From contig CAVSHT010000007.1 of NCBI GenBank assembly GCA_963727895.1, positions 32,001-96,000 on the forward strand: a stretch of DNA of 64,000 bases. Reading direction: 5' to 3'. Shown one piece after another: positions 1 through 64,000 of the stretch. A program made the position numbers and the translations under genes. Positions within the stretch are counted from its first letter, which is position 1. Each line of letters starts with the position of its first letter. Under the pieces are notes generated by a model. It ran no database searches and was not told the origin of the DNA. It worked only from the letters and a program-made list of their open reading frames with translations. Source of the DNA: an uncultured Methanosarcinaceae archaeon. Its GTDB lineage: Archaea > Halobacteriota > Methanosarcinia > Methanosarcinales > Methanosarcinaceae.

Positions 1-70
1 TTAACTCAATTTTTTACATAAATTTTGCAATTTTATACACTGTCAATACACTGAAACCTCTAATAAGTTC

Positions 71-961
71 TTATTGATTAGAAAATGCCGAAGAGGCATC
101 AACAGAAGTATTATTAAAGGATACAAGAGGCAGATAGTCAACACAATCAGCGTCTTCCAATGTATAGGGTTCATCTGCAAAACCGTCTCCATTACTATCG
201 AAATGAGTCTGCGAGAAACCGTCACCAGAAGGAGTTGCCCAGTAGTTACCGCCTATATAAGGGCCACCTACAATATTTTCCCCAATAGTTTTTGTAGTGT
301 TGAGTGTGCATCCGGTTCCTTCAGGGGTATTTATGTTTATGGTATTATTAAACAGATTATTAGTAATATTACATGCGGCATCAACAAGATATAATCCATT
401 ATCACAGTTTGTGATTCTATTTCCACTAACTGTTAGGGTCTCAAACATAAGATCAAAGGCATTATATTCCTGTTCCGCAGTTGGAAATATTATTGTCGAG
501 GATATATTCACTTCCGCTGTACATGTAAAAACCAACATCTGCACCTATACTAAAATTAGATATGTTATTATTTTGAACTGTGCAGGAAAAAGCACCGTTG
601 GTACATCCACTGCGGCTAAAGGAAAAACAGGTACCTGCTGATTTACCTGAGCCTTTATATCAAAGCCTTTTATTGTAGTATTTTTTTCATAAATATAGAA
701 AGCATTATAATCAGCATTAATTATTGCTTCATGTGGATTACTTGACATCAAGGTTAGATTTTCAGTTGAAATGTCAATGTCCCCATCGTACGTTCCAGGC
801 CCTACAATTATTGTGTCACCTGAATGCGCATTATCCACTGCGGTTTGAATCGAGTCTCCAGAGTCAACATAAATATTTTCAGCAGAAGCACTACCAATGA
901 CAGCTTGAAGTGCAATCAATACTGTTAATCCCAATAAAATCATTTTTTTTGTTTTCTGCAA
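71..961 (-). CDS. Cell-surface protein with right-handed beta-helix (NosD/CASH-like) repeats; two compensating frameshifts as sequenced
   Basis: Signal peptide, then 'SIQTAVDNAHSGDTIIVGPGTY' and the C-terminal 'GENIVGGPYIGGNYWATPSGDGFS...DSNGDGFADEPY' typical of Methanosarcina surface proteins. A third frame (~653-462) reads 'KGSGKSAGTCFSF...NNNISNFSIG...DNNISNCGTGI' and bridges ORFs 545..961 and 71..544. Confidence 0.75.
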
Positions 962-1562
962 GACAAAAACCCCGAAAGAGTTTCTAGTATCGATAAAGTT
1001 TTAGTACGATAAGTTAGTTTATTCGCGTCGATACCATCAAGAATTTAATTGACATCTAATAACTAATTTTCCAGAGTTTAATTAATTATCAAGTAATTAA
1101 TGATCAAAAACTCTCATTTTTAAACTAGATGGATTAATTAGCGAAGCTGAAGTAACTTACTAAAGAATATAAATGTTTTGAGCTGTTCAAATTATATCTT
1201 ACCATAGACTTGAATGTTTTAAGCTTTACATTGATATATAGTTTGTAGTCTTTAAGATTCACGTTAACACATTTATTGACATGTTAGGCATTTATATGGC
1301 TTAGAACCTAATTAATAATCACAATTTGAATATGCAGTGTTCAGTTACTTCAATCTCATGTTTGTTCATTGAATTCAACCTTTAAATTCCAACAATTCTT
1401 TCAGTTTGCTCATTCTTTAGTTTAATTTAGGAGATTACCGGAAGCGAGGAAGCCGATGACTATGTAAAAAATAATGGGACTGTAAGAATAAATATTTATA
1501 GTCAGTGAAAGTAGCTTATATCAATGTAAAAACGTAAAAAAACTTCACAGTGGGGGAAAAAC

Positions 1563-1970
1563 ATGAAAATTAGAGTTGTTAGCTCAAGAGAAGAAATCTT
1601 TACATTAAATCCTAATGAACGCATTGTTCACCTGGCTTTCAGGCCGTCGAACAAGGATGTATTTGGACTGGTTGAAACCTGCCCGAAGATTGATGTAATC
1701 CAGTTACCAAAATCCTACATGGGCACAATCTCAAGGTCCATAGAAATGTTCCTTGAAATGCAAAAAATTCAGCTTATCGAAGGTGATGTCTGGGGCCACA
1801 GGAAGGACATTAACGAATACTACACCGTTCCATCCTCAGTTATTGAGAGAATAAAGGAAATGAAGATCGAAGGCAAATCCAATGCAGATATTGAAGCAAA
1901 GGTTTCAAGGGAAAGCAAAATCAATCCTGAAATGGTTGCTTATATTATGAATAAGGAAACTCCTGCTTGA
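1563..1970 (+). CDS. DUF1699 family protein
   Basis: 'MKIRVVSSREEIFTLNPNERIVHLAFRPSNKD...IEGDVWGHRKD' is the recognisable Methanosarcinales DUF1699 pattern. Confidence 0.85.
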   Translation: MKIRVVSSREEIFTLNPNERIVHLAFRPSNKDVFGLVETCPKIDVIQLPKSYMGTISRSIEMFLEMQKIQLIEGDVWGHRKDINEYYTVPSSVIERIKEMKIEGKSNADIEAKVSRESKINPEMVAYIMNKETPA

Positions 1971-2420
1971 GTTCATAGCAGGATAAAATACATTTAAATT
2001 CTCTTAATGGAGATTAGAGCAGTACCCAAAACAGCAGAAAGGTTCATATCTTTAAAGGATACGTTATTACCTGATCTCCAGCTTAAGTTTTTCATTTAAC
2101 AGAAGCTCTAAAAAATTTTTTGACTTTAAACTTGCTGATATTTTTGGTCAAATCGTATTTTACTGAGAATTTCATTTTTTAGTTACAAGCTTTCATATTT
2201 TTCATATGGTTTTTCATTTTGAATCTTAATTCTTTAATTCCTGTACTTATTCAGTAAGTATCAACATATTAAAAACTTTTTTAGTGGTTATTCATCTAAT
2301 TCTCTATTATAGAGAGATTAGTCCGAATAACTTTGATTAATTCGTTTGTTGAAAATCACCGATTATCATGTAATAATAGAACATATAATAATTTTTAAGG
2401 GCTTGTAATTCTACAACTTG

Positions 2421-3098
2421 TTATTCTTCTACAAGATATCTTTTAAACCATTCTCCAGCCAGATTTGCGACTTCTTCTAACGTGCCCGGTTCTTCAAAAA
2501 GATGGGTTGCCCCGGGAACAATCTTAAGTTCTTTTTGTTCTACCTTCAATTGGTCTAATGCCCATTGATTCATCTCTATTACTTGAAAATCCTCCCCACC
2601 TACAATAAGCAGTGTTGGTGCCTTTACATCCGGCAGGGCTTTTTCAGCCAGATCGGGCCTTCCTCCTCTGGAAACGACCGCCTTTATAGCATTCGCATGC
2701 TCTTTTGCAGCTATTAGTGCGGCTGCAGCTCCCGTACTGGCACCAAAATAACCGATCTTGAGTTTTTTAGTATCAGGATTGCTTAAAAGCCAGTTTGTTA
2801 CGCTAACAAGCCGGTTTGCAAGCAGGTCAATATCAAACCTGAGGTGAGCAGTTATCATATCAATTCTTTCTTCCTCAGCTGTCAACAGATCGAATAACAG
2901 TGTTCCAAGGCCTTCTTTCTGAAGTTCCTGCGCAACATAACGATTCCGAGAGCTGTAACGACTGCTCCCGCTACCGTGTGCAAAAACAACAATTCCTTTT
3001 GCTCCCTCAGGAATTGTGAGGTTTCCTTCAAGTGTGATAGAATTAATTGGGATTTGAATTTCACTACTGCTTTTACTTTTACTTGATAATTCGCTCAT
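2421..3098 (-). CDS. Alpha/beta hydrolase (dienelactone hydrolase-like)
   Basis: 'VFAHGSGSSR', nucleophile motif 'GYFGASTGAA', 'VPGATHLFEEPG'. Start placed at ATG 3098 after GGGGG. Confidence 0.85.
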   Translation of the reverse strand: MSELSSKSKSSSEIQIPINSITLEGNLTIPEGAKGIVVFAHGSGSSRYSSRNRYVAQELQKEGLGTLLFDLLTAEEERIDMITAHLRFDIDLLANRLVSVTNWLLSNPDTKKLKIGYFGASTGAAAALIAAKEHANAIKAVVSRGGRPDLAEKALPDVKAPTLLIVGGEDFQVIEMNQWALDQLKVEQKELKIVPGATHLFEEPGTLEEVANLAGEWFKRYLVEE

Positions 3099-3163
3099 GC
3101 CAACCCCCCAAAAGGTTTTACTATTTATTGTAGATCTGCATATGAAAATGATAACTCGGATTA

Positions 3164-3819
3164 TCATCTTGCTGGAAGAGCTCTTGCTTTATCCAGAAGT
3201 TCGCAGACTTCTTTGTCACTGGTCTGACTGAAATCCTCATACCAGGCTCCAACCCCATAGAAAGGTTCAGGGGTAGCCACACATATTACTTCGTCTACCT
3301 CTCCTTCCGAAAAACTCGCATGTATCAGGTGCAGCCGTGGGAACTGCAACCACTATTTTAGCAGGGTTTTTAGTTTTAAGGGCAGCTGCAGCTGCACGCA
3401 TTGTCGCACCTGTAGCAAGCCCGTCATCTATCAAAATTACAGTCGAGCCGCGGATCTCAGGATTGGGCCTATCTCCACGATAAGTGACGTTCCCTGCGTT
3501 CAAGTTCCCTTAGCTCATTCTCAGCTACCATATCAATTACTCTTTCAGGTATCTGAAAAGACCTGACAACGTCTTCATTCAGCACACGGATATTGTCAGA
3601 GGCGATCGCTCCCATTGCCAGTTCTTCATTTCCGGGCACCCCCAGTTTCCGTACTATAAACACATCCATTTTTACATTCAGTTCCTTTGCAACTTCAAAT
3701 GCCACCGGAACCCCACCACGTGGGAGTGCAAGTATCAATACATCTGAACGGTTTGCATATTTCGAAAGTTCTTTTGCCAGCTTTCTTCCGGCATCCACTC
3801 TATCTTTAAAAAGTGCCAT
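3164..3819 (-). CDS. Phosphoribosyltransferase family protein; two frameshifts as sequenced
   Basis: Three overlapping ORFs join into 'FKDRVDAGRKLA..LALPRGGVPVA..', the PRPP motif 'VILIDDGLATGATM' and 'VGAWYEDFSQTSDKEV'. Confidence 0.85.
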
Positions 3820-4413
3820 TTGTTCCCTCAACCCCTGTCGAACTGGATTAATTGATAAGATAAGCCATGTTAATTCATAGTATCTATGTTCAAACCCTTA
3901 AACGTATAGAGTATAAAATTTAAGCTTAGAACTTTATTTACCCATTCGTCGGCGGTATAAAAATCCTCAGAAGTACCTACACTCTACTACAAATCCCAAT
4001 TTAACAAAGTTATTTAATGAAATATTATAAGAGATACAATGTAACAGAATTGTATGAATAATGACCTGATTTTGTCACAGGTAAAACTATGCATAACGTG
4101 GTTCCTTGAGAACAGTTTACTTAGGTTCTCTTCTTTTTGAGTCAAAAAATAGTAATTTCAAAAATCTTTGATAACTTTATGAATAATATATTAAATAAAC
4201 CGAGATTAAAGAGCTGATTGAAGAATTTATGAAAATAGAGGAAAGTTATGTGTCTTTAGGAATAAAGATAAATCTGAAAATTATAAATTTTTTGACTATT
4301 TTATTGATGAAAAAGAGGAATCTCGAAAAAGGTAAAACCAATAGATTTCATGGGAATACAGCAATTTCCTCTTAATGTCTTCTTTTCATCCTGTAATTTT
4401 TAGAAATCATTTT

Positions 4414-4632
4414 TTAAAGAAGAGCCCAACCACTTCCCCCACATACTCTACAAGTTCCATTTCCAAGACTTCCTGACCCATTGCAAAGAGGACAGGTTAT
4501 TGCAGGCTGGGCAACGAGTACGTCACCCTGCCCTCCGCAGGCTTCACAAATTCCCCCATTAGCGTATCCGGTTCCGTTACAAAGAGAGCATTTTTCCGGA
4601 GCGTATTCGGTATCTATGTAACTATGAAGCAT
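4414..4632 (-). CDS. Stand-alone DnaJ-type cysteine-rich zinc-finger protein
   Basis: Four CxxCxGxG motifs (CSLCNGTG, CEACGGQG, CPLCNGSG, CRVCGGSG) in 72 aa. Confidence 0.8.
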   Translation of the reverse strand: MLHSYIDTEYAPEKCSLCNGTGYANGGICEACGGQGDVLVAQPAITCPLCNGSGSLGNGTCRVCGGSGWALL

Positions 4633-4785
4633 TTTTTCACTTCCAAAAGATGATTACATTAATGTTGCCTGAAAAAATCTTTTTTATGCATATTTTCAGC
4701 TTTCTGGGTTAAAAGCTCTTTCAAAAAGATAAAAAGGAAAAGGTTATAACTTAATTGTTAGCTTCTTTTTACGGATGATATTGTC

Positions 4786-5902
4786 TTATTCTGTCAAAAG
4801 CCTTGCAAGAAGCGATTTTTTAATTTCTACTGCATTGTTGGGGCATAGTTCGCGACAGCAATAACACAAGATGCACTTATCCTCATTAATCTTAAAACTT
4901 CCGTCTTCGAGCCTTTCAACAGCATGGGGAGAGCAGTTTAAATAGCAGGCTCCGCAATGAGTACATTTTCTCCTGTTGATCCTGGGATAGATCTTATAGT
5001 ATTTACCCAAGTTGCGAGTAAGAAAGGAAGGAACTGTACTGACTCCTCCACTGGACGGTTTGAATTTCATTTTGACTTCTTTTAATGGAGTTCCCACCAC
5101 AACAGGACACTGGTTTCCAAAGCCTTTTTTTATAGCTCCTGCAGTCGTGGGAATTTTGAGGGGGTCAAAGCCTATCATTTCTGCAGCAACAATATCCAGG
5201 GAAACACAATCCTGGCTTGCCAGAATTACCCCGGAATTTACGGGTTTCCCATGAGAAGGCCCATTTCCTTCCATGCCAATAACTCCATCCATAACTGCAA
5301 AGCCGGGTCTGACAACCGAGTATACGTCGGCAACGGCTTCGCCAAAAAGGTCCCTTTTTCCAAGAAGATGCGCTTCTTTTCGGCACCTTAGAGGGAAGAG
5401 TCCCAAAAAAGTTCTTGACCGCACCTGTGTAATAGGTAAGCTCATGAGTTTTTAATTTTGGAAGGGATATTACTACATCAGCTTCAAGGACAGGGTTTGC
5501 AATGTATAGTTTGCGGAATTGCAGTGGGTCAGGGACATCTACCAGGGTAAAGCCTGCAGTTTCAAAATTTACAACCTTTGCTCCGGCCTTTCGGGCAGCT
5601 TCTTCTATACCTGAAACTTTCAGGGCTTTTGAGGTGGTTCCTGGCCTTGAGATGCCAGCTCCGTCCCCTACTACAGGTTTTCCTCCAGCCTGAAGCACGA
5701 ACTCGCACATTGACGTTACAACTGAAGGATGAGTGGTTACTGCACTTTCAGGAGGAGCGGCTGCAAGGATATTTGGTTTAAGAAGTACGCTGTCTCCTGG
5801 ATGGATTATATTCTCAAGACCTCCGAGAAGCTCCAGAGCTTCTGCTATCGCTTTTTTGTGTCTAGAATAATCAGGGCAGCGAACTATGGATACTCTATTC
5901 AC
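4786..5902 (-). CDS. DUF362 domain protein with C-terminal 2x[4Fe-4S] ferredoxin domain; frameshift near 5395 as sequenced
   Basis: 'VLLKPN', 'ISLPKLKTH..TGAVKNFFG', 'MEGNGPSHG', 'CTHCGACYLNC' and 'CILCYCCRELCP'. Confidence 0.85.
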
Positions 5903-6013
5903 GGCTGGAAAATAAATGGGTTTATTATTGAATTTCTTTCCGGTTCAAAGACATATCCTTGAGTTAATTCAGTTCAAATTTTTGATTTTCATCTTAAACT
6001 CTTATCTTATTTC

Positions 6014-6421
6014 TTATCGGTTCTTAATCCCGATCCTTAAATCGATTTCTTCAGCAATACTTTCGAGCTCATCGAAAATCCTTTCTGAGTCCTTTCTCAT
6101 TTCTTTTACCGCAGCTTTCAGGCTTCCTCCACGTAGGTATATCAGGCGTTTTTTTCTGTAAAGGAGACCTGAATCATTGAGATTCCTGAGATGATGGTTT
6201 ACTCTTGAGATTTTTATCTCAAGGTCTTCAGCAAGGGCTTCTGAGGAAGTTATTTCATCATTTGAAAGTTTGTCAAGCAGGCTAAAAACTATCTTGGTCG
6301 CGGTATTTTCCGTGTCTCTCCCTGAAGAAAAGCCAAAGCTATCACATAACCATAGAAGGTCGTCTTCTAGACTTTGTTCGTGCGGTTTTTCGAGGTATCT
6401 GAGAATTATCTGTTGAACCAT
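6014..6421 (-). CDS. Winged-helix (ArsR-like) transcriptional regulator, divergent from groES
   Basis: 'SSEALAEDLEIKISRVNHHLRNLNDSGLL' HTH pattern. Confidence 0.75.
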   Translation of the reverse strand: MVQQIILRYLEKPHEQSLEDDLLWLCDSFGFSSGRDTENTATKIVFSLLDKLSNDEITSSEALAEDLEIKISRVNHHLRNLNDSGLLYRKKRLIYLRGGSLKAAVKEMRKDSERIFDELESIAEEIDLRIGIKNR

Positions 6422-6660
6422 CAGTGTATATTTTACACTATTTTTGATATATAGTTTCTTTGCATTTTGTTGATATCATTTCGATTTTATATGAATCGTA
6501 TTTTATTTTTCCCAGCAACTCTTAAATATGAGTTCCACATTATATGCAGATAGTCAGGCGCACGAGCGTTCAATTTATTGACCAATACCCATACTGACTT
6601 ATAGACTCCCATTAATGTTTAGTTAACTAGGGTCACTTACACATAAGGAGGAACAATAGA

Positions 6661-6939
6661 GTGATAATTAGACCTATTGGCGAACGAGTTTTACTCAAGC
6701 ACCAGAAGAAAGAAGAAGTGACAAAAGGCGGGATCTATATTCCGGAGTCTGCACGGCAAGAGAAAAAGGAAGGTATTGTTATTGCTGTAGGGACTTTTGA
6801 AGATGGAAAAGATCTTCCCCTGAAAAAAGGTGACCATGTAATTTACGGAGGATATCAGTCAGATGAAATTGAACTCGACGATGAAAAATATATATTTGTC
6901 GATTTTAAAGATATCATGGCAACCGTTACGGAAGAATGA
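6661..6939 (+). CDS. groES: Co-chaperonin GroES
   Basis: 'IRPIGERVLL..TKGGIYIPESA'; GGAGG RBS and GTG start. Confidence 0.95.
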   Translation: MIIRPIGERVLLKHQKKEEVTKGGIYIPESARQEKKEGIVIAVGTFEDGKDLPLKKGDHVIYGGYQSDEIELDDEKYIFVDFKDIMATVTEE

Positions 6940-7056
6940 TTGTTAATGAGGCCGGTTCTGAAAAACATAGTATAAATAGTTATTCAAATTTAACTCCAGA
7001 AACTTAAGAATATATTCAGATTTGATTCAGAAAATATTTGATTTTAATCAAGGTGA

Positions 7057-8675
<1,619 letters not shown>

Positions 8676-8720
8676 TTTTATTTTTTCTTTTTTCTTTTTT
8701 TGCTTTTTATTTTTTTCCTG
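8676..8720 (+). terminator. Oligo-T tract after groEL (archaeal-type terminator)
   Basis: Several consecutive T5-T8 runs directly after the stop codon. Confidence 0.55.
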
Positions 8721-8938
8721 TTACCTGTTTTTATTACTGGATTGTCATTTTCATTTTATTAATTTTGTTTTTGACATTGACCTTTTTATTTTACTTATAC
8801 TTTATATATTTTTAATATCATATTTCTCAATAGTCATAGTTTTTAATTTGCAATCTTGTCTTATTACTCATCATATATCTGGCTGTAGATTTTAGTCCAA
8901 TTTACAACGGAATCTTTTACTGAAAAGGTGAAATTAGA

Positions 8939-9767
8939 ATGCTTGAAGTTTATTGTGACTCATCCTTTAATGAAGGTGAGGACTCTTATATTGGCTGTAC
9001 GGCGCTTCGGAGTGGCGAACAAATCCACCAGTCTACAACAAAGGTTCCTGGTGTTCCTCAGAGTAATCTTGAATGTGAAATTGCAGCTCTTAATTTCGCG
9101 GTAACCTTAACAGGAATTTTTTTTGACGGAGACCAAAAGTATCACAATTTATAATGATTCTACTGAAGCTGTAAAAGCGTTTCAGAAGGAAAAAACACAA
9201 ATTGAAAAGAGATTATCCAGGTTCAACATTAATTTTGAATATATACCACGCGAAAAGGTGAGCCAGGCAATTGCTGACAGTTTGTCTAAAAAATTCCCAG
9301 TATTTTTCGTAAATATTCCTACATGCGAAGTTGAATCTTTTTCCCGGAGAGAAGATATTCTATCCGATATTGCTCGAAATGGACGTAATATCTTGTATCT
9401 GGAGAAAGTTGAAGAAATATCTACAAATAAGAAAACTTGCTACAGAATGACCATCCGTACGATGGATAAAATCCTATCAAATGATCGGTTTTATCTTATA
9501 AAAAAAGGAGGTCCAGGCACACAGGTAAAAGCCGCAGAAGAAATAAGGAAAGACCTGTCCGATCCCCAGGTTCTTTCTTCGCTGGAAGCAAGAGGTGTAA
9601 AACTTAAAAATTCTTACTTCCTGCTGACGGACGAAACCTGGGGACTTAGGGGTACAGACAATCAGACATGCTCTATTCTTCCAGACACAGTCCGCCACAG
9701 AATCATTTGCGATGAAGTGGATCGATCTCCTGAAAACCTATTCAGAAGAGCTGAAACTTTCAGGTAA
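8939..9767 (+). CDS. RNase H-like fold protein with C-terminal extension; frameshift in T8 run at ~9117-9124
   Basis: 'EVYCDSS', 'SNLECEIAAL', 'ITIYNDS', 'YIPRE....ADSLS' match the RNase HI D-E-D-D spacing. Confidence 0.65.
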
Positions 9768-10047
9768 TTTATAGCTTAGACTAAAACATTGCTAGATATT
9801 TTCGATTAAACCTTTTCAAAAAAACTTGTGAAAATGCTTGCAATATTTGAATATTTATAGCATTTCAACTTCACAGAATCATTTGCGATGAAGTGGATCG
9901 ATCTCCTGAAAACCTATTCAGAAGAGCTGAAACTTTCAGGTAATTTATAGCTTAGACTAAAACATTGCTAGATATTTTCGATTAAACCTTTTCAAAAAAA
10001 CTTGTGAAAATGCTTGCAATATTTGAATATTTATAGCATTTCAACTT
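9696..10047. repeat. Perfect 176-bp tandem duplication (9696-9871 / 9872-10047)
   Basis: Direct comparison: CACAGAATCATTTGCG...CATTTCAACTT occurs twice head-to-tail. Confidence 0.95.
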
Positions 10048-10068
10048 ATATCATAGGGGTGTGAATTT

Positions 10069-10701
10069 ATGGAAAAATATCCTGAAATTGAGGTGAACTC
10101 AAATGTTCTTGATATTGATCTTTATGGGGGAAAAGAATCAAAAGAAAAGAATGAAGAACCAAAGGAGTCTGGGAAAGAGAATGTTCGGTATTCTTTCGCC
10201 CCTTCCGGTGAGAGCTGTATATCCTGTATTGAAATACCTGAGGCACAGCGAAGAATTTTTATCCTAGAAATACAGCAGGTGGCAGAAAATATACTCAAAG
10301 CTCATGGGATTATTAATGAAGCTGATGATCTCTTAAAAGGTGAGTGGTTCCTCAAGTTACAGAAACCTGAATTTGATAAGAAACTGGTTATTGCAAAATA
10401 TGGGGAAGAAATTTCCATAGGGCTTTATGCTTACGTGGATGATATACCTGTTCCGGACCCGAACCTTGTTTTGCTCTCACAAAATGGGTTATGGTATCCT
10501 CAAAGAATCGAGGAAATGTCTGAGGAAACAGTTTCTTCTTTCTTTACAGGGGCATATGGAGACTACGATTTCCTGAATGTAATTCCTGAAAATCTTGAAA
10601 AATTCCAGATTTTCCAGCGGAATTTTGCGAAACTACTTGAAAGTAAGGGATGGGATTCAAAAGATACTGAAATTCTCAAAAAAGTAATGCCAAGAGATTA
10701 A
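10069..10701 (+). CDS. Hypothetical protein
   Basis: 210-aa ORF with GGGGTG RBS; no confident family. Confidence 0.7.
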   Translation: MEKYPEIEVNSNVLDIDLYGGKESKEKNEEPKESGKENVRYSFAPSGESCISCIEIPEAQRRIFILEIQQVAENILKAHGIINEADDLLKGEWFLKLQKPEFDKKLVIAKYGEEISIGLYAYVDDIPVPDPNLVLLSQNGLWYPQRIEEMSEETVSSFFTGAYGDYDFLNVIPENLEKFQIFQRNFAKLLESKGWDSKDTEILKKVMPRD

Positions 10702-10885
10702 ACCATATTCTAAAAATGAGACCAAGAATTTTATTTTTTTCTTTCAATCTTCTCAATCCCAATTAGGTTTTTTCCCACAGAATATTTAAATATTGAAAGC
10801 GTACGCAGTTTCAAGTATAGCTTCAACGATGTTAATTGCTTTTACCCCTATCTTTTTACAATAATTGATTTTCAGAAGGTCTTTT

Positions 10886-12070
10886 ATGTTTTCGATAAAT
10901 TCCGAATGCATCCTCTCAAAAAAATCTGAAGATATCCCTCCTTTTTATGTAATGGAAGTTTTGGAAAGTGCTCAGGCTCTGGAAGCTGAGGGACGAAATA
11001 TTGTTCATCTCGAAGTAGGAGAACCTGATTTCCCTACCGCCCCTCATATATGTGAGGCCGCATGTGATGCTATTGGTAAGGGATTAACAAAATATACTCA
11101 TAGTCAGGGACTTATTTCTCTCAGAGAAGCCATAGTTGAATATTATCATCAGAAGTTTGGAGTCGATCTAAGCCCGGATCAGGTCATTGTAACATCCGGC
11201 ACAAGCCCTGCTCTTTTGATGGTTTTCATGGCTTTGCTTGAGAAAATGGATGAAGTAATAATGTCAAATCCTCACTATGCATGTTACCCTAATTTTGTTA
11301 AATATCTTGGTGGAACCCCTGTTTTTGTTTATACAAATGAAACAAATGGATTTGCCCTTGAACCTGAGACGGTAAGGCAGTGCATCACCCATAATACTAA
11401 AGCAATCCTCATCAACAGTCCTTCAAACCCTGGAGGTCATGTTATGTCTTCAGAAAACTTGCAAGGCCTTGCAGAAATTGCAGATGAAAAAGGAATTCCT
11501 ATAGTTTCGGATGAAATCTACCAAGGACTAATCTATAAAGGTCATGATCATACTATTCTGGAATATACAAAAAATGCTTTTGTCCTTAACGGTTTTTCTA
11601 AAATATACGCGATGACCGGTTGGAGACTAGGATATATTATCTGTCCTCCTGAGTGTATCCGTGCACTTCAGAAAATCCAGCAGAACTTTTTTATCTGTGC
11701 CAACTCTTTTGTTCAGGAGGCAGGAATAGCGGCTCTGAAAGGTTCACAGGAACATGTTGCTAAGATGGTTCGAACATATAATATACGCCGCCAGTATATG
11801 TTGAAAAGACTCATTGGTATGGGTCTTGATGTTCGCAAAGAACCTACAGGAGCTTTTTATGTTCTTGCAGATGCTCGCAAGTACAGCAGTGACTCATTGG
11901 AACTAAGCCGCCGCATACTTAATGAAGCCGGAGTTGCAGTTACGCCTGGTATCGATTTTGGGAACGGAGCTGAAGGTTATCTGCGTTTCTCCTATGCCAA
12001 TAGCATAGAAAATATAAAAGAAGGTATGGACAGACTGGAGATTTTTTTGGAAAAAGAACTTGAAAGCTAA
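10886..12070 (+). CDS. PLP-dependent aminotransferase class I/II
   Basis: 'LEVGEPDF', 'INSPSNPGG', 'SDEIY', 'GFSKIYAMTGWRLGY'. Confidence 0.92.
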   Translation: MFSINSECILSKKSEDIPPFYVMEVLESAQALEAEGRNIVHLEVGEPDFPTAPHICEAACDAIGKGLTKYTHSQGLISLREAIVEYYHQKFGVDLSPDQVIVTSGTSPALLMVFMALLEKMDEVIMSNPHYACYPNFVKYLGGTPVFVYTNETNGFALEPETVRQCITHNTKAILINSPSNPGGHVMSSENLQGLAEIADEKGIPIVSDEIYQGLIYKGHDHTILEYTKNAFVLNGFSKIYAMTGWRLGYIICPPECIRALQKIQQNFFICANSFVQEAGIAALKGSQEHVAKMVRTYNIRRQYMLKRLIGMGLDVRKEPTGAFYVLADARKYSSDSLELSRRILNEAGVAVTPGIDFGNGAEGYLRFSYANSIENIKEGMDRLEIFLEKELES

Positions 12071-12609
12071 AAATTACTCTATATATACATCTTGATAAAT
12101 TTTTTAGTAATGTGATAGATCCATCTTCATCTTTCTTATTTTTTCATTAGCGACTCGAACAAGGGAGTAAATTACTTTTTCTTTTTCGCGTCTCAAAATG
12201 AGAACCTCGATTACTATTGCTGAGATTTAAACTTACAATCAATAGGCATTTCCTAATAACTGTTTTGCTAATCTAAATTTTGGTGAGCTTCCATCAGTGC
12301 GCCAAAGGTTTATTATTGTCTTAAACCAGAAATTTTCAAAAAATTCCTCTTATAAAAGTGAAGAATTAAACCACTCATAGATATTTTATACGATGTGATT
12401 ATTTTAATCATTACTTTATACCTTTTAAGAATAAGTAACTCTGCAATCCCCCTCACAAGATATTATTGTTCAGGTAGTCGTATGTTTTACGCTGTTGATT
12501 TTCAGTTTAATGATGTGTTCCCCATGTGATTCGGTAACTATGCAGACGCTTAAATTTTTACTTATTAGTTAGAAAGTTGTATTTTTGATAAAAGAATGGA
12601 GCATGTAAT

Positions 12610-13938
12610 ATGGACAAAACTAATAAAGTAAAAGTAATACCTCGGTTGATAGGGATATTGCTTTGCCTGGCATTAATACAGGCTGCATATGCTCAAACTG
12701 GGGAGTCTAATGACAATTTAGTTTTCGAAAACGTTGCTTACGAAAATGGAACTTATGAAAATGCTATCCTTGAAACAGGATTAATTGATGAAAATGTAAC
12801 TGATGGCAATTTAATTGGTGAAAATGTCACAGTACATACTATAAATCCGACTTCTCTTTCTATGTATCTGGTAACAGAAAATAGTGAAAAATTTACTGTC
12901 AGTTTCAAGAATGAAGGTAATGAAACACTCGTTATAACCCCAAAAATAGTTTCTATGTCTAACATTGAAAACAACACAATTGAAAACTGGATTTCTGTAT
13001 CTCCAACAAACACAACAGTAGAACCAGGTGCAGTACAGGAATTTACAGTTGAAGTAAATGTCCCCAAAGATGCAGAAAGTGCAAGCTATCAAGTAGCCAT
13101 AGTCTTTACAGATGATTTCCTTCCAAACTCCACAGAATATGTAAACTCAATGAAACTTGATCTCTTTATCCAAGCTAGTCCAAAAATCGACATTCAAACA
13201 AACTATATCTCTGATATTGTTAAAGCTGGACAAGAATATGAGTACAAGATGAAAATCAAAAATATAGCAGACAAAGATATTACTATTGATCCTAAAGTGA
13301 ACAGATACACGTATGATAATTCACTTGATACATTTGTCCTCAGCGATGATGCAATAGTGATCTCTGCCCCTTCAGTTATAAAAGCAGGTGAAATCGCTAA
13401 CATGACAATTAAGTTACCGATCCCAGAAAATGCTACAGGATCGTATAACGGGTATATCGACATGAATGTTGATGGGAAAGCTAATGATGGATCTAATCCA
13501 CAAATAGGTCTGTACTTCAGAGTTATGCAGCAGCCTACAATTCCTTACGTAAAAACTTTCAACATCAAGAATGATGTTCCGATAACGATAGAAGTTTTGA
13601 CAGATACTTATGACCCAGCTATAGGACTGCGTATTTCTCCTAAAAATGAAGAACCGTCTTTTGAAATAAAACTCAAACATAATTCCAGTTTTGTTTCCAT
13701 ATACCCTACAAAAATAACTCAAAGCAGCAATGTAAATACTGGGGAATACTATTTCCCAGCGTGGGCACTGGATAACAATACAATGTATCAGAATACAAGC
13801 AACCATTATGTAGAAACATACACAGTATCGGGAGCAGTCGGAACATGGGAACTCCAGATTATGCCGAAAAATACAGAATCATTTGAATATTCAATAATAT
13901 CGGAAAATCAAGATGAAAATCAGTATATATTAAAGTAA
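12610..13938 (+). CDS. Secreted/surface protein with Ig-like (COG1470/COG1361-type) repeats
   Basis: Signal peptide, many N-x-T sequons, beta-strand-rich repeats such as 'VEPGAVQEFTVEVNVPKDA' and 'IKAGEIANMTIKLPIPENATGSYNG'. Confidence 0.7.
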   Translation: MDKTNKVKVIPRLIGILLCLALIQAAYAQTGESNDNLVFENVAYENGTYENAILETGLIDENVTDGNLIGENVTVHTINPTSLSMYLVTENSEKFTVSFKNEGNETLVITPKIVSMSNIENNTIENWISVSPTNTTVEPGAVQEFTVEVNVPKDAESASYQVAIVFTDDFLPNSTEYVNSMKLDLFIQASPKIDIQTNYISDIVKAGQEYEYKMKIKNIADKDITIDPKVNRYTYDNSLDTFVLSDDAIVISAPSVIKAGEIANMTIKLPIPENATGSYNGYIDMNVDGKANDGSNPQIGLYFRVMQQPTIPYVKTFNIKNDVPITIEVLTDTYDPAIGLRISPKNEEPSFEIKLKHNSSFVSIYPTKITQSSNVNTGEYYFPAWALDNNTMYQNTSNHYVETYTVSGAVGTWELQIMPKNTESFEYSIISENQDENQYILK

Positions 13939-14078
13939 AGCTTTAGAGTAGGTTAGCAGGGTTTAGCTTTATATGCTCTGTATCCTGCTGCCTATACTAT
14001 TTATCAAAGTCTCATCTACGAGATACTTAAGAAAATTAATTCAGAATGATTACTGTCAAAACTAAATATTAAAAAAGG

Positions 14079-14270
14079 TGGGGCTGGTGAGATTCGAACT
14101 CACGATCGACGGGTATCTCCGAACAACTGCTTATACAGTTTTCTGGTGAGCATCTATCAGTGCTCCAACGGTTCCTCATTGTCTTTCCCCGTCGGGAAAT
14201 ACTCAGTATACCCGTTGTTCATCATTTATCCGCTGGAGCCCATCGCCATGCCGGGCTAGGCCACAGCCCC
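14079..14270 (-). tRNA. tRNA-Trp(CCA) with 118-nt intron at 37/38 (intron 14115-14232)
   Basis: Reverse complement gives a GGGGCTG..CAGCCCC acceptor stem, ATGGG-CT-CCA-G|intron|A-CCCGT anticodon arm and GTTCGAAT T-loop; bulge-helix-bulge junction (CTCC/GGAG). Confidence 0.95.
14157..14225 (-). ncRNA. Intron-encoded C/D box guide sRNA targeting its host tRNA-Trp
   Basis: Box C ATGATGA, D' CTGA, C' ATGAGGA, D CTGA. Guides pair with the pre-tRNA and place C34 and C39 at the N+5 position. Confidence 0.9.
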
Positions 14271-14743
14271 TTTACAAGGATACTCTAATATCTTTCTTTT
14301 CTTAAATAGCTAACGGCAAGAAATATGTTTTGGAAGAACAGTATATGTTTTGAGAATATGTTAATAGAAGGTGTCCACTAAAATTTAAGAAATGCATAAA
14401 AAAACTATTAGTTTGGTTTTTATCTCTTTTATGTAACTTGAAGTTTTTTAAGATGATTTCTTTTGAATTGCCCTATTTTCCTGCCAATTATCTCAATTTT
14501 TCAATTCTTTGTGGGAAAAAAATTTATTTCGCTTTTTAGAATATTTGAACATATGTTTATTCAAACATAACAAATAAATTACATTCATTTTTTGTAGACA
14601 CATGTCTTTTTTGGAATAATAGAGTTTATGGTTCTTAGTTGATTACTATTATTAAATTATCATTTTTGGATTCATTGTGTAGATAGATACTTTTATATAC
14701 TAATGGATGGGAAATAGATTACTGACTTAGTAAATATAAATAG

Positions 14744-14767
14744 CGTTGTAACTTAGTAAACATAACC
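14744..14767. promoter_or_regulatory. Candidate ModE-type operator upstream of anfH
   Basis: CGTTGTAA-N8-ACATAACC, 12/16 match to CGTTATGT-N8-ACATAACG. Confidence 0.5.
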
Positions 14768-14873
14768 ACATAATTTGAAATCAGAGGCATAAAATCTGAA
14801 ATAACCTATATCAAAAAATTCACTGCTGTTTAGAAACCCAATTGTTGTTCAAAATAAATGTTGAAATAAATGA

Positions 14874-15737
<864 letters not shown>

Positions 15738-16148
15738 ATAGAAGGGAAAGTGAGTTATAATAAGCATTTATTTCCTATTCTAGCCCACCTGGATAAATAA
15801 TTACCCGCCCACTGGAAAAAGTCAGGCACTCTCCTTGAAAATAATTGTTATTGAATAAGGAAGTACCTGGCAAAAATTAATTCTGAAGATAAGTGTTTTT
15901 CAGCAAAAAGAAAGCAAGAGGATCTACTAAATGACATCCAGTTGAACATAGAATTCTACTACGTTGGGCATCACAATCTAATTGAATCAAATACTTTAGG
16001 TTTTTTACTCTTAATTTCGACTGATAAAGATTCAAAATTATCTTAACACAATGCTAGAAAAGCTTCTGTTAGCCTTGGTATTTCAAGAAGACATAATAGA
16101 CTGATATAGTTTATACAACTAAAAAACATAAAGGGAGGATGTTCTCTA

Positions 16149-16682
16149 ATGGATCAAGTTCGCTATATGCAAAGAAACTGCACGGACAAAGAGAAAATAG
16201 AAAATTTACTTTTACAGGAAAGAACAGGTGTGCTGGGAATGGTAAATGGTACTTTTCCTTATGCTATTCCCATGAATTATGTGTGGCACAAAGGTTCAGT
16301 TTATTTCCATGGAATGGGTTCTGGTAAAAAAGAAGATATTCTTTCTCAGAGTCCGTCTGTTTGTTTCACAGTATCTAAAGAACATGGCACCGTAATTGAT
16401 CCTGTGCCCTGCCATGCGGATACAGCATACATGAGCGTGATGCTTTTTGGAAAAGCAGAAAAAGTAACTGACTCAGAAGAAGCTACTGAAGCTCTTCAAA
16501 AAATAGTTGAAAAATATATGCCTGGATATTATAGTAACCCTTTAACGAATAATTTTGTTGAAAAATACCGTTCATCACTTGATAAAAATCCAGTTTCAGT
16601 ATATAGAATAACGCTGGAAGGAATAACCGCTAAAGAAAACTCAGTAGAGTATGAACAACTGTTCAATTCGGAAATATCTTAA
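16149..16682 (+). CDS. Pyridoxamine 5'-phosphate oxidase-like (NimA-like) flavin-binding protein
   Basis: 'PYAIPMNYV...VYFHG..SGKK....NPSVCFTV'-type pattern and 'YMSVMLFGKA'. Confidence 0.8.
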   Translation: MDQVRYMQRNCTDKEKIENLLLQERTGVLGMVNGTFPYAIPMNYVWHKGSVYFHGMGSGKKEDILSQSPSVCFTVSKEHGTVIDPVPCHADTAYMSVMLFGKAEKVTDSEEATEALQKIVEKYMPGYYSNPLTNNFVEKYRSSLDKNPVSVYRITLEGITAKENSVEYEQLFNSEIS

Positions 16683-16806
16683 TTGCACAGTAGTTACACG
16701 AAATAAGGCCTTTTGGGAAAAAGTCCCAAATACTCTTTTTATAGTACTTCTCATTACAATCCTTATTAATAAAAGTATGATATTGATATGCTGACATTTA
16801 CAAGGT

Positions 16807-17426
16807 TTATACTTTTATAATTTTGAAAGTCATTTTGTTAGGCAATTCATTTACAATTTCAGATTTAAAACCTAAAACCTCTAATTCGGTATCAAACCAT
16901 TTTGGAACATGACAGAAAACTACGTCCAGATTGTTAAATTTTCCCTCTTTTAGATACGGAATTAAAACTTTCTTTGAGTTCAAGTCAGGATTTATTAAGA
17001 GGATTTTTTAAGATTAAGGGAAAAATCACCTTTAATCGCGCCATGTTCCAAAAATTTTACGATATCGAATTTGATAGGTTCTTCCTGCTTCTTTTCAATC
17101 ACATTAAGCATATCTTTTTTAATTGAACTAAGGATATCTGGCACGCTATATTCTGTAAGGAATATATCAAAGAATGCTGTTTGAAAAAAACCAACTGTTA
17201 CTCCTGGAAGCTCACTTGCAGCAATTATTTTTACATCACCAAGTTGCTTTACGGTTTCCTCTACAGCCACCCTTACCTCAGGAATGCTTTTCACACTACA
17301 AATTATATTTTCGAAGCGATTCAGAACTTTCCAGTCTTCCCCTTCTTCTTTATAGATGGAAATAAAACTAGGTTCCAATATTGAACTCGTTTTTTGGTTA
17401 TTATCTTTCACAACTGCAATTTTCAA
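16807..17426 (-). pseudogene. anfO: Fe-only nitrogenase accessory protein AnfO; frameshift in A-run near 17005
   Basis: 143-aa ORF continues in another frame as 'ILLINPDLNSKKVLIPYLKEGKFNNLDVVFCHVPKWF...' to TAA at 16807; lies after anfK. Confidence 0.7.
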
Positions 17427-17819
17427 GATATTTCCTCCTATCAGACTAAAATATTAGTTTTCAACTGAGAAGTAAAAACAGTTCCCTCTTCTAAGACTAT
17501 CTATTAACTTGCATACTTAGAGACAAATTCGAAAGTAAAACGCTGATAATTCTACAATAATTTTATTGAAGTAGAACACAAAAAAGAATAGTTAATAAAA
17601 GCTTATGGATGCATCCTTGCATCTCTTTGTTCCGCCAAGGAATGAGAGAGCAAAATATTCATTATTTTTAATCGGGTGCACTCCATTGTAACTTTATATT
17701 TGTATATTTTTTAAATGACTATGTTAGAATTACTTAACACTGTGAACAAACAGAAAAAAATAAATAATAACTAAACCTTACATATGTGATTGTTTAAATT
17801 TTTAGTCTTCAATCTATAC

Positions 17820-19223
<1,404 letters not shown>

Positions 19224-19573
19224 TTAATAAATCGGGTTAGTTAGTTCTTGATTAAGTGACCCATTAATAGTTAAGTAATCTATACGCTCTTTGAGCCCCT
19301 GCATAAGTATCTTGATATCTTTTTTGTCCATTGTATTCAACCATGGATATGTTTTTTGAACCCATTTGCTAAATACACAGCATCTACCCAATAGCATCTA
19401 TCTTCAGGTGTGCTGAGATCAACAGGTTCATCGCACAATAATTGCATGGTTTTTGTAAGGATTCCTTCATTTTGCCTTTCTCTGTCCCAGGAACGTGAAT
19501 GAAACTGCCACAGGCACCATTTCATAATAAAATATACAAGCTGCTCTATCCTATCTTTCATAATGTCATCCAT
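19224..19573 (-). pseudogene. anfG: Fe-only nitrogenase delta chain; frameshift in A6 run near 19355
   Basis: '[20 protein letters not shown]', continuing in the shifted frame as '[41 protein letters not shown]'. Confidence 0.85.
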
Positions 19574-19595
19574 TTATGACCTCATCTTCTTTCTA

Positions 19596-21552
<1,957 letters not shown>

Positions 21553-21565
21553 AATTGCCCCCTCC

Positions 21566-21883
21566 TCAAAGACCTGTATCCCCTGTACGTATCATATATG
21601 CATTGTCAACGGGGATGACAAAAATTTTACCGTCTCCTTGATGAACGGTATATGCTTTGTATTTGATAATTTTAACAACTTCTTCAACACACTCATCTTC
21701 TACAACTAGTATGAGCATGGTTTTAGGGAGTTCATCATAGTGTATTACTCCAATCGTGATTCCGTTTTGTTTTCCACGATCGGGTGCGTCTATTTTTGTT
21801 AGTGAAATAAATCCCCCTTCTGAAAGCCCTTCTATGACATTATCAGTGGTTTCAGGGCACAATAAAGCCTTGATCCTCTTCAT
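21566..21883 (-). CDS. anfI1: P-II family nitrogenase regulator (NifI1-type), degenerate motifs
   Basis: 'RGKQNGITIG..HYDELPKTML', 'GDGKIFV..AYMIRTG'. The usual IRP and GRG read LCP and DRG. Confidence 0.8.
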   Translation of the reverse strand: MKRIKALLCPETTDNVIEGLSEGGFISLTKIDAPDRGKQNGITIGVIHYDELPKTMLILVVEDECVEEVVKIIKYKAYTVHQGDGKIFVIPVDNAYMIRTGDTGL

Positions 21884-22303
21884 ATTAATTCTCCTTTCAC
21901 CGTTGAACAAAACTTTTAATTTAAAACTTCATTCCGCGGAAAATAATGTTTTTCGGTATATAATTAAGCTATATGCTGTATATTGTGAATGGAATTCTAT
22001 TCATGATGTTTTGCGATGGCACTCTAGTGAACGGTACTTGATCATATTTTGTGATTTTTTTCAAACTCATATCAAGATTCTTTGTAACAACAAAATTTTC
22101 TTGTTCACTAATTTCAAATGAAAGCTTGTTATTTTTTACAAGTATGCTACCTGTCGTGATTAATGGAGAGAGTAAAGTTGAGATATATAGTTTTCACGTC
22201 CTTTGTTAAGGTAAATAGTGACAAACTTGTGTTGTTTACTATGGACAAGTATGAAAGAGCTAGGCTTTCCTGTTCATACGATCTCTTTATATATTTATAT
22301 AAG

Positions 22304-22327
22304 CTATATGTTTATAAAAACATAACA
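22304..22327. promoter_or_regulatory. Candidate ModE-type operator upstream of the anfI1-I2-DGK operon
   Basis: CTATATGT-N8-ACATAACA, 13/16 match to CGTTATGT-N8-ACATAACG. Confidence 0.55.
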
Positions 22328-22703
22328 GTTGTTTATATTTATGGAATACAGTAACCTATTTCCTATATTGTGGTATATAATATTTTTTATTGGTGGGAAT
22401 ATAGAATACATTTCCTTATAGAGAAATCTAAAAATAATAATTGTTAAAATTAGAAAACGTAAATTCTAAAAAAATAAGTGTCACTCATAAAGATAAGTAA
22501 AATATCCAAAACTAAAAATAAAATAATATCAAAATGATTTTTGATTTTAATTATTGAGATAGTTATTATTGTGTTATTATTGCCAAAAATTCTATAGGTA
22601 AAACAAAACATATCAAAAATAATGAGTCAAATTAAATGTTGATATAATTTGTTTTTAAAATTTATCAACACTTTCGTCTTAAAAACAATGTTTACTTATT
22701 GAA

Positions 22704-23834
22704 TTATCTGTTTTGAAATGCGACTACTTTTGTCATTTCCAATTTTGCCATACATAGATCACCTGCATGTAGATTAAGAGAATCAGCAAATTGTGCAGGT
22801 ATTTCTACAGTAAAATCCTTGTTGTATCTAACAAGTTTAATTTTAATACGTTTTTCTGGTCCCTTATTGACAATGCTATTAATACGGGCAGAATAAGTGT
22901 TATCATTTTGGTTTTCAGAACACAACTCAGGCAAAATAAGAGTTACGTTTTCAGGATGAATTCCCCAAGAGACTTTATCTCCGGCTTTTAAACTCTTATT
23001 TTTTATCCTCAAACTCAAGTTTCCATTTTTTATTACTGTACATTCTGACTCTTCATCATACTTTTCAACATAAGCGTCATTGAAAATATTAGAGATCCCA
23101 ACTAGTTCTGCTACATGAAGGTTATTAGGATGATAGAATATTTCTTCCGGAGTGCCGAACTGCTGAGCTTTTCCCTTATATAAGATAAGAATCTTGTCTG
23201 CTAGCTGGAAAGCTTCTTCCAAAATGTGAGTGATAAATAATACAGGTATTTGAATTTGAGTTTGAAGATCTTTTATTTTTTGTGCAAGTTCGACCCTTAT
23301 ATCTTGATCAAGAGCAGAGAAAGGCTCATCCAGGAGAAGTATTTCAGGTTTCGGGGCCAGTGCCCTTGCCAGAGCAACTCTCTGTTTCTGCCCACCCGAT
23401 AATTGGGTTGGATATCGGGTTTCCAGCTCTTCAATATGGAGAAGACTTAGCATTTCCAATACTCTTTTGTCTTTTGTTTCATTCTCCCAACCTCTGAGCC
23501 CACATTCTATATTTTTTCTTACATTCATGTGAGGAAAAAGAGTATAACTCTGGAAAACATAACCTAAATTGCGTTTCTGGATTGGAAGATTAATTTTTTT
23601 TTCTTTGTCAAAATAAACCTTATTTCCCACGATTATTTTTCCATTATCAAGTTCTGTAATCCCAGAAATGCACTTAAACAACGTGGTCTTTCCTGATCCA
23701 GAAGGTCCAAAAAGCACTACAAGTTCGTTTTCTATTTCAAAACTGACATCTAACGTAAAGGATTTTTTAGTGCCTTTTTTTTTATTAGTGTCAGTTTCAT
23801 AATACTGTTTTTTAATTTCAACTTTAACACTCAA
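22704..23834 (-). CDS. modC: Molybdate/tungstate ABC transporter ATP-binding protein
   Basis: Walker A 'GPSGSGKTT', 'LSGGQKQRVALARAL', 'LLLDEPFSALD', C-terminal TOBE-like region. TTG start at 23834 after GAGG. Confidence 0.85.
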   Translation of the reverse strand: MSVKVEIKKQYYETDTNKKKGTKKSFTLDVSFEIENELVVLFGPSGSGKTTLFKCISGITELDNGKIIVGNKVYFDKEKKINLPIQKRNLGYVFQSYTLFPHMNVRKNIECGLRGWENETKDKRVLEMLSLLHIEELETRYPTQLSGGQKQRVALARALAPKPEILLLDEPFSALDQDIRVELAQKIKDLQTQIQIPVLFITHILEEAFQLADKILILYKGKAQQFGTPEEIFYHPNNLHVAELVGISNIFNDAYVEKYDEESECTVIKNGNLSLRIKNKSLKAGDKVSWGIHPENVTLILPELCSENQNDNTYSARINSIVNKGPEKRIKIKLVRYNKDFTVEIPAQFADSLNLHAGDLCMAKLEMTKVVAFQNR

Positions 23835-24209
23835 GTTTATGCCTCTACTTTTCCTGTAAACAGTCCCATTAGAGATATATTCAGATGGATATAAGGATAA
23901 AGGATTAAGGACGAGTTTTTGGGCTAGTTCATTATTGCCTGCCTGAAAGCACCATATCTTTAGGTAGACATAGTATTGTTTTCCTTGGAGATTCATTCCA
24001 GCATAAGGGTTGCTTCGAATTCCCCTGCAGCTTTTGCAAAACCTGGCACAATCCTTGCGAATATTCTGTTTTTTTTCAAGAGGGCATGTTACTAAAAAGG
24101 CAAGTTAAATTTCACTTTAATAAGATTACCCACTGAAAAATGTCAAAATAGATGATATGGTGGCTATCCATATAGTAATGGATAAAGGAAACCATATCAT
24201 GTCAAACAT
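23835..24209 (-). pseudogene. modB: Remnant of molybdate ABC permease (internal deletion, stops, frameshifts)
   Basis: ATG 24209 gives 'MFDMIWFPLSITIWIATISSILTFFSG*'. Downstream fragments 'IFARIVPGFAKAAGEFEATLML' (cf. FARAxGEFGATLM) and 'FQAGNNELAQKLVL'. Only ~375 bp remain between modA and modC. Confidence 0.8.
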
Positions 24210-24229
24210 AAATTATGTCTTATTTACTG

Positions 24230-25060
24230 TTAAGCTGCGGACTTGAATCCAGAATTTTGCAAGATTTTCTGTCCTTCTGCTCCAGTTACGAAATCAATGA
24301 ATTTCTGTGCATCTTTTTTATCTTGAGACGAGGAAACTATGGCTATCGGATATTTAACAGGAGTACTGACAGATATATTTGTAATGATTTTGATAGTTCC
24401 TGGTTCTGCAGTCATTGCGTCACTCATATATACAAAACCTGCGTCAACTTCCCCTCTTTCCACGTATGTAAGTACTTGTTTGACATCTTCAGCAAATACC
24501 GCCTTGTTTTCGAGCTGACTCCATAAACCTGCTTCAGTCATTGCAGTACGTGTATAATTTCCGACAGGTACTGTATCAGGATTTCCAACGCCGATTTTCT
24601 CTACCTTGGAGTCAGTCAGATCTTTCACGCCAGTGATATTAAGGGTGCTATTTACAGGAACAATAAGTACCAGTGAGTTTTGAGCAAAGTTTTCTCTTGA
24701 ACTGTTGTCGATAAGAGTCTCATTGGCAAGAGTGTTCATGTTTTTCTGATCAGCTGAAGCAAAAACATCCGCAGGAGCTCCTCCCTCAATCTGCTTACGC
24801 AAGTTACCTGAACTTCCAAAATTGAAATTTACATCTACGCCAGGGTTTTCGGTTTCAAATTCAGGTTCCATATCCTTAAAAGCTTCTGTAAGGCTGGCAG
24901 CTGCAGATACTGTAATTTCTTCAGATTTCTGTTCAGAAGCTGAGTTACTTGTGTTAACTGGGATACTCGTATTATTTGTAGCTTTATTTCCGTTATCAGT
25001 ACATCCTATTGCAAGGAATACGCTAAACAATACTAATAGAACTATCAGTTCTTTTTTCAT
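24230..25060 (-). CDS. modA: Molybdate ABC transporter substrate-binding lipoprotein
   Basis: Lipobox 'LAIGC', 'VSAAASL', 'FGSSGNLRKQIEGGAPADVFASA', 'GEVDAGFVYMSDA'. Confidence 0.92.
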   Translation of the reverse strand: MKKELIVLLVLFSVFLAIGCTDNGNKATNNTSIPVNTSNSASEQKSEEITVSAAASLTEAFKDMEPEFETENPGVDVNFNFGSSGNLRKQIEGGAPADVFASADQKNMNTLANETLIDNSSRENFAQNSLVLIVPVNSTLNITGVKDLTDSKVEKIGVGNPDTVPVGNYTRTAMTEAGLWSQLENKAVFAEDVKQVLTYVERGEVDAGFVYMSDAMTAEPGTIKIITNISVSTPVKYPIAIVSSSQDKKDAQKFIDFVTGAEGQKILQNSGFKSAA

Positions 25061-25647
25061 AAATATACTTCCTCGGTATGTTTTTGTTGTAATATAGTAT
25101 CGAAGCTGTTAAACTCAGGATCGATAACAGTGAAATTGATATTAAGGATTAATTTTTTGATTTTGGCTATTTTTATTTCTTCAATACCTGGGTTGTTGTA
25201 ATAAATTACTCTATTTAATATGTGTTTATTTATTCCAATTCAATATTTTTGTGGCTACGTTCTACTATTGCAGAAGATTAAGGATAATTTTTAGAAAAAG
25301 CTTCAATTACTTAAGTCTTATATTAAACATAGACACCTTAGTAAATAAATTATATTTTGAAAAATTTATTAATACTGATGTTCTAATGAAACATATTTCC
25401 TAGGATTTTGATATTATTGGTTTGAGTATCCAGTCTGATTTGACTACATTAGAAAGTTGAGCGTCTAATAGTGATAAGAGTCAAATTCTTATTGAATGCT
25501 TTGAAAAATATAAATCCACATTCAACAGATTTACACGGATGTAATACTCATTTTTTGAAATGAGTTAATTAACCGGGTATATTTTGTGCACTTCTGCAGA
25601 ATGTGAAATTAGTTAATTTAACTACTTCTCATCGATTGATGAGACAA

Positions 25648-25857
25648 TTAGTCTGTTGCTATCATCACATTTGAAGCCTTGACTACAGCGTATACATCGC
25701 TTCCTTCTTTTAAGCTCAGACCTTCAGCTGAAGTTTTTGTGATGATAGAAGTGATTTCTGTTCCACCGGGCAATTCTATTATAATTTCAGCGTTTACCAT
25801 ACCAGTAACAATGCTTTTAACTTTGCCCTTCATAACATTACGTGCACTTAATTTCAT
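25648..25857 (-). CDS. mop: Molbindin (Mop/TOBE) molybdate-binding protein
   Basis: 'MKLSARNVMKGKV...ITSIITKTSAEGLSL...AVVKASNVMI'. Confidence 0.9.
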   Translation of the reverse strand: MKLSARNVMKGKVKSIVTGMVNAEIIIELPGGTEITSIITKTSAEGLSLKEGSDVYAVVKASNVMIATD

Positions 25858-26221
25858 TTCCTTGCTCCTCCTTCAAGTGTTAATTCTAAACACTTGCTCT
25901 TTTCAATTAGGCACTTCTTAATAATATATTTTGCGTTTATATATTATAATTACATTATCGAGAATTAAAGTAGAATAATTATAAACAGTAGAGAATACAT
26001 AGACTCAAATTTAAATAATAATTTATTTAATGTTGTATATTTAACGAGTAGGTTAACTATTAAATTCCCCCTGTAATGAAAAATGGATAAATTCATTTCA
26101 ATTTACAGGTTTGAAGAATAACATCAAAAATAAAACATTCCTTCTATGTATCTTAATCTAAAGTAAATGATGTACTTAAAATGTTGTTTTTTATTGGACT
26201 TAAGCTTTTTAATTATCAAAT

Positions 26222-26852
26222 GAGGATCACAGAGACACAAGATCACACCCATTTTCAAAATAATTGAGTTTCAATCCAATTAGAATGTTTCTGTTATGCT
26301 GAAAAGGACTCTTTACTATTATTTGTGGAAACTGAAAGAGCCATTATCTTCACAAACCAACCTTTAAACTTTACATAATTGTTCTTGTTAAACCAGACCC
26401 ATCTTCCCTTTTGTTGTGAAGTAAACTTCCTTACCTGCCATTCTCTTTTGAGAAAATCCATTGAAAATCCATTATTACATTTTATTTGGAGCAAGGATGT
26501 AAAATAATGGATATTATTTTTCTGAGACGATGTAAATCTTTGGAATATGAGTGTTCTTTAATGAAGTTTAACTTCCTTTCCTGTCATTGTCTTTCAGGAA
26601 AATCCATTATTACATTTTATTTGGAGCAAGGATGTAAAATAATGGATATTATTTTTCCTGAAATTAGACAAATTTTTGGAACAAGGGTAGTTTTTCTCTA
26701 ACCAGAGTTTCTTTATCAATAAATTTGGGGGTTTAAAGATGAACAGTTCAAAGGTTGATTCCTCGGCGTTTTACCTTTGCCGAATACATAACCTTAATCA
26801 TTTAAGGGATTTGAAACGCTTTTTGAACAATATATTATCTCTTGTGATCCTC
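26222..26852. mobile_element. Possible non-autonomous element with terminal inverted repeats and an internal ~135-bp degenerate tandem repeat
   Basis: Left end GAGGATCACA-GAGA; right end reverse complement GAGGATCACAAGAGA. Internal repeat GAAAATCCATTATTACATTTTATTTGGAGCAAGGATGTAAAATAATGGATATTATTTTTC at ~26463 and ~26598. No target duplication found. Confidence 0.45.
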
Positions 26853-26884
26853 CATATCCATAAAAGCACACAACCTATATATAA

Positions 26885-26908
26885 CGTTATGTTTTTCAAA
26901 ACATAACG
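26885..26908. promoter_or_regulatory. ModE-type operator (perfect palindrome)
   Basis: CGTTATGT-TTTTCAAA-ACATAACG, abutting a minus-strand TTATATA box, between mop and fmdB. Confidence 0.75.
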
Positions 26909-27711
26909 ATTGAAATATTCAAAGATATAAGTTATCTGAAAACCTACCACTTTTATATGAATAACAAGTTATTTTGGATTTTGTTGCAAAATAACAATAA
27001 TTTTTTCTCATTCCTCAAGACATTAAGTTTGCTAAAATCCATTTTTATAACTATTTAGAAAAATTTTAAGGAAATGTATACAACTTAATATATTTTTTAT
27101 TATATATACATATAATATGTAGATAGTATTAATTTTTAGTACCGAAATTGCCAAAAAATAGCCTTGGTCATCAAATTATAATTGTCATAAAAATATCGAA
27201 AAGCATTTTTGAATATTAGTGTGATATTTGAAAGGTATCCTGTGTTTCTCTTGAGATATAAACTAACCGACACATTTATATTGAACCATACATTTAGAAT
27301 AAAATGTATATTCTATCATGAATTTACATGAACAAATAGAGAAAACAGTTTACTAACAATAAAAGCAGAGCTGAAAATCTGCTAACTAGCAAACTACAGC
27401 CGAAATTTGAACACGGTTTTTTTCTATTGGGATCTGGAAATTAATAGACTTTCCTAAATTCCCCCACCCGTCTTCCAAGATGCAGGGGAAAGGCGTATTC
27501 CTTAAAACCTGTTGACATTGAAGTACTAGTTCATAAAAATGAGATAGTGCGATGAAATTACTGTGTACTGTTCATAAGCATGAAAATGAATTGTTGTGCA
27601 GTTCACAGAACAATGTTGAGAGGTCAATAAAATGCAAGATGAGATGAAACTATCGATTTTTTCTGAAAAGTGCACTGAAAATACAATATCAATATTTTAT
27701 ACAGAAGGGAA

Positions 27712-29124
27712 ATGAGTATGATTTACAAAAACATAGTCTGTCCTGTCTGTGGAGCTGCTTGCGACGATATCCAAGTTGAAATCAAGAATGGGAAAATTGA
27801 AGTCAAAAATATATGCAAAATGGGAATTTCTAGATTTAATGAGATCACAAGTCCACGAAGATTTAAACAGCCTCTTCTAAAATTTGGGGGGAAATTAAGA
27901 CCAGTTTCCTGGGATGGAGCCCTTCAAATAGCTGCAGATATCCTGTCTTCGGCGAAACGACCCCTTATATGTATAGGCAGCGAAACTTCCTGCGAAGCAC
28001 ATGAAGCAGGACTTATGATAGGAGAATATCTAGGCGCAATTGTGGATACAAATGGCAGTGGATCTATAATGATGGGAAGTCAGGAAGCCGGAAAAGTTGG
28101 TGCAACCGAAGGGCAAAAGAAAAACAGAGCAGATCTCTTAGTTTACTGGGGAACTAATCCTCTTGAATCCATGCCGAGACAGATGTCCAGATATGGAGTT
28201 TTCCCGAGAGGTTACTGGACAAAACGCGGGCGTTTTGACAGGACAATCATTACTGTGGACCCAAGAAAAACTCTGACTGCTAAAGCTTCTGACCTGCACG
28301 TGAAGCTTAAACCGGACTCTGACTATGAGTTAATAAGTGCACTTTTAACGCTTTTACATGGAAAAATTCCTCATCATTCCGTAGAGGAGATTACAGGAGT
28401 TCCAATATCTGTTATGGAAGAAATGCTTGGTTTGATGAAAAAATGTAACTTCGGAACTATCTCGGTAGGAGTTGGACTTTCTTCATCTCTTGAAAAGTAC
28501 AGAAACACTGAAATTGCCATGAACCTTGTGAAAGAGCTAAACAATTATTCCAAATTTACCATTGGAATTATCCGCAATCAATGCAATGCAGCAGGCTTTA
28601 ACCAGGTTGCGTCTTACATGTACGGATATCCTTTCGGGCTTGATTTCATGCGTGGGCACCCACGTTACAACCCTGGAGAATTCACAACCGTGGATTTGCT
28701 TCGAGAAAAGGATGTGGATGCAGCTTTTGTAATGTGTTCTGATCTTTTGAGTCAGATTTCCCCTGAATGTGCAACTTACCTTGAAGAAATTCCTTTGATC
28801 TGCCTGGATACAGTTCCTAGTCCAACTACTGCTATCTCAGATATTGTGATTCCGGGAATCGTTGACGCCATGGAATGTGACGGAACTTTCTATAGGCTTG
28901 ACGACATTCCAATTTACTTTGAACCGTTCATTGGGTCTCCATTTAAATTTACTCAGAGTAATGAAGAGACGTTAAAACAGCTTTTTACGAAAATCAAAGA
29001 GATAAAGAATCAGGTAAATATTTTTCCGTTTACATATGGTGCTGACCCTAAAACTCAAAATTGCTTTTCAGGATCTCAGATTTCAAGTAGTCAATTAAGT
29101 TTCAGAATAAAATCTGTTTGGTGA
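27712..29124 (+). CDS. fmdB: Formylmethanofuran dehydrogenase subunit B paralog lacking catalytic Cys/His
   Basis: 'CPVCGAACDDI', 'GKVGATEGQKKNRAD', 'YWGTNPLESMPR', 'PRYNPGEFT', 'GTFYRLD'. The active-site segment reads DTNGS-GSIMMG instead of DSNxxICHGP. Confidence 0.88.
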   Translation: MSMIYKNIVCPVCGAACDDIQVEIKNGKIEVKNICKMGISRFNEITSPRRFKQPLLKFGGKLRPVSWDGALQIAADILSSAKRPLICIGSETSCEAHEAGLMIGEYLGAIVDTNGSGSIMMGSQEAGKVGATEGQKKNRADLLVYWGTNPLESMPRQMSRYGVFPRGYWTKRGRFDRTIITVDPRKTLTAKASDLHVKLKPDSDYELISALLTLLHGKIPHHSVEEITGVPISVMEEMLGLMKKCNFGTISVGVGLSSSLEKYRNTEIAMNLVKELNNYSKFTIGIIRNQCNAAGFNQVASYMYGYPFGLDFMRGHPRYNPGEFTTVDLLREKDVDAAFVMCSDLLSQISPECATYLEEIPLICLDTVPSPTTAISDIVIPGIVDAMECDGTFYRLDDIPIYFEPFIGSPFKFTQSNEETLKQLFTKIKEIKNQVNIFPFTYGADPKTQNCFSGSQISSSQLSFRIKSVW

Positions 29125-29169
29125 TGAAATATATATAAATTAATTTCCCTGATGAAGATTAAGAGGAAT

Positions 29170-29700
29170 ATGATGATAAAAAATTATAAAGACAAAAATC
29201 CGAAAATCTCAAACACAGTTTTCGTTGCAGACTCTGCAGATATCATTGGGGATGTAGAAATACGGGATTATTCAAGCATATGGTTTAATGCTACGATCCG
29301 GGGAGACCAAAATAAAATAAAAATTGGAAATCGGACGAGCATTCAGGATAATGTGGTAATTCACGTAGATAATACTAATGAGGTTCAAATAGGGGATAAT
29401 GTTAGTGTAGGACACGGAGCTGTACTACATGGTTGTAAAATTAAAAATAATGTAATTATAGGAATGAATTCTACAGTCTTGAATGGGGCTGAGATAGGAA
29501 AAAATTCTATAGTTGGTGCAAATGCACTGGTTCCTGAAGGGAAAAAATTTCCAGAACGAAGTTTAATAATTGGAATTCCGGGAAAAGTAAAAAGAGAACT
29601 TGAAGATGCAGATATCGAAGCTATCTCAAAAAATGCTGAAGAATATGCGGAACTTACAAAGGAATATAGAGAAAATGAAAATGAAAATGAAAACATATGA
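29170..29700 (+). CDS. Gamma-class carbonic anhydrase family protein
   Basis: Hexapeptide repeats, 'IRGD', 'IQDNVVIH', 'VGHGAVLHGC' (three metal-ligand His). Confidence 0.88.
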   Translation: MMIKNYKDKNPKISNTVFVADSADIIGDVEIRDYSSIWFNATIRGDQNKIKIGNRTSIQDNVVIHVDNTNEVQIGDNVSVGHGAVLHGCKIKNNVIIGMNSTVLNGAEIGKNSIVGANALVPEGKKFPERSLIIGIPGKVKRELEDADIEAISKNAEEYAELTKEYRENENENENI

Positions 29701-29909
29701 ACAAGTTTTGGTTATTTCTATCTTGTGTTAACCTAATCTTTATTTAGAATCCAAGATCTTTTTCCAAATTTCAATAAAATCAACTTTTTTTGTTTAAACA
29801 CCTCATCCCAAAATCAATTTTGTTCCCAAATCCATCATAATATCACATAGCTATTGTTTCATTATCAGCTTATAAGAATATACCAACGTGCTTAGGAGAA
29901 AACGGGAAA

Positions 29910-32005
29910 ATGGAATTAAAATATGTGCCTACAACCTGTCCCTACTGTGGGACAGGATGCGGATTTAACATTGTGGAAAAAGATGGAACAGCTGTCGGTA
30001 TTGAGCCATGGCATCGAGCTCCCGTTAATGCAGGAAAACTCTGTCAAAAGGGCAGATACGCTTATGAGTTTATCCATAGCAAGGACAGACTTGTAAAACC
30101 GCTGATCAGGAAAAAAGGAAAGCTTGTAGAGGTAAGTTGGGATGAAGCCTTGAACCTCATAGCAGAAAAATTCATGACTATTCTTCCTGAAGAAATTGCC
30201 TGTCTCTCCTCAGCAAGAACCTCAAACGAAGAAAACTACCTTATGCAGAAATTTGCCCGAGCTGTCCTTAAGACGTCCAACATTGATCACTGTGCAAGGC
30301 TCTGCCATTCTTCCACAGTTACTGGCCTTGCCGCAGTTTTTGGCTCGGGAGCCATGACTAATTCAATCTCGGACCTTGAAAAATCTAAATGCATTTTCAT
30401 TATCGGCAGCAATACCCTCGAGCAACACCCACTAATTGGAAGGAGGTTGATTCTTGCAAAGAAGAAAGGGGCTAAAATTATCTGTGCAGACCCCCGTTTC
30501 ACTCCTACAGCAAAACAGGCAGATACTCATCTTTCCATGTATTCAGGCACGGATGTGGCTCTCTTAAATGGACTCATGCATCACATTATAGGAAATGGCT
30601 GGGAAGATTCAGCATTTATCTCAAAAATGACAAAAAATTTTGATGAACTGAAAGCTGTGGTCATGCAAGATATCTATTCCCTATCACATGTCTCAAAAAT
30701 TACAGGGATACCAGTGGAGGACTTAAAAACCACAGCCGAATGGATTGCTCAATCAAAACCATCGGCTCTCCTTTATTCAATGGGAATTACCCAACATACA
30801 GTGGAGTGGACAATGTAAGGTCCACTGCAAACTTAATACTCCTAACTGGAAACCTTGGAGTTCCGGGAGGTGGAGTCAACCCACTGAGAGGACAAAACAA
30901 TGTTCAGGGAGCATGTGACATGGGCTGTTTACCGGAAGTATATCCAGGTTACCATAAAATTGCAGACCCGGAGAATTACAGAAAAATGGAATCTATCTGG
31001 GGAGTGAGTGGACTTCCGAAAACTCCAGGGTTCACGGTTACAGAGCTGATGGAACAGCTTGCGGAAGGAACATCGACTGTGAAATGCATGTATGTTATGG
31101 GAGAAAATTTCATGCTCTCGGACCCTGATCTAAACAAAGTAAGAAAAGCCATGAATAATCTGGACTTTCTGGTTGTGCAAGACCTTTTTTTGAGCGAGAC
31201 TGCAAATATTGCTGATGTTGTATTACCTGCAGCCTGTTATGCAGAAAAGAATGGGACACAGACTAATACCGAACGTCGGGTTCAGAGGATCAGGAAAGCC
31301 GTAGACCCGCCGGGAGATGCTAAGGCAGACTGGCGCATAATCTGCGAACTTGCCGAGCGTATGGGATATGGGAAGCAGTTTTCCTACTTGAATGAAGCAG
31401 AAATTTTTGAAGAAATTGCAAAGGTTACTCCTCAATACGGAGGCATGAGCTACGAGCGTCTTAAAAATCCTGATTCTCTTCAGTGGCCCTGTCCTGATAA
31501 AACTCATCCTGGAACGCCAATATTGCATACCAAAAAATTTTCCACTCCAGATGGACTGGCGAAGTTTTCTGGTATTGAATGGAAACCTCCAGCAGAAGTC
31601 CCTGATGCAGAATATCCTTTAATTCTTACTACAGAAAGGAATATCTGGCACTGGCATACAGGGACCATGACTCGCAGGTCGAAAACTCTAGCCTCCGAAG
31701 TCAGAACTGGTTGGGTGGAACTTCATCCCGACGATGCTAAAAAGCTGGGAGTCAGCAATCGAGAAAAAATTCGCGTAGTTTCCCGGAGAGGGAGTATCGA
31801 AATTCCTTCAATGGTTACAGAAGATATAAAACCTGGAGTTGTCTTCATTCCTTTTCATTTTAAGGAGTGTGCAGCTAATCTGCTGACCAATGGAGCTCTT
31901 GACCTCGTAGCAAAGATTCCAGAGTACAAGGCATGTGCGGTAAAAATTGAGAAGATAGAACCTCAAGAAGGTAACCTTTGGAGGGAAAACTTTGAAACCT
32001 TCTGA
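29910..32005 (+). pseudogene. fdhA: Formate dehydrogenase alpha subunit (Cys-type); frameshift near 30803
   Basis: 'CPYCGTGC', 'LCQKG', 'DHCARLCHSST', 'SMGITQH' | 'GVDNV', 'PLRGQNNVQGACDMG', 'KIPEYKACAV'. Confidence 0.9.
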
Positions 32006-33206
32006 AGAAAACATGTTTTATGTCCAGGCTTGTGATCAGGAGCTACTGGAAAAAGGAGAGTCAGGTGGTGCTATTTCAGCCCTACTTAAGTTTGCACTGG
32101 AAAGCGGAAATGTAGATGCAGTACTTGGTGTCAAAAAAGGAGCTGATATTTATGATGTTGTACCGGTACTAATTACGGATCCGGCAGAAATTTCGGAAAT
32201 TTCAGGTTCCTTACATTTTGGGACTCTTCTTTTATCCAGGCTTTTCAGTAGGTACCTTGAGGGAGTAGAGAACTTAAAAATTGCAGTTGCTCTGAAGGGA
32301 TGCGATGTCATGGGGCTTTATGAACTTGCAAAGCGGGGAGAAGTCAAGCTGGAAAATATTCTCATGATTGGGTTAAACTGTGGAGGTACAATCAGTTCCG
32401 AGATGGCAAGGAAAATGATTGTAGAAAAATTTGAAGTTAATCCTGATCTGGTTAAAAAGGAAAGGATTGCTAAAGGAAAGTTTATCGTTGAAACTTCTGA
32501 AGGAGAGTTTTCTATTCCCATAGACAAGCTGGAAGAGGAAAACTTAGGAAGAAGAAGCAACTGCAGGCGCTGCAAGCTGAAAATCCCTCGACAGGCTGAC
32601 CTTGCCTGCGGGGAATGGGGTGTAATGGGCACAGAAGCAACCTTTGTAGAAGTATGCAGTGCAAAAGGTGCAGAAATACTTGAGCAGGCAAAGGCCGCAG
32701 GCGTGGTTGAGACATTTATCCCTGTCCCGAAAGGACTGGAGATCAGAGGGAAGATCGAAAAGTCAATGCTAAACCTTTCCGAGAATGGAAGAACTAAAGA
32801 TTTTCAGTCTTTAGGGGAAGGAAAAAACCGCCTGAGACAGCTAATAAACGAGACTTCACGCTGTATTAAGTGCTATAGCTGTATTGAAGTATGTCCTGCC
32901 CTGTCCGGGGCAAAAGTATCAGATTTTACTGTAGACACCCCGGGAAAAATTCCTCCTTCCTTTGCCTTTCATGCACTACGTTATTCTCTTGTTGCAGATT
33001 CCTGTATCAACTGCGGACAATGCGAAGAACTCTGTCCAATGGAGATCCCAAATGCTCTTTTTATGCATTCTTTTGCCGTAGAATTTCAGGAACTTTACGG
33101 CTATCAGGCAGGTAAGGATCTCTCAGTCCCAAATATATCGCCACTGGAAATTTTCCTGCGGGAAGAAAATCGAGAAAATGGAAGTAGAAAACGATTGTGT
33201 AAATAA
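31992..33206 (+). CDS. fdhB: F420-dependent formate dehydrogenase beta subunit
   Basis: 'GESGGA', 'KGCD', 'IGLNCGGT', 'RRSNCRRC..KIPRQADLACGEWG', two ferredoxin motifs; overlaps the fdhA end. Confidence 0.9.
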   Translation: MKPSEENMFYVQACDQELLEKGESGGAISALLKFALESGNVDAVLGVKKGADIYDVVPVLITDPAEISEISGSLHFGTLLLSRLFSRYLEGVENLKIAVALKGCDVMGLYELAKRGEVKLENILMIGLNCGGTISSEMARKMIVEKFEVNPDLVKKERIAKGKFIVETSEGEFSIPIDKLEEENLGRRSNCRRCKLKIPRQADLACGEWGVMGTEATFVEVCSAKGAEILEQAKAAGVVETFIPVPKGLEIRGKIEKSMLNLSENGRTKDFQSLGEGKNRLRQLINETSRCIKCYSCIEVCPALSGAKVSDFTVDTPGKIPPSFAFHALRYSLVADSCINCGQCEELCPMEIPNALFMHSFAVEFQELYGYQAGKDLSVPNISPLEIFLREENRENGSRKRLCK

Positions 33207-33258
33207 TAAAAACATTATCTGATGATTGATAGTCAAATTGGAAAAAAGAAAAATAAAT

Positions 33259-33997
33259 GGTATTGATACTTAAATATAGTTATATACTATTAGAAAGTAT
33301 ATTTCTGCATGAACTGCCCCAGATGCAATAGTTCCAGTCACAAAAAGAATGGTATAGTTGGCGGGCGTCAACGGTACAAATGCTCTGATTGTGGCTATAA
33401 CTATACGGTAGAGCTAAAATCAACTGCTTTTTCCGCTTCTGTAAAAAGACAGGCTTTACAACTTTACCTTGAAGGATTGGGCTTTCGCTCAATAGGGCGG
33501 TTTCAGGGGTAAGTCACGTTTCTGTCCAAAAATGGATCAAGAAATTTGGTCAAGAGTTAGAGGCTCTAAAAAGCGAAAATGAGATATCTATTGTTGAAAT
33601 GGATGAGATGCACACTTACATCGGTAACAAAAAAAATATTGCTGGATCTGGATTGCTGTTGATAGAGTTGGAAAAAAGTTCATCAACTGCTCTTTTGGCA
33701 TCAGAGGAACGGAAACTGGAAAACTACTCTGGGAAAAATTGAAGAAAAAAGAGATTGGAGAAGTGATGACAGACCACTGGAGAGCATATGCAGAGTTTCT
33801 TCCAGAAAAGATCCATACTCAATCCAAAGCAAAAACGTATACTGTTAAGGGATATAACAGCATATTGAGGCACTTTTTAGCAAGATTGAGAAGAAAGACA
33901 AAGTGTTATACGAAGAGTCTTGAAATGCTAAAGTACTCGGTTATTCTATTGATGAAATACAGAAATAAAGAGTTAATTATGTTTAGTTAACAATACC
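33259..33997 (+). mobile_element. IS1-family element copy 1 (defective, no target duplication)
   Basis: Ends GGTATTG...CAATACC; InsA Zn finger 'CPRC..KNG..GRQRYKC', A8 slippery site, InsB' 'TDHWRAY..HFLARLRRKTKC'; extra frameshift near 33503. Confidence 0.92.
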
Positions 33998-34180
33998 AAT
34001 TTTGATCCTTGCGTCTAGAAAAGTATCGTCTATTGATTCTTCAACTTCATCAAATCCACAGATATCCTTATTTAACAGAACTTCCTTCATTGCGAGAGCA
34101 TCATCTACTGCAAACCTCAGTTCTTTATCAGAATTTGGATAATTATTTCCAATAACGAGCCCGACTCTTTTATCAGTCAT
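33998..34180 (-). pseudogene. Caspase-family (peptidase C14) N-terminal fragment truncated by IS1
   Basis: 'RVGLVIGNNY....ELRFAVDDALAMKEVL' matches the caspase start ALVIGxxxY...LxxAxxDA; the ORF runs into the IS1 end. Confidence 0.75.
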
Positions 34181-34197
34181 GATGTTAATATATTGTA

Positions 34198-34626
34198 TTA
34201 TTTTTCAGAATGCATGAAAGAATTCAAGCCTTCACAGATTGATAACTGCGGGTTTTCTTCAAAGAATTCAGACAATTTTGTAAGAGACAGTTTAGAAATC
34301 TCAATCGTGCTTCCGTCAGAGCATTTCATTTCAATTTCAGCAGTTGGCCTGTATTCGAGCCATGTTTTCATTGCTTCAATAATTATCTCTGCAAAAACTT
34401 TTCCTGTGATGCCAAAAACTGCAAGTGTACTGAAAACAGTTGATATATCGGATCTTTCTTCTTCAGAAGAATTAGACGTTAAAGGTTCTATCCAACCATC
34501 AGGTAGATTCTTGCAAATTGAACCGTAAAACTGACAGCACTGTTCCTGCCAGTGTTCCGAAGAAACATCAATGTCTCCAGACGTAAGTACAATAGAAAAA
34601 TTAGACTTATCAAGAACTTGCTGTAT
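34198..34626 (-). pseudogene. EACC1-like caspase-partner protein; start codon reads ATA
   Basis: Stop-free 142-codon frame after a GGTGG RBS: '(I)QQVLDKSNFSIVLTSG...STLAVFGITGKVFAEIIIEAMKTWLEYRPTAEIEMKCSDGSTIEISKL...'; ends 17 bp before the caspase ATG. Not in the ORF track. Confidence 0.6.
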
Positions 34627-34804
34627 ACTACCACCAACGATTTTACAATCGAAAATTACACTATCGAAAACTTATATTTCTTGAGAGAATATATGGTTTA
34701 CGATATTTATTAAATCTTTATTTACTAAACAAAAATATTCAAGACAAAATATCAACTAGCTACTAATAAAAGCTTAAAAAAGAAGGAAATTACGATTCCT
34801 TTAA

Positions 34805-35710
34805 TTACAGTTCCCTTAATAAGCGAAATCCAAGGTTGGCGAAACAACTTCCAGATTCACGCTTAAAGCGACTAGCTGAACGGCAGAATTCCATATCGCA
34901 GAGCCAGCTACATCCACGAGAAATCCGATAGAAGCTATTTCCTTCATCCCATGCACTCCCATCCAAAGGAGCTCCATTGTAGTTGTTATGCCACACATCT
35001 TGTACCCATTCCCATACATTTCCATGAATGTCATAAAGTCCCCAGGGATTTGGTTTCTTACAGCCAATTACGTGAGTTTCATCACCTGAATTTCCAGCAT
35101 GCCAGACGTAGTCATTGAGTTTTGACGTGTCCTCACCAAAGAAACATCTTGTTTGTGTGCCTGCCCGGCAGGCGTATTCCCATTCAGCTTCGGAAGGTAA
35201 GCGGTATTTGTCAGTTCCTTCTTTCTCATTCAACTTTGTGATAAACTCCTGAACATCTTTCCAGGAAATCATCTCAACAGGGTGATCTTCACCTTTGCAA
35301 TACGAAGGATTGTTACCCATTATCTTTTTCCACTGTCTTTGCGTGACAGCTGATCTGCCTAGATAAAAATAGTTTTGAATTGTTACATTGTGGACCGGAA
35401 ATTCAGCATCTGATCTGTCCATCTCTTCAGAAGGTGATCCCATCTCAAATTTCCCAGCAGGAATAAGTACAAATTTCATACCTGTAAAAGGACTAGTAAA
35501 CGTTTCAATATCGTCAGGATTATCATCCATTGAAATAATAGATGACTCTTCAGTTTCTTCTTTTTTCAGGTAGTATCGAATTGTATTAATATAACTCTTA
35601 ATGCCAAATTTATTTCCCAAAAGCCCCACCCCTAAGATATTATAATTGTCTCCTAGTTTAGACATATCACTTATTATATTTAGACAGTATATGTAAAATT
35701 TTATTTTCAA
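34805..35710 (-). CDS. Formylglycine-generating enzyme (FGE-sulfatase) domain protein; true start probably downstream of 35710
   Basis: 'FVLIPAGKFEMGS', 'YRLPSEAEWEYACRAG', 'NPWGLYDIHGNVWEW', 'LGFRL'. Confidence 0.88.
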   Translation of the reverse strand: MKIKFYIYCLNIISDMSKLGDNYNILGVGLLGNKFGIKSYINTIRYYLKKEETEESSIISMDDNPDDIETFTSPFTGMKFVLIPAGKFEMGSPSEEMDRSDAEFPVHNVTIQNYFYLGRSAVTQRQWKKIMGNNPSYCKGEDHPVEMISWKDVQEFITKLNEKEGTDKYRLPSEAEWEYACRAGTQTRCFFGEDTSKLNDYVWHAGNSGDETHVIGCKKPNPWGLYDIHGNVWEWVQDVWHNNYNGAPLDGSAWDEGNSFYRISRGCSWLCDMEFCRSASRFKRESGSCFANLGFRLLREL

Positions 35711-35846
35711 TCCTTACTTGTAATTTTTGGTTCCAGTTTTATTAAGAATCTATAACTCTATAGCATTTATCGTTGTTCAGTTAAAATTAAACTTTACTGC
35801 AATAAAAGACCTTGACAATAAGTATCTATTTCATTGTAATAAAAAG

Positions 35847-36592
35847 GGCATTGTTACTTAACTAGATCTAGTTCTTTATTTCTGTATTTCATCAATAGAA
35901 TAACGAGTACTTTAGCATTTCAAGACTCTTCGTATAACACTTTGTCTTTCTTCTCAATCTTGCTAAAAAGTGCCTCAATATGCTGTTATATCCCTTAACA
36001 GTATACGTTTTTGCTTTGGATTGAGTATGGATCTTTTCTGGAAGAAACTCTGCATATGCTCTCCAGTGGTCTGTCATCACTTCTCCAATCTCTTTTTTCT
36101 TCAATTTTTCCCAGAGTAGTTTTCCAGTTTCCGTTCCTCTGATGCCAAAAGAGCAGTTGATGAACTTTTTTCCAACTCTATCAACAGCAATCCAGATCCA
36201 GCAATATTTTTTTTGTTACCGATGTAAGTGTGCATCTCATCCATTTCAACAATAGATATCTCATTTTCGCTTTTTAGAGCCTCTAACTCTTGACCAAATT
36301 TCTTTATCCATTTTTGGACAGAAACGTGACTTACCCCTAAAAACCGCCCTATTGAGCGAAAGCCCAATCCTTCAAGATAGAGTTGTAAAGCCTGTCTTTT
36401 AACAGAAGCGGAAAAAGCAGTTGATTTTAGCTCTACTGTATAGTTATAGCCACAATCATGGATCATGGCATTTGTAGCGTTGACGCCCACCAACTATACC
36501 GTTCTTTTTGTGACTGGAACTATTGCATCTGGGGCGGTTCATGAAGAAATATACTTTCTAATAGTATATAACTATGTTTAAGTATCAATGTC
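35847..36592 (-). mobile_element. IS1-family element copy 2 with 8-bp target duplication ATAAAAAG
   Basis: Ends GGCATTG / CAATGTC; ATAAAAAG at 35839-35846 and 36593-36600; insA disrupted by a 7-bp duplication (ATCATGG x2). Confidence 0.93.
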
Positions 36593-36715
36593 ATAAAAAG
36601 AATTACTTGAACTCAAACTAATTGTTATACGTTTTTAAAAAAACTCATATAACCAAAAGTAAAATATGAGATTGATTTATCTTAGGAAAATAACCAAACC
36701 TCATACTCAATCACT

Positions 36716-36945
36716 GATCAAAATCAGTGAATCAAAATATGATCAATCCATAATACCAAAATCCTGATTTAAGTTACTAAACTAAATCCAAGATAAAAGT
36801 CGTTATAATAGATCACGATTTAAATCATTAGATCAAAATCAGTGAATCAAAATATGATCAATCCATAATACCAAAATCCTGATTTAAGTTACTAAACTAA
36901 ATCCAAGATAAAAGTCGTTATAATAGATCACGATTTAAATCATTA
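36716..36945. repeat. Perfect 115-bp tandem duplication upstream of priS
   Basis: GATCAAAATCAGTGAATC...TTTAAATCATTA at 36716-36830 and 36831-36945. Confidence 0.93.
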
Positions 36946-37044
36946 AACTGAAACTCGATCAAAATAAGTTCCTATTAGAATACTTTTGTTGAAATTCAAT
37001 CAAATTTCTAAATTAAGATCCAAAACTTCAAAAGCCCTATATCC

Positions 37045-38295
37045 ATGGACAATCGAACCGCCCGTTTTTTGAAAAGTCGCTTCCAAAAATATTACAAAAA
37101 TGCCGAAATAGGTCTCCCTGACCATCTGCCTAACAGAGAATGGGCTTTTATTTTCTATGACGATATGCCTGAAAAAATGATGCATAGGCACAAGGCCTTT
37201 GGCTCACCCGGAGAAGCTCTTGATTACCTTTACGGCATGGCTCCTGCTCACGTTTATAATTCAACTGCTTATTATGAATATCCTGATGCTAGAAAGATGA
37301 ATGAGAAGAACTGGCTTGGAGCAGAATTGATTTTTGACCTGGATGCCGATCACCTTCCAGATGCTCCGAAGAATTATGCAGATATGCTTGAGCTTGTAAA
37401 AAAAGAGGCTTTCAAACTAATGGATTTTCTGTTAGATGATTTTGGATTCTTGGAGCAAGAAATCGAACTGGTGTTTTCCGGGGGAAGAGGATATCATTTT
37501 CATATTCATAATCCAAAAGTTTTGGCACTTGGGAGCGCCGAAAGAAGAGAAATCGTAAATTATATCAGCGGAAGAGATATGGAAGTTAAGTATCTATTCA
37601 AAAAAGTTCCCATGAGTGGAGATGTAGGGACGGGTTCTACTGGTTTTTATGATAAAGTAAGGAACGTTCCACTAAAATGGGAAATCAGGGATTTCGATAG
37701 TGGATGGGGAAAAAGATTTGCAAATTACTTAGTTGAATATCTAAAAACAGAGATTTTTACTAAAAAGTACAAAAAAGATATGTTTAACGAATTAAAGATA
37801 GATTTAGAATTGGGCAGTAGTTCGATAAAAACATTGATAAAATTAGCATCCAATGAAAATGCCTTAAATGATATATTGACACGAGGACGCTTAGATTTTC
37901 CCGGAAAAGATTTTAAGAGGGTTTCTGAATATATTATGAGACAATCCATTGAAAAATCCGGTATCAACTTTGGAGCCAGTGTTGACGAACCTGTAACTGC
38001 AGACATTAAACGCTTGATAAGAGTACCGGGTTCATTGCATGGCGGATCAGGAATGATGGTTAAGAAACTTGCTTTATCTGAATTAGAAAAGTTTGATCCG
38101 CTTACTGATGCCGTTGTCTTTGGTGAAAGGTCAGTAAAAATAACAGTCTCAAAACCTTTTTCGATACAATTAAAGGGCAAGGATTTAAGTGTAGAAGAAG
38201 GCATACAGGAAGTTTCTGAGTATGCGGCAGTGTATCTAATTTGCAGAGGTGTTGCGGAGTATGGATATAGAAAAAATCAGCCAAATATTGCTTAA
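37045..38295 (+). CDS. priS: DNA primase small (catalytic) subunit
   Basis: 'REWAF', 'ELIFDLDAD', 'FSGGRGYH', 'VDEPVTADIKRLIRVPGSLH'. Confidence 0.95.
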   Translation: MDNRTARFLKSRFQKYYKNAEIGLPDHLPNREWAFIFYDDMPEKMMHRHKAFGSPGEALDYLYGMAPAHVYNSTAYYEYPDARKMNEKNWLGAELIFDLDADHLPDAPKNYADMLELVKKEAFKLMDFLLDDFGFLEQEIELVFSGGRGYHFHIHNPKVLALGSAERREIVNYISGRDMEVKYLFKKVPMSGDVGTGSTGFYDKVRNVPLKWEIRDFDSGWGKRFANYLVEYLKTEIFTKKYKKDMFNELKIDLELGSSSIKTLIKLASNENALNDILTRGRLDFPGKDFKRVSEYIMRQSIEKSGINFGASVDEPVTADIKRLIRVPGSLHGGSGMMVKKLALSELEKFDPLTDAVVFGERSVKITVSKPFSIQLKGKDLSVEEGIQEVSEYAAVYLICRGVAEYGYRKNQPNIA

Positions 38296-38986
38296 GGAAG
38301 AAAAACAGAAATTAAAGACGATTCCAGCTGATTTTTATCAAGAATCTGAAAAATATATCCGGGAGCTTGAAGAGGATATAAAGAAAATCAACAATTCCCG
38401 TTCTACTGAATTTAAGATTCTCCGTGACGAGCATGAAGGAGCTCTTTCAGCCCTTGAAACCATCTTCATGAAGCGGATAGGAAAAGTTATTGAAATGGCA
38501 ACATTTCAGTCTCATGCGGATAAACCTATTTCAAAGGATATCGAAAAGCTGCTTCCTGCTGAAAAAAAACTTTATGACCTTGTATTGGAAGGAATTAAAG
38601 CCGCAAAAACAGAATTATTAGGTCCTATTCTATATCCGGATTCCAAAAATATTGCAGTCTGGCCTGAAATTGCAACAGCGGAAAAGGGTTTTGCTGATTC
38701 AAGAAAAGAAACTGAGGCTAAAGAATCTGGGATTCCCTTTATTACAAATGGAGCGGAATCAAAAGTAGAGTTGGACAAAAAGCATATAAATGAGGAATAC
38801 GTTGTTGTTCGAATACTGAAGGATCTGCCGACCTTCACAGGCGCAGATGGTCGAAATTATACCGTTAGTGCCGAAGACGTCGTTGTTTTGCCGCAGCTTA
38901 ATGCTACAGGGCTGGTAAAACGAAACGCAACTAAACTTATTGCAGAACAGGAATCCGGAAAAGACTCATTTCCCGAAAAAAATTAA
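38261..38986 (+). CDS. GINS complex subunit (Gins51/GinA-like)
   Basis: Helical A domain 'IFMKRIGKVIEMA' plus B domain 'VVVRILKDLPTFTGADGRNY...VVVLPQLNA'; overlaps priS. Confidence 0.8.
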   Translation: MDIEKISQILLKEEKQKLKTIPADFYQESEKYIRELEEDIKKINNSRSTEFKILRDEHEGALSALETIFMKRIGKVIEMATFQSHADKPISKDIEKLLPAEKKLYDLVLEGIKAAKTELLGPILYPDSKNIAVWPEIATAEKGFADSRKETEAKESGIPFITNGAESKVELDKKHINEEYVVVRILKDLPTFTGADGRNYTVSAEDVVVLPQLNATGLVKRNATKLIAEQESGKDSFPEKN

Positions 38987-39420
38987 TAGCTTAATTAATT
39001 TCCTGAGATTTACGGCTTATTTTAGCTTGAAAAAAAGAAGGCAGATTTTTAGGAACACAATAAATACGAACTAAGGCGAGAAAGCGTATCAGTTAATAGT
39101 ATGAGTATATATATTTGTAACTATATCTGTGTAGCTTACCTTGTTAATGTGCGCAAGCTTTTTAAAAAAGCTTGAGCAAAAACTGATAATCTAATCTTTG
39201 ACCTCGATAGAAGGATACAAATCATGATATCGAAATATTAAGAGGTAAGAAATCTCAAGTTCATCAAATCAAAGGCTTTCCAAATATGATCTTCCCAGGA
39301 TCAAAACGCCATACATTACTTATATATGTAAAATGTTATGATTTAAAGTAAGCAATAGTATCTTTCGCAAAGGCGAGATAAGGTAAAATTGCAATACAAA
39401 TAACCATTAAAAAGGTGTAA

Positions 39421-39897
<477 letters not shown>

Positions 39898-39969
39898 TCG
39901 GATTGTTAAGAGCACTTTACAGCATTAGAGTAATAAGAAATAAAAAAGTAATATTAAGAAGTGGTGCGA

Positions 39970-40776
39970 ATGGGAAACGATAACTGGCCCGAAGTCGGAG
40001 AGTTTGTTGTATGTACTGTAAAGACCGTGACGGATTTCGGAGCCTATGTCGAGCTTGAGGAATTCGGAGGAAGGGAAGGTTTTATCCACATATCCGAAAT
40101 TAAAGCAGGCTGGGTCAAGTACGTCAGGGACTACGTAAGGGAAGGGCAGAAAATAGTCTGCAAGGTTCTTAATGTGGACCCTTCCCGCGGCCACATAGAC
40201 CTTTCATTGAAAGACGTAAACGATCACCAGCGGCGCGCTAAAATCCAGGACTGGAAAAATGAGCAAAAGGCTACCAAGTGGCTCCAGTTCGTGGCTGAAG
40301 AAACGAATGCCGATGAAAGTGACCTGCAAGATTTACACGAAAAACTCGTTGAAGAGTTTGGAAGTGCATATTCCGCCTTTGAAGAAGCTGCTATTGAAGG
40401 GGAGAAACCCTTCAAAGGGATTAAAGTCAATAAAAAGTACTTAAAGAGCATAATCAAAATCGCAGGCGAAAATATCAAACTGCCTTTTGTAGACATCGCA
40501 GGCTATGTAGATCTGACCTGTAACCTTCCAAACGGTATAGAAGTTATAAGGCAGGCTCTCAGTGCTGCAAATTCTATGGATGAAGTTGATGGAAAAGATA
40601 TCAGGCTCGAAATAAGTTATACTGGGGCGCCAAGATATCGGATTAAGGTAATTGCCCCAGATTATAAGAAAGCCGAATCAGTCCTGAAAAAATCCGCTCA
40701 GACAGCAGTCGATACAATTGCTAAACTTGGTGGACATGGGATCTTTAAGCGGCATATCGAATCAGCAAAGGCGTGA
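39970..40776 (+). CDS. eif2a: Translation initiation factor 2 alpha subunit
   Basis: S1 domain 'WPEVGEFVVCTV..GFIHISEI..GHIDLSLK' and 'GAPRYRI'. Confidence 0.95.
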   Translation: MGNDNWPEVGEFVVCTVKTVTDFGAYVELEEFGGREGFIHISEIKAGWVKYVRDYVREGQKIVCKVLNVDPSRGHIDLSLKDVNDHQRRAKIQDWKNEQKATKWLQFVAEETNADESDLQDLHEKLVEEFGSAYSAFEEAAIEGEKPFKGIKVNKKYLKSIIKIAGENIKLPFVDIAGYVDLTCNLPNGIEVIRQALSAANSMDEVDGKDIRLEISYTGAPRYRIKVIAPDYKKAESVLKKSAQTAVDTIAKLGGHGIFKRHIESAKA

Positions 40777-40782
40777 TACCCT

Positions 40783-40938
40783 TTGGGACAAAAGATCCGC
40801 AAATGCAAAAATTGTGGCAGGTACACTTTAAGGGAAATTTGCCCGGTATGTGGGGAAAAAGCTTTCTCGCCACATCCGGCTCGCTTTTCTCCTCATGACC
40901 CTTATGGAAAATACCGCAGAATGGCAAAGAAAGGATAA
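40783..40938 (+). CDS. nop10: H/ACA RNP protein Nop10 (not in ORF track)
   Basis: TTG start; 'KIRKCKNCGRYTLREICPVCGEKAFSPHPARFSPHDPYGKYRR'. Confidence 0.92.
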   Translation: MGQKIRKCKNCGRYTLREICPVCGEKAFSPHPARFSPHDPYGKYRRMAKKG

Positions 40939-40947
40939 GGAATTGTT

Positions 40948-41721
40948 ATGCAGCAAAATACACTTGTCCGTCTGAAAGAAAATCTTGAGCTAAAAAAACC
41001 TATACTTGTAGTTGGACTTCCAGGAGTCGGACTTGTAGGCAAGCTAGTAGCCGAGCATCTAGTAGACGAGCTTGGGGCTGAGAAAATCATGGAAATTTAT
41101 TCGCCATATTTTCCTCCTCAGGTAATGGTCAATAAGGACTGTACGGTCCGACCAGTAAGCAATATAATATACTACGGGAAAGCAAAGGATAATGATATTC
41201 TTTTCCTTGTAGGAGATCATCAGAGTACAACTTCGCAGGGACATTACGAACTCTGTTCGCTTTATCTTGACATTGCAGAAGAATTCGGAGTAACTAGAAT
41301 TTACACGCTTGGAGGATATCCTACAGGCAAACTTACTTATGATGAAACAGTTCTGGGGGTCGCTAATAGTATGGAACTTATCGAAGAAATCAAAGAATAT
41401 GGAGTAGAATTCAGAGAATCCGAGCCCAGTGGAGGAATAGTTGGAGCTTCGGGTTTGCTTGTAGCTTTTAGCAAGATGCGAGGTATTGATGCTGTCTGCC
41501 TTATGGGTATGACTCCGGGATATATAATGGACCCAAAAAGTGCTCAATCCCTTTTAAAAATATTCTGCAATATTTTTGATATCGACGTGAATACCGAGTC
41601 CCTTGAGAAAAAAGCTGAGGAAATGGAGAGCATTCTGGAAAAGATAAAAGAAAAAGAAGAGCAGCAGCGCGCAATCCCGGAAATCAAACCTACCGAAGAA
41701 GATCTACGCTATATCGGATAA
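40948..41721 (+). CDS. Proteasome assembly chaperone (PAC2) family protein
   Basis: 'LVVGLPGVGLVGKLVAEHL', 'IYTLGG', 'IVGASGLL', C-terminal 'DLRYIG'. Confidence 0.9.
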   Translation: MQQNTLVRLKENLELKKPILVVGLPGVGLVGKLVAEHLVDELGAEKIMEIYSPYFPPQVMVNKDCTVRPVSNIIYYGKAKDNDILFLVGDHQSTTSQGHYELCSLYLDIAEEFGVTRIYTLGGYPTGKLTYDETVLGVANSMELIEEIKEYGVEFRESEPSGGIVGASGLLVAFSKMRGIDAVCLMGMTPGYIMDPKSAQSLLKIFCNIFDIDVNTESLEKKAEEMESILEKIKEKEEQQRAIPEIKPTEEDLRYIG

Positions 41722-41788
41722 TAGATAATAACTGGATTATTAAAAACGAAGCTCTAAAATTAGAAGAGCTTCTAATAAAGGGAATGAA

Positions 41789-43129
41789 ATGAAAGTCAAT
41801 ACAGATCTCCATCTCCATTCAAAATATTCTATGGCATCTTCCAGAAAAATGGAACTGCCTATGATTGCCAGGGAGGCTTCAAAAAAAGGGATGGAATTGA
41901 TCGGTACTGCCGACTGCACTCACCCAAAGTGGATTGAAGAAATCAAAAAAGTAGCTGTTTCTGATGAAGAAATCCGTATAGACGACATTTATTTCATTCC
42001 TACTACCGAGATCGAAGATATAAAACGTGTACATCATCTGCTTATTTTACCTTCAATCTCAAAAGCTGAAGAGCTGGCTGAACGCATCGCTCCTTTCGGC
42101 AACCTTGAAGCCGATGGACGTCCTAGTATCAGACTGGATGGCAGTGAAATTGCAGAAATTGCAAAGGATCTCGGAGCGTTAATTGGCCCCTGCCATGCCT
42201 TTACCCCGTGGACAGCACTTTATGGTTATCATGACAGTCTGAAAAGTTGTTATGGAGATATGACAGACTATATTTCTGTTCTGGAGCTCGGTCTTAGTGC
42301 AGACAGTGATTACGCTGACCGAATAGAAGATCTGCACCGTCTGACTTTTCTTTCGAATTCCGATGCTCATTCTCCTTCTACCAATAAACTGGCAAGAGAA
42401 TTCACGCAGTTTGATGTTCCTGATCTTACCTTTGATGGCTTAAAAAAGGCTATTCTTAGAGAACAGGGATACAAAGCTACTCTGAATGTAGGTTTTTTTC
42501 CAGAAGAAGGAAAATACAACCGGTCAGCCTGTATTAAGTGTTTTGCACAATATACACTTACAGAAGCCATTAATTATAAATGGCGCTGTCCGATCTGCAA
42601 CGGTCTCATAAAAAAAGGTGTTTTTGACCTTATCAATGAGCTTGCAGATTTTAATGAACCAAAGCACCCTGAACACCGTCCTCCTTACCTTCACCTGATT
42701 CCTCTAGCTGAAATCATCCAGATGACACTTGGCCATTCAAGTGTTCAGACGAAAGGTGTGCAAATTGCCTGGAATAAACTGATAGAACGTTTTGGAAACG
42801 AGGTTGAAGCTCTTATTTATTCTGATCCTGAAGACCTGAAAATTGTGGGTGATGACAGGATAGTAAACGCAATCCTGGCTTTCAGAAAAGGTAATGTTAT
42901 AATTCATCCAGGTGGAGGAGGTCAGTATGGCTGGATTGAGCTGCCTGAAAACCTGAATGATGCCGAAAACCGAGACAATGGACAGCTTTCATTTGCAGAC
43001 CTTGAAAAGATAAAGCCCCAAAAAAAAAGTGGACTCGAAAAAAAGAGTGAAAAAAGACCTCGAAAGGATACAGAAAAAAAGGAAGAATTAGTCAACAGTG
43101 AAGGTCAGAGTTCACTTTTCGATTTTTAA
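41789..43129 (+). CDS. endoQ: PHP-domain TIGR00375 protein / endonuclease Q
   Basis: 'DLHLHSKYS', 'HAFTPW', 'ELGLSAD', 'SNSDAHS', 'EGKY..AC..C...CP.C', 'PGGGGQYG'. Confidence 0.85.
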   Translation: MKVNTDLHLHSKYSMASSRKMELPMIAREASKKGMELIGTADCTHPKWIEEIKKVAVSDEEIRIDDIYFIPTTEIEDIKRVHHLLILPSISKAEELAERIAPFGNLEADGRPSIRLDGSEIAEIAKDLGALIGPCHAFTPWTALYGYHDSLKSCYGDMTDYISVLELGLSADSDYADRIEDLHRLTFLSNSDAHSPSTNKLAREFTQFDVPDLTFDGLKKAILREQGYKATLNVGFFPEEGKYNRSACIKCFAQYTLTEAINYKWRCPICNGLIKKGVFDLINELADFNEPKHPEHRPPYLHLIPLAEIIQMTLGHSSVQTKGVQIAWNKLIERFGNEVEALIYSDPEDLKIVGDDRIVNAILAFRKGNVIIHPGGGGQYGWIELPENLNDAENRDNGQLSFADLEKIKPQKKSGLEKKSEKRPRKDTEKKEELVNSEGQSSLFDF

Positions 43130-43261
43130 AATTCAGAGTTTGGGAATAATAAGATATATAAGAAAGAAAGTATATTTATTAACTCTCGATCTAATTATAC
43201 GATACGTTACATCAAAAAAGTCCGACAATATACGAAAATTTTTCACACTTTTGAACAAAAT

Positions 43262-43345
43262 GCCCAGGTAGTCTAGTGGTAAGGCGACGGTCTCGAAAAC
43301 CGTTTCTTCTTTGGGAGAGCGCAGGTTCAAATCCTGCCCTGGGCG
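43262..43345 (+). tRNA. tRNA-Ser(CGA)
   Basis: GCCCAGG/CCTGGGC acceptor stem, ACGGT-CT-CGA-AA-ACCGT anticodon arm, long variable arm, GTTCAAAT, discriminator G. Confidence 0.92.
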
Positions 43346-43396
43346 CTAATCTTTGAGTTAATAGCTTAAAAAATTAAATTGATTTAGTATTTATTT

Positions 43397-44135
43397 GGCA
43401 TTGTTACTTAACTATATCTAGTTCTTTATTTCTGTATTTCATCAATAGAATAACCGAGTACTTTAGCATTTCAAGACTCTTCGTATAACACTTTGTCTTT
43501 CTTCTCAACCTTGCCAAAAAGTGCCTCAATATGCTGTTATATCCTTCAACAGTATACGTTTCTGCTTTTGATTGAGTATGGATCTTTTCTGGAAGAAACT
43601 CTGCATATGCTCTCCAGTGATCTGTCATCACTTCTCCAATCTCTTTTTTCTTCAATTTTTCCCAGAGTAATTTTCCAGTTTCCGTTCCTCTGATGCCAAA
43701 AGAGCAGTTGATGAACTTTTTCCCAACTCTATCAACAGCAATCCAGATCCAGCAATACTTTTTTTGTTACCGATGTACGTGTGCATTTCATCCATTTCAA
43801 CAATAGATATCTCATTTTCACTTTTTAGGTCCTCTAACTCCTGACCAAATTTCTTTATCCATCTTTGGACAGAAACATGACTTACCCCTAAAAATCGTCC
43901 TATTAAGCGAAAGCCCAATCCTTCAAGATAGAGTTGTAAAGCCTGTTTTTAACAGAGGTGGAAAAAGCAGTTGATTTTAGCTCTACTGTATAGTTATATC
44001 CACAATCATGGCATTTGTAGCGTTGACGACCACCAACTATACCATTCTTTTTGTGACTGGAACTATTGCATCTGGGGCAGTTAATGAAGAAATATATGTT
44101 ATAAGCATATATATCTATTTTTTATTACCAATGCC
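43397..44135 (-). mobile_element. IS1-family element copy 3 (defective)
   Basis: Ends GGCATTG / CAATGCC; insA start reads ATT and insA is frameshifted; no matching target duplication. Confidence 0.9.
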
Positions 44136-44243
44136 CAATCTTTTATTGAGATTCAAGTTATAGGAATCATTATCCATCTCACGCCACTCCATGAGATACG
44201 GAATTAAACAGTTGAATTTAATCCGCCTGAAGCGCAAAATCGT

Positions 44244-44315
44244 GCCGTCGTGGCTTAGCGGTATAGCGGCTGATTCGTAATCAGCAGGCCGAGGGTTCAA
44301 GTTCCTCCGGCGGCT
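44244..44315 (+). tRNA. tRNA-Thr(CGT)
   Basis: GCCGTCG/CGGCGGC acceptor stem, GCTGA-TT-CGT-AA-TCAGC anticodon arm, GTTCAAGT T-loop. Confidence 0.93.
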
Positions 44316-44955
44316 CTGTATTATTTTTGGTTCAAAGCCCATTTTCCGTAATTGTGAGTAAATGAAAGCATCGATATATAAACTGAATACTAAGAAATGT
44401 TTGAATTTATTGAAACTTTTAGATATTAAGACGTTCAGATATATCTAGTTAATCAAAAATTAATTCTGAATTTTGTAAATTTTTATTTTTTTGAAGGTTT
44501 TTTCATTAAATACTACCTATTTATTTCATTAAAAAAATAAAAAAATCTCAATAATCTATATTTACAGGAAAAATTATATTTCTATTACAAATTGAATATG
44601 AAGAACTGTAATAAGGTATAGAAAACTAAAATGTTTTTAAATCCCTTTAATTCAGTTTTAAGTGATAAATATAATACAAATAGAGTGTTTTTTGGCCTCA
44701 TCATTTTTTAAGTTTATTAATAAAGTTTTATAAAGCTTTAAACTCCATTTCTGATTTTTATTTGCATTTTTGAAAATAAGTATGTTTATACACTAATATT
44801 TCCCAATTAATTTCGATCCTATATACCACTTGATTAACAATCTTAAAATGAGGAAAATTAACGACATTTATGGAAACTCGAACGGGATTTCCTAATTTTT
44901 ATTTTGAATCCCCTTTGATTAGAGCCAAACGATCCCATTCCAAAATTACACATTT

Positions 44956-44987
44956 AAAGTGCAAGACTATGAAAGTGCAAGACTATG
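44956..44987. repeat. 16-bp direct tandem repeat upstream of the PKD gene
   Basis: AAAGTGCAAGACTATG x2. Confidence 0.8.
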
Positions 44988-45028
44988 TAAAAAATTTGTA
45001 ATGACGTTAGTTAAAAAAAGGAAGTACA

Positions 45029-45649
45029 ATGATGAAACGAACAGGAACTTTTATTCTATTAATTTTATTAATTTTAACGTTATGTACTGCCACCGCAGGT
45101 GCTTCATCTAGTACTGCGTGTAATGTAAAAATTGTCAAGTTTATAGTACATCCTGCAACTGGTACAGCACCGGCTAAAATTGGATTTACAACTTATATGT
45201 CAGGTACTGTTACACGTGTTACATACCAGGTATTGGATAAAACTGGAAAAGTAGTTGCTTCCTGCAGTTCCTACTGTGTACACTGCACGAAAAAACATAT
45301 CTGTACTTGTTCTCTTACTATAAAACAGGCTGGAACTTATAATGTAAAAGTAACTGCATATGGTACTGGAAGCTGTTCTGTAACACAACTTCATAAATCA
45401 GCCGTTACGATAAAGGCTCCAACACTCACTCCACGTTTTGCATGTGCAGTATCTGGTAAGAAAGTAACTTTCACAGACTCATCTATAGGAGAAACAACAA
45501 GAACCTGGAATTTCGGTGACGGTTCAAAATCAACTTCAAAAAATCCAACTCACACATATAAAAAGGCAGGAACCTATAAAGTTTGCTTGACTGCATGCAA
45601 TTCCGCAGGCACTTGTAAGTCTCTCTGCAAGAGTGTAACTGTAAAGTAA
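45029..45649 (+). CDS. Secreted Cys-rich PKD-domain protein
   Basis: Signal peptide; 'VTFTDSS...WNFGDGSKSTSKNPTHTYKKAGTYKVCLT'; 13 Cys. Confidence 0.85.
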   Translation: MMKRTGTFILLILLILTLCTATAGASSSTACNVKIVKFIVHPATGTAPAKIGFTTYMSGTVTRVTYQVLDKTGKVVASCSSYCVHCTKKHICTCSLTIKQAGTYNVKVTAYGTGSCSVTQLHKSAVTIKAPTLTPRFACAVSGKKVTFTDSSIGETTRTWNFGDGSKSTSKNPTHTYKKAGTYKVCLTACNSAGTCKSLCKSVTVK

Positions 45650-45813
45650 TAAAGGGATAACTCCCTTCCTATTTTTTAATGAATATTTTATTAACATATT
45701 GTGTGGTGATCCTGTCAAGTCTACGGAGCTAGACAATCTATAAATTCAAAATTAACTATAAAAATATCTTGGCATCTGTTTGCAAAAATTATGTCAAAAT
45801 TGCATTGTATTAA

Positions 45814-45875
45814 CTTAGCGGTATAACGGTTGATTCATTATCAGCAGGCAGGGGGTTCAAGTTTCTCCCACGTCT
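45814..45875 (+). pseudogene. Degenerate partial copy of tRNA-Thr(CGT)
   Basis: Ungapped alignment to 44254-44315 gives 52/62 identities; the 5' acceptor strand is missing and the anticodon position reads CAT. Confidence 0.85.
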
Positions 45876-46048
45876 ATTTTTTATAATCTTTTGCATGTAG
45901 ATGGATCAATAACTCAATAGTAAGATCCGGTTTTTAAGAAATGCACATGATATTCTTCCAATTACAGGAACAAATAAATGAAAGTACTTGAAAGCACTTT
46001 CATGCCAGAGAAAAAATAAAATTTTGCAAAATCAATTACGAGCTTATT

Positions 46049-46336
46049 TTATTGTTTAATTTTCAGGTCTGCCTGATAGCCTCTTGGGAAGCAGTCACTA
46101 TATCCTCTTTCGTAACCTCTACCATAATCAGTTTTAGTGACTGGTTTCCTCATAACCGCACCATAAGGCTTCTTGCTGTCGGCCTTTCCTTCTCTAAATC
46201 CATCCTTATAGCCGTCTCTACAACCGTCTTTAAATCCTTTGTTATATTCTTGTTGGTTTGCTGTTGCTACTGCAGCTGTTAATGAAACTACAAAGACGAC
46301 TAACAGCAAGACGGTTATTGCTTTTTTCATACTCAT
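46049..46336 (-). CDS. Small secreted protein with G-x-x-x-G repeats
   Basis: Signal peptide, then 'YNKGFKDGCRDGYKDGFREG' and 'YGRGYERGYSDCFPRGY'; GGGGA RBS. Confidence 0.75.
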   Translation of the reverse strand: MSMKKAITVLLLVVFVVSLTAAVATANQQEYNKGFKDGCRDGYKDGFREGKADSKKPYGAVMRKPVTKTDYGRGYERGYSDCFPRGYQADLKIKQ

Positions 46337-46411
46337 TTGTTGATTCCCCCGTTTATACTCACTTCATGAATTTACGGATGTTATATTTTTCTTCACGCAG
46401 TGTTGGCAGAC

Positions 46412-46570
46412 ATGTTCATTCTATCAATAAATTAGCTCAATGCTTACTTTTGATGAGAATGATAACAGCAGTATTTTTTATCCTCATTGATATGTTTATT
46501 CTATCAATAAATTAGTTCAATGCTTACTTTTGATGAGAATGATAACAGCAGTATTTTTTTATCCTCATTG
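46412..46570. repeat. ~80-bp near-perfect tandem duplication
   Basis: ATGTT(C/T)ATTCTATCAATAAATTAG(C/T)TCAATGC...ATCCTCATTG x2. Confidence 0.9.
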
Positions 46571-47084
46571 TTTTTATTCTCATTTTATGTGACGGAATTT
46601 GCCAACAGAAGTGATTTCAAACATACGCAATAAAATAATTATTATATATATTATAATTATATATTATAATACTAGCAGAAAACTAAATATTGAAAGGATT
46701 TTAATCATAATTTCTAACCAGACTTTTTTACAAAAAACTCACTATAATATTTACAATACTTATATTCTTCACATTTTTTCCTTTTAAAATGTATATATAT
46801 TTTTCATTGATTATCTAAATTTAGAACTTACATTCACCTCTGTTTGATTTCTGAGAAAAAATGATGAATTCTCCTACCTCTTACAGCAAAATTAAGAACA
46901 CATCCGTTAATAGTAAAACAGTTAATTTTTTATCGCCATTTTATGTCGGTTTATTTTTTCCTGTACATTGGATTAAATGTGTTTTTATGCACATTTCAAT
47001 TTAAAAACAACTACACTCATAAAAATTAATTTTAATTAAATAGAGAACATTGTCTAATGAATCAGAAAAATAAGTTAGTTTAGC

Positions 47085-47273
47085 TTATTGCCTTGGTACA
47101 GCAAACTTACTTTCAATATTAATCTGCTCATTTGCATACTGAACAGGTACATTTACAGCTGTAAATGAGGATATACCCCCACATTTTTTACAATAATAAA
47201 ACTTGTTTGATCCGATTACCTGTTTTTTGAGGAGTGTTCCACATCGAGTACACTCTATAGATAATTCGAGCAT
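47085..47273 (-). CDS. Small zinc-finger protein (2x CxxCG)
   Basis: 'CTRCG...YYCKKCG', 62 aa. Confidence 0.7.
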   Translation of the reverse strand: MLELSIECTRCGTLLKKQVIGSNKFYYCKKCGGISSFTAVNVPVQYANEQINIESKFAVPRQ

Positions 47274-47278
47274 ATTTT

Positions 47279-47416
47279 TTACTCCATGATTATTAACGGT
47301 TCAAGCTTTGCAGTTTCTTTCTTTGTCCAGTACCCACATACAGGGCAGTACTGATAATCCATATAGGTATCGTTTTCAAGTTCTGAGGTACACTTAGGAC
47401 ATTTTTTCAATAACAT
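47279..47416 (-). CDS. 45-aa CPxCG zinc-finger microprotein (not in ORF track)
   Basis: Strong RBS AGGAGGT; MLLKKCPKCTSELENDTYMDYQYCPVCGYWTKKETAKLEPLIIME*; ends 5 bp before the next Zn-finger gene. Confidence 0.78.
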   Translation of the reverse strand: MLLKKCPKCTSELENDTYMDYQYCPVCGYWTKKETAKLEPLIIME

Positions 47417-47645
47417 TTAACAACCTCCTGTTCTTTAAAAAAATATAAGAGTTCTAAAGGTCATAGGTGTCACAGAAGTTTTTAAAAAATTTCAGTATAT
47501 TAAGTGGTATGTATTAAGTGGTTCAGCCATTATAGATTTTCTTAATAGATTATCGAGAATCTCTTCTGTGTTTATGGCTGAACCATATGCCAGAGGCATA
47601 ATTTTATACTCAATTAGAATTCTGCATAATTTAACTGTAATTTTT

Positions 47646-47730
47646 TTGGGTTTTATTAGTTATTGGGTTTATCAGCTATTGGGTTTATCAGCTATTGGGT
47701 TTTATCAGCTATTGGGATTTATCAACTATT
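47646..47730. repeat. Minisatellite, about five 16-17-bp units
   Basis: TTGGG(T)TTTATCAGCTA repeated without unique spacers. Confidence 0.85.
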
Positions 47731-47842
47731 ATTTGGAAAGAGGTCGGTAAATATTTAATATCAGCTCCTTCTTTTTTGGATTTATCGGTGGTTATTTGAA
47801 AAGAAATGGTAGAGAGTTCCTACATACTCCCTCTGTCAAAGT

Positions 47843-48709
47843 TTATGCTTCAGTGCTGTTCTCTGCATTGTTTTTAGGCATATTTCCTGGATCCATTGGA
47901 CAATTGCCTACATGATGCATCATATCTCCATCTCCCATTCCGAACATTATATGGGAAGAAGACATTACTTTCTTAAGATCTTCTAGTGAATTTGCTCCTT
48001 TGACATCTTCTAATAGATTCTTGAGTTCTGTGGTCCTACTACTAAGGTTTTCACTCATGTTTTCATTGGTAGTGCTTTCTGTCTCGTTTCCCATTTTTTC
48101 AAGATGCTCTATTTCCATTTCGATTGAATCAGTAGCCTGGGTTTGTATTTGGGTGAATACAACATTCTTTAGTTCTTCTGCGCTGGAAGCTGAACTTATT
48201 TTACTGGAGAAGTTTTCAAGGTTAGTTATTTTTTCATTGAGTATCGTAGTCATATTTTCATCAGTTGTGTTATTCAGCTGACCATTAAGCATTTCAGTCA
48301 TATTCCCAATGTTACTGACCATTTCTTCCTGGACATCAGTGTAATTATCATCAGTTACGTTTTCAACCTTAGATATGTCACATAATCCGGACATTTTACC
48401 TGCCCCCATATTTATCCCATGAGGTATGTCTGCACATCTCTGATTGGCCAGAACTTTATGGAGTTCGGAGGCATTGGAAGCTTCGCTTACATTGCCATAG
48501 AAACCCTGAAGGTCAGTAATTTGTTCATTAATTAAATTCAGCATTTCTTTCTGAATAGTCGCAAAATTTTCGTTAGTTATGTTCTCTCCAGGAGCGAATA
48601 CAGGTTTGTTTTCCGAAGCAAAAGCTCCTGAAGGTAAAATAATGCATAATACTACCATTACCACTGCAAATCGGCAAATTGAGTTTAATACTGTTGTTTT
48701 TATTCTCAT
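47843..48709 (-). CDS. Secreted helical-repeat hypothetical protein
   Basis: Signal peptide; internal repeats 'ENITNENF..IQ.EM' / 'ENVTDDNY..VQ.EM' and 'AS.ASEL / ASSAEEL / ANSLEDL'; Met/His-rich tail. Confidence 0.75.
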   Translation of the reverse strand: MRIKTTVLNSICRFAVVMVVLCIILPSGAFASENKPVFAPGENITNENFATIQKEMLNLINEQITDLQGFYGNVSEASNASELHKVLANQRCADIPHGINMGAGKMSGLCDISKVENVTDDNYTDVQEEMVSNIGNMTEMLNGQLNNTTDENMTTILNEKITNLENFSSKISSASSAEELKNVVFTQIQTQATDSIEMEIEHLEKMGNETESTTNENMSENLSSRTTELKNLLEDVKGANSLEDLKKVMSSSHIMFGMGDGDMMHHVGNCPMDPGNMPKNNAENSTEA

Positions 48710-49070
48710 GGTTTCTTCCTTTCCTGATTTTTATTTCTGTTTTTTTCTTTTATTTCATTTTAGAGGGATCTTTTGTTTTTTACAAATTTTTTCAGTTTTT
48801 ATTGTTTCTCGGTCTTTCCTCTGCCTAGTTTTTCTAATACTTTATTTAGTCTATTTTTTCGTTTTTCTTTTTGTCTTCAGAAAATCAACTGTTGACATCC
48901 GTAACATGAACTGGAAAAAATATATATTTACTTCTCAATACAAAGGATTTAACTCGATTTAATTTTAAAAAGAAGCTTTATATATTCTTTTAAGTCTTAA
49001 CAAACCTTAAAAAAGATAATAGATACTTATTGGAATCCTTAAATGTCATATCTTCTACATAAAAACAAGT

Positions 49071-49121
49071 GATATTGTTAACTAAACATAGTTAACTCTT
49101 TATTTCTGTATTTCATCAATA
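49071..49121 (-). mobile_element. Solo IS1 right-end fragment
   Basis: GATATTGTTAACTAAACATAGTTAACTCTTTATTTCTGTATTTCATCAATA matches the last ~51 bp of the other IS1 copies. Confidence 0.8.
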
Positions 49122-49216
49122 TAGGAGTAACGCAGTTGGGTCTTAGCACATCGTTTTTGGCAACTTATTAACTATTAAAATTAATTTAATGTGTATAGGG
49201 GGTTATTAAAATATTC

Positions 49217-49956
49217 GGTATTGTTATCTAAACATAGTTAACTCTTTATTTCTTTATTTCATCAATAGAATAACCGAGTACTTTAGCATTTCAATACTCT
49301 TCGTATAACACTTTGTCTTTCTTCTCAATCTTGCTAGAAAATGCCTCAATATGCTGTTATATCCCTCAACTGTAAATGTTTCTGCTTTTGATTGAGTATG
49401 ACTCTTTTCTGGAATAAACTCTGCATATGCCCTCCAGTGATCTGTCATCACTTCTCCAATCTCTTTTTTCTTCAATTTTTCCCAGAGTAGTTTTCCAGTT
49501 TCCGTTCCTCTACTACCAAAAGAGCAGTTGATGAACTTTTTCCCAACTCTATCAACAGCAATCCAGATCCAGCAATATTTTTTTTGTTACCGATGTAAGT
49601 GTGCATTTTATCCATTTCAACAATAGATATCTCATTTTCACTTTTTAGGTCTTCTAACTCCTGACCAAATTTCTTGATCCATCTTTGGGCAGAAACATGA
49701 CTCACCCCTAAAAATCTTCCTATTGAACGAAAGCCCAATCCTTCAAGGTAAAGTTGTAAAGCCTGTTTTTTAACAGAGGCGGAAAAATCAGTTGATTTTA
49801 GCTCTACTGTATAGTTATAGCCACAATCATGGCATTTGTAGCGTTGACGCCCACCAACTATACCGTTCTTTTTGTGACTGGAACTATTGCATTTGGGGCA
49901 GTTCATGAAGAAATATATGTTATAAGCATATATATCTATTTTTGATTACCGATACC
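49217..49956 (-). mobile_element. IS1-family element copy 4 (most intact)
   Basis: Ends GGTATTG / CGATACC; open insA 49472..49906; A8 frameshift site; insB' ends early (TAC>TAA); DEMH reads DKMH. Confidence 0.92.
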
Positions 49957-50130
49957 ATCATTTTTTATAGGGCTATTATTCCCTTTAACGGAATTTAGCG
50001 AAGAATAGACACAAGCTTTATTGAATTACGTAAAAAATATTTTCAGGATATAAGATCAAAAAATGATTATACCCTGAAGTTGTAATGTTAGAAGCAATAA
50101 TGAGGTTAGATGAAGTTTTTGGATAAACTC

Positions 50131-52448
50131 CTACAATACATCATCTAACGACTCAACAAATTTATAATGTGACAATGATATTTTTGTCTCATTTATATGT
50201 TTGTCACCTGAATTTTCAAAAAAATTCTTCATCAAATATGTCATCAAAGCAACAAGTAACCCAAAAGAACCTGATACTATAAAGACTGTGTTAAGATCAA
50301 AATGTAATAGGACTATACCAAGTACTATGGGTGCAAGACTCTGACCTACATTTCTCATAGCATTGTGAATAGATAGACACACCCCCTGTAGATTCTGCAG
50401 GAGCTACATGAATTATTTGTGTGTCTATTAATGGTTGAGCAAGCCCATAACCAGCTCCGAACAGTAATATTAAGAGGATAATCATGTAAATTGAATACGC
50501 AAATGAGATAGCTATTATTGCCAGTCCGACAATTGCAAAACCAATAGCAATAATTAACATGCTTGAATGCTTACTAACCAGATTCTTCACGCAGGATATA
50601 GTAACGATGACAGCTATTCCCTCCAAAGCCAATATAAGTCCTGCTTCCCTTGCAGTATAACCAAATACACCTTCAAGCATAAAGGGCAAGTAAACAACTA
50701 CTGAAAATAATAAAAAGTAGATAGTAAAACTCAGGAATACAGTGTACATTACTCGCAAATCCTTGAGTGCTTTAAAAGCATTAAGTATTCCGTCGTGTTC
50801 ATCGTTTTCGTTCTTAACAACCCTTGTCTCTGGAAAGAAAAAGATCACAACAAAAGCAAATGGTAGAGATAATACATAGAAAAGGAATGGACAGTTCCAT
50901 TTAAAACTTGCCAGTCCCCCACCTATAGTCACCACTTTAAATAATGCGACATTTTATGTTTAAATGTATGTTTCTCCCAAAATTCATTCATTTCTTCCTT
51001 TAATGCTTCAATATTTTTAAATGATTTTATTGACGTTAAGTTTTCTCTTGTCACTTTCCAACAGTATTCTGTTGGGTTCCTATCTGGAGTAGCTGGAGGG
51101 AAAAATATTATTTTCAACCAATGCTTATTATTTTGATAAAATTCCTTTGCCTTTGCTGATCTATGCCATGTAGCTCTGTCCAGTAAAAGAAATATCCTTG
51201 CCCCTATATCTCTTTGAAACTTGATTAATGATTTTAAGTAAGAGTCTGTATTCTGTGTAATTCCTAAATCATACCAATAAAACTCTCCATTTTCAGTGTA
51301 GAATCCTCCAATATTGATTTTTGCTTTTGAACCACTTGTAAATTTAATAGGTTTTGAGCCCTTTATTGCCCAACATCTTGATCTATTTGAATCCACACAA
51401 AAATTACTTTCATCATGGGTAACGAATAAATGATTAGGGTTTAGTAATCTGTTTTTTGGACTTCTCTTATGAATTATTTTTTAAGCACCTCATTTCTTCT
51501 TTTAGATTGAGGTCGACATGTGATTTTTCTCAACCCTAAATTTTTTAAAATTTGTCTCATTCTTGATTTGGAATAAGATACTCCAAATTTTTCCTTGACA
51601 AATTGAACTGCATCTTTTGTTTGCCAACCACGAGAATAAACATCATCTGTTGGTATAGGTTCTAAAAATGTCTCTCTTAACTCAGATAATTGTTCTGCAG
51701 TTAAAAAAGACTTGATTCCTCGACCAGGTTTACATTTAAGGCTAAACAAACCGTCGGTTTCAGCTCGTTTTATCCAGCGATGAACAGTTGAACGGTGAAC
51801 TGAAAAATCGTCGGCAACTTTAGCGGGACTCAAACCATTTTTGACCAATAATAAGGCTTGAAGTTTAATCTGCTCGTTTTTGTTACAGGAATTTATGATA
51901 GCTGTAGAAATATCAAAAGTTGTAAACATTTCCAAACTCATATATAAAATTATATACTAATTTCAGGTATAAGAATGTTGCAGTAAATACAGAGGTAACT
52001 ATATAAGAGGACCAAATATTGAGCCAATAGCAAGAGCCGTACTAATCTTGCTTGTGGCACTTAATCTTTCATGATCATTGTATACATCCCTTATGACCAG
52101 CATAGTCAAAGACAGCATTCCTGCTGCTCCAATACCCTGTATTAACCTCAAGATAATAAGTAACTTCAGACTAGAAGTGAAATAACTTACAAGTCCCATT
52201 AGACCGTAAATCACAAGGCAGGGAACAAGTAGCTTCTTACGGTTCATACGGTCTATGAAATTTCCAATCATCAGAGTAAAAATAGCCGTTGAGATAGTGT
52301 ACCCCGATATCAACAATGCTACTTCCTGGAATGTTGTCTGAAGGGGTTTCACCATATCTGGTAATGCTGGTGCTAAAATAGCACCTCCAGCCATTGCAAA
52401 AAATGCAGTAATACAAAGCATTAGAAGGTGAATGTTTTTGAATTTCAT
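50131..52448 (-). pseudogene. MFS transporter interrupted by IS630, with a further frameshift near 50378
   Basis: N-part '...IGSIFGPLI' joins C-part 'GGGLASFKWNCPF...' once the insertion is removed; motif A-like 'GNFIDRMNRK'. Confidence 0.88.
50926..52001 (-). mobile_element. IS630-family element with TA target duplication (transposase has a nonsense codon)
   Basis: TIRs TAGTCACCACTTTAAATAATGCGACATT / TAGTTACCTCTGTATTTACTGCAACATT; TA on both flanks; HTH orfA and DDE orfB ('HDES', 'LLDRATWH', 'NPTEYCW'); TAA before the C-A6 slippery site. Confidence 0.92.
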
Positions 52449-52461
52449 GATCTTTATCTCT

Positions 52462-52935
52462 TTATTTCACATTATTTTGAGCTACATTCTCAAACATAAT
52501 TCTAAGTAACTTCATAATTTCTTTTTTTTGACTGTCATCAAAATTGGAGAAAATAATGTTTTCCCAATCTGAAGCTATCTTTTTCATATCAGGTTTTACT
52601 TTTTTTCCTTTCTCAGTGAGAAAAATCCTGTATGATCGCTTGTCTTTCTCATCCCTTTCTCGGAAAACATAGCCTTCATCAACAAGTTTCTGTATGGCGC
52701 GTGTAGTAGTGCCCTTATCTAGTTTTTGATGTTCAGAAAGAGTTTCCTGATTGATCCCATCTTCTTGATACAACCTCATCAGAAAAGGAAACTGTCCGCT
52801 TCCAAAACCATATGGCTCAATTTGTTTCCCAATGTAGATTTGTTCATATCTGTAGAGAAATGAGATGAGCTTTCCAATGAATTCCTTCTCACATGTTCCT
52901 TGAGCATGTACGCTTCCAGTGAAGTCTCCATTCAT
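52462..52935 (-). CDS. MarR-family transcriptional regulator
   Basis: 'DGINQETLS...LDKGTTTRAIQKL...DEKDKRSYRIFLTEKG'. Confidence 0.92.
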   Translation of the reverse strand: MNGDFTGSVHAQGTCEKEFIGKLISFLYRYEQIYIGKQIEPYGFGSGQFPFLMRLYQEDGINQETLSEHQKLDKGTTTRAIQKLVDEGYVFRERDEKDKRSYRIFLTEKGKKVKPDMKKIASDWENIIFSNFDDSQKKEIMKLLRIMFENVAQNNVK

Positions 52936-52966
52936 TTTTATTATCCACCAGATTGTCCAATCAAAT

Positions 52967-53035
52967 TAGTTGCATATACAACTAGATTATTTGCGTTATA
53001 TGCACCAACGTCATATATAGTTGTTGATGCAACTA
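52967..53035. promoter_or_regulatory. Two palindromic operators TAGTTG-N6-CAACTA upstream of marR
   Basis: 52967-52984 TAGTTGCATATACAACTA and 53018-53035 TAGTTGTTGATGCAACTA. Confidence 0.7.
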
Positions 53036-53999
53036 ATTTTTTATTAGTTGGTTGATATTTCATTTAAAAACCACTTTTTCAAGTGCGATCTTTTCTAAGC
53101 TTGTCCGTATACAAAAAAATCGAAATCCAATCCAAGTGAAAGATGGTATGTAAAGCACAAATTTGTGAATTTTTAAAATAAGTTTTAACTTATAGTGAGA
53201 GATAATTATTTATTAAAAGAAGTTAAGTAAAATAGTTCAAAAAGTAAAATATCGGGTAAGTAGCAAATGACCCTGATTTTGGCATTCCATAAAAACTATT
53301 TATTAATTATTATAATTAGATAGTTGAGCTATTAATAGGAAAAATTTGCTTGAAATATATTATATCAAGCTGATTTCAAAATTTCGACCATTCATGTTTT
53401 AGACCAAAACCAGATATCCAATTTAGTTCTGTTGACCTTGATTTATCGACTAAGAGATCTTGATCCAGAAGCAGTGGAAGCAGTTTTGAAACAGGTTTAT
53501 AGTAATATTTATTATATTCAGAGCCCATTATTGCAATGGGCATTAAAGGGGAAAATCTTTAAGGAGATATATTCAGGGACCAACATTATAAAACGGATCT
53601 TAAAGAAGCTAAACTTAAAACTTCTCAATAATTAAAAGAGAAATATCTCCTTCATTTAGAAATATTTAATATAACGAATAACTGGAAATTTGAATATTCC
53701 TTGTGAATTTGTGTTTCCTATCTTATGAAAGAAATAGTTAACATGATATCAGTTGGGGATCAGCATAATCTGTGAAATCTTCAAAAATTTAAAGAAAGCA
53801 ATATTTCTCTTGATAAGGAAATTTCATTTTATTCCTGTGTAATTTTTATAAAATTTATTGAAAAATTAATTTAAATCTGTTTTTAAATATATCCTTTCAG
53901 ATAAAGAACATTAAGCACATAAGGTCATATTTTAATAGTATGACCATGTGAGGGAACATGATCTATAGCTCGTAAAATAGTTACACTCATTAAAAAGCA

Positions 54000-54121
54000 G
54001 GCTCTGTAAAAAACCTATATAAGTCAGTTGCAGTAGGCTGAGACTCAATTCGCAAAAATATATCATCCCATTCAGTTCAAATTAATGAAGGCTTTTCATA
54101 TCAGAGCATTTCTACAGAGCC
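54000..54121. mobile_element. 122-bp MITE with 8-bp target duplication
   Basis: TIR GGCTCTGTA(A/G)AAA at both ends; AAAAAGCA at 53992-53999 and 54122-54129. Confidence 0.88.
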
Positions 54122-54166
54122 AAAAAGCAATTAGTTAATAAACAGCAATATACAGGAAGTGAATGT

Positions 54167-54673
54167 ACGACCGAACGACAGGTTGAAAGTGTATTTATCG
54201 AAATTCCGAAAGGAAGCCGTAACAAATATGAATACGACAAAGAAAAAAAAGTGCTTAAATACGACAGAATGCTTTCTTCTTCAATGGTATATCCCTCAGA
54301 TTATGGCTTTTTCCCCGAGACCTTAGCCCTTGACGGCGATCCTTTAGATGCCATGGTATTAACATGGGAACCTACCTTTCCAGGTTGTATGATAGATGTA
54401 CATCTTGTAGCATTGTTTGACATGGAAGATGATAAAGGCAGAGATGAAAAAATACTCTGTGTTCCAAAGAGTGACCCTATGTGGAATTATATTGAAACAG
54501 TTGACCAAGTTCCACCTCATCTATTTAAGGAAATTACTCATTTCTTCCAAACTTACAAGAATTTAGAGGAAAAACGCGTGAGGGTTCTCGGTTGGAGAGA
54601 CCTTGAAACAGCAGTCAACATACTTCAGGAAGCTAAAGATCGATATCATGAAAAACAGAACGGAAAAAAATAA
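54167..54673 (+). CDS. ppa: Family I inorganic pyrophosphatase; expected start codon reads ACG
   Basis: 'IEIPKGSRNKYEYD', 'YPSDYGF', 'DGDPLDA', 'DEKIL', 'HFFQTYK'. The conserved N-terminus lies upstream of the first canonical in-frame start (GTG 54251). Confidence 0.85.
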   Translation, partial: TTERQVESVFIEIPKGSRNKYEYDKEKKVLKYDRMLSSSMVYPSDYGFFPETLALDGDPLDAMVLTWEPTFPGCMIDVHLVALFDMEDDKGRDEKILCVPKSDPMWNYIETVDQVPPHLFKEITHFFQTYKNLEEKRVRVLGWRDLETAVNILQEAKDRYHEKQNGKK

Positions 54674-54735
54674 TCAATTAGATATTCTAAACTAGAATAA
54701 TATTTATTAAAAATATAAATTAAAAATTTATAATT

Positions 54736-54863
54736 TAACCTATTCCAAAATCTTTTTTGTTCTAAATCAGCAGTTTATTCAGGATAATCTCGCTTTTCAG
54801 ATATTCGATTAACTGTTTCGAATATAAGAATGAGGAATTAAATTTGAGTTTCGGAATAGGTTA
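54736..54863. mobile_element. 128-bp MITE-like element
   Basis: Inverted termini TAACCTATTCCAAAA / TTTCGGAATAGGTTA. Confidence 0.6.
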
Positions 54864-55073
54864 TCATAATAAACTTGAAGACATCCAGAAGATAGATCGT
54901 TCTTGTGCAGAGTAGTATGATCATCCTCAATGATTAAATTCTTCATATTCACTTTCTTTTTGACCACTTTATCCGTTGATCTTTACACAGCTTTTTTAGG
55001 AATAATTCATGGACAGATATATTTTATAAGATATTTGCACTTAAAACCTGCAAAATAAAAAAATAATTTGTTT

Positions 55074-55863
55074 GGCATTGGTATTTAAAAATAGATATAT
55101 ATGCTTATAACATATATTTCTTCATGAACTGCCCAGATGCAATAGTTCTAATTACAAAAAGAACGGTATAGTTGGTGGTCGTCAACGCTACAAATGCTCT
55201 GATTGTGGCTATAACTATACAGTAGAGCTAAAATCAACTGCTTTTTCCGCCTCTGTTAAAAACAGGCTTTACAACTTTACCTTGAAGGATTGGGCTTTCG
55301 CTCAATAGGAAGAGTTTTAGGGGTGAGTCATGTTTCCGTCCAAAAATGGATAAAGAAATTTGGTCAGGAGTTAGAGGCCCTAAAAAGTGAAAATGAGATA
55401 TCTATTGTTGAAATGGATGAAATGCACACTTACATCGGTAACAAAAAAAATATTGCTGGATCTGGATTGCTGTTGATAGAGTTGGGAAAAAGTTTATCAA
55501 CTGCTCTTTTGGTAGCAGAGGAACAGAAACTGGAAAACTACTCTGGGAAAAAGTGAAGAAAAAAGAGATTGGAGAAGTGATGACAGATCACTGGAGAGCA
55601 TATGCAGAGTTAATTCCAGAAAAGAGTCATACTCAATCAAAAGCAGAAACATTTACAGTTGAGGGATATAACAGCATATTGAGGCATTTCCTGGCAAGAT
55701 TGAGAAGAAAGACAAAGTGTTATAAAAAAAGTCTTGAAATGCTAAAGTACTCGGTTATTCTATTGATGAAATAAAAAAATAAAGAGTTAACTATGTTTAG
55801 ATAACAATGCCCTATTGATGAAATACAGAAATAAAGAGTTAACCATGTTTAGTTAACAATACC
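55074..55863 (+). mobile_element. IS1-family element copy 5 (defective) with a doubled right end
   Basis: GGCATTG...CAATGCC (55811) followed directly by a second 52-bp right end ending CAATACC (55863); frameshifts in insA. Confidence 0.9.
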
Positions 55864-55980
55864 TGATTTTTGTATCCATACCTAAAAATTTATTATGTAA
55901 TTATCGTTTTTTCAATTTTAAAAAATTTTCAAAATCTATGTTTAAAACTGTCTTTTGATATGACAGTTCATTGTTTAAAC

Positions 55981-57141
55981 TTATTTGTAATACCTTTTAT
56001 TATATATGTGAGACTTTTTTAACATCAAGTTTAATAATATAGTATGAAACTTCAAAAACATTTGGTCAAATGTGTGTCCTAGGGATGCAGATTCATACAT
56101 TATATTTGCAAAATAAGACATCCCGAGAGTAAATGAGCGGGGAAGATGTCCATAAAAGAATTTTCCTGTATGATATGCAAACCTCAAGCCTCTAATAATT
56201 TCTCTTTGATATCTTTTTTGTAGTGACTGAGAATCAAAAACTCCTGATTTTATGCTTGAATAAATCACATCTGCAGCAATGGTCCCACTTTTTACTGCAT
56301 AATAGATGCCTTCTCCAGTCCAATACTCTCCAAAGCCTGCAGCATCTCCAACAAGGATACATGGAAAATCTGGTTGCTTGTAGTAAATTCCATAATAAGG
56401 AATAATGTGTCCTTTAAATTCTTTAGACTCAGGTACAAGCCCAAGCTGTTCAATGTAATCAGAAAGATATTTTTGGATATTCTTCATTTTTTTATTTGTT
56501 GTATAAGCCCCAACGCAAACGTATTTATCTTTTGGAAAAATCCACAGATAACCATTTGGAACTGTCCCAAAATCAAAAGTCATATTAAATTTTCCAATAT
56601 TTTCCTTACTTAGGGGACAGTTAATTTCTATTGCAAAACCGTAAATACTTCTTTTAATAATATTAAATTTCCTATTGACAATGCTGTTAGTACCATCAGC
56701 CCCGATTAAGTAATTACAACGGAACGACTGCTCCTCTGTTTTGACACTAAATTCTCCATTTTCCCAACTGACTTCAGTCACCTTTATTCCATCAAGAAAG
56801 GTTGCTCCTGACTCAACAGCTTTTTTAACCATAAAGTTATCGAACTCTGTTCTTTCGACCATTTTAGTAAGTGTTTTGTCACCTGAGATCTTATGAAATA
56901 TCTTATTTTTGTATGAGGCTACAACAGAATTTGCACTATATTTTACTTCTTTAGAAATAGGAAAATCAAAAGACTTGAAAGTTTTTACTGTTAACCCTCC
57001 AGCACAGGGTTTGTAACGTGGAAAAACATGTTTATCAATAACAAGCACATTAACTTTTGATCTGGCTAATGTATACGCTGCAGATGAGCCCGCAGGTCCT
57101 GCTCCAATAATAACAACATCATATTTTTTCATATAGATCAT
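55981..57141 (-). CDS. Geranylgeranyl reductase family FAD oxidoreductase
   Basis: 'DVVIIGAGPAGS', 'PRYKPCAGGL', 'IGADGTNS', 'GYLWIFPK', 'LVGDAAG....TGEGI'. Confidence 0.88.
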   Translation of the reverse strand: MIYMKKYDVVIIGAGPAGSSAAYTLARSKVNVLVIDKHVFPRYKPCAGGLTVKTFKSFDFPISKEVKYSANSVVASYKNKIFHKISGDKTLTKMVERTEFDNFMVKKAVESGATFLDGIKVTEVSWENGEFSVKTEEQSFRCNYLIGADGTNSIVNRKFNIIKRSIYGFAIEINCPLSKENIGKFNMTFDFGTVPNGYLWIFPKDKYVCVGAYTTNKKMKNIQKYLSDYIEQLGLVPESKEFKGHIIPYYGIYYKQPDFPCILVGDAAGFGEYWTGEGIYYAVKSGTIAADVIYSSIKSGVFDSQSLQKRYQREIIRGLRFAYHTGKFFYGHLPRSFTLGMSYFANIMYESASLGHTFDQMFLKFHTILLNLMLKKSHIYNKRYYK

Positions 57142-57371
57142 TATAAAAATGGAAATTTGAATATAATGGTTATTAATCTTACAAAAATTTTACTAAAAAT
57201 TCAGATAGAAATCAATATTGCGATTAGTCTTAATACTGATTGATACTATAAAGAATAAGTTATTTAGAACAACTGGAAAGTAAAGAAGAGGAAGACGAAG
57301 AGAGGGGTATAGAGCAAATTTTACCAAAATTAAACACATTATTTTTACAGAGCTGAATAATCAGAGGAAAT

Positions 57372-57995
57372 CTAATTTTTATCAAAATGTTCTATTGTTT
57401 CAATTACTTTCTTATAATCCACTTTCGTGTTATAACAACCATCGTTCAACAGAGGAACACCATACGTCACAACTTTTTTTCCATTTAAAGCGCACATTCC
57501 TTTGTTTATTTCGTAATCACATGCTATTCCAAGTAGCCCGTCTGCAGGTTTATATTTAAGGATATTGACGAGGGCCGAGGAACCGGTGAATATATATAAA
57601 TCGTATCCATACTTTTTGGCATCTTTTCTTAATTGAGTTACAATGCACTTCCCGCAGTCTCGACATTGAATCCCTAAAATTGTTGACAAAGCAGGGCAAT
57701 CGAGTGAACGCACACAATGCGGAACAACAATTATGCGATTTTTGGTTTTTGAAAAATCTGATGCATGAGCTATGTTTTTCAAAGACACTATCCATTTATC
57801 CAAAATTCGTGGATCTGAAAATTTACAGAAGAAATATTTTATAGGTAAATAAAAAAAGTCAAGTATATTTGAAAAGAAACCTGCAAGCCATACGTTTCTT
57901 TTCAGGCTTATTCGACTCACTAAGAGAGCAGATATCGATATCAAAACCGAAAAAATGATGGTAAAAAACAGAGCTTTTCCTATAAAACTATACAT
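57372..57995 (-). CDS. DUF116 domain protein (membrane-anchored, Cys-rich)
   Basis: N-terminal TM segment; 'PHCVR..DC......G..C..CGKC', 'GSS', 'GIACDYE', 'PLLNDGCYNT'. Confidence 0.82.
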   Translation of the reverse strand: MYSFIGKALFFTIIFSVLISISALLVSRISLKRNVWLAGFFSNILDFFYLPIKYFFCKFSDPRILDKWIVSLKNIAHASDFSKTKNRIIVVPHCVRSLDCPALSTILGIQCRDCGKCIVTQLRKDAKKYGYDLYIFTGSSALVNILKYKPADGLLGIACDYEINKGMCALNGKKVVTYGVPLLNDGCYNTKVDYKKVIETIEHFDKN

Positions 57996-58623
57996 CGCAT
58001 ATCTCCATTTTTCGGATAATTTCTTCCACATCAGCTTTGGTATTGAAACAACCATCTCGAAGAAGAAGAACTCCTTGCACAGGGATAAAAGATACTTCCT
58101 GCATATCTTCTGCAAGCTCATTGTAACAAGCTACACCCACGCAAGATTGAGGACTGTACTCCTTGAAGATCTTTTTGACAAAGCTGCTTCCAGGAATTAT
58201 AAAAACCTTAAAATTGTACTTATCTGCAGCTTCATATATTTTTGAAATGTCACATTTCCCACAGCGTTTGCATTCGTAGCCATGAATAGGGTCACATCTA
58301 GCCCTGCATTCCGGGTGCCTCATACACTGAGGTAGGAATACAACCCTATTCTCTTTTGTGTGAACAAAGCGATCCAACATTAAGGCGTTTCGGATATCAA
58401 TAAGGATATCGTCAACAAGTGTTTCTCTTATCCTGAAAACCTTGCAGATCCATTTTGCAGGAGAATAAAATAGATAAAGTGTAAACAGTACAAATCCCGG
58501 AAAAACAATTCTGTGATTTTTAAAGGAATATGCCCCTATGAGCAGGGCGATAACGGTTCCTGCGATAACAAAAATTACTAAGTATATAAATATTTCACCT
58601 AGAAATTCATAAGGGATATTCAT
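57988..58623 (-). CDS. DUF116 domain protein (membrane-anchored, Cys-rich)
   Basis: TM segments; 'LPQCMR..EC......G.ECKRCGKC', 'IPGSSF', 'GVACYNE', 'LLRDGCFNT'; overlaps the next gene. Confidence 0.82.
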   Translation of the reverse strand: MNIPYEFLGEIFIYLVIFVIAGTVIALLIGAYSFKNHRIVFPGFVLFTLYLFYSPAKWICKVFRIRETLVDDILIDIRNALMLDRFVHTKENRVVFLPQCMRHPECRARCDPIHGYECKRCGKCDISKIYEAADKYNFKVFIIPGSSFVKKIFKEYSPQSCVGVACYNELAEDMQEVSFIPVQGVLLLRDGCFNTKADVEEIIRKMEICDV

Positions 58624-58728
58624 GTTCAAGGGGAGGTGTATATCGGTATTTAAGTTTTACTCTAAAACAAAAAGAATCAAGAAAATAGAACAAAGAAAGC
58701 TGGAGGAAACCAGCCTTCATCTTCACGC

Positions 58729-59958
58729 TTACGTAGTGCTCAGGCCCAGTGCCTCTGCAACCAGCTCGATGACGTCTTCTACATCTATGTGAGCTTTGAG
58801 GGAATCACGGCCGTCCGAGAGGTTCCTCTTACAGAAGGGGCACGCACTGGAAAGAATGTCTGCATTGGTTTCAAGAGCGTCCTTAACTCTGGCTTCTCCA
58901 ATTGCCACAGCAAGATCACCCATTCCTGCTTTTACACCACCGCCAGCTCCACAGCAGCGCTGGAATTCTTTTGACCTTTCCATTTCGACGAACTTAACGC
59001 CTGGAATATGGGAAAGCACAAACCTGGGAGCATTAAAGACGCCGACGTGGCGGCCAAGGTGACAGGGATCGTGATAGGTAACCGTCTTGTTAATAGACTT
59101 CTCCCATTTGATTTTGTCCTCCTTTATAAGGTCTGCAAGGAACTGTGTGATATGAATAACCTCAAAAGGCAGTTCCTGCCCGAGAAGCCTGGGCCAGTCG
59201 ATCTTTGCAGCACGGAAACAGCCTGCACATGCAAAGAGAACTTTTTTGGCACCTTTCTTCTTAAGGGCTTCGACATTGTGTCTTGCAGCTTCATGGGCTA
59301 CCTGCTCGTAACCTATCTGACCTGTTCTGATAGGATTTGAACCACAACACCACTCATCTTCTCCAAGCATGGCAAATTTAACGCCCAGCTTGTTAAGTAC
59401 ACGCGAGGTCGCAAAAGCCAGAGAAAGCTGCTTGTATCCTGCAGTACAGCCAGTGAAATAGACGATGTCTGCTTTGTCTGCGATTTTCACATCTGCAGGA
59501 ACCCATGCAAGTCTGTCTTTCTGGTCAAGCATGTAGGCGTTATGGTATTGCTTTATCATCTTAGGGATAGCGCCCAGCTTTCCATAAGGTCCGATTCCTT
59601 TCTTGACAAGGTTTGTCCTCAGGGCTTCCCAGAGTTCCACAGTGTTAATACCTGCTTCACAAACGGTTCCACAGACACCACATGTAGTACAACCATATAT
59701 ATCGTCTTTGAATTCTTCAAGCTCTGATTGAGGAATTTCCTGTGGACCAAAAATTTTTGCTTTAAACCCGTAGGACTTGTTCATGAACTGCTTCCAGCGC
59801 AAGATTTTATCCCTGGGGGCTAATCCTGGTTTCCCGCCGGAAGCGGCATAAGTCGGACACCATTTTACACACTCACCACAGCGAACGCAGGAATCAAGTT
59901 CCATGAGCTGGACTGCAGTAAGATTCTTCGTATCAATTGAAGGGGTACGTTTTGCCAT
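58729..59958 (-). CDS. hdrD: Methanophenazine-dependent heterodisulfide reductase, catalytic subunit D
   Basis: Two CxxCxxCxxxC motifs plus two CCG domains ('EWCCG', 'YHDPCHLGR', 'RCCGAGGG', 'ACPFC'). Confidence 0.95.
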
Positions 59959-59962
59959 CTTT

Positions 59963-60739
59963 TTATTCGCCTCCTTTATTTGCAAGAAGTGCAAGCGGTA
60001 TGGCGATTACATGTATATATTTGCTGTATGGAATAAATGCGATACAGAAGATCAGGGCAAATATGGAATGGAAGAGAGCTGCCGGTGGTGCTGCTGACGG
60101 GGCAAGCCCAAAGCTCCATATAAGTCCTGTTCGTATTCCATCGGCGAGGAAACCGGAAATAGTAACTATGAAAAGTATTCCAATTAAAATCCAATCATAC
60201 TTAATGGAAGCTTCCCTGACTTCAGAGACAAACAGTCTTCTTACTAATGCTATAAGAACTCCAATAAGCAGGATGTACCCGAAGATATAGTTCGGAATGG
60301 AGAGCCAATCTCTAAATACGTCAGGAGTAAACGGGAGTTCAATTCCGATCTTCTCTATCATTTCGACTGAAAACATCAACCCTGACAAGGCAAAGAGGGT
60401 CACCCAGCCTCCAAAAATACATAAGTGCATGATCCAGCGGAAAGGACTTCTCTGGAGAATTCTTCTCTGGAAGATAATATCAAGAATAAGAACTTCTAAG
60501 ATACCATGTCCATGATGAGATTTTGCTGTTACCTGTTTCCACCAGGTTTTCAAGAATGTTATTGCACTTCCTTTCTTTCCTGGCTGAGGTTCAAGGTTGT
60601 AACCCGTAACTCCTGTTCCCCATTTCTGTAGGTTAACTATTAGACCATATAAGAATATCACAACGGCTAGTATAGCCATTATCATTACCTGGACAAACGT
60701 CATTCGTAGTGTATCCGAGAGCCCAGAGAAATACAACAT
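59963..60739 (-). CDS. hdrE: Heterodisulfide reductase cytochrome b subunit E
   Basis: '[16 protein letters not shown]', 'RWIMH', 'ALFHS', 'PYSKYIH'; multiple TM helices; adjacent to hdrD. Confidence 0.95.
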
Positions 60740-61161
60740 TTCACTGATAGTTTATTCCTCCTATGTGTGGATAAAAAATTTGGGATTCTTAATTTTACAA
60801 TTGTCATGTACAGAACATCATAATAATAAAGATAGAATAATAAACCGTAGCGACTTTCAGCATAAGGTTTAGGTAGTTTGTTAGTCTTTGTATCTATTAT
60901 ATTTAAACGTTATCTTTATTAAACAATACCTCGAAAAGCTCACTGAGTTGCAAAAATGAGATGAATGGAAGTTATCGTAGTAAGCAAGAAAAAAGTGAAA
61001 GTAATAAAATAACACTTATTTTATACTATTTAATATATATTATATACTTCTAGAATTATGCCGATCGGAAAAATAAGAAATCTGATGGCAAAATAGTTAG
61101 TAAAAATAATTACAGTTAAAAATTTTAAATATAGAAAAGGATCAAATGATCCTTTTTTCCT

Positions 61162-61542
61162 TTACTGTTTTTTCATTTTGTCGAGAAATCCTTTCAATCC
61201 TGCTTTATGCCTGGCTTCATCTAAGGATGCTTTCTCAAAGAAAAGAACAGCTTTTTTATTTCCTTCTTTCTTGGCTATTTCTGCGGCTTCAGCTTTCTCA
61301 ATTTCGGCTTTACTTTCTCCTTCAAACATCATCTCAAGATTTTCAAGAGTTGTCTCTTTAACGAGTCCTAGTATTTCAGCTACTTCGGTAGCATGCCAGG
61401 CTTCGTCCATAGCAACCTGACGGAGGTAAACCGCAACATCTGGAAATCCTTCCCGCTCAGCAATTTTTGACATTGCGAGATACCAGCCAACTTCAGTAGT
61501 CTCTCCTTTAAAAGTGTTTTTTAGAATTTCTTCAAGAGTCAT
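61162..61542 (-). CDS. Ferritin-like/rubrerythrin-family di-iron protein
   Basis: 'FKGET', 'DEAWHA', 'DEARH' ExxH motifs. Confidence 0.85.
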   Translation of the reverse strand: MTLEEILKNTFKGETTEVGWYLAMSKIAEREGFPDVAVYLRQVAMDEAWHATEVAEILGLVKETTLENLEMMFEGESKAEIEKAEAAEIAKKEGNKKAVLFFEKASLDEARHKAGLKGFLDKMKKQ

Positions 61543-61960
61543 CCTATCACCATTTCTTTTTTAATATAGTCTTATTTATAGTTTAAACATACAGCAGTCT
61601 TTGAATTTAAGGTTTAGCCATGTTTAAGAACAAAAATGGACTGAAATCAGAAAAATAGTGACGGTAAAACCGAAATAAACCATTAATATCTCGAAGAACA
61701 CCACAATGAAATCGAAACATACGGAAAAAAATCTGTATGAAAATATATATTGATGAGAAGAAATGTACAGGCTGTGGTAAATAAAAGTTGCCTGCTCAAA
61801 AAGTTTCACTGGAGTTATTACTCAATGGAGGAAAAACCACGGAAAAAGGCTGCATTTTAATGGAACATTTTTAGTAATCGGGTTGCAGAATATGTGTGAT
61901 TATCTAGATGAAATATGTAAATCACGCCTGAAAACTAATTTTAAAAAAGGACTGAGAAAT

Positions 61961-62719
61961 TTGTCACTTGAAATTCGTATAATACTTGTGGAACCAATGT
62001 ATCAGGGGAATGTCGGATCTGTTGCAAGAGCAATGAAAAACTTCGGATATACTGATTTAGTGCTTGTAAATCCCTGTAAACTCGAAGGAGAGGCAAGAGC
62101 TATGTCGTCTCATGCAAGAGACGTGCTTGAAGGAGCAAAAATTACCTCAACGCTTGATGAAGCTGTAAAAGGAGCAAACTTAACAATAGGGACTACGGGA
62201 GTCGCAAGTCTGAAAACCGGAGAACATATTCGTCTTCCTCTTTATACCCCCAAAGAGATCAAAGAGAAACTTAAAGATTGTAGTGGAACAATTGCAATTC
62301 TTTTTGGGCGTGAAGACGCAGGTTTCCGAAATGATGAACTCAAAAGTTTTGATATGCTTGTTGCGGTTCCAACTTCTGAAATTTATCCTATTATGAATCT
62401 TTCACATGCCGTTGCAGTTGTGCTTTACGAGCTTTCGGAACTGGAAGGAGGAAACAGTCCTCTTGCCGACGGGTTTGATCTCCAGCTTTTATATGAGCAT
62501 CTTGATGAACTACTTGAGGAAATTGAGTATCCCCCTCATAAAAAAGACAAAACATCTCTGATGTTGCGGAGAATCTTAGGAAGAGCAGGACTAACTCCTA
62601 GAGAAGTCCAGACTTTGAGGGGCATAATAAGAAAAACCGAGAGAAAAATGGGATATGCAATAAAGGATTCCGATGATCAGAAACTGAAAACTCCTGAGAG
62701 CATGGAAAAGTTCATATGA
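61961..62719 (+). CDS. trmJ: SPOUT RNA methyltransferase, TrmJ/TrmH group 1
   Basis: 'ILVEP..QGNVGSVARAMKNFG', 'LFGRED.G', 'MNLSHAVAVVLYE'. Confidence 0.88.
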   Translation: MSLEIRIILVEPMYQGNVGSVARAMKNFGYTDLVLVNPCKLEGEARAMSSHARDVLEGAKITSTLDEAVKGANLTIGTTGVASLKTGEHIRLPLYTPKEIKEKLKDCSGTIAILFGREDAGFRNDELKSFDMLVAVPTSEIYPIMNLSHAVAVVLYELSELEGGNSPLADGFDLQLLYEHLDELLEEIEYPPHKKDKTSLMLRRILGRAGLTPREVQTLRGIIRKTERKMGYAIKDSDDQKLKTPESMEKFI

Positions 62720-62843
62720 GAATAAATCTGATTTTACATCAGAACTTACGGATACATGTTTTTTAACTTTTTTAAAATATTATTTAAACCGAATTTTTGT
62801 AAAGAAATATAAAAATTTTGCATATAACTAGATAGAGAATGAT

Positions 62844-64000
62844 ATGACTGAAACCGAAAGCAAGTGGGATGAAAAGCTAAAAAGGTTTTTTAAAGATTAT
62901 TACTGGAACGAAATTCTTCAGCTTGCAAATGAATATCCAGATCAGCGAAGCCTTTGTGTGGATTTTACGGATATAGAGAAATTTGACAGAGAGCTTTCAA
63001 GAGAGTTTCTGGATCACCCTGGAGAACTTATCCCGGCTGCCGAAATTGCCCTGAAAGAAATCGACCTTCCTGTTGAGAAAAGTCTTGATCAAGCTCATGT
63101 AAGGATAATTAAAATCCCGAACAGAATATCCATAAGGGAACTCAGAAGCAAGCATCTTACTAAGTTTATTGCATTAGAAGGTATGATACGGAAAGCGACT
63201 GAAGTAAGACCAAGAATCACTAAAGCTGCTTTTCAGTGCCTCAGGTGCGGGCATGTGACCATTGTTGAGCAAAACAGCTTCAAATTTGAAGAACCCTTTG
63301 CAGGCTGTGAAGAAGAAACCTGTGGGAAGAAGGGACCTTTCAAAGTGATCATTGAGGAATCCACCTTTACAGATGCCCAGAAGCTTCAGATTCAGGAATC
63401 ACCCGAAAACCTCAAAGGAGGTTCACAGCCCCAGAGCCTTGAGGTCGATTCAGAAGACGATCTAGCAGGGAATATTACCCCTGGAGATCGAGTCATAATT
63501 AACGGAATCCTTAGGTCAAGACAGCGCACCCTGAAAGACGGGAAATCGACCTTCTATGACCTTGTGCTTGAAGCAAATTCTATAGAGCAACTGGACAAAG
63601 ATTACGACGAACTTGAAATAACTGCTGAAGACGAAGAACAGATTCTTGAGCTTTCCCATGACCCTGAAATCTACAACAAAATTATCGGTTCGGTTGCGCC
63701 GTCTATCTATGGGTATGAAGACATAAAAGAAGCCCTTGCTCTTCAATTGTTTTCTGGCGTTGTAAAAAATCTTCCTGACGGTTCCAGAATTAGGGGAGAT
63801 ATTCATATTATGCTTGTAGGAGACCCTGGAATTGCAAAATCCCAGCTCCTTCGCTATGTAGTAAAACTTTCTCCCAGAGGTGTTTTTACTTCAGGGCGTA
63901 GTGCATCTGCAAGCGGTTTGACTGCGGCTGCTGTAAAAGACGACCTTAACGATGGTAGATGGACAATCGAGGGAGGAGCCCTTGTCATGGCTGATATGGG
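62844..64000 (+). CDS. mcm: Replicative helicase MCM (5' part, runs off the window)
   Basis: ATG 62844 'MTETESKWDEKLKRFF...', Zn site 'CLRCG...C...C', 'DAQKLQIQESPE', Walker A 'GDPGIAKSQLL', 'SASGLTAA', 'EGGALVMAD'. Confidence 0.95.
   Translation, partial: MTETESKWDEKLKRFFKDYYWNEILQLANEYPDQRSLCVDFTDIEKFDRELSREFLDHPGELIPAAEIALKEIDLPVEKSLDQAHVRIIKIPNRISIRELRSKHLTKFIALEGMIRKATEVRPRITKAAFQCLRCGHVTIVEQNSFKFEEPFAGCEEETCGKKGPFKVIIEESTFTDAQKLQIQESPENLKGGSQPQSLEVDSEDDLAGNITPGDRVIINGILRSRQRTLKDGKSTFYDLVLEANSIEQLDKDYDELEITAEDEEQILELSHDPEIYNKIIGSVAPSIYGYEDIKEALALQLFSGVVKNLPDGSRIRGDIHIMLVGDPGIAKSQLLRYVVKLSPRGVFTSGRSASASGLTAAAVKDDLNDGRWTIEGGALVMADM

Follow-up and report, generated by a model that had tools for sequence, protein, structure and literature searches.

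A candidate membrane redox pair encoded between hdrED and prenyl reductase-like genes in Methanosarcinaceae

What do two adjacent DUF116 genes do between the genes of the heterodisulfide reductase HdrED and a gene of the geranylgeranyl reductase (GGR) family? The question is raised by the window analysed here, a 64,000-nucleotide stretch of DNA from an uncultured Methanosarcinaceae archaeon, in which the minus strand carries, in this order, hdrE, hdrD, two DUF116 genes (DUF116a and DUF116b), and a GGR-family gene (GGRw), followed by a copy of IS1. A preliminary description had reported this arrangement on the minus strand, and all five reading frames were indeed recovered there.

The identity of the first two genes is clear. 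hdrE (59963–60739, minus strand) encodes the membrane cytochrome b subunit of HdrED, with a NarI-like domain (PF02665; 25.9 bits versus a cut-off of 22.9) and weak matches to QmoC/DsrM-type models; in other Methanosarcina loci, the gene preceding hdrD is 70–91% identical to it. hdrD (58729–59994, minus strand) encodes the catalytic subunit, with an N-terminal 4Fe-4S dicluster domain (2x[4Fe-4S], PF13183) and two CCG stretches (PF02754; 108.1 bits). Its longest open reading frame opens with a TTG at 59994, but translation more probably starts at the ATG at 59955 (M14, MAKRTP...), near which the alignment with relatives begins. The protein is 80–100% identical among Methanosarcina loci, and three distant paralogues elsewhere in the genome share 29–35% identity with it. 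None of the HdrD equivalog models reached its cut-off in the profile search; the domain content and the hdrE gene directly upstream are those of HdrD, and hdrED encodes the methanophenazine-dependent heterodisulfide reductase.

DUF116a (57988–58629, minus strand) and DUF116b (57372–57995, minus strand) encode Cys-rich paralogues that share 32% identity (BLASTP E 8e-33). Both belong to the DUF116 family (PF01976, arCOG02078), matching PF01976 at 159.5 and 139.3 bits, respectively (cut-off 25 bits), and both carry its Cys pattern. The conserved start of DUF116a is the ATG at 58623, which gives 211 residues (M3 is invariant in 22 orthologues). The longest frame of DUF116b spans 57372–58121 with an unconserved N-terminal extension, and its conserved start in an alignment of 22 orthologues is the ATG at 57995 (MY.LIG). 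The overlap between the two genes noted earlier is thus real, measuring 8 nt from the conserved b start. The a and b clades are old, with an SH-aLRT support of 100% for the b clade, and their members always lie in tandem and overlap. Such an old duplication, kept in tandem with a translational overlap, fits the idea that the products may form a heterodimer.

Both proteins had also been described as membrane-anchored and as sharing a Cys pattern. Each contains one clear N-terminal hydrophobic helix (Kyte-Doolittle >1.6, residues about 2–35), and the pattern extends to the whole family: in 23 diverse DUF116 sequences, seven cysteines are invariant (C102, C108, C120, C123, C126, C168, and C194 in DUF116a numbering), as are P100, R104, G193, and T197, and the same seven cysteines are invariant in the b orthologues. 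Such an arrangement hints at an Fe-S cluster together with a thiol pair. The AF2 model of DUF116a (pLDDT 94.2) consists of a long N-terminal helix and a Rossmann-like domain (residues 90–213). Neither sequence profile nor fold comparison revealed a related solved structure, the best match being to designed Rossmann-type folds (Z 8.5).

The spacers between the genes point to a division of the locus. Directly after the hdrD stop codon, a terminator-like hairpin (58664–58716, minus strand; GGCTGG-loop-CCAGC with a T-rich run) can be read from the sequence, and its core GCTG..CTTTCTT is at least 80% conserved when 13 Methanosarcina loci are aligned with the window. The hdrD–DUF116a spacer is otherwise variable in these 14 rows, except for the consensus TATAG.AA..CTTAAATA..GA.A. 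In the window, the conserved AAAACTTAAATA box (58647–58658, minus strand) resembles an archaeal BRE/TATA element, ends 24 nt before the DUF116a ATG, and is a putative promoter of that gene. Judged by these elements, hdrED and the DUF116 pair look like separate transcription units. In two studies, metatranscriptome contigs span the junction of hdrD and DUF116a; within those RNA runs, word depth, a poor measure, is lower over DUF116 contigs than over hdrD contigs. The AT-rich spacer between DUF116b and GGRw (57142–57371, minus strand) is 230 nt long, matching the earlier estimate, and likely contains a putative promoter of GGRw. None of the metatranscriptome contigs joins DUF116b to GGRw or covers this spacer, which proves nothing.

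GGRw (55981–57141, minus strand; likely start ATG 57129, MKKYDVV) encodes an FAD-dependent protein of the geranylgeranyl reductase family (TIGR02032; 225.8 bits versus a cut-off of 158.8). The gene had been called AT-rich, which is only mildly true: its GC content of 33.4% lies close to that of DUF116b (34.0%), with 36.6% for the genome and 47.4% for hdrD. Enzymes of this family combine a GxGxxG FAD fold with a Cys near the flavin, a (Y/F)xWxFP motif, and a GDAAG motif. The corresponding motifs of GGRw (GAGPAG at 13, KPCAGG at 44, YLWIFP at 198, and GDAAG at 265) all align to the Thermoplasma acidophilum DGGGPL reductase 3OZ2 (residues 4–313), with which GGRw aligns over its full length (E 8.6e-15). 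More specific assignments failed. GGRw scored 69.7, 68.9, and 56.5 bits against the digeranylgeranylglycerophospholipid reductase models NF041080, NF041160, and NF041385 (cut-offs 580, 780, and 700), 104.9 bits against MenJ (NF045655; cut-off 700), and 163.1 bits against the BchP/ChlP geranylgeranyl diphosphate reductase model (TIGR02023; cut-off 343.3), and a tree built from 59 of the 93 collected rows places it apart from the lipid-type GGR paralogues.

In this tree, GGRw is nested among bacterial sequences and belongs to a distinct GGR super-clade (SH-aLRT 100), separate from the genome's own lipid-type paralogues. The super-clade comprises four subclades, each with members beside a DUF116 pair. 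Representatives of the other three also pass TIGR02032 (234.5, 243.1, 193.0, and 201.0 bits). All subclades keep the YxWxFP-type and GD(A/S)AG motifs, and of the script patterns applied to all subclades, those for GxGxxG and for the Cys motif KxC(G/A)G missed one or two rows each.

The preliminary description had made its reading depend on linkage in other Methanosarcinales, and this linkage is conserved: hdrED, the DUF116 pair, and the GGR clade recur together. The pair is present in all sampled Methanosarcinaceae and adjoins hdrED in 69 of 70 loci; in an ANME-3 locus (L079), hdrD is not adjacent. A super-clade GGR gene lies at most 3 kb downstream of the pair in 40 of the 61 distinct Methanosarcinaceae loci with enough sequence. 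Two rearranged contexts outside this family also place one within 3 kb of a pair: in four genomes of genus g16, it precedes the pair in divergent orientation, with no hdrED alongside, and in one genome of family f6 (G006), it is co-directional and follows a second, older type of DUF116 pair. GGRx genes, found at a threshold of at least 50% identity in 25 genomes of the order sample, lie within 3 kb of DUF116 in 18 of the 23 assessable genomes. Five genomes (G000, G095, G011, G016, and G026) have GGRx away from any a/b pair; arrays reach up to four GGR genes. Among 70 Methanosarcinaceae genomes with a completeness of at least 95%, 22 yielded no member of the super-clade. Genera mostly without it (GGR clade in 1/12 genomes of g5 and 1/6 of g3) nevertheless retain the pair with all invariant residues, and the pair must therefore have a role independent of these reductases.

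The distance of GGRw from the pair and the IS1 copy next to it had been raised as a caveat, and the possibility that this adjacency is an accident of IS1-mediated rearrangement deserves attention. The element (55071–55811, plus strand) abuts GGRw, as had been noted, and ends the conserved gene order. Its transposase lies in two frames (55290–55774, plus strand); both ORFs match NF033558 at ~58 bits each, scores that fall short of the cut-off for the entire protein (100) owing to the split gene, and PF03400 is matched at 40.2 versus 24.1 bits. The assembly carries 198 IS1 copies of at least 700 nt, the genes usually found downstream (GGRx, Dus-like, CitG-like, DUF447, and flavoprotein genes) are on another contig, and the remainder of the array is on contig C9 of this genome. 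Against this, all five other genomes with GGRw, among 58 other Methanosarcina genomes, carry the gene downstream of DUF116b, no more than 2.1 kb away, and before the GGRx genes, as in the window, and locus L033 likewise shows DUF116b followed by GGRw. Three of the five are two-contig assemblies of 4.6–4.9 Mb with the same DUF116b–GGRw order. These genomes already contradict a rearrangement accident, which we consider very improbable; IS1 merely cut a longer array, and the caveat is thereby resolved.

Beyond this order, DUF116 proteins are widespread, occurring in 164 of 251 genomes and 62 of 94 genera of the phylum, many without methanophenazine, and in 966 clusters of a representative library (E <=0.001). 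The a/b pair type is confined to three families, all without the menaquinone marker, and a super-clade GGR accompanies a DUF116 pair also in one genome that has this marker. In other methanogens, a single DUF116 gene is found beside genes for an HdrA-like FAD/Fe-S protein and an IF-2B-family protein rather than isoprenoid genes; a scan of 17 outgroup loci found both neighbours in 8. Elsewhere, further isoprenoid-related neighbours occur, namely AcnX in L142, UbiA in L141, and, according to a figure legend, an IspH/hopene-cyclase cluster in a Bipolaricaulota isolate, and family f4 has a thioredoxin gene as a neighbour.

The best explanation for the window is that it contains three neighbouring units. 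The hdrED unit would end in the hairpin with its T-run; DUF116a/b would be a translationally coupled pair behind its own TATA-like box; and GGRw would be the first gene of a former tandem array of GGR-like FAD prenyl reductases, truncated here by IS1. Each DUF116 protein is predicted to join one N-terminal membrane helix to a cytoplasmic Rossmann/flavodoxin-like domain with the seven invariant cysteines and a putative metal centre. The two would form a membrane-bound redox pair, probably a heterodimer, that docks soluble GGR-like flavoenzymes at the membrane and feeds electrons to them, and the docked enzymes would reduce double bonds in a polyprenyl compound of the membrane. That the pair serves prenyl reductases is a tentative reading, to which we give slightly less than an even chance.

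Alternatively, DUF116a/b might serve HdrED itself. The pair might help to assemble or mature the enzyme, acting on the heme b of HdrE or on the clusters that the CCG domains of HdrD bind, or might equally be an accessory relay for electrons or thiol-disulfide exchange, and the GGR genes would then be secondary. The adjacency of hdrD and the pair indeed exceeds background gene order: of the 56 loci whose upstream sequence extends for 7.3 kb or more, 55 contain hdrD and hdrE, compared with 29 for rubrerythrin, 37 for SpoU, and 36 for MCM, and in g4, g8, and Methanomethylovorans, other neighbours were lost in 6/6 loci while hdrED was kept. The pair remains beside hdrED even in genera mostly without the GGR clade, the bridging RNA contigs connect it to hdrD, and seven conserved cysteines together with the thioredoxin neighbour in f4 would fit thiol-disulfide chemistry. 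However, hdrD is adjacent in none of the seven sister-family loci (f2, f3, and Methanogasteraceae) nor in L079, the conserved hairpin with its T-run and the TATA-like box lie between the two units, many methanogens (counted irrespective of hdrED presence) have single DUF116 genes, and purified HdrED is a two-subunit enzyme. We regard a service to HdrED as possible but on balance unlikely. Somewhat less probable still is a general redox or thiol function of the membrane-anchored DUF116 proteins that has nothing to do with either neighbour, with inherited gene order and local array growth accounting for the locus. The wide distribution and varied outgroup contexts of DUF116 would agree with this, and because the whole MCM–SpoU–rubrerythrin–hdrED–DUF116 region is syntenic in many Methanosarcinaceae, the adjacency within this family may partly reflect inherited order. 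Yet the association with GGR recurs in three arrangements and three families, we estimate at well below 1% the chance that a gene with one to three copies in a 2–4 Mb genome falls no more than 3 kb from a given locus, and GGRw, although of different origin, took the same position in 6/6 genomes.

If the redox pair does serve prenyl reductases, the tail of methanophenazine ranks first among individual candidate substrates, albeit as a doubtful one; dolichyl or polyprenyl phosphates and archaeol-type lipids, taken together, would be about as likely. The preliminary description had gone further, proposing that a membrane pair and a reductase build or modify the carrier of HdrED. The linkage part of this proposal is supported, and the limitation of the a/b pair type to three families without the menaquinone marker favours the methanophenazine part, which is nevertheless weakened on three counts: hdrED seems to be a separate transcription unit and is unlinked from the pair outside Methanosarcinaceae; the super-clade GGR is missing from the 22 near-complete genomes and accompanies a DUF116 pair in a genome that has the menaquinone marker; and DUF116 occurs in many genomes without this carrier. 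We therefore view as rather speculative the broader idea that DUF116a/b and the GGRx/GGRw array are the missing tailoring system for the methanophenazine polyprenyl tail and that, more generally, DUF116 proteins are the membrane-bound modules through which electrons reach those archaeal GGR-type prenyl reductases that work on respiratory lipid carriers. If true, these carriers would be methanophenazine in Methanosarcinaceae and ANME-2 and menaquinone in family f6, the modules would draw electrons at the membrane beside HdrED, and Methanococcoides- and Methanohalophilus-like genera without the GGR clade would carry a differently saturated carrier. The methanophenazine pathway beyond the C25 prenyl diphosphate synthase is described as unidentified (PMC3017947; PMC6315138), and our literature search on this pathway returned nothing newer. 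With these comparisons, what began as a hunch from one genome becomes a defined target amenable to genetics, namely a two-gene pair and a dedicated prenyl-reductase clade, and the data predict that isoprenoid saturation is altered in mutants and differs between genera with and without the reductases. A redox partnership with GGR-type enzymes would also account for the electron supply of these reductases at the membrane.

Several known systems provide points of comparison. The window hdrE and hdrD genes encode the domains expected of HdrED/DsrMK-type membrane-bound disulfide reductases, of which DUF116a/b are not known to be subunits. MenJ, the mycobacterial menaquinone side-chain reductase, is also a GGR-family enzyme and reduces a single isoprene unit in a lipid carrier of the respiratory chain, the same chemistry as in the preliminary proposal. 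Some sources name GGRw homologues "menaquinone-9 beta-reductase"; in contrast to the MenJ system, Methanosarcina lacks the menaquinone marker, and GGRw scores below the MenJ cut-off. DUF116 itself has been described as a conserved archaeal membrane protein still without a function (PMC5898192). For arCOG02078/COG1852/DUF116, two N-terminal hydrophobic segments, a flavodoxin-like fold, a CxxCxxC motif, and a predicted role in electron transfer were described, in agreement with the present analysis, together with a polyprenyl synthetase fusion in Pirellula and links to "sulfite or nitrite reductase components" and an ATPase (Makarova et al, 2015; PMC5898192). The a/b duplication and the link to the GGR clade go unmentioned in section 3.6 of that paper, and our literature search found no publication on either. 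A further parallel is the lipid GGR of M. acetivorans, which requires an adjacently encoded ferredoxin (Isobe et al, 2014; Ogawa et al, 2014; cited in PMC10821996). There, too, the gene for a GGR-family flavoenzyme has as its neighbour one for a small Cys-rich redox protein, the presumed electron donor, and the FAD and catalytic motifs are kept in the window GGR. In our locus, however, the partner would be two membrane-anchored DUF116 proteins rather than a soluble ferredoxin, and the reductases belong to a super-clade of their own, separate from the lipid-type paralogues in the same genome, with up to four genes in an array.

In the window, Pfam and NCBIfam searches place hdrE (59963-60739), hdrD (58729-59994), and GGRw (55981-57141), a gene of the geranylgeranyl reductase (GGR) family, on the minus strand together with two tandem DUF116 genes 3' of hdrED; IS1 transposase pieces on the plus strand follow the GGR gene. 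From alignments of 22 orthologues each, we set the conserved start of DUF116a (longest ORF 57988-58629) at ATG 58623, giving 211 aa, and that of DUF116b (longest ORF 57372-58121) at ATG 57995, giving 207 aa; the two genes therefore overlap by 8 nt. They are the only DUF116 genes of the genome, and their products share 32% identity. A single clear hydrophobic helix stands at the N-terminus of each protein, and both carry the same seven cysteines, conserved without exception across 23 diverse members of the family. The common strand, gene overlap, membrane anchors, and shared cysteine pattern of the preliminary description are thus all borne out.

DUF116 is present in 116 of the 121 genomes of the order, with two adjacent matches in every one of the 33 genomes of f1, the family to which the window belongs. 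We collected 120 neighbourhoods and removed loci with identical DUF116a DNA, which left 100 distinct loci of the a/b pair. Among Methanosarcinaceae loci reaching 1.5 kb upstream, hdrD lies directly 5' of the pair in 69 of 70, the sole exception being an ANME-3 locus (L079); it is upstream in none of the seven loci from families f2 and f3 and from Methanogasteraceae. The preliminary description would have given up its proposed module had linkage not been conserved in other Methanosarcinales; linkage is conserved, with hdrED beside the pair at nearly all Methanosarcinaceae loci and at none of the seven from these other lineages. Where upstream sequence extends to 7.3 kb or more (56 loci), both hdrD and hdrE are found in 55, compared with 37 for SpoU, 36 for MCM, and 29 for rubrerythrin, which puts the hdrED link above background gene order.

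Comparing the window with 13 Methanosarcina loci (one locus was left out, its start not being found), we observed in the hdrD-DUF116a spacer a conserved hairpin, GGCTGG..CCAGC, with a T-run, followed 3' by a conserved AAAACTTAAATA box that ends 24 nt ahead of the DUF116a ATG. Judged by sequence, the hairpin and T-run would form a terminator, and the box a putative archaeal promoter. Metatranscriptome contigs, which reveal neither strand, single transcripts, nor transcript ends and may include DNA carry-over, bridge the hdrD-DUF116a junction in two studies and the DUF116a-DUF116b junction in three. Positions 56607-57611 lack contig cover in four metatranscriptomes, with none between DUF116b and GGRw, so that these data do not judge co-transcription of the latter two genes. 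The main text of PMC11619418 contains none of the locus tags sought.

GGRw scores above the NCBIfam cut-off for the GGR family and reaches none of the NCBIfam equivalog models for lipid GGR, MenJ, and ChlP. It aligns over its full length with the T. acidophilum lipid reductase 3OZ2 and retains the FAD, Cys, YxWxFP, and GDAAG motifs. Its GC content is only 3 points below the genome mean, and we therefore rejected the idea, based on composition, of a foreign misplaced gene. In a tree built from 59 of the 93 GGR sequences gathered (quick search, SH-aLRT support only, several long-branch rows), GGRw belongs to a super-clade (SH-aLRT 100) separate from the lipid-type paralogues. This super-clade comprises the GGRx genes usual 3' of the pair (families f1, f2, f4, and f6), GGRw with bacterial sequences, a Methanolobus/Methanomethylovorans clade, and a clade of genus g13 of f6; all four subclades include members adjoining a DUF116 pair. 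Several GGRx matches contain one or two in-frame TAG codons (genome and contig G067:C45:11916-13022, G026:C95, G016:C56, G031:C72, and G095:C54), and two GGRx in genus g7 have an in-frame TGA or TAA; these stops could mean that the codon is read through as pyrrolysine, that the genes are pseudogenes, or that start or stop positions are offset.

Most Methanosarcina loci have, 3' of DUF116b, a tandem run of one to three GGRx and then Dus-like, CitG-like, DUF447, and flavoprotein (PF02441) genes. The latter cluster, whose families are presumably tied to tetrahydromethanopterin synthesis, was seen after the GGR genes at L003-L005, L007, L011, L022, and most of the Methanosarcina loci L023-L064. 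In 40 of 61 Methanosarcinaceae loci, the pair has a super-clade gene no more than 3 kb downstream; in four genomes of genus g16 such a gene lies divergently upstream of the pair, without hdrED nearby, and in genome G006 directly 3' of a second, older DUF116 pair. GGRw itself has orthologues in five of the 58 other Methanosarcina genomes; each of these lies 0.3-2.1 kb past DUF116b and before the GGRx genes, and the DUF116b-GGR adjacency noted earlier in the window recurs in the same order in every other genome carrying GGRw.

In the window organism, which its close relatives show to be a Methanosarcina, one IS1-family element has expanded massively: the 3.67-Mb assembly contains 198 copies of at least 700 nt and 71 partial ones, with 90-95% mutual identity. 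Five near-full copies lie in the window (33258-33994, 35839-36590, 43397-44135, 49217-49957, and 55071-55811). Two ORFs there look truncated, namely an inorganic pyrophosphatase (54251-54673) that begins at profile position 22 of 153 and a 149-aa ORF (51999-52448) whose translation, by eye, resembles the N-terminal region of a membrane transporter with several helices; such truncation is in keeping with IS-ridden surroundings. The rest of the GGR array is found on another contig of the same genome (C9:301974-308917), detached from the DUF116 pair and with IS1 copies 4-6 kb upstream. It contains two GGRx, of which one is intact and the other is broken by a frameshift at about residue 206; a Dus-like gene, also in two pieces; and CitG-like, DUF447, and flavoprotein genes. 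Given this remaining array and the 198 IS1 copies, the IS1 beside GGRw shows where a conserved array was broken, and the junction is not fortuitous; an IS artefact as the origin of the DUF116b-GGR adjacency is highly improbable.

In a quick DUF116 tree of 66 rows, the a clade (support 97) and b clade (100) contain families f1, f2, and f3 only. A single-copy clade covers f4, f5, f7, and many other methanogen families, and a second type of pair occurs in f6 (g13), f16, and f23. MqnA/MqnD, our marker for futalosine-type menaquinone synthesis, are present in 33 of 33 f4, 1 of 1 f5, and 5 of 6 f6 genomes, and in 0 of 20 for f2, 0 of 27 for f3, and 1 of 33 for f1, where the match is borderline. Thus, the a/b pair is limited to menaquinone-negative families, a confinement that would fit a link with methanophenazine-type electron transport and is confounded by common descent.

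Several observations count against a strict methanophenazine link. Within the phylum, 164 of 251 genomes carry DUF116, and G006, which is Mqn-positive, has a DUF116 pair and GGR. Of 70 near-complete Methanosarcinaceae genomes, 22 yielded no super-clade GGR (present in 1 of 12 for genus g5 and 1 of 6 for g3); it is present in Methanosarcina, and strains without it occur in Methanococcoides or Methanohalophilus. In other methanogens, DUF116 is single and has as neighbours an IF-2B-family gene and one for an HdrA-like FAD/Fe-S protein; the two occur together in 8 of 17 loci scanned (20 outgroup loci were collected, 4 of these with no ORFs scanned). At L125, L126, L130, L133, L134, L135, L137, and L141, DUF116 stands third in a conserved trio, after the HdrA-like gene, whose product combines Pyr_redox_2 with two 4Fe-4S domains in about 430-480 aa (423-477 aa), and the IF-2B-family gene. 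At L141, a UbiA prenyltransferase (8921-9904) also adjoins DUF116. One outgroup genome has genes for the aconitase-X large and small subunits, which we take to be the mevalonate-pathway dehydratase, directly after DUF116 (L142:6446-7995). In the menaquinone-marker family f4, the single DUF116 comes after a gene for thioredoxin and an ORF of 326 aa that matches no Pfam family (L015:10459-11722 and L016:8439-9702).

Taken together, the DUF116 pair is the hub, the GGR super-clade its most portable partner, and hdrED its most constant neighbour within one family. A general DUF116 function unrelated to the neighbours would suit this breadth of contexts and sits poorly with the recurring GGR partner; we consider it unlikely. 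An accessory role in HdrED, which as purified has two subunits, matches the gene order in Methanosarcinaceae and not that in f2, f3, or g16; it is a possible reading, on the doubtful side. Because the GGR partner is portable and hdrED is constant in one family, we favour, tentatively and at somewhat less than even chances, a membrane-anchored redox pair, DUF116a/b, serving prenyl reductases. Methanophenazine, in which the first unit is saturated, is possible as the substrate of such reductases, a step that we infer and consider unlikely. A literature search, with subscription journals and supplements outside its reach, found no paper linking DUF116 to GGR genes and none assigning either to methanophenazine synthesis.

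A search for fused, longer DUF116 forms found none, which is weak evidence, and four long DUF116 proteins (335-552 aa) have no second Pfam domain at E <= 1e-5; the polyprenyl-synthetase fusion reported by Makarova et al (2015) was thus not reproduced. A PDB sequence-profile search gave no meaningful match to DUF116, and a protein atlas search no usable one. For DUF116a, Foldseek returned no match at E <= 0.001, the best VIA-align hits (Z 8.5) were designed proteins, and fold searches retrieved only generic Rossmann/flavodoxin-like folds; neither these nor the profile search pointed to a solved structure as a specific relative. In the confident AlphaFold2 model of DUF116a (pLDDT 94.2), residues 90-213 fold into a Rossmann 2x2/flavodoxin-like domain; the other elements are a long helix at the N-terminus, a pair of short helices, and one amphipathic helix. 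In agreement, section 3.6 of Makarova et al (2015; PMC5898192) predicts DUF116 to be a flavodoxin-like, metal-binding, electron-transfer protein.
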